Source: Octopus sinensis
Lineage: Eukaryota
Reading direction: 5' to 3'
Assembly: GCF_006345805.1 (NCBI RefSeq)
Contig: NC_043022.1
Location: 24,180,001-24,244,000 of the forward strand
DNA: 64,000 bases
The notes beneath the pieces were generated by a model, which worked only from the letters and a program-made list of their open reading frames with translations, was not told the origin of the DNA and searched no databases. Of the stretch, positions 1 to 64,000 are shown piece after piece (positions within the stretch are counted from its first letter, which is position 1; the number at the start of each line of letters is the position of its first letter). The translations under genes were made by a program, and so were the position numbers.

Positions 1-929
1 TAAAGATTGGAATGTGATTTGTTCGACTAAACCCTTCAAAGTGGTGCCCCAGCATGGCCGCAGTCTAATGACTGGAATGAGTAAAAAAAATAGAGGATAA
101 AAGAAGAGACTATAGGGTCTTCTTCACTCATGAGACCCGTAATGTGTACCCGTAATCACAAATGCATTTTGTTATGTTACAGAGTGTTTAGGAAGCAGCC
201 AAGAACATCTGGAATTATCAAAGAAAGGAACGGGTGATTGTGTTCAAATTCTGAAAATATTAATTGGTAAACAGAACGCTGAAAGTAAGCAAGGATTATC
301 AGAAATTCAAAATTTAAGGTTTTGCAGTTGTCACTTCTATCCAAATTGCTGTGATGGAGGTTGGTCTGCTTGTGAGAAAAGAGGTCTTGACCCTCTAAGA
401 GGGTCGATATTCAGAATCACAAAGGGGAAAATGATAAATACATACACACACATATATATACATACACAGACAAGCATGCATTTTTTATACACAGACACAC
501 CCGTATACACAAATACACGGGCATAGATTCATCAGATGAGATCCAGAGATTCTCAGTACAGAAAACACTTGGTACCACTCAAACGATTTGAACTTACACT
601 CCGAAATCTTTATCGAGGACCAAGTCCATGGGGTAAAGAGTGGCCATAAGAGGAATCCAGGTGAGCAAATATGGCGATAATGATGCAAATAAAGAAATAA
701 GCATGCTTGTGCTTGATATATAAAATATATATACATATATACAAGTAAATATGTATAGGGATATGCCTATACATGAATGTTCATCTTCTGAATATTTTCA
801 GCTTTTGTTTCTCTTTATTTATATATATCACTATATATATATGTATTCATGTGTATATGTATATATATTTTATATATCAAGTCCAAACATGTTTATTTGT
901 TTATTTGCATTGTTATCTCCATACACAGG

Positions 930-1017
<88 letters not shown>

Positions 1018-1018
1018 C

Positions 1019-1049
<31 letters not shown>

Positions 1050-1190
1050 TATATACATATGCACATACACGTATGTATATGTGCGTATGTACACAAGTAT
1101 CCACACACATTGCACATAAACCTTGGTGACATGACTGACGGTCAAGAGAAAAAGATGAACTGAAATGGGGAAAAAAAAAAGGTATCCTAC

Positions 1191-1214
1191 CTGGTCTCCA
1201 CTTTCACTGTCACA
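1191..1214 (-). CDS. 24-nt microexon: (S)VTVKVET if the 32-nt exon is included, CDSESGDQ if not
   Basis: Acceptor tttctttctctcttaatcgcag, donor CAG|gtagga. Open in both relevant frames. Confidence 0.62.
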
Positions 1215-3811
1215 CTGCGATTAAGAGAGAAAGAAACATGATGAGAATAAGTAACAACAACAAAAACAACAACAACAATTCTTTCTATTATAGACACATT
1301 ATCATCATCATCATCATCATCATTTAAAGTCCGTTGTCCATGCTGTCATTGTTTGAATGGTTTGACCACAGCTGGTAAGCTGGAAGGCTGCACCAGACTC
1401 CAGTCTGATTTGGCATTGTTTGTTCCTTCTCAAGCCATGCCTGGCTCATATGGGCCGGTTCCCCGGTTTCTTGGCATATAGGATTCCCCCCCTGGATGGG
1501 ACACCAGTCCATCACAGGTGAGCTGCATGATGCAGGAGGAAAGAGTGAGAGAAAGTTGTGGCAAAAGAGTCAGCAGAAGTTCGCCATTATTTTCTGCCGG
1601 AGCCATGTGGAGCTTAGGTGTTTTCGCTCATAAACACACATATCGCCGGGTCTGAGATTCGAACCCGCGATCTCTCGACCATGAGTCCGCTGCTCTAACC
1701 ACTAGGCCATGTACCTCCACATCTGATTTGACATGGATGGATGGATGCCCTTCTATGGATGGATGCCCTTCCTAACTCCAACCACTCCAAGAATATAATG
1801 GGTACATTTACGTGCCACTGGCATGGGTGCCATTTGCATGACACCAGTATCTGCGATTTTGTTTGGCTTCATGGGTCTTCTTCTCAAGCATGACATAATG
1901 CCAAAGGTCTTGGTTATTGACTCCGTGAGGCCCAACACTCGAAAGGAACTCAGACACCTTACCTCTGTGAGGTGACTGACCTGAAATTTTGCAAGGTGGG
2001 GGTGAGTTGATTACACAATCCCGGTACTTGACAGGTCCTTATTTTACTGAGCCTGTGAAGAGGAAAAGCAAAGATGTCCAGGTCTCGCATTTCATATGTT
2101 GCTATTGGGAAGACGATTGCATTCACCAATCTGCATTTGGTAGCGAGTCTGATATCTCTACTCTTCCAGACCCTACCAATCTTAAAAACAGGAAGAAACC
2201 AATTGATAGTAATGGTCATATCTGTAACATCTTGGCAGAATTTGAACTCAAAATGAAATGCCACTAAGCAATTTCCCCAACTATGCAAACAATTCCTTTC
2301 TACTATAGGCACAAGGCCCGAAATTTTGGGGGAGAGAACAAGTTAATTACATCAACCCCAGTGTATAACTGTTACTTATTTCATTAACCCCAAAAAGATG
2401 AAAGGCAAAGTCGACCTCTGCAAAATTTGAACTCTAAACATACTGACAGACCAAATGCTGCTATAATAGTTCCAAAATTTGGCTCATGGCCAACAAGTTC
2501 ATGGGAGGGGTTAAGTCGATTAGTGTTCAACTGGTACTTATTTTTATCAACCCTGAAAGGATGAAAGGCGAAGCTGACCTCAGTGGAATTTAAACTCAGA
2601 ATATAAAAGGGCACAAATACCACTAAGCATTTTCCCCAGCAAGCTAAGGATCTTGCCAGCTTAATAATCATTGTTTAATGTCTGCTTTCCATGCTAGCAT
2701 GGGTTGGACGATTTGACTGAGGACTGGCAAACCAGATGGCTGCATCAGGCTCCAATCTTGATCCGGCAGAGTTTCTACGGCTGGACGCCCTTCCTAACGC
2801 CAACCATTCCGAGAGTGTAGTGGGTGCTTTTACATGCCTACCGGCATGAGGGCCAGTCAGGCAGTACTGGCAACAGCCACACTCAAATGGTGTTTTTTTA
2901 CGTGCCACCTGCACAGGAGCCAGTCCAGCGGCACTGGCAACGGCCTCGCTCGAATGTTTTTTCACGTGCCACTGGTACAAGTGCCAGTAAGGTGACGCTG
3001 GTAATGATCATGCTCGAAAATAATAATAATAACAATAATAATAATAATAACAACAACAACAACAATCCTTTCTACTATAGGCACAAGACCTGGAATTTGT
3101 GGGGAGGGGATATTTAATTAGATTAACCCCAGTACGCAACTCGGACTTAATTTATCGACCCCACAAAACTAAATGGATCAAAGGCAAAATCTAACAATAA
3201 CAATAATAATAATAATGAAATAATGTCAATAATAATAATGTTAATCATGACAGCCGGGAGTTTATTAGATAAAAAAGAAAAAGAAAAGAAAAGCAACAAT
3301 CAAGAAAAACAAAAGCAAAGCAAAAAAAAACAAAAAAAAACCCAGCACCCTTTCTGCTCTCCATGTTCTCCTCGTAAAACGAGAAAGAAAATTGCTTCTG
3401 GATGAGTGAAATAATAGCAGAGATGTTTGTGTTAATAGGAGTCGGCAGTAATTCACAAGTTCGTTGTTTCTGTTGTCGTCTGGCCAGTGGCAGAGAACAC
3501 ACATAGTCATGTACTCCCGACGTTCTACATGTGTGTGTATGTGTGTGTGAGTGTGTGTGGAGTACTGGTGCTGGTGGTGGTGGAGGCAGGAGGAGTGCGG
3601 CGGAGTGGAGCAGTCATCAGTCGATAGCTGCTGAACTAGTTGGTAGTTAATTGCTTACTAATAGCGATAAAAGCAATGTTAATACCGATGAGAGAACGAG
3701 AGGGAGGCGGGAGGGTGGGGTGGGGGAGAGAGTCGGGTGGGTGGGGTGAAGGGGATGGCAAGTCTTACAGTGAGATATTGATATATTGACGGCTGAGCAA
3801 TACAGCCAGCC

Positions 3812-3849
<38 letters not shown>

Positions 3850-4155
3850 TCTCCGTGTGTATGTATGTGTGTAATATAAATAATATATAAATATATGCAT
3901 ATATATATATACATACATACATATGTGTATGTGTATATATACATATATAATGCATGTGTGTATATATATATTTATATACATATATAATGCATGTGTGTAT
4001 ATATATATTTATATGTGTGTATGTGTGTACATATATATATGTGTGTGTGTGTGTGCATATATGCATGTGTGTGTATATATATATATATATGTTTATGTGT
4101 GCATATATATGTATGTAACATATATGTTTATGTGTGCATATATATGTATGTATGT

Positions 4156-4220
<65 letters not shown>

Positions 4221-4796
4221 ATCTTGGTTTGTCTTAAAAACTCATTTGACAACTTGTCATAATTAGAGAGAGAGGGAGAGACTAAACAGATTATTATTAA
4301 TAAATTTGTTTAGTCTTTGAAGATTGCATGCAGGTACCAGTTTACCAGTATGCCACTGCCGCCACCAACATCGAAACCACTACCACAAACGTCCTTAACA
4401 CTAGTCACAAAACCACCACCACCACCGCCGCCTTCCTCCTCCTCACCATCACAACCATTATTCACACACCCCCTCCAAACCATCCACCAACCAATCAATA
4501 TGCTTGTTAATATATGTGTAAACATATCAGATACAATGGACGAGAAAACAAACAGCTGTCTGTGGACAGCAGAACTGGCTTCCAATGGCAACAGCTTGGT
4601 GGAGGGAGGGATGGCGGAGAGAGAGAGAGAGAGAGAGAGAGATAATAGTTAATCAATCATTCCCCACCTTCCCCAGACAGCTTTTTTTTTTGTTTTTGTT
4701 TAGCCCTCACCAGATCAACTCTTCTGAGCAGCAGACCTGTGATGAAAGATGTTACAGATATGACCATTACTATCAATTGGTTTCTTCCTGTTTTTA

Positions 4797-5306
4797 AGAT
4801 TGGTAGGGTCTGGAAGAGTAGAGACATCAGACTCGCTACCAAATGCAGATTGGTGAATGCAATCGTCTTCCCAATAGCAACATATGAAATGCGAGGCCTG
4901 GACACTAAAGAAAGCTGACCAGAAGAGAACTAATGCATTCGAGCTTTGGTGTTGGAGAAGACTTTTACGGATTCCATGGACAGCGAGGCTCACCAATGGA
5001 AAAGTTCTTAAGCAGATCAGGCCAAAAATGTTGCTAGAAGCTAGGATCACCAAGCATAGATTGGCATATTTTGGTCATATTATGCAGAGAAAATCCCTGG
5101 AGAAGGACATCATGCTCGGAATGGTCAGTGGAAAGAGAGGAAGAGGCCGACCAAGAACCCGCTAGCTTGACACCATCAAGAGTGATACTGGAATGGACAT
5201 AGCCAATCTGAAAGAAGTGGCCCAGGATAGAACTGACTGGAGGACACTGATCCATCGAGTAACCGAGAGTCGACTTCGACTGAGCGGATAGATAGATAGA
5301 TAGATA
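4797..5306 (+). mobile_element. Decayed BovB-like RTE LINE 3' end with (GATA)n tail
   Basis: VWKSRDI..RLVNAIVFPIATY / CEAWTLKK..AFELWCWRRLLRIPWT..YFGHIMQR..RGRGRP, with a frameshift and a premature stop. Confidence 0.9.
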
Positions 5307-5638
5307 GGCTTTTATTGGAGGGAAACCCAAGCTGCCATTGAGGGTAGGCTGAGAGGCCCCAAGTTAGTGAGCCAATGATGAATATCACCAGAAGCTGAAT
5401 GGATGAACAGAGGGGCAACAAAATGTCAATTGCCAGGATCTACCAGATCAGTTAGCAAACCATTGCTATCATCCATAATTGTGTCATGCACAAAAGAGAT
5501 ATTTCAGCTAATGAAAGACCAAAGGGGCTAAAAACCAGGCCAGATGTTCATGCCTCATCACTTGATTAGAAAGAGTTACAGTGGTCCGAGTAGGTCACCT
5601 GATCAGGCTGGCTGGATGGGAAATCATATAAATATTAC

Positions 5639-5670
5639 CTTGTTTGTTGCAATGTTGTTGAAAGAGGTTC
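5639..5670 (-). CDS. 32-nt candidate microexon (phase 0-2), EPLSTTLQQT
   Basis: Pyrimidine tract ending ctgaactttggtag, donor AAG|gtaata. Open in frame after the 36-nt exon. Confidence 0.5.
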
Positions 5671-5989
5671 CTACCAAAGTTCAGATATCAGAGAATGAGA
5701 AGAGAGAGAGAGGGGGGTAGGGTAGAGGGAGAGCCTATGAAGGATCACAAAAAGAGATAGCAGACAGACAAATCCCAGCTACCTCCAGTGCTGAGACCAG
5801 TGGATCACTTGATTTCGATCTTGTTTGGCCTCATCAGTGATGGACACTCAGTTGCTAGAGAGGTTCATCTCACTACCAGCAATATACAGATTGAGAGTAC
5901 CAGGACAGATGCTGATGCTACAATTAGCAAGTTGGCTGATTAAAAGATATATATTAATGACAGAGGCAGTAGTTATACTGAGAGGTATA

Positions 5990-6108
5990 AGCAATTCATT
6001 TCTCATAAATTTTAACAGAGAATCTCATATGGATCCCAAGAGCCATATGAAACCACAAGGGCCATATGGGCCCCCAAGGGCCATATGGACCCTGGTTGAG
6101 AATCACTG
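5990..6108. mobile_element. Possible hAT-type MITE end
   Basis: Ends ggttgagaatcactg (reverse of cagtgattctcaacc) after short caagggccatatgg repeats. The left TIR was not found. Confidence 0.35.
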
Positions 6109-6942
6109 CCCGAGATACTCCATAAAACAGTGATCAAGGCTGGAATAGTTTTGATTTTAGGTTTACTCACAGAGGACTGACCTAGGGCTAAACAACATTT
6201 ATCTTACCTTTACATTCATGTGAAACCAACAACAACAACAACAACAAAACCTCCCAAACCAATTTTACAGCCGTAAGCTTTGTTAAAGCCAGTGATAATG
6301 AGTGGAAGTTAATTAACATAATAACCATGCTTCTGAGCCAACACTGACAATTAACTAATTACTTGTGCTAACTCGTTAGGTCAACAGTGTTACATGTCAT
6401 CTGATGAATTAAAACTGACAGAGGACAGCAGCATATCATGGGATTTAGTACAGACAATTGACTTTAGACAATAATTCTACGTCTTAAATGGGTGTTCCTG
6501 TCAAATTAGATCCCTGTGGTCATTAGCGTTGGTAATTCTTCTGAATTACTGTGGCAGAAACCTCAAAGGGTTTCTCTACAGAGAAACCAAAAAATATTAA
6601 TTACCTCCCGGCTTCATGCCATACAGAACAATTAAATCTTAATCACAAAATCAATCAGTCCAATCAGAAGAGAGAAAAAAACCCAAAATACTACCCCCCC
6701 TGAAATTTTTATCTGTAAACCCTTTATTATCATCACCACAACCTGTAGAGAAGACCTACAAGTGAGACATAACATACCATTTACTCCACAAACTGGCCCC
6801 TGACCACCACAACCCAACACAGAAGACCAACGTTTTGTCCTCTTAACTCTTCTGCATCCAAATTACTCTGTCCAATGTAATGCTTATTTATTTGCATCGT
6901 GTTGAAGTAATCATGCATTATTTTGTAGTTTTGAGATTTAAA

Positions 6943-7163
6943 CCCTTTCGTTACTGTATATATTTTGAGATGCTCTGTGTTTCTTTCAATTATTTTAGAT
7001 GTAACAAGGAATTTAGTAAAATAACTTAGTTAACATTCAGCTAGTGTTAGGAACAAAAATTGTGACTAAGGTTTGGTGGAAGATTTGAATGCAAAACTTA
7101 TGAAAACAAGACATTTGTACTACAGAGCCAGAGCTGGTTTCAGCCGGGTTGGTAACGAAAGGG
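6943..7163. mobile_element. piggyBac-like MITE (type 1) nested in a type 2 MITE; reverse orientation to the 35271 copy
   Basis: Same TIRs; flanks taaa/ttaa. Confidence 0.85.
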
Positions 7164-7879
7164 TTAATGATGTAATTGCATATTCTTACAATGACATTGT
7201 AGGGTAGGTGTGAGAGGCCAGACCTGGCTAGTTTGAACATAATATTTGCACTGGAGAGAGAGCCAGTTTAACCCTGTAGTGTTCAGATCATTCTGTCCAT
7301 TGCTTATTTTTTTCACATTGTTTTGAATTAATCATGCATTATCTGGTAGTTTTGATATTTCAATGGTGTGATTATTTTTGGCCCCTGTCAAACCGTCAAC
7401 ACATGCCAGCAGGGAAAGCGGATGTTAGATGATGATGATGATGACATTGTAGCGTACGTGTGAAAGGCCAGACCTGACTGGTTTACGCATAAAACAGGTA
7501 GAACATTTGGACTAGATAGTGTGGGCTGGATAGCATGCTTATTCATTCCCATTGTATTGAATTAATAAGCATTGTCTTGTAGCTTTGGGAGTTCAATAAT
7601 GCGATTCTTTATTTTTAGAATGACATTGTAAGATAGGCGTGAGAGGCCTGATCTGGCCTTTCAATGTAAAACAGATAGCATAACTGGGCTGGACACAGCC
7701 AGTTTAAATGCTAGAGGGCTTAACCCATTGTTACAAACTCTAACTACCACAACCTGCCAGAGAAGACCAGCATAGTCATCTTAAAAGCATTTTTTGCAAA
7801 TACTGTATACTCCACGTTCAGGTAATGATAAAATAGAGTAAAACAGAGTACAAAAACCACACAAAATAGTCATACTAAC

Positions 7880-7915
7880 CTGGTAACCATTGCCAGTAGT
7901 AGAAGGGGAGCTAGC
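7880..7915 (-). CDS. 36-nt coding microexon (phase 0-0), ASSPSTTGNGYQ
   Basis: Acceptor tctttctgttgctgctttttcag, donor CAG|gttagt. Continues the frame of 11707-11823. Confidence 0.72.
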
Positions 7916-8033
7916 CTGAAAAAGCAGCAACAGAAAGATTCATGGTTAATGAATAGATACTCACACAAATCTGGGAGTTCATTAATCACTTAATATAAAC
8001 TACAGTTTGTATCTAACAGAGACTAAGGTTTAA

Positions 8034-8243
8034 CCTTATAGCATTTGGATTACTCTGTCAAATGTAATGCTTGTTTATTCAGATCGTTTTCAATTAATCA
8101 GCTATTATCTTGTAGTTTTCGGGTTTTCATGATGCATTTCTTTATTTTTAGAAAGGCACTGTAGGGTAGGTGGGAGAGGCCTGATCTGGTCAGTTTGAAC
8201 ATATAACAGGTAGGCTATTTGGGCTGGTTTAAATGTTAAAAGG
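8034..8243. mobile_element. piggyBac-like MITE (type 2). Further copies at about 6845-7270, 7520-7724, 21678-21885, 34945-35130, 53790-54445 and 62340-62500
   Basis: TTAA|ccttatagcatt...aatgttaaaagg|TTAA, with a shared internal sequence (attactctgtcaaatgtaatgc..gaatgacattgtagggtagg). Confidence 0.7.
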
Positions 8244-9195
8244 TTAAAAGAAACATTTAACCGAGAATATATTAAATTAACTATGAGCAATAATAATAGG
8301 TTACTTGTTTTGGTCATTTGACGGCGGACATGCTGGAGCACTGCCCTGAAGGATTTTAGTCAAATAATTTGACTCCAGGACTTATTATTTTTAAGCCTAG
8401 TACTTATTTTATAGTGCTCTATTGCCGAACCGCTAGGTCACAGAGACTTAAACACACCAACACTGGTTGTCAAATGGTGATGGGAGAGGAGGACAAACAC
8501 AGACACACACACACAAAAATATACACACATACAAACATACATACATATATATATATATATACACGACAGGTTTCTTTCAGTTTCCATCTACCAAATCCAC
8601 TCACAAGGCTTTTGTAGAAGACAGTTGCTGAAGATGCCATGCAGTGGAACTGAACCCAGAACCAAGTTACTGGGAAGCAAGCTTCTTACCACACAGCCAC
8701 ACATGTGTCTATATATAATATATTGGGGTAATTATATATAATATACTGTTGTAACTCTGTGTAGTATACTGGAGTAATTATTACAATATACTAGGTTAAT
8801 TATGTGTAAATACATGGAGTTAACTATATACAATACACTAAACTGTATTCTATAAATCTGGTTAATCACGTATTATAGAGTAACTAGAAGCTAAATACTA
8901 AGTTAATTGCATGCTGTATATTTGGATAACTATGTAAACATGCTGAGCTAACTTCAAAAGGTGATGAGAGTAGCTTTGTTGAGTTTGTAGGGCTGTCACT
9001 TGCATTGATCTAGCTGATGTCTCATTTGGTGGACAATGACAGCTGTGGTTACAAGTTTCCTATAAGCCAGTCTCTGCTCCACTGCAGTTCTAGCAGTGAG
9101 TGTTTGTAACTCAGTGCAGAACAAATATCACAAGAGACTTCAAATAGCATTCTTTTTTCCTGTTTTTTTTCTTTACCCAACTTACATTAGAGAAA

Positions 9196-9226
<31 letters not shown>

Positions 9227-9250
9227 GAGAGATTATTATTGCTTGTATAT

Positions 9251-9586
9251 TGAGACCCCCTTCAGTCATGACTGACCATGGGATTGCACCTAGAAAGTTA
9301 CCCTCCCAGGCACAAGTCCGGGCAAGGTTGTTTATGGAAGACCAGCAGTCGCCCATGCATACCGGCCTCCCCTCTCATGCCACCAGTGTTATCCAAGGGA
9401 AAGACAAAGGCCGATACAGCTTGGCACCTGTGATGTCACAACTCATTTCTACAGCTGAGTGAACTGGAGCAACGTGAAATAAAATGTCTTGCTCAAGAAC
9501 ATAACACGTAGCCCGGTCCTGGATTCGCACTCACAACCTCACGATCGTAAGTTCGACACTCTAACCACTGAGCCATGCGCCTTCAC
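9251..9586 (-). mobile_element. tRNA/CORE-type SINE with a 12-bp TSD
   Basis: Head gtgaaggcgcatggctcagtggttag. TSD ttgcttgtatat at 9239-9250 and 9587-9598. Confidence 0.85.
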
Positions 9587-11282
9587 TTGCTTGTATATAA
9601 CTAAAGCGCAATAGCTGTAGATGAGCATCACCATCATCCTACAATTAGTGTTGTTTGCTTCCAATCTTTCACAGAAACATGTTGGGTCAGTTGGAAAAAA
9701 AAAAATCTTGCTTAGAAATAGGTGAAGGTTGGCAATCTGGCAATTGAAAATCTACCACTATGATCTCTATCAGACACACAAGCATAGCCAATTGGATATT
9801 AAAATGATGATGATGATGATGATGAGATACAATGGCCTTTCATGCAGTTTCTGTCAACCAAGTTCTATTCATAAGGCCTCAGTCAAATCAAAGTTACGGT
9901 AGCAGGCATTCACCCAAGATGGCTTGCAGGGGACTTGAACCCAAGACCATAGTGCTTGCCACTCGACCTTCTTAACGCTTGCAACTACTCTAGTGCTTGA
10001 GCTGCGGCTATTATCAAAACTACAAACAGCCAGCCTGTAAACCTCACTCATCTCTACTGAGGAGTTTCACAATATCTCCATTTACAGAGGATTTCAATTG
10101 GTTTGACCATCAACAAGTGTCATATTCCTGGATGGTTAGACAGGAAGGAACAAGACACTTGATGACAATCAGACAGTTAAACCAATTGAATAGAAATAAA
10201 CACTATAATGATAAGGCTAACAATCCGGATATTCATAAACTTAATAACTGACACTATTTCAATAGCACATTCTCCCACATTATGATTCGTGGCTGTGTGG
10301 TAAGAAGCTTACTTCCCAACCACATGGTTCTAGGTTCAGTTCCACTGCGTAGCACCTTGGGCAGGTGTCTTCTACTAAAGCCTTGGGCCAAACAAAGCCT
10401 TGTGAGTGGATTTGGTAGACGGAACCTAAAAGAAGCCCATCATATATATATATATATATATATAAATATATATATTTGAGACATTTTATTTATTATTTTG
10501 CACATTACTTAATCATTGTTATATGTTTTATATTATATTTAATAAGTAATTTTTCTAAATGGTATAATTTAATTTGAATTGATAAAAGGTGAGTTTTTTT
10601 CTAATATATATATATAATGGTAAAGCACTTGACAGGTAATCACAGAGATATGAGTTCAAAACTCATGGCTGGCCGCTGACAAATTTTGCTGGTGACATTT
10701 TAGGCACTTGTGTCAGTGACACATAAAAAGCCCCTGTGCCAGTGACATATAAAAAGCACTGTACCCATGAACATATAAAAGGGACACATGCTGGTGACAT
10801 GTCAGAGGCACTTGTGCCAGTGACACATAAAAGGCCCCCGTGCCGGTGATACATAAAAGACACCTGTGCCAGTGACATATAAAAAGCACTGTACCTATGA
10901 CATATAAAAGGGACACGTGCTGGTGACATGTAAAAGGTACTTGCGCGAGTGACACAAAAAAGACACTCAGGGCACACTGTAAAGTGGTTGGCATTAGAAA
11001 GGGCATCCAGCTGTAGAAAACCAAACCAAAACAGATGACTGGAGCCTTGTGCAGCTCTTCAGCTTACAGCTCCGTTCAGTTCAGTGAAAAGAAAAGAAAG
11101 AAAGAAAAGAAAAGATAGACTAAGTACCAGGTTAAAAATAAATCCTGGGGTCAATTCATTTGCCTAAAACCTTCAAGGCAGTGTAGGAGGGCTGCACTGC
11201 AGACAAGTAAAGAAATGAGAAATAAAAGATATATGAAGGGCTACTTTCAGTTTCTGTCTACCAAACCCACTCACAAGTACCT

Positions 11283-11512
11283 ATTTCTTTACTGCCCACA
11301 AGGGGCTACACACAGAGGGGACAAACAAGGACAGACAAAGGGATTAAGTCGATTACATCGACCCCAGTGCGTAACTGGTACTTATTTAATCGACCCCAAA
11401 AGGATGAAAGGCAAAGTCGACCTCGGAGGAATTTGAACTCGGAACGGAGCGGCAGACGAAATACTGCTAAGCATTTCGCCTGGCGTGCTAACGTTTCTAC
11501 CAGCTAGCCGCC
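11283..11512 (-). mobile_element. Family B tRNA-SINE (central gtcgactttgcctttcatcctttcggggtcgataaattaagtaccag; possibly a Meta-type domain)
   Basis: Head ggcggc..gctggtagaaacgttagcacgcc with B-box gagttcaaatt. Many copies, e.g. 26819-27023, 29110-29330, 56385-56530 and 58465-58635. Confidence 0.85.
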
Positions 11513-11706
11513 GCAAGTACCTGTTGAATATACAGATACTGACACTATAATACATTTAGATGGCAGAGATCAACTGGAACAATTCACTGTTAAAAGACCA
11601 ACTCCAGATCCTTTAACACGATTACTGACAACTACCTGTTTCTTGTAGTGAAATAAGTGTGAAGTGAAAGGGAAGAGAGGATGTAGCTTTGCGACAAGGT
11701 ACTTAC

Positions 11707-11823
11707 ATCGCTGAGGCGGTCTCCTGACAGACTCCCAGAGGGACCATTAGATTGGGGCTCTTCTAATTGGTGGCACAGAGAATTGTCTGTCATCTGGATA
11801 GAGCTCTGCGGACTATTGGTTTC
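11707..11823 (-). CDS. Internal coding exon (117 nt, phase 0-0) of an unidentified long-intron gene; ETNSPQSSIQMTDNSLCHQLEEPQSNGPSGSLSGDRLSD
   Basis: Minus strand reads gtcttttgcag|GAAACC...AGCGAT|gtaagt. Only one frame is open, and the sequence is non-repetitive. Confidence 0.8.
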
Positions 11824-13427
11824 CTGCAAAAGACATCAAAACAATACATTATTATTTACAAGAGCACATTTCAAAAATAACAATAATAATAATAATAATA
11901 ATAATAATAATTAATTCTTTTATTGGCCTCAAGGACTGACAAAAATTAATTATCACATAAAGGGACAAAACAGGACGAAAGGTTACAAAGGGTTTTGTCC
12001 GTTTGTAAAAAACCGTGTAACAACGAAAAATTATAGCAACGAAAAACTCCCAATAGGGGGAGGCATTACGAAAGTTTCCTAATGGAAAAACCCATAAAAG
12101 CCACGGTAATAATAATAAGTAATTTCTGATTTAGACACAAAACCACCAATTTTGAGGGGAGGGGTTTTGTCAATATTACTGTCCCCACTAGTACATTATT
12201 TCATTGACCTCAGGGAGATGAAAGCAAAGTCGAACCAGGTGGGAATGGAACTCAGATTGTAAAGAACCAGAAGAAGCAACACAAGACACTTTTCTGATGC
12301 TCTGCCAATTCTGCCAGCTCACTGCCCTTGATAAAAACATAATGGATGCTAATTTAATTGAAGACCAGCAATTTCAATGGCAGAGTGGGTAGGGCTTTAA
12401 TGCCATTGGTACCAGTTCATGACTGGTATTTCGTTGGGAGAATGGAAGACAAAGATGGTATGTATATGTCCACACTATATTTAAACACACACAAACACAT
12501 TATGATTTCAGTGGAAGAACAATGAAAAATAAAACATTTGTTTTCTAAGCACCTATAAGACTACATTTCTAGAACCGCAAGTTTGATAGAGATGCAAATT
12601 TAGACATTTTTTTCAATCCCCATTGTATGTATCTGCTGAAAACTAGACAGAGACAGGAAAACAGACAGAATTTAATTTGATTGACAAACTGACTTGCCCA
12701 AAGAACTCTACTGTCCAACCATCCTCCACAGACACACACACACACAAACACACACACACATAGAGCCATAGAGCGAGTGTTTTAAGCTGTGACCTCGTTA
12801 GGGTTAAAAGTGCTGGCACCTCAACTGCACAGCGAGGCTGGCCTCTCGTGCTGTTTCTCAAACGAAATCCAATTTAATGAATAACAATGCGATAACGAGG
12901 TTATTAAAAATATCAACTGGCAACATGAAGCGTGCGATAGTTAATGCAAATTAAAACTGATCTGATCTAATATCCGAAAATCAATTTACTGCTTGAATTC
13001 AAACGCGATCAATAGAAGCAAGAGTTACAATTATCAGCTGTGTGCTTAATCAATAATGTATGATCATTCAAAACTACGCAGACGGAGGAGGTGGGGTTGG
13101 CAGTCGCACTGGCCGTGGTGGTGGTGGTGGTGGTGGTAGTGGTGGTGATGGCTGTTTGTGCTCTTATTATTGCCGCCACTGCTGTTTCTGTGACTACCAC
13201 CACCACCACCACCACAATCATCACCGCTGTTACTATTAGTTATAATGTTAGGAGTGGTATCATTGTGAACTGGTACTGTGATGTTTTTTTAATTCACCAT
13301 CATCATCATTATCATCAACATTGTAATCATCATCATCTGTATTATCGCCACTGTGCAGTTAGCTACATGTAACTGAGAAAGGCTTAAATGACTATATATA
13401 TAAATATATATATATGTGTGTGTGTGT

Positions 13428-13720
13428 GGAGGCGCAATGGCTCAGTGGTTAGGGCAGCGGACGCGCGGTCATAGGATCGCGGTTTCAATTCCCAGATCGG
13501 GCGTTGTGAGTGTTTATTGAGCGAAAGCACCTAAATATCCACGAGGTTCTGGCAGGGGGTGGTGGCGATCCCTGCTGTACTCTTTCGCCACGACTTTCAC
13601 CCTTTCTTCTGTTGGCCTGCACGCTTAGCCAACGGGGTGGTGTCATTTGAAGGCTAAAACAATGCAAAGCGCGATGTGTAGCAACATCTGATAGCCTGGT
13701 CGGTCAGTGATCACGGTGAT
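13428..13720 (+). mobile_element. Family C tRNA-SINE. Second copy at 16541-16829(-), diverged copy at about 26285-26545
   Basis: A-box tggctcagtgg, B-box-like ggtttcaattccc, tail gcaacatctgatagcctggtcg. Confidence 0.85.
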
Positions 13721-14722
13721 ATATATATATATAGGTGCAGCTGTGTGGTAAGTAGCTTGGTTCCGAGTTCAGTTTCCTTGTGTGGCACCTTGGGTTAGTG
13801 TCCTCTACTATAGCCTTGAACAACTTGACCCAGTCTTTATTGAATTGGTCTCTTTTGTAGAACCATTAAGTTATAGGGATGTAAACAAACCAACACAGAC
13901 ACACATACACATTTTTTTCTATTTGTTTCAGTCATTTGACTGTGGTCATGCAGGAGCACTGTTTTAAAGGTGATTTTTATATTTTACTCAAAGAAATTGA
14001 CCCCAGGACTTATTTTTTGTAAGCCTAGTACTTTATCAGTTTATTTTGCCAAACCACTAAGTTATGGGGATGTAAACACACCAACATCAGTTGCCAAGTG
14101 ATGGGAGGGGGGAACACACACACACACATATATATGACGGGCTTCTTTCCGTTTTCATTTACCCAATCCACTCACAAGGTTTTGATCAGCCTGAGGCTAT
14201 AGTGGAAGACACTTGCCCAAGGTGCCATGCAGTGGGACTGAACCTGGAACCACATATCGTTGAGAAGCAAGCTTCTTACCACACAGCCACGCCTGATGAG
14301 CTTCTTTCAGTTTCTGTCAACCAAATTTGGGAGTGAACCCAAAACCACATGGCTGGGAAGCAAACTTCTTGCCCAAACAGCCATACCTGCACCTACCAAT
14401 GTTCATTTTGGACTGGACAGGTCCTCTTCATCATCACACCATCACACCCCTTGCTGTGTTCCTTTGTCATCTTCTTATTCCGGATTGGTACTTATCATTA
14501 AGGAACCCAAAAGGATGTATGATGACAACCTTCACAGGATTTCAGCTTACAGAGAGAAGGAATAAATATTACAAAGAATTCTCTTCAACACACATATTAT
14601 ATGCATATATGTATCATCATTAAGGTCCATTTTCCATGCTGTCATGGGTTCGACAGTTTGACAAGAGCTGGTAAGGCCAGGAGCCACACCTGGCTCCATT
14701 GTCTGTCTTGTCATGGCTATAC

Positions 14723-14757
<35 letters not shown>

Positions 14758-15934
14758 CATATATAATTAGATAGATACAGATATGTGTACATAGCATAGT
14801 CTTCTAGACTTAAGTTACTGTCAAACAGTCCATGCCAGCATGGAAAACAGATGTTACATGATGATGAGACACACACACACACACACACACTACTAAAATC
14901 ATATATACGCACATATCACCATGATCACCTTGACTGACCAGTCCATCAGGCGTCCATTTGACACCGCTGGTCACAGCACGCTGTCCACTCCTCTCTGGAT
15001 CACACCTTTCTCATCCACGTGATCCCAATCATCCTCCTGAAATCGTAACACACACATATATACATCTATATCTATCACACATACACACACACACATAATG
15101 TATGTTTATGGCCTATTGGTTAGAATGTTGGGTTCATGATTCTAAGGCTGTGGGTTGTGTTCCTTACAGGGAAGTACTTTCAAACTAGGGTTCATTATTT
15201 GATGCTGCTCCAGTCTATTCTGCTAGTAGTGGTGTCTGCTGAAGGAAAACCTTCAGACATACCAATGTCCCAATCGGGGGCAAGTTTTCTTCTGTCAGTA
15301 GCTTAACACTTCAGAAACCAAGGCAAACCAAGGCAAACCATGGCCAAATGAACATAATACTGACTTAAGGCAGATTCGAACTTTTTAATACATCTGTCTG
15401 TCTAGCTATGCTGCATCTAACACACAAATAAACACATACTTAGACAGACAGGCATATAGAGAATGTTAGCAATGCCAAAACTATAAGAACACAATCTACT
15501 CACTGCAGCTGTTTCATTATATATATATGTATGTGTGTGTATTTATACATATACACACTCAAAGACACGCATATTATATAATGTATATTATAAATAGTAT
15601 ATCTTATATATAATAAATTAGCTGTGTCAAAAACTGCAGGGGGAGGTTGTTGTACCCAGTGCATGCTGTTCCAACAGCTGTTGGACATCTGTTCACTTGT
15701 TTCAACACATTAAAACATTTTTTTTTTCTTTACTGCCAGTACTTCATGCTCCTGTACCCAGATGCACCTCTGTCAAAATCAGTAGGGTGCGGTGCTCTGA
15801 GATAACCCTCATTATTTAATCAATAGTCTTCTCATAGCCTTCTTTGACCTTTAAACGGGGTTATGTCAACAACTAAAAGACCTGTAGCTTGGTTGATTTC
15901 TTACCCTGAAACGTCTTACATCTCCACTGATTGA

Positions 15935-15967
<33 letters not shown>

Positions 15968-16023
15968 CCTAGCTACTACATTTGGAGGGAGGGGACTAGT
16001 TGATTAAGTTGACTCCAGTGTTT

Positions 16024-16163
16024 GGATCTTTTCGGTTTGGACAGCAGTTTTTAACATAATTTCTAGATAACTAAACAATTTTAAACTTCATATACTGGTA
16101 GACTGTGTTTATAAAACATCTTTTTCTCTTGGCTTTATTGAGAAAATTCTATAGTTTGTAGCT
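16024..16163 (-). mobile_element. Truncated Merlin-like MITE
   Basis: One TIR plus internal sequence matching the 22840 copy. Confidence 0.7.
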
Positions 16164-16350
16164 GATGCCAGTGCTGCCTAGACTGGCTTCCATGCCGGTG
16201 GCACGTAAAAAGCACTATCCGAATCGTGGCCGAAGCCAGCGCCGCCCTGACTGGCTTCCGTGCCGGTGGCACGTAAAATGCACCAATGCAATCGTGGCCA
16301 TTGCCAGCCCTTTGCCCAGCGTACCAATGATTCTGTCATATTGCATCCTA

Positions 16351-17120
16351 ATAATAATAAAGCAACCATACTCTGGGATATGCCAATACACACAGATAGA
16401 GAAACTAGGGCCAATAGGCCGGATATAGTTGTCAGAGATCACCAAGCAAAACGATGCTTTCTAATCGATGTGTCAATGAAGGGAAACTTTCAAAATACAA
16501 AGATCTGGAAATAGAGGAATCTCAAATGTTTTTTTTTTTCTTACGACCAGGCTATCAGATGTTGCTACACATCGCTGGTCACAATGCGCTTCACATTGTT
16601 TTAGACTTCAAATGACACCACCCCACTGGCGAAGCAAACAGGCCAACAGAAGAAAGAGTGAGAGAAAGTTATGGTGAAAGAGTACAGCAGGGATCGCCAC
16701 TATCCCGGAGCCTCATGGAGCTTTAGGTATTTTCGCTCAATAAACAGTCACAATGCCCGGTCTGGGAATCGAAACTGCAATCCTACGACCGCGAGTCCAC
16801 TGCCCTGACCACTGGGCCATTGTGCCACCAATGTGGAGTCTAAAAACAGAAACAATTCCTATCATAGTAAGTACATTAGGTATGATTTTAAAATATTCAG
16901 ACAAATACATAACCAAAAAGCCAGGACTAACATATGTATACATAACATACAGAAAATAGCATTACTAGGCACTGCACACATCTTGCGTAAGAAACCTTCA
17001 ATACAGAAAAAATAAGAGCATCACAGCACATACCCAAGGCACACAGAGCTGCACTTGGTAGTGCAGTGAAAGCACATGATAAAAATAAGACTACTGAATA
17101 ATGATGATGATGATGATGAT
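16351..17120 (+). mobile_element. R4/Dong-type LINE 3' end (restriction-like endonuclease region), split by a SINE at 16541-16829
   Basis: ILWDMPIHTDRETRANRPDIVV..CFLIDVS..KYKDLEIE, then WSLKTETIPIIV..IQKIALLGTAHILRK, then an AAT/GAT tail. Confidence 0.85.
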
Positions 17121-20100
17121 GGTGGTTTCAAACTTTGGCACAAGGCCAGCAATTTCGGGATGTGAGTAAGTCGATCATACCAACCTCAGTTCTCAATTGG
17201 TCCTTATTTTATTGACCCTGAAAGGCTGAACACTGACCTCTGTGTTATTTAAACTCAGAACATTACGAAGAACAAAATGCTACTAATACTAACCGCTATA
17301 CTCTTTTACTTGTTTCAGTCATTTGACTGTGGCCATGCTGGAGCACCGCCTTTACTCGAGCAAATCGACCCCAGGACTTATTCCTTGTAAGCCTAGTACT
17401 TATTCTGTCGGTCTCTTTTGCCGAACCGCTAAGTTATGGCAATGTAAACACACCAGCATCGGTTGTCAAGCGATGTTGGGGGGACAAACACAGACAAACA
17501 AACATATACACACACATACATAGCCTAGTACTTATTCTGTCAGTCTCTTTTGCTGAACCGCTAAGTTATGGCGACGGAAACAAACCAGCATCGGTTGTCA
17601 AGTGATGTTGTGGGGGAACAAACACAGACAAACATATACACACGCATATATATATACATATATATGATGGGCTTCTTTCAGTTTCTGTCTACCAAATCCA
17701 CTCACAAGGCTTTGATGTTTTATAATACAAACCATGTCAGAATAAAAAGACAGGATGGTCACAATTGGAACAGTTTTAATCATAGGTCTAAGAGAACATG
17801 ACTGACCTAGGGCTAAACAATGAAAACAACCACACCCACCACCACTGCTACTACCGCCAGCACCGTATTCAGCATTATTCAACTGCGATCACTCCATAAT
17901 CATTGTTTCCAGAATATATTGGTGCAAAGTAGTGATGAAAGACAGGCTCATTAGTAAAGAAAACTAGGCCCAACAGTGTTGAATAGAATAAATAATTGGC
18001 TTTCAGACTGCTGACATGATTGATGACAATGATGAAGACGACGATGACGATGATGATGATGATAATTATCATCATCATCATCATCATCATAGTTGTTGTC
18101 CTCATGACAGTAAAAAGTGTGGATATAGATCTTTTGATACATGTGATTGTATGAAATGTGAGCATATCGAAGCTGAAGAGACACAAAGATTGCAAAGGAG
18201 AGGCAATTAGCGGAGGAAAGCAAATTGTGAAGTAATTAATGGAACTAATTGAACAGCACATTAATTAGATTGTCTTTTCATTTTATCCTGAGCTATTGAA
18301 AAGATCAGAAAACAAAAGTGTGTCGTTGTGTTCGGCAATAGGTAAAAGTAAGGCATACGGTAAGGTAGGTAGGTAGGTAGAGAGATAGATAGCTAGGTAT
18401 ATAGATAGGTCGGTCGGTGGTCGGTAAGGTAGGTAGGTAGGTAGGTAGGAAAAAGATAATATTAAACCAGGATTCTGTGGAGCCATTGTAAACAAGGAAC
18501 ATAGAGGCAAATGAGCAGAGTTAATTAAATAAGGCACGTGTGTAAATTGCAATGAATCGAAACAAAAGACTATCAACTTAATCAATAAATGTTTTACAAC
18601 TTGCATTCAGCGTTCATACACCGACACGCCGCTTCCATTAAACCAGACTCAACGCCCAACCACAGAGTAAAAATCCATCGTGTCTAATGAGGTAAAGCTG
18701 GAGGATGGAACCGAAGAAGGCGGGGGGGGGGGGCGGACATGTAGACAGAGAAAGAAGGAGAGAAAGGAAGAGAGAGAGAGAGAGAAGCTGATTGGCGTCG
18801 GATCAGAAAGATTGCAGCAACGTTGAGTCATTTTATATGGGTAGTGTTCAAAAGATTGCATTAGATTTTATGCTTGTCTTGCTTTGAAGTGTCATTTATG
18901 GTAAAATGCTGGATATCAAAGAGGAATCGCTAAACATAAGAGAATACTGGTAGTGGCAGTGGTGATGATGATGATGATGATGGTGGTGGTTTTGATTTGA
19001 TTTGTATTTTTGGCATATTTTTTCCGTTTTTTTTTTCGTTTTCTTTTGGTAAAGTTGGTTTTGTTTATTTATCTATTTTACTTTTTTATTTATTTTCTTT
19101 CCCAAATATTTTTTTTATTTTATACTTCCAATTTGTTTTTTAATATTCAGCAACACAACATAACTGCCAACAGAATGGCAGGGTGGAATTGAAAGCTAGT
19201 CTGCTGACTCACAGCTGAAAGCAATTGAACAAGGCATGTAGGAATAGAAGAAGACGAAGAAGCCAAGAAGAGGAGGAGGAGGAGGAAGAAGACAAATACG
19301 AAGAAAGAGGACAAAAGAAGAAGAAGTTCCAATTCATTTTCAAAATGGTAATTCAAATAAGGAAACCTGCATTGCTATCCGTTTCCACGGAAAGACAGAG
19401 AGAGAGAAGGAAAAGAAAGAGCTAATACGTTTCTATGTCTCTCTCTCTCTCTCGCTCTTTGTGTCTCACTGACTGCTCGGTGACAATAGCAGTAATAGAA
19501 TCGGAGACAATGGCCACCAACTAACAGGGGAATCAATGAAGAATACTTTGGTGCTTTAATGCAATAACTACTACTGTTTCAATATTGTGTGTGCTGCCGA
19601 AAAACACGTCAAGTCGATTGCATGCAGTCAATTTGCCAACTGCAAACCACAAAAGGCATTGACAATTAATAAGACATGACAATTATTTTCGACCAGCCTT
19701 GTTATACACCACACACACAACACACACAGACACACACACACGGTCTCAGACAAAATATTATGTTAGCTAGATTTAGCAGCTCACATGTTCGTTCACCTTA
19801 TATTTTAAACATTCATGTGACACTATAATTGGTTTCACACACTATTAACTTCCTCGTTTGTATCACTATCTATCTAAACTACATCTCAATTGGTTTGTTC
19901 ACAGTACTGATATAAATATATAAACATAGAAGCACACACACACACACACACACACATCATTATCTATGTACATACATATATCTATGATAATGTTATGTTA
20001 TAAACGTAAGTTATCTATAGGCGTTGGAGTGGCTGTGTGGTAAGTAACTTGCTTACAAACCACATGGTTCCGGGTTCAGTCCCACTGCGTGGCACCTTGG

Positions 20101-20821
20101 GCAAGTGTCTTCTACTATAGCCTCGGGCCGACCAAAGCCTTGTGAGTGGATTTGGTAGACGGAAACTGAAAGAAGACCGTCGTATATATGTATATATATA
20201 TGTATGTGAATATGTTTGTGTGTCTGTGTCTGTCCCCCCCAACATCCATTGACAACCGATGCTAGTGTGTTTACGTCCCCGTAACTTAGTGGTTTGGCAA
20301 AAGAGACCGATAGAATAAGTACTAGGCTTACAAAGAATAAGTCCTAGGGTCAATTTGCTAGACTAAAAGGTGGTGCTCCAGCATGGTCACAGTCTCGTAG
20401 CCATGCATTGGATTTGGACATACTATGTCAGGCAGTGTAGTCTGGGCTACATCCATAGGTTCAACCATGCCGAATTTGTTGCATTGGACAAACGAAAAGC
20501 AGCCCTATCTCCTTGGCAGAACTGATACGGTGGGAGACTCCGATGATTCTAGAGCAATACAAAGGACAGGGTGCGGGTTCCACCTCTCCTATGCGCACGG
20601 CTGGACTGTCTTGGGCCTGAGCGCATGTCCGGTGCTGGTTTATCATTTGGTGCCTTCGCTGGGGTCCACAAAGGCCATGGACAACGTCCTCTGTAAAATA
20701 GCTGGTATTAGAAAGGGCATCCAGCCGTAGAAACCAAACCCAATCAAACTATGGAATCCTGGAGTGGCCCCCTGGCCTTGCCAGTTCCTGTCAAGATGTT
20801 CAACCCATGCCATCATGGTAA

Positions 20822-20859
<38 letters not shown>

Positions 20860-22839
20860 AGCCATGTTTGCTTCCTTCATACTAAATTTTCTCACCTCAA
20901 CTACATTTCTCTCTGTTTGCTCATGTTTCTGTTTTGGTTCTTTGACCAAATTATCTTCATTTATCGATGGAATTACTTCAATTCAATTCTTACACTATCT
21001 CAAAGTTCTTGATTTTTTAAAAACTTTTTTTCTTTTCTTTTCTATTTTTCACTACACTGCATAAAACAGCTTTTCTCCAGAAATTCGTATTTGATAACAA
21101 ACATCGATTTAGATTTAAAAAAAGCAAAGTATAAAAGCTATAAAAACAAACATGAAAAAAATCTTGCTAAATTAACACAGCAATCATTAACCATTCCAGT
21201 AATCAAGTGGAAGACGTGTTTTGATTGGCTGTTGCTTTTCTCTACTAATTAAAACGGGCCTATATGTTATTTATCGTGCAGACATGAATTCATTATTATT
21301 ATTATCATCATCATCATCGTTATTATTAACTACACCCGCTTCCTCTCTTCTCTAAGTCCTACCTTTATGATATTGATAAATTCAATCAAGCAGTGACTCT
21401 ATCATTTGATTTAAGTTATATATAAACAGCACACTTAATATAATGATGGTGGTGGTGGTGATGATGATGATGATGATGATAGTGGTGGTGGCGGTGAAGA
21501 TGATCAACTGTCCTTCTTCTCGCAAATGATAGTAATTCTCATCAATTCTGAGCTTGAGGCCTACATTTACAGACAGTAGAGAAAGATGGGGAGGAAGAGG
21601 AGGAGAGAGAGAGAGAGAGAGAGAACTGAGAAGGTTGGGCAGTGATCCCATCCAAAATGTTCATGTCTACACTTTAACCCCTTAGCGTTCAGACCATTGT
21701 CAAAAGCAATGCTTATTTATCCACATTGCTTTTAAATAACCACACTTAATTTTGTAGCTTCAAGATTTCAATGAGGCGATTGTATATTTTTAGAATGGCA
21801 TTGTAGGATTAGCTTGAGAGGCTGGATCTGGCTGCTTTGAACGGAAAGCAGGTAGAGTATTTGCACCAGAAATGGCCAGTTTAAACTAGCCTGTATGATG
21901 ACAAGAAATATACTACCACTACTACCTCCCTCACCCCTGACTCTTAGGGTAACCCTGAGGTAACTATGACTTGGCTGTAACACAGGTTATCCAATGTTCA
22001 CATCAACACTGAGCTCCTACATGGTCACTGGACTTGCAAGCAATAACAGACAAATCTCTCTCAAATCACAGTCTTCCAATTCGTATAAAGACAAATTAAA
22101 TAATGTAGCCATAGGTACAGGCATGGCTGCATGGTAAGAAGTTTGCTACCCAACCACATGGTTCCTGGATCAGTTCCATTGCATGGCACCTTAGGCAAGT
22201 GTCTTCTTCTATAGCCTCAAGCTGACCAAAGCCATGTGAGTGGATTTGGTAGATGGAAACTGAAAGAAGTCTGTCATGTGTATATATGTGTATCTTTGTA
22301 TCTGTATTTGTCCTCCACCACTTAACCGTGTTGATGTGTTTATGTCCCTCTAACTTAGCGGTTCGACAATAGAGACCAACAGAATAGTACCAGGTTTAAA
22401 AAAAAAACAGTACTGAAGTCAATTCATTGAACTAAAAATTCTTCAAGCTGTTGCTCCAGCATGGCCACAGTCTAATGACTGAAACAAGTAAAAGATATAA
22501 GATGAAAAGATACATAAACATCTTATATAAGGGATGGTCATGACTGGGATGCCTTTGATAAAAGGTCCACTCTGACCTGAGACAACAGCAACTATCATAA
22601 CTTCCAAAATGGTTTCAGATTTAAGAAGAAGGCCAGCAATTTTGAGAAGCCGGGGTTGATACTGCGGACCACAGTCCTTGATTGGCATTTTATTTTATCA
22701 AGCCAGACGTATTAAAGGTAGACATCAGAAGAATTTGAACTCAAAACACAGAGTTGGCTGCCATAAGTGAAAGCAATATCCACCACAATTTATATATGTC
22801 CAGAAAATTGGGGATGTGAGGGAGCATTGTGATTTCATT

Positions 22840-23248
22840 GGATCTTTTCGGTTTGAACGGCAGTTTTTTAAAATAATTTCCATGTAACTAAACACTTTTA
22901 AACTTCGTATACTGGTAGAATGTGTTTATAAAACATCTTTTTCTCTTGGCTTTATTGAGAAAATTCTATAGTTTGTAAGATAATTGTTGTTTTTTTCCTT
23001 CAATTTCTGCAATTTCAACCAATCAATGACGTCCATTGAGGTAAACAACATTCTGTGCCGTATGAATATGTCTGTTTAAGAAACAGATTGGGTTTATTTA
23101 CATTTGTGAAGAAAAAAAGATACCCTTCCCCCAACCCCTAACCCTAAAAGAGATTGAAATGCAATAAATCGATACTAGGGTTATAATTATGGGTGACAAT
23201 TTCATATGATACCACTAGAAAATACTGCCGTTCAAACCGAAAAGATCC
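22840..23248 (-). mobile_element. Merlin-like MITE
   Basis: Same TIRs; degenerate 8-bp TSD atttcatt/acttcatc. Confidence 0.8.
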
Positions 23249-23339
23249 ACTTCATCTGTTGGTGTAGAGGGAAGATACAGTGAGAGCCTTCTCTTCTGTC
23301 AGCAAGCATACAGAAAATGGCACACTCAAGAAATGGGAA

Positions 23340-23690
23340 AATATGACAGCACACACAACAAGGGCAAATGTGACAGTACACACAACACAGGCAAATAGGA
23401 CAGAACACACCCAACATGGGCAAATATGACACAGCACGGTTCCTACCACAACATGGGCGCACACAGCATGGACACACTATATGGGCACATACAACACAGT
23501 TATACACTATATGGGCACATACAACACAGTTATACACTATATGGGCACACACAAGATGGGCACACTTGGCAAGTATGACACAGCACGGCTCCAACCACAA
23601 CATGGGCACACACAGCATGGACACACTATATGGGCACACACGACATGGCCACACACAAGATGGGCACACTTGACATGGCCACACACAACA
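23340..23690. repeat. Complex minisatellite (cacacaacatgggca-type units with a ~150-bp higher-order duplication)
   Basis: The block atgacacagcacgg..cagcatggacacactatatgggcaca occurs twice. Confidence 0.85.
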
Positions 23691-24418
23691 CTCTACATCA
23701 AATATGAATGTTTATTACAGCAGAATCAAAGTGTGTTGTGATTGCATCGAATCAGAGGCAAAAGAGAGTGATTAGCGACGACATTACGTTCCAAGTTCTC
23801 TTTGACTTAATTGATGAAAGTTAAAACCATTTTGCTTCTTGAATCAGCATCATTAAGGCAGCAAGAAAATGGTATAATAATTTCTAGTGCTGATAGTGAT
23901 AGGTAGGGGAATGAGTCAGGGAGGGCGACAGTGGCGATGACGGTGGTGATGGCTGCTTCAATTAGTACAGCAAAACGGTGGAAATTTAGATTGTAATGAG
24001 AGAGAGAGAGAGAAAGAGAGTGGCAACATACTGACATGGCCAATGTCTTAAATCATTTTTACTATAATTAGCTTTTAATTAGCTGTGTCAACTGAAATAT
24101 AGTTGCTGAGAACATGAGCTGTGATCAGTTAGTCTGATGTAACGACTCGTTAACAATTAGGCCGCAAGAGATGGAGGCAGAGATGCATGGAAAACACTAG
24201 AGAGTGAGAGATGCATGGAGAGGAAAAAGAGATGGAGAGAGGGAGAGGAAAACGAGATGGAGAGGAGGGAGAGAGGGAGAATGGCAGAGAGAGAGAGAAA
24301 GACAGGGAAAGAGTGGGGGTGAGATACAGGGAAAGGTGATAAACATCACAGTAACTTGGCATATTCCAAGAGACTGGAGAGAAAGGTAGAGAGAAGGGGA
24401 GGTCCCACAGCTAACCGC

Positions 24419-24454
<36 letters not shown>

Positions 24455-26189
24455 AGAGGGGGTGGGGTGGAGGACAGGGTGTTGCAGCAATGACTGCTGT
24501 GAAATGGCAGAAGGAAAAACAGTGGTGGTGTGTTGCAGTATTCACTGTTGGGGAAAAGGTGAAGTGCTGCAACAGCGACTGCTGGGGGGGAAAAAAACAC
24601 AAAAAAAAACAACCCCAGGTGGGAGGGGGCAGCGGTAGGGTGAAATGCAAATACTGGAGGAGGAGTAAGAGGAGGAGAAGTATTGCAGCAATGGCTGCTA
24701 GGAGGTGGGATGGGTTGGGGATTGATGGGGGGGGGGGCGACTGATGAGGGTGGTGGGGGTGAGGAGAAATAAATTGTAGGAGTGACTGCTGAGAAAACAA
24801 TCCACCCCCTCTCCACCCGGAGAAGCAGGAGATAGAGGTAATTGTGAGGTTTATTTTAACCCTCTGTCTACCCACCAACAGAGCTTTGTGAGTAATAACA
24901 ACACCACACATGTGTATTTAATATTACAAAACTATTAGCATGACCACAACACGACATCTCACAACATGACAAGGCATCTCACAACATGACACGGCATCTC
25001 ACAACACAAAAGAACAAAACAGTAGAAACTAATGCATCACAACAGAACACAGCATAAGATTTCGCATGACAACAAGCCGTAACAGATACCAGCACACCAC
25101 AACACAACAAAACACAGTAGAAACCGACACATCACAACAGAAAACAGTAGAACACAACAAACATCACAACACAGAACACAACACTGCATGTCAAAATATC
25201 ATACAACAGAAGGCCATATACATCACAACGCAACATACAGAACAACAGAATACAATAGAACACAACCAACATGGTAATACAACAAACACCACAGAACTTG
25301 GCACTGCGGAACAATGTAGCATACAACAAAATCAGGGCCAGCATGTGGGTTACTGAGCTTGCAAGAAAGTGCAGCTAAAATTCTTTGGATAATAACCTGT
25401 TGTGTCTTTTTTTTTAAAAGAAGAAAATAGCTGTGTGGTAAGAAGTTTGTTTCCTAATAACTGGTTCCAGGTTCAGTTCCGCTGCATGGTACCATGGCCA
25501 AATGTCTTTATTATAGGCCTGAGCCAGCCAAAGCCTTATGATGGACAGAAACTATTATTTATAGCTTTATGTGTACTTCAAGAATCAATTTCAAAAAACA
25601 ATTATTCCGCATTCTCCCAAAATTCTTTGTCTTGCAAGTCACTTAGTGATCCTGCCAATGCTAATGCCATGTAAGATGCATCCAGTCCACACTGTAAAGT
25701 GGTTGGCATTTGGAAGGGCATCCAGCTGTAAAAAACATGCCAAAACTGATCTTACCCGTGCTGGTGCCATGTAAAAAGCACTCAGTCCACTCTGTGGGGT
25801 GGTTGGTGTTAGGAAGGGCATTCAGCTGTAAAAACCATGCCAAAACAGATGTAGCAGCCTGGGGTAGTCTTCTACCTAGCTAGCTCCTGTTAAACCGCCC
25901 AACCCATGTCAGTATGGAAGGTGGATGTTAAACGATGATGATGTTATATTTATAAATATATATCTACGAATGTGTGCCTTAGTGCTTGTCACCCACCACT
26001 GCATGAGAACCAGTGTTGGTTTGTTTGCATTCCTGTAACTTAGCAGTTTGGTAGTATAGGTAATAGGTATAAAAATAAGTACTAGGGTTGATTTGTTCGA
26101 CTAAAAACTCTTCAAGGCAGTGCCCCAGCATGGCCACAGTTCAATGACTGAAATAAGTAAAAATTAAACTACAAAAGATGATATATATA

Positions 26190-26271
<82 letters not shown>

Positions 26272-27359
26272 ATATATAGATAGATAATTGTGAAGGTACA
26301 TAGCCTAGTAGTTAGGCTGTTGTACTCACAATTGGTAGATTGTGGGTTCGATTCCCTGACTGGGCAGCACATTCTGTTCTTGAACAAAACACTTTCTTTC
26401 ACACTCCTTTCCATCAGGGGGGGGGGGAGTATGTTGGCCTGCTCTCCTAGCCAGTGGAGTGGCATCATTTAAAGGCTAGAACAATGCAAAAAAGTGCATT
26501 GTGACTAGTGATGTGTAATAATATCTGTTAGCCTGGTCATGTGATATATATATATATATATCTGGCACTCTGTTGGTTACAACAATGAGTGTTCCAGTTG
26601 ATCTGATCAACAAAACAGCCTACTTGTAAAATTTCATGTGCAAGTGGCTGAGCACACCTCAGACAGGCATAGCCTTTAGTTGTTCTCAGGGAGACTCAGC
26701 ATGACAGAGAATGGGGCAAGGCTGACCCTTTAAATTGCAAGTGGAAAAAAGTGGATGTTATGATGATGATGATGATGATGATGATGTGTATGTGTGTCTG
26801 TGTATATGTATATATATATTTCTTTACTGTCCACAAGGGGCTAAACATAGAGGGGACAAACAAGGACAGACAAAGGGATTAAGTCGATTACATCGACCCC
26901 AGTGCGAAACTGGTATTTTATTTATCGACCCCGAAAGGATGAAAGGCAAAGTTAACCTCAGCGGAATTTGAACTCAGAACGTAACGACAGACGAAATACC
27001 ACTAAGCATCTCGCCCGGCACGCTATATATGTATATATATATGTATGTATATATATGTAGACACACAAACCCAAACTCAAGTAAAAACAGAACAGGTCTC
27101 GACTGGCTGCCAACAACCATACTGTTACATACACACAGGTATACATGCATATACATGTACAGTTTATCACACACACAAATGCAGAGACAGAAAGCAATAA
27201 AATTTTCCTCTTGATGTGGAAGCAGAGAATATACGAAATGTTGTAACCTTTGTTGAAATGAATAAAACATTAATCTTCAGATCAACTACAACCAATACTG
27301 CTTCACCACCACCACCACCACTGCTACCACCACTGTGGTGATAAGAGAGGAGCAGGAAG

Positions 27360-27950
27360 AGTGAAAGGAGGAAGGGGAGGGAGGAGGAGGAGGAAGAAGA
27401 AAAGGAGGAATAAGAGGAGAAAGAAGAGAAGAGAAGAGGAGGGGGAAAGAGGAAGCAAGAGGGAAAAGAGAGAAAGAAAAGGAAAAGGTGAGAAAGAGGA
27501 GGAGGATAAAGAAAAAGAAGAGGAAACAGTCAAGGATGAAGAAGAGCAGGACAAGAGGAGGGGGAAAGAGGAAGCAAGAGAAGGGGAAGAGGAAAAAAGA
27601 GAAAAAGGAAAAGGAGAGGAGGAGGAAGAGGAGGAAAAGGATAGAAAAAGGAGGAGGAGGAAGAATGAGGAAGCAAGAGAAGGGGAAGAGGGAAAAAAGA
27701 GAAAAAGGAAAAGGTGAGGAGGAGGAAGAGGAGAAAAAGGATAGAAAAAGGAGGAGGAGGAGGAATGAGGAAGCAAGAGAAGGGGAAGAGGAAAAAAAAG
27801 AGAAAGAAAAGGAAAAGGTGAAGAAAAAGAAAAAGAAGAGGAAACAGTGGAGGATGAAGAGAAGAAAAGTGAGGAAAAGAGGATGTGGAGGAAGAAAGAA
27901 GAGCAGGAGGGGGAGAAAAAAGATGAGGAGGCAGGAGAGGAAGGAAAGAG
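27360..27950. repeat. Polypurine tract with a ~100-bp higher-order repeat
   Basis: gaggaagcaagag anchors at 27449, 27568, 27667 and 27767. Confidence 0.85.
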
Positions 27951-30566
27951 CTGTTATTTGGCCTACAAAGTGTAAACAACATCTTGGTAGCAGCAGCCAT
28001 GGTACAATCAATGGAGGTGAGAGATGAAGTGTGTCACAACACCCCCACCCCCACGCCAGGAGGTCAGCAAGTTGATTATGAAAGACATTCCAAATGTGAC
28101 AATCCTGTCTTTACAAGGAACCTAGGATCACATTACTCAACATATTCTTTGTGATTTGAGAAAGATTTGGCTGCCATTCATAGCAGGTAGAGCAACCATG
28201 TAGAGTAGTACTATGGTGTGAAGTAGTATGGTGTGGTGTGGTGTATGGTACTGTGGTGTGACCGTATAGTTGGTGCTTGGTACTTCAGTCCTGATGGTGA
28301 TGATGATGACAATGATGACGATGATGATGGTGGTGGTGATGATGATAATGATGATAGTGGTGGTGGTAATGATTGTGGTGGTGGTGATGGTGGTTGTGAT
28401 AATGGTGGTGATGGTGAATGATGGTGGTGGTTGTGATGATGACGATGGTTATGGCAGTGATGATGGTGCTGATGGTTGTGGGGGTGGTGATGGCGATGAT
28501 GACAATGGTGACAGTGATGATGATGATGGTGGTGGTGATAGCTGTGGTGATGATGATGATGATGATGATGATGATGCTGGCAATACAATACAGTAACAGA
28601 CATTTGGAAATCATTCCATCCCCCCTGCCTCACTCCCATCACAGAAAAACATGTAGATAGGATTTCAAAGACAGCAAGGAGGAAGAGGAGGACAGCCATC
28701 TTTTAGGAGAGAAATATGGCATGACATGGCATTTGGAGAGAATGAAAAGAGGGGAGGGGCATGGCTGGTAGATGGAAATAGTTGTGGAATCAACAAAGAG
28801 AAACAGGGAATATGATGGATTTCAATGAAATTGGATGCAAGGAGTGTTTGAACGTGACTGGAATCAGCTAAATGTTAGTAAATTACTCTTTTATATCGTA
28901 GTTGACATGGCCTTTCATCCAGTGGAAGATGATGAAAGGAGTAGCTGTCATATACTGGGGACCAATTACACGCACACACACACACACAGAGAAACCACAT
29001 TTCAAACTTTGTGCTTAGGTGAGAAAAATCATCATCATTGACGTTGACATCAACATCATCATCATCAAAGTCATGATCATCATCACCATCATCATTATAT
29101 CGCTATTAAGTGAAGGTGGCAAGCTGGCAGAATCGTTAGCACACTGGGCTGGGCAAAATGATTTATAGCATTTCATCCACCTTTACATTTTGGGTTCAAA
29201 TCCTGCTGAGGTCAACTTTACTTTTCATCCTTTCAGGGTCAATAAATTAAGTACCAATGAAATACTGGGGTTAATGTAATTGACTGGTCTCCTCCCCATA
29301 AATTTCAAACCTTTTGTCTATAGTAGAAAGGATTATTATTATTATTATTATTATTATTATAATTATTATTATTATTAAGGTGTGGCACTTGTGCTGGTGG
29401 TACGTGAAAAAACATTCGAGTGAGGTCGTTGCTAGTGTCGCTGGACTGGCTCCTGTACAGGTGGCACATAAAAAGCACCATTTGAGCATGGCCATTGCCA
29501 GTACTGCTTGACTGGCCCTCGTGCTGGTGGCACGTAAAAAGCACCCACTACACTCTCGGAGCGGTTGGCGTTAGGAAGGGCATCCAGCTGTAGAAACTCT
29601 GCCAGATCAGATTGGAGCCTAGCACAGCCATCTGGTTCGCCAGTCCTCGGTCAAATCATCCAACCCATGATAGCATGGAAAGCGGATGTTAAATGATTAT
29701 TATTATTATTATTATTATTATTCATAAGGCAGTGAGCTGACAGATCCATTAACATGAAGACAGGAACATTTAGCAGCATTTCCCTTTTGTGGTTGGTCAA
29801 TGTAGTTGACTAGACCTCTTCCTACCAAATTTCAGGCCTATAGCAGACAAGATTATTATCATCATTATTAGGTTAACTGATTGATTGTAGGGTGGTGGAA
29901 TGGCAGAAACATTGGAAGGGAAAAAATAGAATGCCTTGCAGTACATGCTCTGGATCTTAATGTTTAGGTTTCAAATCCTGCCGACGCTGACTTTGCCTTT
30001 CATCCATCCTGGATTCAATGAAATAAAGTACCAACACTGTATGAGGGTTGATTCAATTGACTAATCTCTCCCTGCACCACATCCGGCCCTTGCTGCTGTT
30101 AGCCAGTTTTTGCCCTTGTTTTATCAAAGATTTCATAAACGAGACAGTTTTGGGATATGTCTAATGCTTGTTTACAAAACTAATTAGTTCATATTCAATT
30201 AAATCTCACACCATTTGGCAGAATAAAATACAAAAAAAAAAGAGGAATTCTAGTAGACATTCTGGTACTTTTGGGTTTGACTTAGATGTTATTGGATGTT
30301 AACACCTTATCTGAAGTGTTAGGATTAATATTATTACAGGCTTCTCATCTCCAGGCTAATGACATTAACGAAGATATCTTGTTACCCTGCTTCTTAAGCT
30401 AGCTACTCAGGGGTTATTGGTTTCTTCCACCCCCTTTTCTGCCCCACCAGTCACACAGGCCCTGCAACCATACCAAAAGCTTATGGGCACTGCCCTACCC
30501 CCTATGGCTAAACCATAAACTGAAAACAAGAGATCTGTGAGGTTTCCTGAAGACTCATTACTCTGC

Positions 30567-30614
<48 letters not shown>

Positions 30615-31584
30615 TATAATGATCACAACAGACAGTTTATTTTCAAAGTGTTTCCTTTACAAGAAAAAAAGTTAGCTGGGGAGCAGCGAAGGGGAGCGAC
30701 ATGGTATCAAGAGTCTGGCTAGCTCTATGAAAGGGCTATCAACTTTCGACTTGTTATACATTATGGTGGGGAGAGAGAGAGTGAGTGTCTGATATGAAAC
30801 ATGGGTGGAGTGGTTTGGTGACTGAGACCTAGTCTCCCCTGTATCGACTTACAATTAAGGAACTTCGCAAGAGAGCTTACTGGCTATGTATCAAACCAGT
30901 CATGCTGGTTTGAAACAAGTTAGACGGCAGTAGGAGTTGTCAGGCGTGTTGGATGTGTTTGTTAAGGGGCAGCAGTAGTTATTTAAGAGCTAATTTGAAC
31001 TCCCCCCATGTAGGAAGAACAGAACTAAAATTACTTTCGAGGATTAGGCTCCTCACTGATTCTCAATTACCAAAAAATATTACTGGCATCAGATGACAAA
31101 TAATGGGCTTTAAAGAACTTTAAAGAACTTTGCCACTGTTTCCCACCATTTGACGGGATGAAATTATTAGCAGCAATCAAAATAGGATTTGGAAAACAAA
31201 TTTGAAATTAATATTTGCCATTCCCTCACCACTCGGCTCCCCAACCCCCACTTCAAAGTACACTTCACGATCTGAAGGTCAAGGTCACATATGTTGCATG
31301 GTGAATGAACATATAAACTTACGCGCACACACACACAAGATGAGCTTTCAGTTTCTGTCTACTAAATCCAGTCAAAGCTTTGGACAGCCCGTGGCTATAG
31401 TAGAAAATATTTACCTGCAGTGTCACACATTGAGACTGAACCCAGAACCATGTGGTTGGGAAGTAAACTTCTTATTTCTTTATTGCTCACAAGGGGCTAA
31501 ACATAGAGGGGACAAACAAAGGGATTAAGTCAATTACATCGACCTCAGTGCATAAGTGGTACTTAATTTATCGACCCCGAAATT

Positions 31585-31979
31585 GATCAACATCAATGGA
31601 AATTGTAGCTGTGACACCAGTGCCGGTGGCACGTAGGTGAACCATCCGAACGTGGCCATTGCCAGCGCTGCCCCGACTGGCCTCCGTGCCAGTGGCACGT
31701 AAAAAGCACCATCCGATCATGGCCATTTCCAGCCCCGCCTGGCCTCCATGCCGGTGGCACGTAAAAAGCATCATCTGATCGTGGCCGTTTGCCAGCCTCG
31801 TCTGGCACGTAAAAAGCACCCACTACACTCATGGAGTGGTTGGTGTTAGGAAGGGCATCCAGCCGTAGAAACATTGCCAGATCAGACTGGGCCTGGTGCA
31901 GCCTTCTAGCTTCCCAGACCCCAGTTGAACCGTCCAACCCATGCTAGCATGGAAAGCAGATGCTAAACGATGATGATGA
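31585..31979 (+). mobile_element. RTE 3'UTR-only insertion inside a family B SINE. Similar copies at about 1297-1960(-), 2665-2995(-), 10700-11060, 20690-20858, 25660-25945, 29390-29720, 39920-40050(-), 43130-43310(-), 44240-44400, 45240-45460, 46600-46918 and 51361-51615
   Basis: Matches the 3'UTR of the LINE at 38270-38653, including gtgccggtggcacgtaaaaagcacc units and the (GAT)n tail. Confidence 0.88.
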
Positions 31980-32149
31980 AAGGATGAAAGGCAAAGTCAA
32001 CCTCGGCAGAATTTGAACTCAGAATGTAATGGCAGTAGAAATATCGCTAAGCTTGCCGCCTTCTTACCATACAGCCATGACTGTGCTTATATCTTTTTAT
32101 CTTTAACTTGTTTAGCCATTGAACTGTGACAGGTAGCTATCCTCAGTCG

Positions 32150-32690
32150 AATAAAACATGTAACTATTGTCCACCTAATAAAATAGCCATTAAACTATGT
32201 AGACATCCTTTAGCCAACAAAACATGTAGCAATCCTTGTGCCATCAAAACATGTAGCTATCTTATACCTAATAAAATATATAGCTAGCTCTCCTCTACCC
32301 CAAAACATGTAGTTATCCTCTAGCCAACAAGACATGTAGCTTTCCTTCACACCTTAAAACAGACATTCTTCATCCCAATAAAATATTTAACTTTTAAACA
32401 CCCCAAAAAAACATGTAGCTATCATCAATCTAATGAAGTATGTAGCTATTCACTGTGTAAATAAAACATGTGGCTCTTACTGTCTCGAATACCAACTGCT
32501 ATGCAAATATTTACTATTTCCTTACCACATGTCGAAAACAAAACACTGCATTCATCATTCCACATGTAGCAATTAGAGTATCAAATACTGATCATTACAT
32601 GGCCTATTTACATACCAGATGCCCGCCTTTCCTTCTTCCTCTCCCAACAACAACACTGAGTCCATCATTACCTCACATGTAGCAATCAGT
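32150..32690. repeat. Degenerate array of aaacatgtagctat motifs
   Basis: About 12 matches to ACATGT(A/G)G with irregular spacing. Confidence 0.7.
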
Positions 32691-33827
32691 GTGTCTTAAT
32701 ACCAAGCACTTTCTCGGCTCATTTGCACCAGGATCTGTCAAATTCACATTACAAGATGACAATCTGGTTTTAATTGCAACGCCACAGTAATGGATGTTTC
32801 TTTTTTGTCTTTTCTTTATTGTTTATTATTTTTTATTTTATTTTATTTTTTTGTTTTTGTTTTCCGAACAATAGACGCTAAATGTAGTAGCTGTCATTGC
32901 AAGACCCCGTGAAATGAGAGAGAAAGAGAATTAGCAAGTTTGAAGACTATTTCCGCTAAACTGTTATAATAAGCATTAATCAAGGAATCCCTGTAATTTA
33001 GCAGAGCCGAGAAAGAAAGTATTTAATTTGAAAAACTGCCATTCTCTCTGCTGGCTACTTTTCAGCAGGACCCACCACTACCCCCCGCCATCAACCCGCT
33101 ACTCAATTCTATCACCATTATCATCATCATAGGCCATTGTTGTCAGTAGCTGCGGTGGTGGTGGTGGTTGAAGATGTCTTCAATGCAAGGCTACTGGTCC
33201 ACTGTTTGAAGCGTTAATTACTTAACAATGAAAGCAAAGTAAATTTATTGCACTACAATCACAAGTGGACATGACCACAATTACCAACTGTCTTTTCATT
33301 CATTTCAATTTTAGTTAGGTGCAGTCCCCCCACTGCTCTCCATCCAGACCAGCTTCTCAATCTCTATCTCTATCTCGCCAGCAATCTCTTTTCCTTTCTA
33401 GCTCATAATCTCCTTCTCCTCAGCTACCTCTCCACCTCTTGCAACCTATCTCTCTCTCTATCTATCTATCTATCCATCACAATCTTTATATCTCTCTCAT
33501 ATATATCATCTTTCACCCCTTCGCCCCCCTCTCTCTCTCTTTCCATCTATCTGAAGACAGATATTTAAGAAGTGTTTCCGAATCAATACAATGTTTATGA
33601 CACCCTTCAATTAATGTCCGTAGCGAAAGTCTATTATTTATCTTCAGTTCTTCATTGACAGCATCATCGTTACAATTCAACAACAGCGATGATGCCAGAG
33701 TTTATCACAACGGCTCAATGGTTCCAGATTGTCTTACAACATATCAAGTCTGTACAAAACATCTTTTAAATGATTCTTTTCACAGCAATATTGGTTGTAG
33801 TTGTCTAGCACTCAAATCCCTTTTAGT

Positions 33828-34368
33828 CCAACTAGATAGACCGATGATGGAAGATGCTCCAAATCTGACCATCCTGTCTTGTTTTTTATAGGCATAATGC
33901 ATTATCCAACAAGACAGACCGATGATGGAAGATGCTCCAAATCTGACCATCCTGTCTTGTTTTTTATAGGCATAATGCATTATCCAACAAGACAGACCGA
34001 TGATGGAAGATGCTCCAAATCTGACCATCCTGTCTTGTTTTTATAGACATAATGCATTATCCAACTAGACAGACCGATGATGGAAAATGCTCCAAATCTG
34101 ACCATCCTGTCTTGTTTTTTATAGGCATAATGCATTATCCAACTAGACAGACCAATGATGGAAAATGCTCCAAATCTGACCATCCTGTCCTGTTTTTATA
34201 GACATAATGTTATCCAACTAGACAGACCAATGATGGAAAATGCTCCAAATCTGACCATCCCGTCTTGTTTTTATAGACATAATGCATTATTCAACTAGAC
34301 AGACCAATGATGGAAGATGCTCCAAATCTGACCATCCTGTCTAGTTTTTATAGACATAATGCATTATC
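33828..34368. repeat. Minisatellite, 7 copies of a 75-78 bp unit
   Basis: Units start at 33828, 33906, 33984, 34061, 34139, 34214 and 34291. Confidence 0.95.
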
Positions 34369-34524
34369 GCTTTATAACAATAGGACAAAATTTATCATGT
34401 TTAATCTCAACTGAAGTAAGGCCCTTAACCTCACTACCTCCTCCTGGCCCAATAATAATTAAAAAAAAGACCTTATTGAGGGGGTCTCTAATAAACCAGC
34501 CTCTCAGTCCACAAAAAAAAAACA

Positions 34525-34943
34525 GGCGCAGGAGTGGCTGTGTGGTAAGTAGCTTGCTAACCAACGACATGGTTCCGGGTTCAGTCCCACTGCGTGGCAT
34601 CTTGGGCAAGTGTCTTCTGCTATAGCCCCGGGCCGACCAATGCCTTGTGAGTGGATTTGGTAGACGGAAACTGAAAGAAGCCTGTCGTATATATGTATAT
34701 ATATATAAGTGTGTGTGTATATGTTTGTGTGTCTGTGTTTGTTCCCCCAGCATTGCTTGACAACCGATACTGGTGTGTTTACGTCCCCCGTCACTTAGCG
34801 GTTCGGCAAAAGCGACCGATAGAATAAGTACTGGGCTTACAAAGAATAAGTCCCGGGGTCGATTTGCTTGACTAAAGGCGGTGCTCCAGCATGGCCACAG
34901 TCAAATGACTGAAACAAGTAAAAGAGAAAAAGAGTAAAGAGAG
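34525..34943 (+). mobile_element. Family A SINE, full length. Other copies at about 8285-8705(-), 13890-14290(-), 17300-17715(-), 20020-20393(+), 22124-22500(+), 36481-36828(-), 50345-51085(-, two copies) and 53040-53240(+)
   Basis: Same head, CORE and tail motifs as the 60817 copy. Confidence 0.9.
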
Positions 34944-35270
34944 CCATATTTGGCCAAAATATTCTGGCCAGATCCAACCTCTCACTTGTACTCTACAATG
35001 TTATCCTAAAAATAAACAATCACATCACTGAAACCTTGAAGGAGCAAGACGATGCCTGATTAATTGAAAACAGTGTGAATAAATAAGCATTACATTTGGA
35101 GGAGCAATCTGGATGATAAAGGATTAAGGGTTATATTATTCCATCTATGTAGAGGTGTGTGGCTTAATAGTTAGGGTATTGGACTCACGATTGTAAGATT
35201 GTGGTTTCAATTCCTGGATTGGGAAGTGTGATGCATTCCTGTACAAAACACTTCTTTTCACATTGCTTAA

Positions 35271-35489
35271 CCCTTTCGTTACCAACCTGGCTGAAACCGG
35301 CTCTGGCTCTGTAGTACAAATGTCTTGTTTGCATAAGTTTTGAATTAAAATCTTCCTCCAAACCTTAGTCACAATTTATGTTCCTAACACGAGCTGAATG
35401 ATAACTAAGTTATTTTACTAAATTCTTTGTTATATTTGAAGTAATTGAAAGAAACACAGCATCTCAAAATAAATACAGTAACGAAAGGG
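35271..35489. mobile_element. piggyBac-like MITE (type 1) inside a tRNA-SINE
   Basis: TTAA|ccctttcgttac...gtaacgaaaggg|TTAA. Confidence 0.85.
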
Positions 35490-37015
35490 TTAAGTCCACT
35501 CAGCTGGCAAAAATGAGTATTCCTGCGACAGACTGGCATTCTGTCCAACAAGGAGTATATATGCCAGAGAATCTGGGAAACCGGCCCTACGAGTCCATAG
35601 GACTAAAGAAGGAGCTTTATCCAGTTTTTTTTATTCAATATAACATTTCCTTTTTGTGATTCATAAGAGTGGCTTCTTTTTCTAGTAGGTCGAATAATCT
35701 CATAAGATAGGTCGCTGATAGAGGAGACTGACATACAGAGAAAACTAAAATTAGAAACAAATAAATGATGGCTACTGGGGTCCAAACTGAATTTGAAGAA
35801 AATAAAGGCGAAAATGTTGGTAGGATAAACAGTTTTGTAGCAAAGTGAAGAATACAATAGAAAGGAAATATAAGAATGAAAATAGTAAAAAAATAAAAAG
35901 TAAATAAATGAAATTTAAAAAATCCACAATGTGACAGATGAGTTTTTCAGTGATGGGAGATACTGTTGTTTAATGCTACGAATTGACTCACAAGTCATTG
36001 CAGGTCTCACTAGTTATTAAGAAGTTAGCTGTGTGTAATTAAATACAAGTTTCGAAGACTACAGCAGTAGAGACTGACGCGCTGACAGAGAGAGACAAGC
36101 ATCCAGGAAAGACTGCTGTGTATTTCCTAAAGCAATTATAGCTGCGTATGTACATACAGCTGGTCAAGTTGATAGAGTTAGTGACCTTCTGATTATAAGG
36201 TTAATGGTTCATGCCGCATTGTTGGGGGTGCACTTAAAATCTCATTGCCTCAGTTTGCTTAGCTTTAAATAAGTACAATTAGAAGGCAGAGTTCATTGTT
36301 GTGAATAGGGGAGTGGTAACTTAACCAATGTGCAAAACTCAGTTCAGATTCAAAGATAGCTTAAGAGTGGCACACTTATGATGTTACAAATAGACAGGAT
36401 GTATCAGATGGGGACAACTAGCGATCAGCATGTGTGTGTATACATACATACATGCATATAATACATACATATATATCTCATTTACTCATTTCAGTCATTT
36501 GACTGTGGCCATGCTGGAGCACCACATTTAGTCGAGGAAATCGACCCCCCCCCACCCAGGACTTATTCTTTGTAAGCCTAGTACTTATTCTATCGGTCTC
36601 TTTTGCTGAACCGCTAAGTTACGGGAACGGGGGGTGGGGTGGGACAAACACAACACACACATATACGACGGGCTTCTTTCAGTTTCCGTCTACCAAATCC
36701 ACTCACAAGGCTTTGGTCGGCCCGAGGCTATAGTGGAAGACACTTGCCCAAGGCGCCACGCAGTGGGACTGAACCCGGAACCATGTGGTTCGTAAGCAAG
36801 CTACTTACCACACAGCCACTCCTACGCCTATATATATATATACATACACATACAATACATACATATATAATATGTGTATGTGTGTATATATATATATATA
36901 TAACGTGTGTATGTTTAACTGCAAAAAGCAGTCTATATATAATACATCAGTTAAATTTAAGGAGAACCAGAAGGTGATTCACTCCATAATGTGTGTTTGT
37001 ATATACATGTATATA

Positions 37016-38055
37016 CAGTACTCAGCCCCCTCCTATTTATCATAGTCCTCCAGGCAATAACGGAGGAATTCAAGACAGGATGCCCTTGGGAGCTCCTCTA
37101 TGCTGATGACCTTGCTCTAATTGCTGAGTCGCTATCAGAACTGGAGGAGAAGTTTCAGGTGTGGAAACAAGGATTAGAATCGAAGGGCCTCAGAGTCAAT
37201 CTAGCTAAAACCAAAGTCGTAATCAGTAGGAAGGTAGACAAATCACAAACACCTTCAGGTAGATGGCCCTGCTCGATCTGTAGAAAAGGTGTAGGTAGAA
37301 ACTCTATAAGATGCACCAAGTGTAAGCTACGGGCACATAAGAGATGCAGCAATGTCAAAGGAAGGCTAACTAGGAAGATGGTTTTTGTATGTGGCAGATG
37401 CTCAGGAACAATAAACACTGAAAATGCTCTGAGACCAACTTCCGTCACTTTCCAGGGAGAAAAACTAGAAATAGTTGATAGTTTCCGTTACCTAGGGGAC
37501 CAAGTCAGCAGCGGGGCCGGGTGTGCTGAAAGTGTAACTGCTAGAGTAAGAATAGCTTGGGCAAAGTTCAGAGAGCTCTTACCTCTGCTGGTGACAAAAG
37601 GCCTCTCGCACAGAGTGAAAGGCAGACTGTATGATGCGTGTGTACGAACAGCCATGCTACATGGCAGTGAAACATGGGCCGTGACTGCTGAGGATATGCG
37701 TAAGCTCGCTAGAAATGAAGCCAGTATGCTCCGATGGATGTGTAATGCCAGTACTCACACTCGGCAGTGTGTAAGTACCTTGAGAGAAAAGCTGGACCTA
37801 AGAAGCATCAGTTGTGGTGTGCAAGAGAGACGTTTGCGCTGGTATGGTCATGTGGCGAGAATGGATGAAGATAGTTGTGTGAAAAAGTGCTACACCCTAG
37901 CGGTTGAGGGAACCTGTGGAAGAGGCAGACCCAGGAAAACCTGGGACGAGGTGGTGAAGCACGACCTTCGAACTTTAGGTCTCACTGAGGAAATGACTAG
38001 AGACCGAGACCTCTGGAAGTGTGCTGTGCGCGAGAAGACCCGGCAGGACAAGTGA
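37016..38055 (+). pseudogene. Truncated reverse transcriptase ORF with an embedded C4HC3 (PHD-type) finger at 37270-37401
   Basis: Translation from the ORF track: CSIC..CTKC..HKRC..CGRC lies between the YADD region and FRYLG. Confidence 0.88.
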
Positions 38056-38653
38056 GTCCACAACCCGTGGCCTTCTACATGGGATGGAGCCAGCCTACGT
38101 ATGCATACCTTCCCTTCTTGGGACACAAAACTCTACTTGTGAAGACGTGTTGAGGCAAGTGAGGATCAGAATCGAAATCGATCAATGGAAATTGCGGACG
38201 TGCTACCAGTGCCGGTGGCATGTCGAAACTCTGCTTGTGAAGACCCATTGAGGCAAGTGAGGATCAGAATCGAAATCGATCAATGGAAATTGCAGATGTG
38301 TTACCAGTGCCGGTGGCATGTAAGAGAACTTTCCGTTTCGCGACCGTTGCCAGCACCGCCCCGTTTCGTGTCCGTTGCCAGCCTCGCCAGGCCCTCGTGT
38401 CGGTGGCACATAAAAAGCACCATCCGTTCGTGGCCGTTTGCCAGCTCTGTCTGGCACCAGTGCGGGTGGCACGTAAAAAGCACCCACTACACTCACGGAG
38501 TGGTTGGCGTTAGGAAGGGCATCCAGCCGTAGAAACACTGCCAGATTTGACTGGGCCTGATGAAGCCTTCTGGCTTCACAGACCCCAGTAGAACCGTCCA
38601 ACCCATGCTAGCATGGAAAACGGACGCTAAATGATGATGATGATGATGATGAT
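37016..38653 (+). mobile_element. 5'-truncated RTE-clade LINE: RT C-terminal half, structured 3'UTR and (GAT)n tail
   Basis: Uninterrupted frame VLSPLLF...YADD (37099-37110)...RLRWYGHV...RGRPRKTW, stop at 38055. The 3'UTR ends in ccatgctagcatgg...gatgatgat. Confidence 0.95.
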
Positions 38654-39082
38654 CTATGCTAACACATAGTGTATGGCTGTTTATATTAATACATACATAC
38701 ATATAATATAATAAGAAATAGCTAAATTTTTTGGCTGCTATTTCTAAAAGTTCGGTATGTGGTAAAGTAAATTTTTTTTTGCTGAACCCTAATTATATAT
38801 ATACATATATATATATATGTATATATTTATTACACACACACATGCGTATATATATGCATACACATTACTATGGTGAGTGTGTGTATCTATGTTTGTGTCG
38901 TGAGTGTATATGAGTTCATTTGTAAATATGTGCCTACATATTGATAAGGGAAAGTGCGCACACACATACATACACACACTTACAATGACATAATGGGAAC
39001 GAAATAGATAACAAACCCTGTGAATGTGTGTGTGTGTGTGTGTGTGTGCAGGCATGCACACGTGCTGTAGTGAGATTCATAC

Positions 39083-39111
39083 CTAGAAAGCATCCTTGAT
39101 GAAATCAGCTC
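39083..39111 (-). other. Candidate 29-nt exon
   Basis: ttgtcttcctttgtaag|GAGCTG...TTCTAG|gtatga. Confidence 0.3.
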
Positions 39112-40335
39112 CTTACAAAGGAAGACAATGGCAAGATTTAAAAAGGGTAGAGGGGGGTACGATTGAAGGTGGGGGGAAATGGTGGTGTGAGAGAGAGAGA
39201 AAGAGAGAGAGAGGGGGGAGAAGGAAAGAAAGAGGGAGAGAGAGAGAGAAAATTCAAAAGGAACAGAAGAAGAAGAAGAAGAATTGTTGAGAAGATAATT
39301 GAATAAATTCCTAGCTGAACTGGTGACAGTTTGTGGAGGAGTGGTGTGGTGACGAGTGTGAGTGTGAGTGGAGGCGGAAGTAATTACTCACACTTTGCTG
39401 TTTCACACTGCAGTTATGGGGCTCCATCAACGAAGTGGTTCATTTTAATGAAGTCTTCTTCTTCAGAATGGAAAATTAAAGGGCCATGTACAGTGGGGGA
39501 TATCACCATCACCATCACCACAAACATCATCATAGCCATTATTGTTGTAATCACCAGTACCACCACCAACACCACCACCACCACCATCATTAGTCATCGT
39601 CGTTATCATCATCACTGCAACCATCATCATCATCATCATTGTGTCATTGTTCTTCTCACCACCACCACCATAGTCATTGCCACCTCCACCATCACAATAA
39701 CAACACCATCTCAATCCCAATGCTATCATCCCCATCACTATCCTTACTCTTACTGTCACTCCTACCAACATCACCAGCACCACCATCATCATAATAACAA
39801 CACCACTTATATACCCCCATCACCACCACTACCACTATCACCATTACCACTACTATCATTATAACCACTGGTGCAGTTTTCTACAACCACAGCTGTTGTC
39901 ACTACCACAGCTGCCATCACTCATCATCATCATCATCATCATCATCATTTAACGTCCATTTTCCAAGCTGGCATGGGTTGGATGGTTTGAGAGGAGCTGC
40001 TAAGGCCAGGGGCTGCACCAGATTCCATTGTCTGCCATTGCTTGGTTTCTATGACTAGATGCCTTTCCTATGTGTTATAATCTCCATGCTGCTACTGCTA
40101 CTACTACTACTTTAGTTTGCTCGACTAAAGGCGGTGCTCCAGCATGGCCACAGTCAAATGACTGAAACGAGTAAAAGAGTAAAGAGTATTACAGGAAATA
40201 GAATAATCTGAATGCTAAATGGTTAAGCAAGCAGGGTGTGATTTGAGGGAGATTGTGGCTGCTATCTCTGCTCAGTCAAGTTTTTACATGGAGACTCTTC
40301 CACCAACTGGTGTACCAAACTCTTTAGAGAGGCAA

Positions 40336-40741
40336 GGATCTTTTCGGTTTGAACGGCAGTTTTTTCCAGCGGTGTCATATGAAATTGTCACCCATAACTA
40401 TGACCCTAGTATCGATCTATTGCATTTCAATCTGTTTTAGGGTTAGGGTTAGGGTTTGGGGTGGGGGGAAGGGTACCTTTTTTCTTCACAAATGTAAATA
40501 AACCCAATCTGTTTCTTAAACGAGGGACATAGTCATACGCCACAGAATGTTTTTTTTTACCTCAATAGATGTCATTGATTGGTTAAAATTGCAGAAATTG
40601 AAGAAAAAAACAACAAATATCTTACAAATTTTCTCAATAAAGCCAAGAGAAAAAGATGTTTTATAAACAGTATACGAAGTTTGAAATTTTTTAGTTACCT
40701 AGAAATTATGTTAAAAACTGCCGTTCAAACCGAAAAGATCC
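40336..40741 (+). mobile_element. Merlin-like MITE
   Basis: Same TIRs; degenerate TSD agaggcaa/aaggcaa; internal (TTAGGG)n. Confidence 0.8.
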
Positions 40742-40955
40742 AAGGCAAGTGTCCACAATAGATGTAGACAACCTACGGTCCTATACTGATCACAGCAGCG
40801 GAGATACAGCAGGGTTGCATTACGGTGCAGTATGGTGCAGGATGGTGTGGTGTAACAGTGGTGGTGGTCATGGTGGTGGCAAGTTCTTCCAGTGTTTAGA
40901 TGTCACAACAAAGCCAAACTAAAACAGCTTTAATGGAGGTTACCCACTCACTTAC

Positions 40956-41000
40956 CTCATCCTTCCTTACACATTTCTTTTTTCACAATAGAAAACATAA
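40956..41000 (-). other. Candidate non-coding (5'UTR) exon, 45 nt
   Basis: ttttattgtgttctgcgttcag|...GATGAG|gtaagt. Stops occur in all three frames. Confidence 0.35.
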
Positions 41001-41499
41001 CTGAACGCAGAACACAATAAAAGACAGGACATAATAGAAAATATGATAAACTCTTAATAACTAACAATGTGGGGAGAAGAGGAGAGGAGGAAGGAATGGT
41101 GAAGAGTGGGGGAGAGTAATTTGACAGTATTTATGGATGGGCTGGCGAGGAGGAGAGGAGAAAGAGGGAGAGAGAAGGGGGTTGAGGGTTGAGGGTACTT
41201 GGTGAAATCCTGACAGCTCTTCACCAAGAAATAAATACAGTCAGTGTCACAGAACACAATGATCAAAGCAGGAAGAAGTATAAAAAAAAAAAGAAAAACT
41301 GGATAAATTTTCAAGGATGACGGGGGTGCGGAGACTGCTGAGAGTGGGGAGGGGGTGGTCGCTACTGCTGCTGCACACCATATGTTTTTTTTTCCAAGAG
41401 ATGTCAATGCAACATGGTGATTAAAATACACTGCAATCAGAGAGTGCTGGGGTCCCTGTAACAGCTTCTCTTTTCCAGAACCGATGATGTTCAACGGCA

Positions 41500-41950
41500 G
41501 GCAGACACACAAAGCTCTCCCAAACACCCCACCGGACCGTTCATCCGCCCCACCACCACCAGCCCGGTTTGTCTACATCGTTAACTTACACCCGGCACAC
41601 CGAGCTAAAAAGTCCTGAGCCGATATAATTTGCCCATTAAATATAGTTTAGCAAGCTTACAATCCGTACAGTTCAAATGGCATGCGAAATTACTTCACAT
41701 GAGAACCTCTAATAGCTAGGCTAGGACAAGACGAGAACGCAAGGCAATGGAAGTGGGGGAGCAGACGTTGAGGGGGAGGGGGGGTCATTGAAAAGGGCAT
41801 CAATTTGGCAAGCGGCGCTGTGCAAGTAATTGTATATTAGTTAAAGAAGAAATGGAAGAGGAGGCCAGCGATTACGCCAACGAGCACTGCTTTTTAATAG
41901 CATTCATAAAAGAAGTTCAATTGAAGTCTTAGAGTAACCTTCTAAATACG
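41500..41950. promoter_or_regulatory. Unique CpG-enriched segment; candidate promoter/first exon or enhancer
   Basis: Transposon-free and CpG-rich relative to its flanks. Minus-strand donor GT|gtaagt at 41584-41589. Confidence 0.3.
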
Positions 41951-42762
41951 ATTCTGTCTGTGTGTGAGAGGGAGAGAGGAGGGAGAGAGAGGGAACAAGA
42001 AAGAGGGAGAGGGAGAGAGAGAGGGGAGAGAGAAAGAGGGGAGAGAGAAAGAGGGGAGAGAGAAAGAGGGGAGAGAGAAAGGGGGAGAGAGAGAGGGGAG
42101 AGAGAGAGAGCGGGGAGACAGGAGAGAGAAAGAGGGAGAGGGAGAGAGAAAGAAGGAGAGAGAAAGTGTGTGTGTGTGTGTGTCTATCTTTCTCTCTATA
42201 TTTCTCAGTCTGTCACAGAGTCTGTCTCAGTCTCTCACTGACAATCGGCTCAGCTGAGACAAGACTTCGTCTCAATTTGAAACTATTACACACCATTATC
42301 AACAGAATTAAAACAGAAACTGTTTCCCCCTCAGCCATTAGTAAATGCAAGAAAATTAGATTGAATAAACAAAGACATACATACACACGTGTATGCATGT
42401 GTGCATGTGTGTGCATGTGTGTGAGTGTGTGTGGGGGGTGGGGATGGGTTAAAGGTTTACTTCTCAACCACATCGGATTTCAGGTTCGGTCTGACCATTT
42501 GGCACTTTGGACCAAGTGTCTTCTGCTATAGCTTCAGGCCAATAAAAGTCTTGTGAGTGGGAAACTGAAAGTCTTGTGAGACGGAAACTGAAAGAAACCC
42601 ATCATACACAGAAACACACACACACGTGAATATCATCATCATCATCATCATCCTTTAACGTCCATTTTCCATGCTGGCATGGGTTGGATCGTTTGACAAG
42701 ACGAGGATGCAAGGTAATGGAGTGGGAGAGCGGACGTGGAGGGGAAGGGGGTCATTGAAAAG

Positions 42763-42991
42763 GGCGAGCTGGCAGAAACGTTAGCATGCCAGGCAAAATG
42801 TGTAGCCGTATTTCGCCTGCCGTTACGTTCTGAGTTCAAATTCCGCTGAGGTCGACTTTGCCTTTCATCCTTTCGAGGTCAATAAATTAAGTACCAATTA
42901 TGCACTGGGGTCAATGTAATCGACCTAATCTCTTTGTCTGTCCTTGTTTGTCCCATCTATGTTTAGCCCCTTGTGGGCGATAAAGAAATAA
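42763..42991 (+). mobile_element. Family B SINE, followed by a partial second copy to about 43125
   Basis: Same motifs as the 11283 copy. Confidence 0.85.
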
Positions 42992-43665
42992 GAAACTGAA
43001 AGAAGCCCATTGTCGATAAATTAAGTACCAGTTGCTTACCAGGGTCGATGTAATCGACTTAATCCATTTGTCTGTCCTTGTTTGTCCCCTCTGTGTTTAG
43101 CCCCTTGTGGGTAGTAAAGAAAGAGGTCTGACAAGAGCTGGCAAGGCCAGAAGCTGCATCAGGTTCCAGTCTGATTTGGCTTGCTTTCTACAGCTTGATA
43201 TCCTTCCAAGCACCAACCACTTTACAGAGAGTACAGGGTACTTTTTTTACATGGCACTAGCACCAGTGCCTTTTATGCAGCACAAGCACCAGAGATCTGG
43301 TTGTTATTTTTAGCAGATTGAGTGACTAGAGAACTCTCTCTCATTAGACTGTGTGTCGTTCACACAGAAAGCCAAGTGGAACATCACCTCACACCACTAA
43401 TCTCTAATGTAACAGCCAAGACCAGTGCTGGTGTGAAACGCCTTTTACTGGTTTTAGTCATTTGATTGCGGCCATGCTGGGGAATTGCTTTGAAGAATTT
43501 TTAATTAAATGAATCAACTACAGTACTTTTATTTCTAAAGTCTGGTACTTATTTCAATGGTTTCTTTTGCTGGACCACTAAGTTATGAGGATGTAAACAC
43601 AGACAAAAAGACAGACACACATAGTCACACACATATATATATACAATGGGCTTCTTTCAGTTTCT

Positions 43666-44080
43666 TATTTCTTTATTGCCCAAAAGGGGCTAAACATAGA
43701 GGGGGCAAAAAAGGACAGACAAAGAGATTAGGTCAATTACATTGACCCCAGTGCGTAACTGGAACTTAATTTATCGACCCCGAAAGGATGAAAGGCAAAG
43801 TCGACCTCAGCGGAATTTGAACTCAGAACATAATGGCAGACAAAATACCTTTTTCTTTACTACCCACAAGGGGCTAAACACAGAGGGGACAAACAAGGAC
43901 AGACCAACGGATTAAGTCGATTACATCGACCCCAGTGCGTAACTGGTACTTAATTTATCAACCCCGAAAGGATGAAAGGCAAAGTCGACCTCAGTGGAAT
44001 TTGAACTCAGAATGTAACGGCAGACGAAATACGGCTATACATTTTGCCCGGCGTGCTAACGTTCCTGGCAGCTCGCCACC
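43666..44080 (-). mobile_element. Two tandem family B SINE copies
   Basis: Repeated gtcgacctcag..gaatttgaactcagaa blocks. Confidence 0.85.
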
Positions 44081-44956
44081 TTTCAGTTTCTGTCTACTAA
44101 AATCACTCACAAGGCTTTAGTCAGTCCGAGGCTATAGTACGAGATAGTTGCCCAAGGTGCCACAAAGTGGGATGAACTCTGAAGCCGGAGGTTTAGAAGC
44201 AAACTTCTTATTACACAGCCATGCTCAAAAAAAAAAAGCTCCCAGTACATGGTGTAATGTAGTTAGTGCTAAGAAGAGCATCCATCTGTAGAAACCATAC
44301 CAAAGTGGACATTGGAGCATGATGCAGTCTTTGCACCTACTGGACCCTAATCAAATCATCCAACCCATGGCAGCATTGAACATGGACAGTAAATGACTGC
44401 CCTTATAAGCAGAGAAAACGGACATTCAAGGATGATGATGATGATGACAACATGTTAACCTTTCCAGAAGTAGGCTTCCTCTCCAAGGCCAGAAAATCCT
44501 CTGGGAGAGCGAACTTAGATAATGGGCACTGCACCTCTATCCTCAAATAAAAAAGAAAAATGAAAATAAAAACAATGATAAAAAATGAATAAATAAAATC
44601 CACCCCTTTCAAAGAAGTTAATGAGAAAATGGAACTAAAACAGAACAAAAGGCTAAAGTGAGTTATCAGTTATTAATTAAGAGAAAAAAAAAACAATACT
44701 AATTAAGATAATAGCACTTACTATTTTACTTAAAATGTCTCAAAAATGACTGTTCTATTCAAGTTTTATGCCATTCATCATTCAGGCTAATTTATCAAGA
44801 GACCACGGAGAGAGAGAGAGAGAAAGAGAGAGACAGTGTGTGTGTGTGTGTGAGAGAGAGACAGCGTGTGTGTGTGTGAGAGAGAGAGAGACAGCGTGTG
44901 TGTGAGAGAGAGAGAGAGACAGCGTGTGTGTGTGAGGAGAGAGAGAGAGAGACAGT

Positions 44957-44991
<35 letters not shown>

Positions 44992-45466
44992 CAAGAGAGT
45001 GGATTATGTCCGGCTAATTATTGCAAATTTGATTACAATGCCAAACAGCTTTTCAAGTTAATTAAATACTATCTAGACAAATTTACCAGGCCTCCAATTA
45101 TGAACGTAAAAATTATACTATTATATACACGTGTCCGTGTGCACACACACTCACTCACTGCATGTCAATTACATACAAACATATCTTTATACAGAAACAT
45201 TTATTCATACATACTGGCATTTGTACTGGTGCCGCATAAAATACACTTGTTTTGGTGCCATGGAAAGGCACTTGCGCCAGTGCCATGGAAAGGCACTTGT
45301 GCTTGTAGTAAGTAATAGGACCCAGCACACTCTGTAAAGTGGTTGGCATCAGGAAGGGCATCCAACTGTAGAAATGAAGCCAAAACAGAGAACTGGAGCC
45401 TGGCCAGCTCCTGTCAAGTTGTCCAACCCATGCCAGCATGGAAAATGGATGTTAAATAATGATATA

Positions 45467-45499
<33 letters not shown>

Positions 45500-45511
45500 C
45501 AAAATGTGACC

Positions 45512-45714
45512 GCGTGTGTACCATTGGCTATTTTTTCCCTCCGTCTTCCCTTCTCTGGATCTTTCCTTTTCCTATGTTTCTGACGAAGAGCTCCGCTCGA
45601 AACGTAAAACCCTCCTTCTTCCCTTCCTTCCTGAGCATCCAATAATACTATATTTGTTCCATGTCCTTGCATTGTTGTGTTTTCTCTTTGTGTTTTCATG
45701 TTTGGATTCATGTT
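45512..45714 (+). mobile_element. Penelope-like (pLTR-type) repeat carrying a hammerhead motif
   Basis: Pyrimidine-rich element around a hammerhead core. A related element lies at about 53607-53765(-) and shares ttcctgagcat. Confidence 0.6.
45576..45610 (+). ncRNA. Minimal type I hammerhead ribozyme motif
   Basis: GUUU-CUGACGA-A-GAGC UCC GCUC-GAAA-C-GUA^-AAAC, with a palindromic ACGU stem III. Confidence 0.75.
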
Positions 45715-45731
45715 ATATATATATATATATA

Positions 45732-45770
<39 letters not shown>

Positions 45771-45771
<1 letters not shown>

Positions 45772-46949
45772 AGGGTGCAGTGGATAAACTGTTGTCTAAA
45801 TTACATGAAAAGGAAAATAACACTGACATTTCATTTAAACAGATATATTTACCAAAATTACATAAAATTATTTTGAAATACTAAAGAGTAAATCTATTCA
45901 ATGAAATCACCATTTGCTTCAACGACTGTCTCCAGACGACTTTGGAATCTCCTGCAACTCTTCTGGATGGCTTCCTTGTTTAAGTTGGTGAATGCTGCCA
46001 TAATCCTTGCCTTCAGTTCATCTTTGGTGTTACAAAGAGTTTTGTTGGTCTCTCACTCAACTGTGCCCCACACATAATAATCAAAAGGGTTTCAGTTTGG
46101 GGAGTTAGGTGGCCAGGTGTTAGGGGTGATGTGGTCGCAGAAATTGTCTGATAGACATGACTGGGTTCTCCTGCTTGTGTGGCATGGTGCAGAGTCCTGT
46201 TGTCGAACATAGGGTCTTCAAGTAACTACCTTCTTGACCCAGGGCAGTACTACCTCCTCCAGGAACTTGATGTAGGCCTCCATGTTGAGTCTGCGTCCAT
46301 GTGGGAAGATGATTGGAGGCACAGCATCACCATCACTAGTGATCACTCCAAACATTATGATGTTGACTGGATGTTTGATTTTTATCACTTTCGGTACATG
46401 TCCTCAGATTGACACCCAAACACTTGTACTGGAGCTTCCAGCATGAATGCCAAGCAGTACAGCATGTCGTTTCCAAATTTCTGACAAAGTGAATTGCATC
46501 ATGGTGCTGTTTTTCTCACAGATGATGCCCAACTGACCCTACTATACTGTGTAGTTGACAAAATCAAGAACAAACAATACGCATGCACAAAATTCAGTGT
46601 TGGTGGCACGTAAGAGAACCATCCGAATGTGACCATAGCCAGCACCGCATCGACTGGCCTCCGTGCCGGTGGCACGTAACAAACACCATATGAGCATGGC
46701 CGTTTGCCAGCCTCACCTGGCACCTGTGCCGGTGGCACGTAAACAGCACCCACTACACTCATGGAGTGGTTGGCATTAGGAAGGGCATCCAGCTGTAGAA
46801 ACGCTGCCAGATCTGACTGGCCTGGTGCAGCCTTCAGGCTTCCCAGACCCCAGTTGAACCGTCCAACCCATGCTAGCATGGAAAGCGGACGTTAAACGGT
46901 GATGATGATGATGATGATAAAATGGTGACAATTTACCCATTACACCCTG
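45771..46949 (-). mobile_element. Internally deleted Tc1/mariner transposon of the maT (DD37D) type, with a nested RTE-tail copy
   Basis: TA-flanked TIRs cagggtg...caccctg. Minus-strand remnant 45894-46407 reads QQDSAPCH..WPPNSP.NPFDYYVW, with 37 residues between the last two Asp; it contains stops. Confidence 0.85.
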
Positions 46950-46952
46950 TAT

Positions 46953-47175
46953 AAACAAAGGGGTGCTGAAATGTCTTTGGCTTTAAGGGTATTAAAGAAG
47001 GCTATATTGGGGGCCCAACCTTCTGAATTCTTTTACAGGGCTTGGAAAAACTGAAGGATTACTGCAATAAGTTTGTGAATCTGAAGAGGAGAATATGTTG
47101 AATGAAATGATAATTAACTGATCCTCCTGTATTTTCTTTTACCCAAAGCCAGGAACTTTTCAGCAGACCCTTGTA
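46953..47175 (+). mobile_element. Non-autonomous mariner deletion derivative
   Basis: Imperfect TIRs (caaaggggtgctgaaatgtctttggcttt / aaagccaggaacttttcagcagacccttgta). Retains a degenerate transposase C-terminus (GLEKLK...EYVE*). Confidence 0.7.
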
Positions 47176-47902
47176 CACCCCAGCTGTAGCAACACTCTGA
47201 TCTTTACAGTCGCCAGTAAGCTTTGTGATAGTGAGTGCACTACTACTGTCTGTTTGTCTTTCGTTTTTCTTCTCTCGCCTCCACCAAGAGTCCTCCTCCT
47301 CCTCCCCCTCCCCACAATTAGCACCGCAAATATTCTTGGCAACATTTCCTACCATGTTTTGATGTCATGTCGATTTTCGAAAACTACATGTAAAATAAAC
47401 AGAAACACCATCCCAGTTGGCAGCTCTTGCACAAATACTGATATTTAAACTAATGAACTTAGTATAAATTAACAATATTAGTTAGCGAAAAGTGCTAGCT
47501 GCAATAATGAAACAGTGTGCCTTGACGCTGTTGTTGTTGTTGGTGGTGGTGTCTTCCTCTTCTTTTTTCTTTTCTTTCCTTCTTTTTTGCTTAATTGGCG
47601 TTAACGAATATATTTCAGAGAAATTTACTTCCTAATAACTGTGTTGTTTCCCAACAAAGATCTTTATTTTCCACTGATTCCATTGTCAGGCACCATTAAC
47701 TGAAATATTTCTTCTTCATAATTGCATTCTTGGGGGATTTGTTTGTTTGTTTTTTTTATAGTTTTTTTTCTTTCTGGTTATTGGTTTTTTTTGTGGGGGA
47801 GAGGAGGGGGTTAGTGCGTGTCTATATGTGTATTTTAATGTACGTATGTATGTGCGTGTATCTCTCAGTATGTCTTTCAATCTCTCACTCGCTTTCTCTC
47901 TC

Positions 47903-47945
<43 letters not shown>

Positions 47946-47959
47946 AGTGCACATACATC

Positions 47960-47992
<33 letters not shown>

Positions 47993-48699
47993 GCCATCTT
48001 ACTCCAGCATTCATCACAGTATCTTTGCACTGTTGTAATTTGTTATTCTGAAACTCTCTGCAGAAATACGCTGAAGTGTCTAAAGCTATTGTGTGTGTGT
48101 ATGTATATACATGTGTGCACACATACACACACATGCATATATATGTGCATACGTATATACGTGTCCCTATGTGCGTGTGTATATATGTGTATCTGTATGT
48201 GTGTATATATGGAGAGAAAACACTGCACTCCCCACACCCCACCTCAAGGCACTTTCTCAATGTGAGGGGTAGTCACTTTAGTACTACACTTCTATCTCTA
48301 CTACAAACCTGCATTCTCCTCTCTTTTCTTATTTTTTTTTTATCGTTCTCTCATCAGTAGATTATGTAAAATAGCATCCCTTATCTTTCATATCTCCATA
48401 CACACCCAACCCCACCACACACACACACACTTTGCTGCACCTGGAATTTTTTGTAATTTATCTTTCTGCATTGACTGTTTTTTTTCTTTTATAATCAATG
48501 TTTTTTGTTTGCTTTTTTCTTTTGATTTTTTTTTTCTTCACTTCAATTTTTTTTCTTTTTCTCCAACTTGTCTTGAAATCTCATTTCAAATTTGATGATT
48601 TAAGACTTGAGCTTGTGTTTAGCTCTGCATATGTCTGTCTGTGTGTCTATCTGTCTCTCTCTCTCTCTTTAACAATATAAAACATAAGCTGCTATTTAG

Positions 48700-48990
48700 C
48701 TCTCACAGAAATTTAGATGTGACCTTGGTCTTAGTCAGAAAATTTATGATGTGGTATTTAGATACATCTTGGTCATAGAAAATTTACCATGTGTTATTTA
48801 GCTGTTTCTTGGTCTAATTCATAAAATTTATGATGTGTTATTTAGCTATTTCTTGGTCATAGTCAGAAAATTTATGATGTGGTATTTAGATGTGTCTTGC
48901 TCATAGAAAATCTATGATGTGAGAGTTTGATGCTCCGTGGTCATAATCATTAAATTTATGATGTATTATTTTTTGATCTTAGAAAATTAT
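48700..48990. repeat. Degenerate ~40-45 bp tandem repeat (agaaaatttatgatgtggtatttag..cttggtcat)
   Basis: Direct inspection; about 6 units. Confidence 0.8.
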
Positions 48991-49105
48991 GATGTGGTCT
49001 CCATCAAAAACAAGGTTGACCTCAGTGAAACTTTTTTCACCTTTGATAATAACAACAACAATAATATTAATAATGATTTCAAATTTTGGCACAGGACCAG
49101 CATTT

Positions 49106-49406
49106 CATGGCCTAGTGGTTAGAGCAGCGGACTCGCGGTCGAGGGATCGTGGGTTCGAATCTCAGACCGGGCGATGTGTGTGTTTATGAGCGAAACACCT
49201 AAGCTCCACGCGGCTCCGGTAGAAGGTAGTGGTGAACTTCTGCTGACTCTTTCGCCACAGCTTTCTCTCACTCTTTCCTCCTGCATCTTGCAGCTCACCT
49301 GCGATGGACTGGCGTCCTGTCCAGGTGGGGAACCTATACGCCAAGAAACTGGGGAACCGGCCCTTATGAGCCAAACATGGCTCGAGAAGGAACAAGCAAC
49401 AGCAAC
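49106..49406 (+). mobile_element. Family D tRNA-SINE. Other copies at 1416-1720(-) and 58064-58358(-)
   Basis: Family C-like head with a different tail (gatggactggcgtcctgtcc..ggctcgagaaggaacaa(caa)n). Confidence 0.85.
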
Positions 49407-49615
49407 ATTTGAGGGGTGGGGGTATTGATTACATCAACCCCAGTACTCAACTGTTACTTGTTTTATTGACCCCACCCCCCAAAAGGATGAAAAATAAAGT
49501 CAACTTCAGCAGAATTTAAACTTGGAATATGAAAGATGGACAAAATACTGCTAAGCATCTCGTCCAGCATGCTAATGATTCTGTCAGCCTGCTGCCTTAG
49601 ACAATAATATTAACA

Positions 49616-49981
49616 ACTAGCACTATGACCTGGAAATGCTGGGTCATAGTGCTAGTGCATGCATATACAGCTGCGTGCGTGTGCACATACACGTGAGTAC
49701 TGTCCAAATCGCCGACCAATCACATACAGCTAGCTGGCATTCAATTAGCGTATCAAGTTTTGGGCATTTTGATTGGGTTTTGGATAGAAAATTCACAAAA
49801 AAGTCACTTCTACTGATTTTTTAATGGCTTTGCGGGGTGACTGGGGAAATGTAAAGATGTGCACGACCACCCTTGGACGGTTTTGAATGACCATAGAAAG
49901 TGCGAGTCCTCTAACTGAAAAATTGTGGATTTGTATAAAGGACACACACACAGACATTTTGCCGTGTATATATATAGAGAT
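49616..49981 (+). mobile_element. Probable non-autonomous Helentron/DINE-1-like element
   Basis: Starts actagc, has a (CA)n near the 3' end, and finishes gccgtgtatatatatagagat, the end structure typical of HINE-type elements. Confidence 0.45.
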
Positions 49982-52388
49982 AACAACCATAATAACAATA
50001 ATGATAATAATGATAACAACAGCAGCAATAGTAATAAATCAAGATACTCTCCACAATACATTAGTGCTGAATGGTTGAGATCACTGGTGCATCAGCTGAT
50101 ATGGGAATCACAATACAACAGACATTGTCACAGCCCAAACAAAAGACACACAAATAAAATGTTAGTCTGCCATCATACAACTAATGATCTGATTCATGCA
50201 TAAGAAGCCGAGCAAACCTCGACACGCTTGTTTGACCTGTCCGAAATAGCAGCCTAATCCTCCTCAATTCACACCCTACTGTCTGAAAATAAGGGATTCA
50301 TTTATTAGACAATGTAGTCCCGGATAAAAATATGTCTTCTATCCTTTACTTGTTTTAATCATTGGAAGGAGGCAATGCTGAGGTACCAGCTTGAAAGGTT
50401 TTACTTGAACAGATCAACCCCACTAAATTATTTTGCAAAACTGGTACTTTTTCTATTGGTCTCCTTTGCCAAATCGCTAAGTTACGGGTACACAAACAAA
50501 CAAACATTGGATTGTCAAGTTGTGGTGAGGACAAACACACATATACACATACACAGCAGGGTTCCCATTTATCTAATCCACTCACAAGATTTTGGTTGGC
50601 CTGGGGCTATAGTAGAGCACTTGCCCAAGGTGCCACACAATGGAACTGAACTGGAACCATGAGGTTGGGAAGCAAACTTCTTACCACACAGCCATACCTT
50701 TGCCTATACTTATCTTTTATCTTTTACTTGTTTCAGCCATTTACTGTGACCATGCTGGGGCACTGCCCTAAAGGGTTTTTAGTTGAAGAAATTGACCCCA
50801 GGACTTATTCTTTGTAAGACTTGCACTTGCCAAACTGCTAAGTTACAGGGATATAAACACACCAACATTGGATGAGAAGCAATGGTGGGAGGACAAACAG
50901 AGACACAAAGGCACACACACACACACATACATATACATGATGTGCTTCTTTCAGTTTCCACCTACCAAATCCACTCACAAGGTTTTGGTTGACCCAAGGC
51001 TATAGTAGAAGGCACTTGCCCAAGGATGCATGCAGTAGGACTGAACCCAAGACCATGTGGTTGAGAAGCAAGCTTCTTACCATACACACACACACACATA
51101 CATATGAAACAGATGGGGCAGTTGTGGTTGGGATTTCTCTGACCAGTCAGCTGTTTTAGGGCTGACCTGTGGTCAAACAATATTTGATTCCTACAGATTC
51201 AGAATAATACTGGACAACCAATTTTAGAGACTGTAACCAGGAAACAGTCAATCAATCACAGCAATCCAGCCATAACCATCCCATCCTATCACTTTGTGTG
51301 TGTGTGTGTGTGTGTGTGTCTTTGATGTAGTATATTTCAGACTCCATTATTACACAAGATGTGACCAGCCTCATCTGGCACCTGTGCCGGTGGCACGTAA
51401 AATAGCACCATCCGATCGTGGCCATTGCCACGTAAAAAGCACCCACTACACTCATGGAGTGGTTGGCATTAGGAAGGGCATCCAGCCATAGAAACATTGC
51501 CAGATCAGCCTGGGCCTGGTGCAGCCTTCGGGTTTCCCAGACCCCAGTTGAACCGTCCAACCCATGCCAGCATGGAAAGCGGATGCTAAACGATGATGAT
51601 GATGATGATGATGATGTATAGTATGATTTAAAAGAGATTTGACTAATGCTTCTAGCAGGTTATGTAACTGCATAAGAGATTCCCTGTCGTTGGGGTTGAT
51701 GACCTGTAAGCTGTTTCATTGAGACAGCAGCTTCGAAGACCGAGACGAGTACAAACGGCCTCAGTTGCAACCGGGACGATCAGTGGATTAGCCGAAATTT
51801 CAGTTCCAAGGTTAAGCTGACAAGTAACTCTCAGATGGGTACGAAATAAACTGCACCAGATTTGCCTATAAGTGGCCTCTAGTGATGTGGACTTATTCAT
51901 AAGTACTAGTAGTGGCGAATAGGTTATACAATTGGCTCTCAGTGACATTAATAATGCAGTAGGCAACGACATTACCTCTACACAACCACCACCGCCACCA
52001 CCAGCACGAACTGAAGCAGTCGTTATTTTAAGTAGCTCCGGTAATCCTATCTTCTATTCAAAATAGAACAACAAAAGATTAAGTATTTTTATTTATATCC
52101 ATGTTAGAACACTTGATATTAATCCGGAGCTCAACTGATAATGCCTCCAGCAACCAGGGAGAGATACACACACACACACACGCACATATATATATACATG
52201 GACACACACACACATATACACAAATCTATGAACTTCAGTACATACATATACACACATATAAACATATATATATGTGTGTGTGTGTATATATATATACACA
52301 CACACACATATATATACATATATACACACACGCACAAATACACACATATTACGAACTTGTGTGTGGGTGTGTATGTATATATATATTT

Positions 52389-52429
<41 letters not shown>

Positions 52430-53574
52430 TGTATGGTTTTTCTTTGACAGCATCAACCAGCTAAGAATTAAGGGTGCTGCTTCTTCAAACCAGATGAAAG
52501 TGGAGAGACAGACAGACAGACAAATAAAGAGATATGGAAAGAGAGAGAAAAAGAGAAAGAGAGGAGATAAAGACAGAAACAGAAAGTGAAAGAGAGAAAC
52601 CGAAAGTGAGAGAAAGAGGGAGGGAAACAAAGAGGTACTCAAACCTGCTGTTGTTGCTGCTGCTGTTGGTGATGGAGGTGCTAGTCAGGCAAATTAAGTT
52701 TTAAATTGCAGCAATTCACACAAAGCAATCATTGAGATGCTAAAACAACACTGATGTCGAACACTTTAATTGCTGGAATATAATGAATTTAGCAACGCTA
52801 TCATTACAAGGCCGCTGAAGCTAAGCCAAGCTAGAAGGTGTTATAGACATCAAAGCAGATTCTAATCTACTTACACTAATCACCAGAGATCAGTTTTATT
52901 GAGAAAACAATCGGTTCTCCCCCCACCCCCACCACCACCACCACACTCCTTTTCCGTTTTTTCTTTCCTTCTTTCTTTCTTTCTCTTTCAAAGAACAAAT
53001 AGACACAACTGAATCGGGAGAACCTACAGCATATGCATATAAGTGCAGGTGTGGGTGCATAGTAAGAATTTAGAATTTACTTCCCAATTGCATGGTTCTG
53101 GGTTCAGCCCCACCCACCCTGCCCACTGTGTGGCACCTTGGGCAAGTGCCTTCTACTATAACCCCCACCCCCTCACCCGCACCAACCAAAATCTTGTGAG
53201 TGGATTTGGTAGGTAGAAACTAAAAGAAATATGCTGTGTATGTATGTATACAGATACATATTCACACACATGTACACATATACACACATACATATATGCA
53301 TATACATACAGACACATATATGTACATATTTATTTTTAGCTCCCTGCTGCTTTGCTTCTTTTTCTCCCCCCCCCCAAAAAAAAGAAACATCCAATTCGTA
53401 TAAATGAACAACAAAACGTTCTGTCTTCATTATTTTGACTTTGTCTTGATGAGTTCGTAAACAAACAAAAACGCTGATGAAGGATTATACAAAATTCTGA
53501 CTGCCTCCTTTTTCATAATATACAATATCTGTACACCACGTCAAACACTCTATACATATACATGTGTGTGCGTG

Positions 53575-53606
<32 letters not shown>

Positions 53607-53695
53607 GGAGAGTTTACGAAAAAAACAAAAGATGAAGACAGGTGGTGTACAAAACAAACAGATGTGTTAGTATAATGCTCAGGAATAGAAAAAGT

Positions 53696-53731
53696 CTTTT
53701 ATATTTCGAGCCTACGCTCTTCTACAGAAAG
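53696..53731 (-). ncRNA. Variant or degenerate minimal hammerhead motif
   Basis: CUUU-CUGUAGA-A-GAGC GUAG GCUC-GAAA-U-AUA^-AAAG; the core has a U at A6. Confidence 0.5.
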
Positions 53732-53944
53732 GGACACAGAAAAAACAAGGAGAGAAAAAAAAAATCTGTAGTGGCTAATGATCTCTCATGGCATTCAGAT
53801 TGCTCTGTCAAATATATTGCTTATTTATTCCCATTGTTTAGAATTAATCATGCATTATCCCATAGCTTTGAGATTTTGAGGACTTGGCTTGGCTTCATGC
53901 TCTTGCTTGGTGGGGTTGGGGTAATCCCAGGTTAATGGTCTCAG

Positions 53945-54100
53945 AGATATCATCATGCATAGAGCTGACCAGGTCCACTAGTGCTCTCCATCAATGGCAG
54001 TCCTGTGCCAGCCCCTCTGCGTCTTCCAAAATAACATCAAGCTCCTGGAGATCTTCCAGAATCATGTCCAACTATCTGGTGCGGGGCCAGTCACAAGGAC
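53945..54100 (+). mobile_element. Degenerate CR1-like RT fragment
   Basis: NNIKLLEIFQ..LVRG resembles the CR1 motif DIxxLExVQRRATKLVPG. Confidence 0.4.
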
Positions 54101-54149
54101 TCTTCCAACCCCCAACTGCTGTGTCGATGATTTTGTTGATGCAATTGTT

Positions 54150-54330
54150 TATTCAACTCAATTCAATTCAATTTTTATTGGCTCAAAAAGCAAAAGCAAG
54201 GCCATATAGGGGGACAGGGAGTTATGTACAGGGAGGGTGGTCATACAAAGAGTTCAGGCCATTTCTGGTCAAGAGAGACTTTGAACCGAGCGGTTGTTGG
54301 CATCTTCACTATCTCGTCTGGCAGCTTATT
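54150..54330 (-). mobile_element. CR1/L2-type LINE 3' end
   Basis: Minus strand NKLPDEIVKMPTTARFKVSLDQKW resembles the CR1 C-terminal WNxLP..FKxxLD motif. Followed by an AATAAA and (ATTGA)n tail. Confidence 0.7.
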
Positions 54331-56252
54331 TTTAGAATGACATTGTAGGGTAGGTTTGAGGGGCCAGATCTGGTTGTTTTGAACACAAAACAAGCAGAAT
54401 GTCTTGGGCTCAATATACGGCCAGTTTAAATGTTAAAGGGGTTCAGACATCTATGGAAGGGGTTTAGCTGAAAGTAGGAAAGAGATGAAAGAGGAGGGAG
54501 AAGGGAGAGAGTATGGTGTGAGAGAGAGAGAGAAGAAGAGAGAAGAAAGTGGATATATGTAGAAAGACTGTATACAATGGAAGTAATTAGCGTTAACAAA
54601 GACAAATGAGAAGCATTTGCTAGCAAGGGTTTCCTTTCTTCTTTACATTAATTAAAGAAGAGGAGGTGGGTGAGTTTCTTTACTTCTTTATATTAATTAG
54701 TGAGGAAGAGGAGGAAGTCTCCTTTCTTCTTTCTATTAATTAGTAAGACAGAAGAAAAGGAGAGAATAGTACTTGTGACCTCTATAGTAGCCTTATAGGT
54801 CAATGTGGGTGGCAATGGGGTTGGGTTTGAATTTCAGTGGCCTGCATTGTGGTGGGGAGGAAGGGCTGGGTTTGGGTGAGAATTAGACATCATAAGGATG
54901 ATGAGAGGATGCACAGGATGGTCAAGGAGAGAGAGGGAGAGGGGAGGGGTTGGTAGGCATCTTGCTAGTTCAGAAGAGCAGAGGCTGCTCTAGTAATGAC
55001 AGAAGAGGCAAAGAGAAGACTACAACAGGTCAGTTGTCCAGCAGTTATAATGTGTCCAAGAGTGAGTCTTTTGCCAATCAATTACTCTTTTACTCTTTTA
55101 CTTGTTTCAGTCATTTGACTGTGGCCATGCTGGAGCACCGCCTTTTTTGAATGACTTTTTTTTTTTTAAGTGATCCAGAACAGTGATTCTTACACTGACC
55201 AAAACCAAGCACCACCTACCACCAAAGTAAATAAAATCAAATAAATATGGCAATGGTGTGGTAAGAAGTTTATTTCCCAACCACATGAAACTTTAAGCTG
55301 TGTATTGTTTGGTATAAGACAAAATCACTTCTTTTGCAAAGTCAATGCAGTATAAAACCAAATCCTATGCACGGTCGGTGTGACGTAAAAGTTTCATGAA
55401 GAAGGTAAGTGTAAGACAAGACAAGACCGGTTCCTTTGGAAGGTCAGTGTAATACAAGACCGTTTCCTCTGAGACATGTGGCAGTGACAAAATAAAGATG
55501 CTAATATTTAATAGCCAGCTGTATGCGTTTCTTGCAAATAACCATAAATCAACAGCTAAAGAGGCAAGTAGATTACATTGAGTAGTTGATGGTGGTTTAA
55601 TATCTAAGGTCAGCAGCTGGTATATATAGGAGAGAGAGAGACAGAGAGAGAAAGTGTGTGTGTGGAGATACATGTATCTGAATGTGTGTATAATGTTTAT
55701 CTTTATTTTCTGCTACATGCTTCAGTCACTGAACTGTGGCCATGCTGGAGCACTGCCTTGAAAGATTTCAGTCAAACACATCGACCCCAATACTTATTTT
55801 TTTCTTTAAAGTCTGAGATCTATCAGTCAGATATATATATATATATATATATATAATAGGTGAAACTACATGCATTTTCGACCTCGTGCTGATATCTGGC
55901 GTGTAGTTCTACAAATTATATCTTGCAAAGAGGATCACACTGAAGATCTACAGATAAGTTGTGTAAGTAAAATTACGTAATTTATTGATAGTGAAACAAT
56001 TGTTTGTGATTAATCTATATTTTTGTTATTTTTCATTTGTCTTGCTCGCTTACGTTTTCTGGTGCTAACTTTTCTGGAGACCAATCCTTAGTGGTTGGGA
56101 CCTATGCGGAACTCTTTCTAGCGTAAGGGCTTCCACATATTTGTTCTCTCTTATATTTATGTGTGTATATATATATACTTTTATTCTTTAACATGTTTCA
56201 GCGCTAAGGCTGTACACACACACACACACACTATTTTGTAAAGTCAGGCTCT

Positions 56253-56354
56253 TGCTACTCTGAGTTTTACTTGTGGGTGCATCAGAATCTTCAGTCAAGT
56301 TATGACTATATGCCTGAAGATTCTGTGCACACACAGGTAAAATTCAGAGCGGCA
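56253..56354 (+). ncRNA. Pre-miRNA-like long hairpin
   Basis: Arms 56258-56294 and 56314-56349 pair almost fully, and the stem extends to 56253/56354. Loop 19 nt. Confidence 0.5.
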
Positions 56355-56892
56355 CAGGTCTAACTCCACCCAAATAAAGTATATTTATTTCTTTACTACT
56401 CACAAGGGGCTAAACACAGAGGGGACAAACAAGGACAGACAAAGGGATTAAGTCGATTACATCGACCCCAGTGCGTAACTGGTACTTAATTTATCGACCC
56501 CAAAAGGATGACAGGCAAAGTCGACCTCCACGAAAGTATATTATTTATCTCTTTTTGATACTGAGATCCTTTTTTTTTTTTTCCCCTGACAGTCTGCATT
56601 AAACAGATACAAGTATTCCCATACACATACCTATATTGAAAAACAAGAGTCAGGCAGGCAGAGTTTGGCTCCAGAAAAACAGCTGAGGTTAAGTAAGCAG
56701 CTTGTAGCAAAATACCTCTTTTCCCACATCGCTTGTGATTCTCTCCCTAAAAATTGTTGACATTATAATGAAAGACTGGTGAGAAATTCTAGTAATTTGG
56801 TAATGTTATGCATAACACCTCATTACAACTACCTTCACAAGCCCACCCCACTTACAGAGAAATGGTTAGGTAGGTAGGCAGTAAGAATTATA

Positions 56893-57418
<526 letters not shown>

Positions 57419-58635
57419 CACTCCTTCTCCCTTTGCCAGAACACACATACAATGTACCATGTATACAAGTGGCACTTTCACAAGACCTCTGAAATATGCC
57501 GAGAAGGATGCAAGAGAGAGGTTGCACTACTGTTCTGTAAGGGCACCGCTGTCTTTTATGGCATACTAATATTAATGAAGAATGCAAGACACTCAAGAAA
57601 GATGTGGGCAATGCGAACGGAGATGGGGTTGGTAGGATGGTGATGTCAGCACTGATGAAACGTGAACCTATAATTCATTCAAATAGACTGCATTAAGAGG
57701 GTTGTATATAGTGAGCAACACAACACAGAGGACTAAGGACCGAGCTCTTTTCCTCTTCAGCCAAGCCTTCATCAATTACTTCAAGTACCACTTAAAGAGG
57801 AAAATGAGAAGACTAGAGAGCATGGCTTGTGTGAATTGAATGGGGGGGGGGCTGCTCTGAATATAAGCCTGAAGGTCATGAGACCATACTTTGGTAGTGA
57901 GGGCAGTCTGGGATATACAAAACATACGGTTGTTCCCTGACTGAGTACAAGATGTTTCCTGATTAGGCCTATTTTCGTCTATTGTAATAGTTTCTATTGG
58001 TAATTTTTCAGTTTGATTTTCCACAATCAATATAACTCAAACAAACACTGCCTTTGTATTATTTGTTGTTGTTGTTTGTTCCTTCTCGAGCCATGCCTGG
58101 CTCATAAGGGCCGGTTTCCCGGTTTCTTGGTGTATAGGTTCCCCACCTGGACGGGACGCCAGTCCATCGTTGTTGCAGGAGGAAAGAATGAGAGAAAGTT
58201 GTGGCGGAAGAGTCAGCAGAAGTTTGCTATTACCTTCTGCCAGAGCAGCGTGGAGCTTAGGTGCTTCGCTCATAAACACACACATCGCCCGGTCTGAGAT
58301 TTGAACTCGCGATCCCTCGACCGCGAGTCCGCTGCTCCACTAGGTCATGTGCCTCCACCGTTTGTGCTATTTGCCATTGTAATGTCCTCCAACCCACACT
58401 TTTATTTCACTAAAATAAACCATCATCATTATGATTATTCTTCTTATTATTATTATTATTACTACGGTGGCAAGCTGACAGAATCATTAGCATGCCAGGT
58501 GAAATGCTTAGTGGCATTTCATCTGTCTCAATACTCTGAGTTCAAATTCTGGGGTTGACTTAGCCTTTCATCCTTCCAGGCTCAATAAAGTAAGTATCAG
58601 TTGAGCACCGGGGTCCATGTTATTGACTAGGTCCC

Positions 58636-59126
58636 GGATCTTTTCGGTTTGAACGGCAGTTTTTTCTAGCGGTGTCATATGAAATTATCACCCATAATTA
58701 TGACCCTAGTATCGGTCTATTGCATTTCAATCTGTTTTAGGGTTAGGGTGGGGGGAGGGTATCTTTTTTTCTTCACAAATGTAAATAAACCCAATCTGTT
58801 TCTTAAACGAGGGACATATTCATATGGCACAGAATATTTTTTTTTACCTCAATAGACGTCATTAATTGGTTGAAATTGCAGAAATTGAAGAAAAAAACAA
58901 CAACAAATATCTTACAAACCATAGAATTTTCTCAATGAAGCCAAGAGAAAAAGATGTTTTATAAACACATTCTACCAGTATACGAAGTTTAAAAGTGTTT
59001 AGTTACTCTCTTTTACTCTTTTACTCTTTTACTTGTTTCAGTCATTTGACTGTGGCCATGCTGGAGCACCGCCTTTAGTTACATGGAAATTATTTTAAAA
59101 AACTGCCGTTCAAACCGAAAAGATCC
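58636..59126 (+). mobile_element. MITE with GGATCTTTTCGGTTTGAACGGCAG TIRs (Merlin-like); carries a nested SINE tail at about 59005-59080
   Basis: 24-bp TIRs and a perfect 9-bp TSD, ctaggtccc. GG-starting TIRs with 8-9 bp TSDs match the Merlin superfamily. Confidence 0.75.
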
Positions 59127-59356
59127 CTAGGTCCCTCCCCCATAATTTCAGGCCTTGTACTTATAACAGAAAGGAAAAGGGTTACCACAATTATCATTAC
59201 TGACTGTAACCATGCTCTCCCAAAATAGTGAATTCATGCCTCAGTTAGAAACCCTTCACGGACTGGCAAAATTGCTAGAGCAGCTGATAAAGAAAACATA
59301 TCATGAAAAGATGATACTTGATTAATTCAAAACAATGTGAATAAATAACCATTATA

Positions 59357-59776
59357 GGATCTTTTCGGTTTGAACGGCAATTTTTAACATAATTTCTAGG
59401 TAACTAAAAAATTTTAAACTTCGTATACTGGTAGAATGTGTTACATAAAACATCTTTTTCTCTTGGCTTTATTGAGAAAATTCTATAGTTTGTAAGATAT
59501 TTGTTTTTTTTTTATTCAATTTCTGCAATTTCAACCAATCAGTGACGTCTATTGAGGTGAAAAAAATCATTCTGTGCCGTATGAATATGTCCCTCGTTTA
59601 AGAAACAGATTGGGTTTATTTACATTTCTGAAGAAAAAAAGATGCCCTTCCCTCCACCCCTAACCCTAACCCTAAAAGAGATTGAAATGCAATAGATCGA
59701 TACTAGGGTCATAATTATGGGTGACAATTTCATATGACACCGCTAGAAAAAAACTGTGTTCAAACCGAAAAGATCC
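59357..59776 (-). mobile_element. Same Merlin-like MITE, inverted relative to the 58636 copy
   Basis: Same TIRs; internal sequence reversed; no clear TSD. Confidence 0.8.
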
Positions 59777-60816
59777 AAATAAAGTACCAACTAACTACAA
59801 CTGAGTGTTTCACACTGTGGTCTTATTGAAGCCCATGTAAGGGTGAACTGTTATAAGGACAAGGACAGAGGTCAGTGAGGGTTTTGCACTGGGAGTATTA
59901 AGTCCTCCTGAGTGTATAACATTAAGGGGGGAGATCTGAGATGGATGTCAGTGTGGGCTATTATAGGAAATGGGACGAAGGTCAAATTACTGAAGGTTTT
60001 ACACTTGGGGATTTACTAAGTCCAAATCAATGAAGGTCATTATAAGAAATAATTGGGACAGAGGTCAGCAGATCATTTTAAAGTTCAGAAAAGTTAGATA
60101 AATTAATGAGTACACCAGGGGCAGAGAAAGGTAATTATTTAGGTTAATGGGAGAACTGGGAGAGAAAACTAGGGCAGAAATATGTCAGTGAGGACAGTGT
60201 GTTCTGTACTACTTAGTGTAAAGGGTTGTTTGGGTGCCAGTAGGTATGTAGGGTAGGTAGTGTACAGAAGTGGGTAGGTAGGTAGTTGGAAAGACAGCTG
60301 TGCAGAGAAAACATTAGTTTTTAGCTTTTCAATGAATATGAAAGAAGCAGAAAAAAAGGAGGGGGGGGCATGTTGACAATGATGATGATGATGATGATGA
60401 TGATGGAAATGATGGCAGGGGATGAGGGGGGGACACAGAGCTGATTGTCAGCTGGGAGTGGGTAATAAGTGGAAGAGAGAGACCACAGAGACTCCCACAG
60501 CAGGCAACACTACAGGGTTACAGAGCTGATGAATGAATAAGTGAGTGAGTGAAGATTACCATAATAGCAAAGATGATGAGGGTGATGATGACAGCAGAGC
60601 TGGCAGGAATTTCTGTAGAACGTTATATTTCAACAAATCTGTCAGTTTCTTGTATTAAGGAATATCTAACTCCACAAACTAATAAATATTCTGGATGCTT
60701 TTTTTCTTCTTTCTCTCCACCAATCTACAGGCATTAGACATACATAAGCATGTATGTTAAGTATGTACATACATATATACATAATACATTACATTGTATT
60801 TCGGGAGGTTCATTCT

Positions 60817-61218
60817 CTCTTTTACTCTTTTACTTGTTTCAGTCATTTGACTGCGGCCATGCTGGGGCACCGCCTTTAATCGAGCAACTTGACCCCAGGA
60901 CTTATTCTTTTGTAAGCCCAGTACTTATTCTATTGGTCTCTTTTGCCGAACCGCTAAGTGACGGGGATGTAAACACACCAGCATCGGTTGTCAAGCAATG
61001 CTAGGGGGACAAACACAGACACACACACATACATACACACATATACATATATATACGACAGGCTTCTTTCAGTTTCCGTCTACCAAATCCACTCACAAGG
61101 CTTTGGTCGGCCCGGGGCTATAGCAGAAGACACTTGCCCAAGATGCCACGCAGTGGGACTGAACCCGGAACCATGTGGTTGGTTAGCAAGCTACTTACCA
61201 CACAGCCACTCCTGCGCC
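60817..61218 (-). mobile_element. Full-length tRNA-derived CORE-type SINE (family A) with a 43-bp TSD
   Basis: tRNA-like head, CORE-like cttgggcaagtgtc, internal TA/TG microsatellite and (GAGTAAAA)n tail. Direct repeat at 60774-60816 and 61219-61261. Confidence 0.9.
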
Positions 61219-61720
61219 TATATACATAATACATTACATTGTATTTTGGGAGGTTCATTCTGCCTATAAAAACAGACATCGGTTGTCTTTATTATTAATT
61301 AATTAATCAATAATAACCCAAGTGCATGCATGGACGTGCGTACACGTGTGTGTGTAAAAACGCTGGAATCGAGCACAAATACTTTGCAAAACTACATTGC
61401 AGTGGTTGGGTCCGTTATATGAGATGATTTGGAGGGGAGGGAGCAGACATAAATGATGTGTGTGCATGTGTCTGAGTATACATTTACTTACACACACACA
61501 TACAGAAATGTATGTGTGTCATACAGAGATGTATGTGTGTGTGTGTGTATATATATATATACACATACATACATATATATATAGATACACACACACACAC
61601 ACATATATAGATACACACACACAACATATATATATATATATACAGACATATATTAGATATAGTATATATATATATATATAGATACACATATATATATAAC
61701 ATACATATATATATAGATAC

Positions 61721-61753
<33 letters not shown>

Positions 61754-62559
61754 TATATATAGATTAAACATATATATATATATATATATATAGGTAGATA
61801 CATATATATATACACATACATACACACACACACATATATATATAGTATCAACAGCTGAGATATCTTTTTTGATAGTAAGACTTCCTAAGAGCTTTGAGTA
61901 CTTGAAATAATCAAGTAGTAGTAATAGTAGTAGTAGTACTAATAATAATAATAGATGTATTAGCTGATTAAAAATACCAACACAGATCAAAAACAAATGC
62001 TATTTGTCTATGCTCAAAACAGGAACTGGAGTGGTGAGCTGTAAACACAATTTAAAAAAAACAAAAATGAGTACCTCCTCTTCAGCTTAAGTGGAAGCAG
62101 AGGGCAGGGGTGGGTGGGAAGGAGTAACATGGAGTACAGAAGGAAGAGGCAAGATTTTGCACTGGGAAATAAATGATTTTAGTTCTATATGCACCAAAGG
62201 CGGTTTACTGGAAGGGAAGGGGACGGAGGGAGTGGGGCTGCAGTGAGTTTTGGTAAAGAATTAAGTCAAAACAAAGAAAAAAAAACCAAATTAAAATTCT
62301 TTGATTAGGGTCTTAATTTAGATGACCTTTGCATAACTCTAGCATTTATACAAGACATTTCAGGCCCAAATGTTCCACATGTTCTATACTCAAATTGGCT
62401 AGATCAGGCCTCTTACATCTACCTACAATATCATTCTAAAAGTATACGATGACATCATTGAAATCTCAGAGCTACAAGATAGTGCATGATTAATTGAGAA
62501 CAATCGTTTATCTTTCACTTGTTTTGGTCATTGGACTGCGGCCTTGTGTCACATTTAGG

Positions 62560-62940
62560 GGCTGAGGTTGTGATGATCTTCACACAGTTAAGGGGCTGAG
62601 GTTGTGAATGCCAGATAGTTAGGGGCTGGAGGTTGTGATCTCCATACAGTTGGGGCATGAGGGTGGTGAGCTGTGCAGATAGTGGACTAAGGTTGACAGC
62701 TGCACATGGTTTGGGGCTGAGGTCGAAAGCTACACATACAGATCGAGGTTGAGGTTGAGGGATCCACACACAGATTGAGGTCGAGGTTGAAGGGGTCCAC
62801 AGACAGATTTAGGTCAAGGGCCATACACAGATTAAAGTGAAGATCAAGTGATCGACACAGAATGAAGTCACAGTCAAGGGGTCCACACACAGACTGAGAT
62901 CAAGGTCAAAGGAACCACAAAGAGATTGGGGTCAAGCTCA
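62560..62940. repeat. Degenerate tandem repeats (ggggctgaggttg and cacacagattgaggtc units)
   Basis: Direct inspection. Confidence 0.7.
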
Positions 62941-63358
62941 AGCGGTTCATACACTGACTGCAGCCAAGAGCTCAGCATATGCAACGAATAGTAATAAATG
63001 TGCATATCTGACTGGGCATCAAAATAATCTGAATGCGAACAGTCTACAACAAACTGGCCACTGAAATGTAATAAATGACAGAGATAAAGAATCTAGGAAT
63101 GTCTACATTGGCAGACCTAGACAACCTAAGAAAATGTAAAGAAAAGAAAATTCAAATAAAGCCGCTTGTCAGAAGCCAGACATAATTTGTTGTCGCTAAT
63201 TAAACATCAATCCTTTGACAGAACAAAGCCATAGGGTCTTTGTAATTGAATTGAAAAAGCTTTTAAATGAAGACTTAGCTAAACATTTGGTAGATAATAA
63301 TATCTAAAATATTGCCTGCAGCTGTAACTTAATAACTAATAACTAATATAAGTATATA

Positions 63359-63396
<38 letters not shown>

Positions 63397-63798
63397 ACTA
63401 TATATATATAATTATATATATATTTAGAGAGAGAGAGAGAGAGAGGTGGGAGTGAGACAGGAGGGAAAGAAAGAGAGAGAATGATGAGTGTGTGAGCGTG
63501 TGTCTGTTTATGCATATATACTTATATACACACAACATATATGCACTTACATAGATAGATATGGTGTATAATATATATATATATATCTTTACGCACACAT
63601 ATACATGTATATATGCGGGTATATGTGTGTATGTGTGTGTATATATATATATATATTTATACATACATATACACATGTATATATGCGGGTGTATGTGTGT
63701 ATGTGTATATATATATTTACACATACATATACACATGTATATATGCAGGTGTATGTGTGTGTATATATATATAGATATATATATATAGATATATATAT

Positions 63799-63829
<31 letters not shown>

Positions 63830-64000
63830 TATAAAGAGAGCATATGTGCGTACGTATGTATATGTATACATACATTTATATATATGCATTTATACATAAA
63901 TGCACACACATATCTATATATATATATAGAAACACACATGTGTGGGTTGTGTGTGTGTGTGTGTGTGTGAACAAATGTACTTCTCTGAAGGAGAGAGAGA

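What the first reader, a model, noticed from the sequence alone, without database searches (positions are those of the whole stretch)
56253..56354. Single-copy ~100-nt hairpin with pri-miRNA-like geometry
Seen: ctctgagttttacttgtgggtgcatcagaatcttcag (56258-56294) pairs with ctgaagattctgtgcacacacaggtaaaattcagag (56314-56349). There is one mismatch, one bulge and two G-U pairs, and the stem extends four more pairs at its base. The 19-nt loop holds a mini-stem, agtca/tgact. No other copy, TIR family or TSD is visible in the window. Knowledge: animal pri-miRNA stems are about 35 bp, and coleoid cephalopods have a large expansion of lineage-specific miRNAs. Inference: this is a candidate novel miRNA. 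G-U pairs favour the plus strand, antisense to the host gene. I do not recognise the mature sequence.
Basis: partly seen in the sequence, partly recalled or inferred. Interest (0 to 1): 0.75.

Follow-up and report, generated by a model that had tools for sequence, protein, structure and literature searches.

The report
Orphan 120-nt hairpin in octopus DNA
A real, very stable hairpin-forming inverted repeat of about 120 bases lies in repeat-rich non-coding octopus DNA; its shape would suit a microRNA precursor, but nothing available here shows that it is one, and it is more likely an ordinary local palindrome.

Summary
Bases 56243-56364 fold into one long hairpin on either strand (+ strand -65.3 kcal/mol, z = -10; - strand -56.7, z = -9.2). 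It is the most stable complex-sequence 110-mer of 12,778 in the window, and it has no second copy there.

The microRNA reading could not be tested. No Rfam family matches. The arms and 12 candidate seed matches are absent from the octopus microRNA paper's held tables and from full-text literature. I could not reach an orthologous locus, small-RNA reads or a whole cephalopod genome. No exon was found, so "antisense to a host gene" is unsupported. The strand call rests on two G-U pairs against one.

The helix continues to about 47 bp, beyond the ~35 bp optimum. Only 164 microRNA genes are annotated in the roughly 2.8-Gb, 66%-repeat Octopus vulgaris genome.

My best reading is an orphan imperfect palindrome from a local inverted duplication or a foldback/MITE relic, with no dedicated function (about 0.5). 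A young small-RNA locus remains possible (about 0.17). Interest is low to moderate.

The parts
56243..56364 (.). Whole imperfect palindrome / hairpin: 44 bp in five helical segments plus a 19-nt loop
   Evidence: RNAfold on both strands and as DNA. It persists in a 311-nt context.
56258..56294 (+). 5' arm of the core helix (37 nt, including bulged U 56282 and mismatched G 56276)
56295..56313 (+). Terminal loop of 19 nt, with a weak internal mini-stem
   Evidence: It contains no UGU or GUG motif (read from the sequence).
56314..56349 (+). 3' arm of the core helix (36 nt)
56246..56256 (+). 5' side of the basal extension: 5 bp, a 2-nt internal loop, then 4 bp. It pairs with 56351-56361.
   Evidence: The outer inverted repeat is only about 64% complementary (and hand alignment).
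56351..56361 (+). 3' side of the basal extension
56273..56294 (+). Hypothetical 5p product (GUGGGUGCAUCAGAAUCUUCAG), if Drosha cuts 22 bp from the apical junction
   Evidence: Inference from the structure and the published 22-bp/13-bp ruler. No read evidence.
56316..56336 (+). Hypothetical 3p product (GAAGAUUCUGUGCACACACAG) with a 2-nt 3' overhang
   Evidence: Inference only. No read evidence.
56215..56232 (.). (CA)n microsatellite directly upstream. More TA/TG simple repeat lies at about 56150-56180.
56380..56528 (.). 149-bp SINE-like dispersed repeat directly downstream. It is not part of the hairpin.
   Evidence: At least 7 copies in the window at 85-96% identity, all starting at 56380-56388 and ending near 56528.

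Best explanation
The feature is an orphan, imperfect palindrome of about 120 bp in repeat-rich, apparently non-coding DNA of an Octopus-like genome.

Most likely origin (inferred): a local inverted duplication by fold-back or template-switch synthesis, next to microsatellites that are prone to slippage. A solitary relic of a foldback or MITE-like element is the other likely origin. It has since picked up a few substitutions and one indel.

Function: it has no dedicated function as a gene. If the region is transcribed, for example within an intron, the RNA will form a 44-47-bp near-perfect helix. Such a helix is an incidental substrate for double-strand-RNA enzymes (ADAR editing, possibly Dicer or Drosha).

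What is shown: the palindrome, its extreme stability, its uniqueness within the 64-kb window, and its repeat context.
What is inferred: how it arose and that it is neutral.
For: - A stem this good cannot arise by chance. z is about -10, 0 of 200 shuffles are as stable, and it is the top complex-sequence hairpin of 12,778 windows. It therefore came from duplication or selection.
- It folds almost equally well on both strands and as DNA, as expected of a DNA-level inverted repeat.
- The arms differ by about 4 of 37 positions in the core. That resembles the 4-15% divergence among neighbouring SINE-like copies, so it is compatible with neutral decay.
- The two G-U pairs on + against one on - are what random transitions would give.
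- The helix does not stop at 35 bp. It fades out to about 47 bp.
- It lies between a (CA)n tract and a SINE-like insertion in a window made mostly of repeats. About 31% of the window is covered by intra-window repeats and about 14% by low-complexity sequence. The window also holds RT, RTE-like and mariner-like remnants.
- A second, unrelated complex palindrome exists at 49616-49656, so such local palindromes recur in this DNA.
- No known RNA family matches.
- No match was found to published octopus miRNA material that I could reach.
- Base rate: 164 miRNA genes in O. vulgaris (PMC9699675), in a genome that is 66% repeats and includes TIR elements and MITEs (PMC13282606).
Against: - The core geometry is what a canonical pri-miRNA needs: a helix of about 35 bp, a 19-nt loop, and one mismatch plus one bulge in the upper 22 bp.
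- The inner 36 bp are clearly better paired (about 90%) than the outer 22 (about 64%). Selection on the mature duplex would also produce that pattern.
- One Drosha register (cut at 56274|56275 and 56334|56335) places a basal UG at -14 and a CNNC at +16 at the same time.
- Coleoids have gained many lineage-specific miRNAs, 35 families restricted to Octopus.
- Neutrality and the duplication mechanism are inferred, not shown. No parent copy and no target-site duplication were seen.
Confidence: 0.5

Rival explanations
1. It is a young, Octopus-lineage-specific microRNA or other Dicer-dependent small-RNA locus. The hairpin would be transcribed, probably within a longer Pol II transcript. Drosha would cut it about 22 bp below the loop and Dicer near the loop. 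The products would be roughly a 5p GUGGGUGCAUCAGAAUCUUCAG and a 3p GAAGAUUCUGUGCACACACAG.
For: - Core helix of 35 bp, a 19-nt loop, and a predicted pre-miRNA of about 64 nt.
- The would-be duplex has one mismatch and one bulge, and more than 16 paired bases.
- The hairpin dominates the local fold in a 311-nt context.
- The inner helix is better preserved than the outer helix.
- It is single-copy in the window, with no TSD.
- The coleoid miRNA expansion is documented, and the published set is stated to be an underestimate (PMC9699675).
Against: - No expression or conservation evidence could be obtained.
- No Rfam hit reaches threshold. The best is a plant family, MIR7807, at 42 bits against a gathering score of 90, which is a generic long-hairpin match.
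- The arms and 12 candidate seed-match 8-mers are absent from the paper's held tables. Those tables are truncated and hold no precursor sequences.
- The helix extends well past 35 bp, so the basal junction is ill-defined.
- There is no apical UGU or GUG. The UG and CNNC motifs fit only a register that disagrees with the 22-bp/13-bp ruler.
- The prior is about 1 miRNA gene per 17 Mb of genome.
Confidence: 0.17
2. It is one member of a dispersed palindromic MITE or foldback family. The two arms are the terminal inverted repeats of a non-autonomous DNA transposon that has many copies elsewhere in the genome.
For: - The architecture, long inverted arms around a short spacer, matches palindromic MITEs.
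- The window carries mariner-like transposase remnants (45897-46403, identified by eye).
- TIR elements and MITE families are annotated in O. vulgaris (PMC13282606).
Against: - No second copy exists in the 64-kb window or in the one 21-kb O. vulgaris locus I could fetch.
- No TA, TTAA or other direct duplication flanks any plausible boundary (read).
- No similarity was found to any other sequence in the window.
- The sample, 85 kb of a ~2.8-Gb genome, would miss any family with fewer than tens of thousands of copies. The test is therefore weak.
Confidence: 0.22
3. It is a functional double-stranded RNA element within a host pre-mRNA, for example an ADAR-recruiting or ADAR-editing hairpin, or a structure that affects splicing. 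It would not be a small-RNA gene.
For: - A helix of 44-47 bp is a good ADAR substrate.
- In octopus most A-to-I editing lies in introns and 3'UTRs, where hairpins are enriched (PMC9699675).
Against: - No host gene or exon was found in the window.
- There is no evidence of transcription.
- Any long inverted repeat in a transcript is edited incidentally, so editing would not by itself imply function.
Confidence: 0.06

Closest known systems
Canonical metazoan pri-miRNA hairpins, including the 90 novel families of Octopus curated in MirGeneDB (of which 35 are restricted to Octopus) (Zolotarov et al. 2022, PMC9699675)
   Same: A single hairpin with a core helix of about 35 bp, a 19-nt loop, few imperfections in the upper 22 bp, and a location in non-coding DNA of an octopus-like genome.
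   Different: - No read evidence, no ortholog, and no family match.
- The helix runs on to about 47 bp instead of ending in single-stranded flanks.
- It is more stable (-65 kcal/mol for 122 nt) than typical animal precursors.
- The processing motifs are not coherently placed.
TE-derived palindromic hairpins that yield low-level small RNAs, such as the human MADE1 MITE / mir-548 family (from my own knowledge, not tested here)
   Same: A near-perfect inverted repeat of about 80-120 nt whose two arms form a microRNA-sized stem.
   Different: Those elements are multi-copy and have TA target-site duplications. Here no second copy and no TSD were found, though only 85 kb could be searched.
Hairpin RNA (hpRNA) endo-siRNA loci of Drosophila (from my own knowledge)
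   Same: A highly complementary inverted repeat that Dicer could process.
   Different: hpRNA stems are hundreds of base pairs long and give phased siRNAs. This stem, at 44-47 bp, could give at most two duplexes.
Short genomic palindromes made by fold-back or template-switch replication errors
   Same: - It is isolated and folds on both strands.
- It lies next to microsatellites.
- Arm divergence resembles that of nearby neutral repeats.
- A second, unrelated small palindrome lies in the same window (49616-49656).
   Different: The mechanism leaves no specific signature that I could test. The better preservation of the inner helix is not predicted by simple neutral decay.

Membership tests
Canonical animal microRNA gene (MirGeneDB / Fromm et al. 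criteria) | A hairpin in which the two ~22-nt arms share at least 16 paired bases | tested here: met
   In the upper 22 positions below the loop, 20 positions are paired, with one mismatch and one bulge.
Canonical animal microRNA gene (MirGeneDB / Fromm et al. criteria) | Reads from both arms, 20-26 nt long, with 2-nt 3' overhangs (the Drosha and Dicer signature) and homogeneous 5' ends | not testable with these tools
   No small-RNA data are accessible.
Canonical animal microRNA gene (MirGeneDB / Fromm et al. criteria) | Presence of the hairpin in a second species (the criterion used for octopus novel families, PMC9699675) | not testable with these tools
   The orthologous locus could not be reached. 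No exon handle was found, exact ORF look-ups failed, and only one unrelated O. vulgaris locus was obtained.
Canonical animal microRNA gene (MirGeneDB / Fromm et al. criteria) | Stem of 35 +/- 1 bp bounded by single-stranded basal segments | tested here: inconclusive
   The core is 35 bp. Pairing then continues (4 + 5 + 3 bp across small internal loops) to about 47 bp.
Canonical animal microRNA gene (MirGeneDB / Fromm et al. criteria) | Processing motifs: basal UG, apical UGU/GUG, and a downstream CNNC | tested here: inconclusive
   There is no UGU or GUG in the loop. UG (56261-62) and CNNC (56350-53) fit one register (cut at 56274|75), but that register lies 20 bp rather than 22 bp from the loop (read).
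Any described RNA family (Rfam 15) | Score at or above the family's gathering threshold | tested here: not met
   There were 0 hits in the whole window. The best local hit was MIR7807 at 42.4 bits against 90.
Published octopus miRNA set | Arm sequence or seed match identical to an annotated Ovu/Obi miRNA | tested here: inconclusive
   No occurrence was found in the held supplements. Those files hold only truncated 8-mer tables and no precursor sequences.
MITE (miniature inverted-repeat transposable element) | Target-site duplication flanking the terminal inverted repeats | tested here: not met
   No direct repeat lies at any plausible boundary (56237/56370, 56243/56364 or 56258/56349), read.
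MITE (miniature inverted-repeat transposable element) | Many dispersed copies in the genome | tested here: inconclusive
   No copy was found in the window, in 21 kb of O. vulgaris, or in metagenome contigs. The sampled genome fraction is about 0.003%.
Mirtron | Hairpin ends coincide with functional 5' GU and 3' AG splice sites between exons | tested here: not met
   GT at 56243 and AG at 56356-57 exist. However, the donor (GTCAGG) is poor, there is no polypyrimidine tract, and no flanking exons were found.
hpRNA / endo-siRNA hairpin | Inverted-repeat stem of hundreds of bp that yields phased siRNAs | tested here: not met
   The stem is 44-47 bp. Phasing is not testable.

The most novel reading that the evidence does not exclude
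The hairpin is a newly born, Octopus-lineage-specific microRNA caught early. It would be a local inverted duplication, roughly 15-25 million years old if the arm divergence is neutral. It would already have the right geometry for Drosha and Dicer, and its inner 35 bp would be under purifying selection. That would give a concrete example of how the unusually large coleoid microRNA expansion draws on genomic palindromes.
Probability: 0.1. Interest if true: 0.45.

Novelty: new member of a known kind. Interest (0 to 1): 0.2.

Why it matters
If it proved to be a processed and conserved small-RNA locus, it would add one family to the largest known invertebrate microRNA expansion. It would also show a birth mechanism, a local inverted duplication beside microsatellites, which the authors of the octopus study say is unknown. 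If it is only a palindrome, as I think more likely, it matters mainly as a caution. In a genome that is two-thirds repeats, hairpin geometry alone, even at z = -10, does not identify a microRNA gene.

Tried and rejected
- **Rfam.** A scan of the whole window at gathering thresholds and a permissive local scan gave only generic plant-MIR long-hairpin matches far below threshold.
- **Other copies.** I searched the window with up to 3 mismatches and with word-7 BLASTN, and found only the self inverted repeat and microsatellite noise.
- **Protein database as a proxy for cephalopod DNA.** A six-frame translation of the hairpin and its unique flanks gave no hits. Exact look-ups of five window ORFs also found nothing. 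I conclude the database lacks such short ORFs, so this is not evidence of single-copy status.
- **Host-gene search.** I masked repeats by self-BLAST, ranked stop-to-stop ORFs by amino-acid composition, and searched 81 ORFs (4,955 aa) with no hit. About half of the unique ORFs were never searched, so exons are not excluded.
- **RT ORF search.** It identified the genome as Octopus-like and gave one O. vulgaris locus, L001. Repeat families there are 84-96% identical to the window, but there is no hairpin copy. The hit list offered no further octopus loci.
- **Literature.** The Zolotarov et al. supplements contain no precursor sequences. The arms and 12 candidate seed-match 8-mers are absent. A full-text search for arm 12-13-mers returned only unrelated primer sequences. 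The 2026 O. vulgaris repeat paper has no repeat library held.
- **Metagenome scan.** The 12+12 apical palindrome returned 25 loci, all unrelated. Most are a GC-rich bacterial palindrome that shares the 12-mer by coincidence.
- **Mirtron, Helitron 3' hairpin, Pol III read-through from the neighbouring SINE.** I considered and rejected these on sequence grounds: poor splice sites, an AT-rich 44-bp stem, and a T4 run inside the arms.
- **Strand assignment from G-U pairs.** Rejected: 2 against 1.

Full report
**The observation**

RNAfold of 56243-56364 on the + strand gives a single hairpin at -65.3 kcal/mol. Dinucleotide shuffles average -29.2 +/- 3.6 (z = -9.98, 0 of 200 as stable).

- The core helix pairs 56258-56294 with 56314-56349 in runs of 18, 5 and 12 bp.
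- It has one G x A mismatch (56276 x 56331), one bulged U (56282), and two G-U pairs (56264-56343 and 56271-56336).
- Beyond an A x C mismatch it continues for 4 bp. Beyond a 2x2 internal loop it continues for 5 bp more.
- In a 311-nt context three further pairs are added, and the hairpin is what survives in the centroid structure.
- The loop is 19 nt.
- The - strand folds nearly as well (-56.7 kcal/mol, z = -9.2), and so does single-stranded DNA (z = -8.8).

**Is it more than chance?**

Yes. Of 12,778 overlapping 110-nt windows on the + strand (mean -19.9, sd 8.6 kcal/mol) this one ranks second. The only stronger one is a (GGT)n...(ACC)n microsatellite palindrome at 13111-13220. All other strong folders are TA, TG or CA simple repeats.

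Only two complex-sequence perfect stems of 12 bp or more with loops up to 30 nt exist in the window. They are this one and an unrelated one at 49616-49656. Ten Markov resamples gave 0 or 1. A helix of this quality therefore reflects either a duplication event or selection.

**Context**

The window has 40% G+C and is dominated by repeats. Intra-window dispersed repeats cover 31% and low-complexity sequence covers 14%. It holds:

- a reverse-transcriptase ORF at 36961-38052;
- an RTE-like LINE tail at 4878-5288;
- mariner-like transposase fragments at 45897-46403.

The RT ORF's best named relative is a hypothetical protein of Octopus vulgaris (82% identity). The chromosome locus that encodes it (GCA_951406725.2, OX597814.1, locus L001) shares the window's repeat families at 84-96% nucleotide identity.

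The hairpin sits in a 190-bp stretch that is unique within the window. A (CA)n tract (56215-56232) lies upstream. A 149-bp SINE-like repeat (56380-56528) lies downstream, with at least seven copies in the window, all with the same boundaries. The hairpin is not part of that repeat.

**Tests of the microRNA reading**

- No Rfam family reaches its gathering score anywhere in the window.
- A permissive local scan gives only generic matches to long plant-miRNA hairpins. The best is MIR7807 at 42 bits against a threshold of 90.
- The octopus microRNA study (PMC9699675) reports 164 miRNA genes in 138 families in O. vulgaris. Of these, 90 families are novel and 35 are restricted to Octopus. The authors required presence in a second species.
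- Its held supplementary files contain no precursor sequences.
- Neither arm occurs in those files.
- None of 12 seed-match 8-mers, covering all plausible 5p and 3p registers, occurs in its truncated target tables.
- A full-text search of the paper library for 12-13-mers of the arms found only unrelated primers.

These are weak negatives.

**Geometry**

Measuring 22 bp down from the loop puts a Drosha cut at about 56272|56273. This predicts a 5p of 56273-56294 and a 3p of 56316-56336, with a lower stem of about 14 bp below the cut. That agrees with the 35-bp model.

However, the helix does not end there, so single-stranded basal flanks are not evident. The loop has no UGU or GUG. A basal UG (56261-62) and a CNNC (56350-53) are jointly compatible only with a cut two bases higher, which disagrees with the ruler. 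I score the geometry as partly met.

The strand call is not supported. The + strand has two G-U pairs that become A-C on the - strand. The - strand gains one G-U from the + strand's A x C mismatch. Two against one carries no information.

**Tests of copy number and conservation**

These were the decisive questions, and the tools could not answer them.

- No eukaryotic genome collection is searchable by DNA. I therefore tried to reach cephalopod assemblies through proteins.
- A six-frame translation of the hairpin and its unique flanks found nothing.
- Five exact ORF look-ups found nothing.
- A composite of the 81 most protein-like ORFs from unique sequence on both strands (4,955 aa) found nothing.

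I found no host-gene exon, and the claim "antisense to the host gene" stands unverified. About half of the unique ORFs were not searched, so exons are not excluded.

The only octopus DNA obtained, 21 kb, has no copy of the hairpin. A scan of metagenome contigs for the apical 12+12 palindrome gave 25 loci, all unrelated.

No target-site duplication flanks any plausible boundary. "Single copy" is therefore shown for only 85 kb. A MITE family of thousands of copies would have escaped detection.

**What it most likely is**

- The arms differ at about 4 of 37 core positions. That is similar to the divergence among neighbouring SINE-like copies.
- The element folds on both strands. It lies beside microsatellites, and a second small palindrome occurs 6.6 kb away.
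- The O. vulgaris genome is 66% repeats and includes TIR elements and MITEs (PMC13282606). It has about one annotated miRNA gene per 17 Mb (the ~2.8-Gb genome size behind this figure is my own knowledge, not a tool result).

On these grounds the best-supported reading is an orphan imperfect palindrome made by a local inverted duplication or left by a foldback/MITE-like element, without a dedicated function (about 0.5). If transcribed, it would be an incidental double-strand-RNA substrate.

One observation does not fit simple neutral decay. The inner 36 bp are about 90% paired and the outer 22 only about 64%. Either the duplication was only about 41-44 bp long and the outer matches are fortuitous, or the inner helix is constrained. 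This keeps a young small-RNA locus alive as a rival (about 0.17). Membership of a dispersed MITE family is the other main rival (about 0.22).

**Novelty and interest**

Nothing here lies outside known kinds of sequence feature. At most it would be a new lineage-specific member of the microRNA class. Interest is low to moderate, and a single BLAST plus read mapping would settle the matter.

Noticed in passing
window 49616-49656: A second, unrelated complex-sequence palindrome: a 15-bp perfect stem (ACTAGCACTATGACC / GGTCATAGTGCTAGT) around an 11-nt loop, extended to 18 bp by RNAfold. Apart from the finding, it is the only complex perfect stem of 12 bp or more in the window.
   Followed up: partly
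window 13111-13220: A (GGT)n tract facing an (ACC)n tract forms the most stable 110-nt fold in the window (-66.5 kcal/mol). It is a microsatellite palindrome.
   Followed up: partly
window 36961-38052 (+): A 364-aa open reading frame of a non-LTR retrotransposon reverse transcriptase; its database relatives carry RVT_1 plus PHD. It is 82% identical to an O. vulgaris 'hypothetical predicted protein' and 90% identical in DNA to L001:10401-11391. This was the handle that identified the genome as Octopus-like.
   Followed up: yes
window 56380-56528 and copies at 11282-11424, 26811-26959, 42848-42991, 43012-43122, 43665-43808, 43852-43992: A 149-bp SINE-like dispersed repeat with sharply defined ends, 90-96% identical among most copies. 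One copy directly abuts the hairpin's 3' flank.
   Followed up: partly
window 45897-46403 (-) and 4878-5288 (+): Fragments that look like a Tc1/mariner transposase C-terminus and an RTE-type LINE tail. They were recognised by eye from the translations and not tested against a family library.
   Followed up: no
L003, L006-L016, L018-L027 (metagenome contigs), e.g. L008:3134-3189: A conserved palindrome of about 56 nt, TCGACAGAATCTTCAGAATCGACGCGGCTCCGGGTCGATTCTGAAGATTCTGTCGA, recurs in many G+C-rich, apparently bacterial contigs with differing flanks. It shares the hairpin's apical 12-mer by coincidence. Its nature is unknown.
   Followed up: no
L002 (ENA metagenome contig ERZ23499376 scaffold_13390), 445-1392: A metagenome contig carries a reverse-transcriptase gene 75% identical in DNA (68% in protein) to the window's retrotransposon. 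This suggests mollusc or cephalopod DNA in that sample.
   Followed up: no
window 53872-54345 (+): All three + frames are open for 200-470 nt here. The 3' part overlaps a repeat on the opposite strand (translation motif ...LQCHSKNK...), and similar motifs occur in ORFs at 8108-8359 and 21768-21983. It is probably a TE fragment rather than an exon. The composite homology search of these ORFs found nothing.
   Followed up: partly
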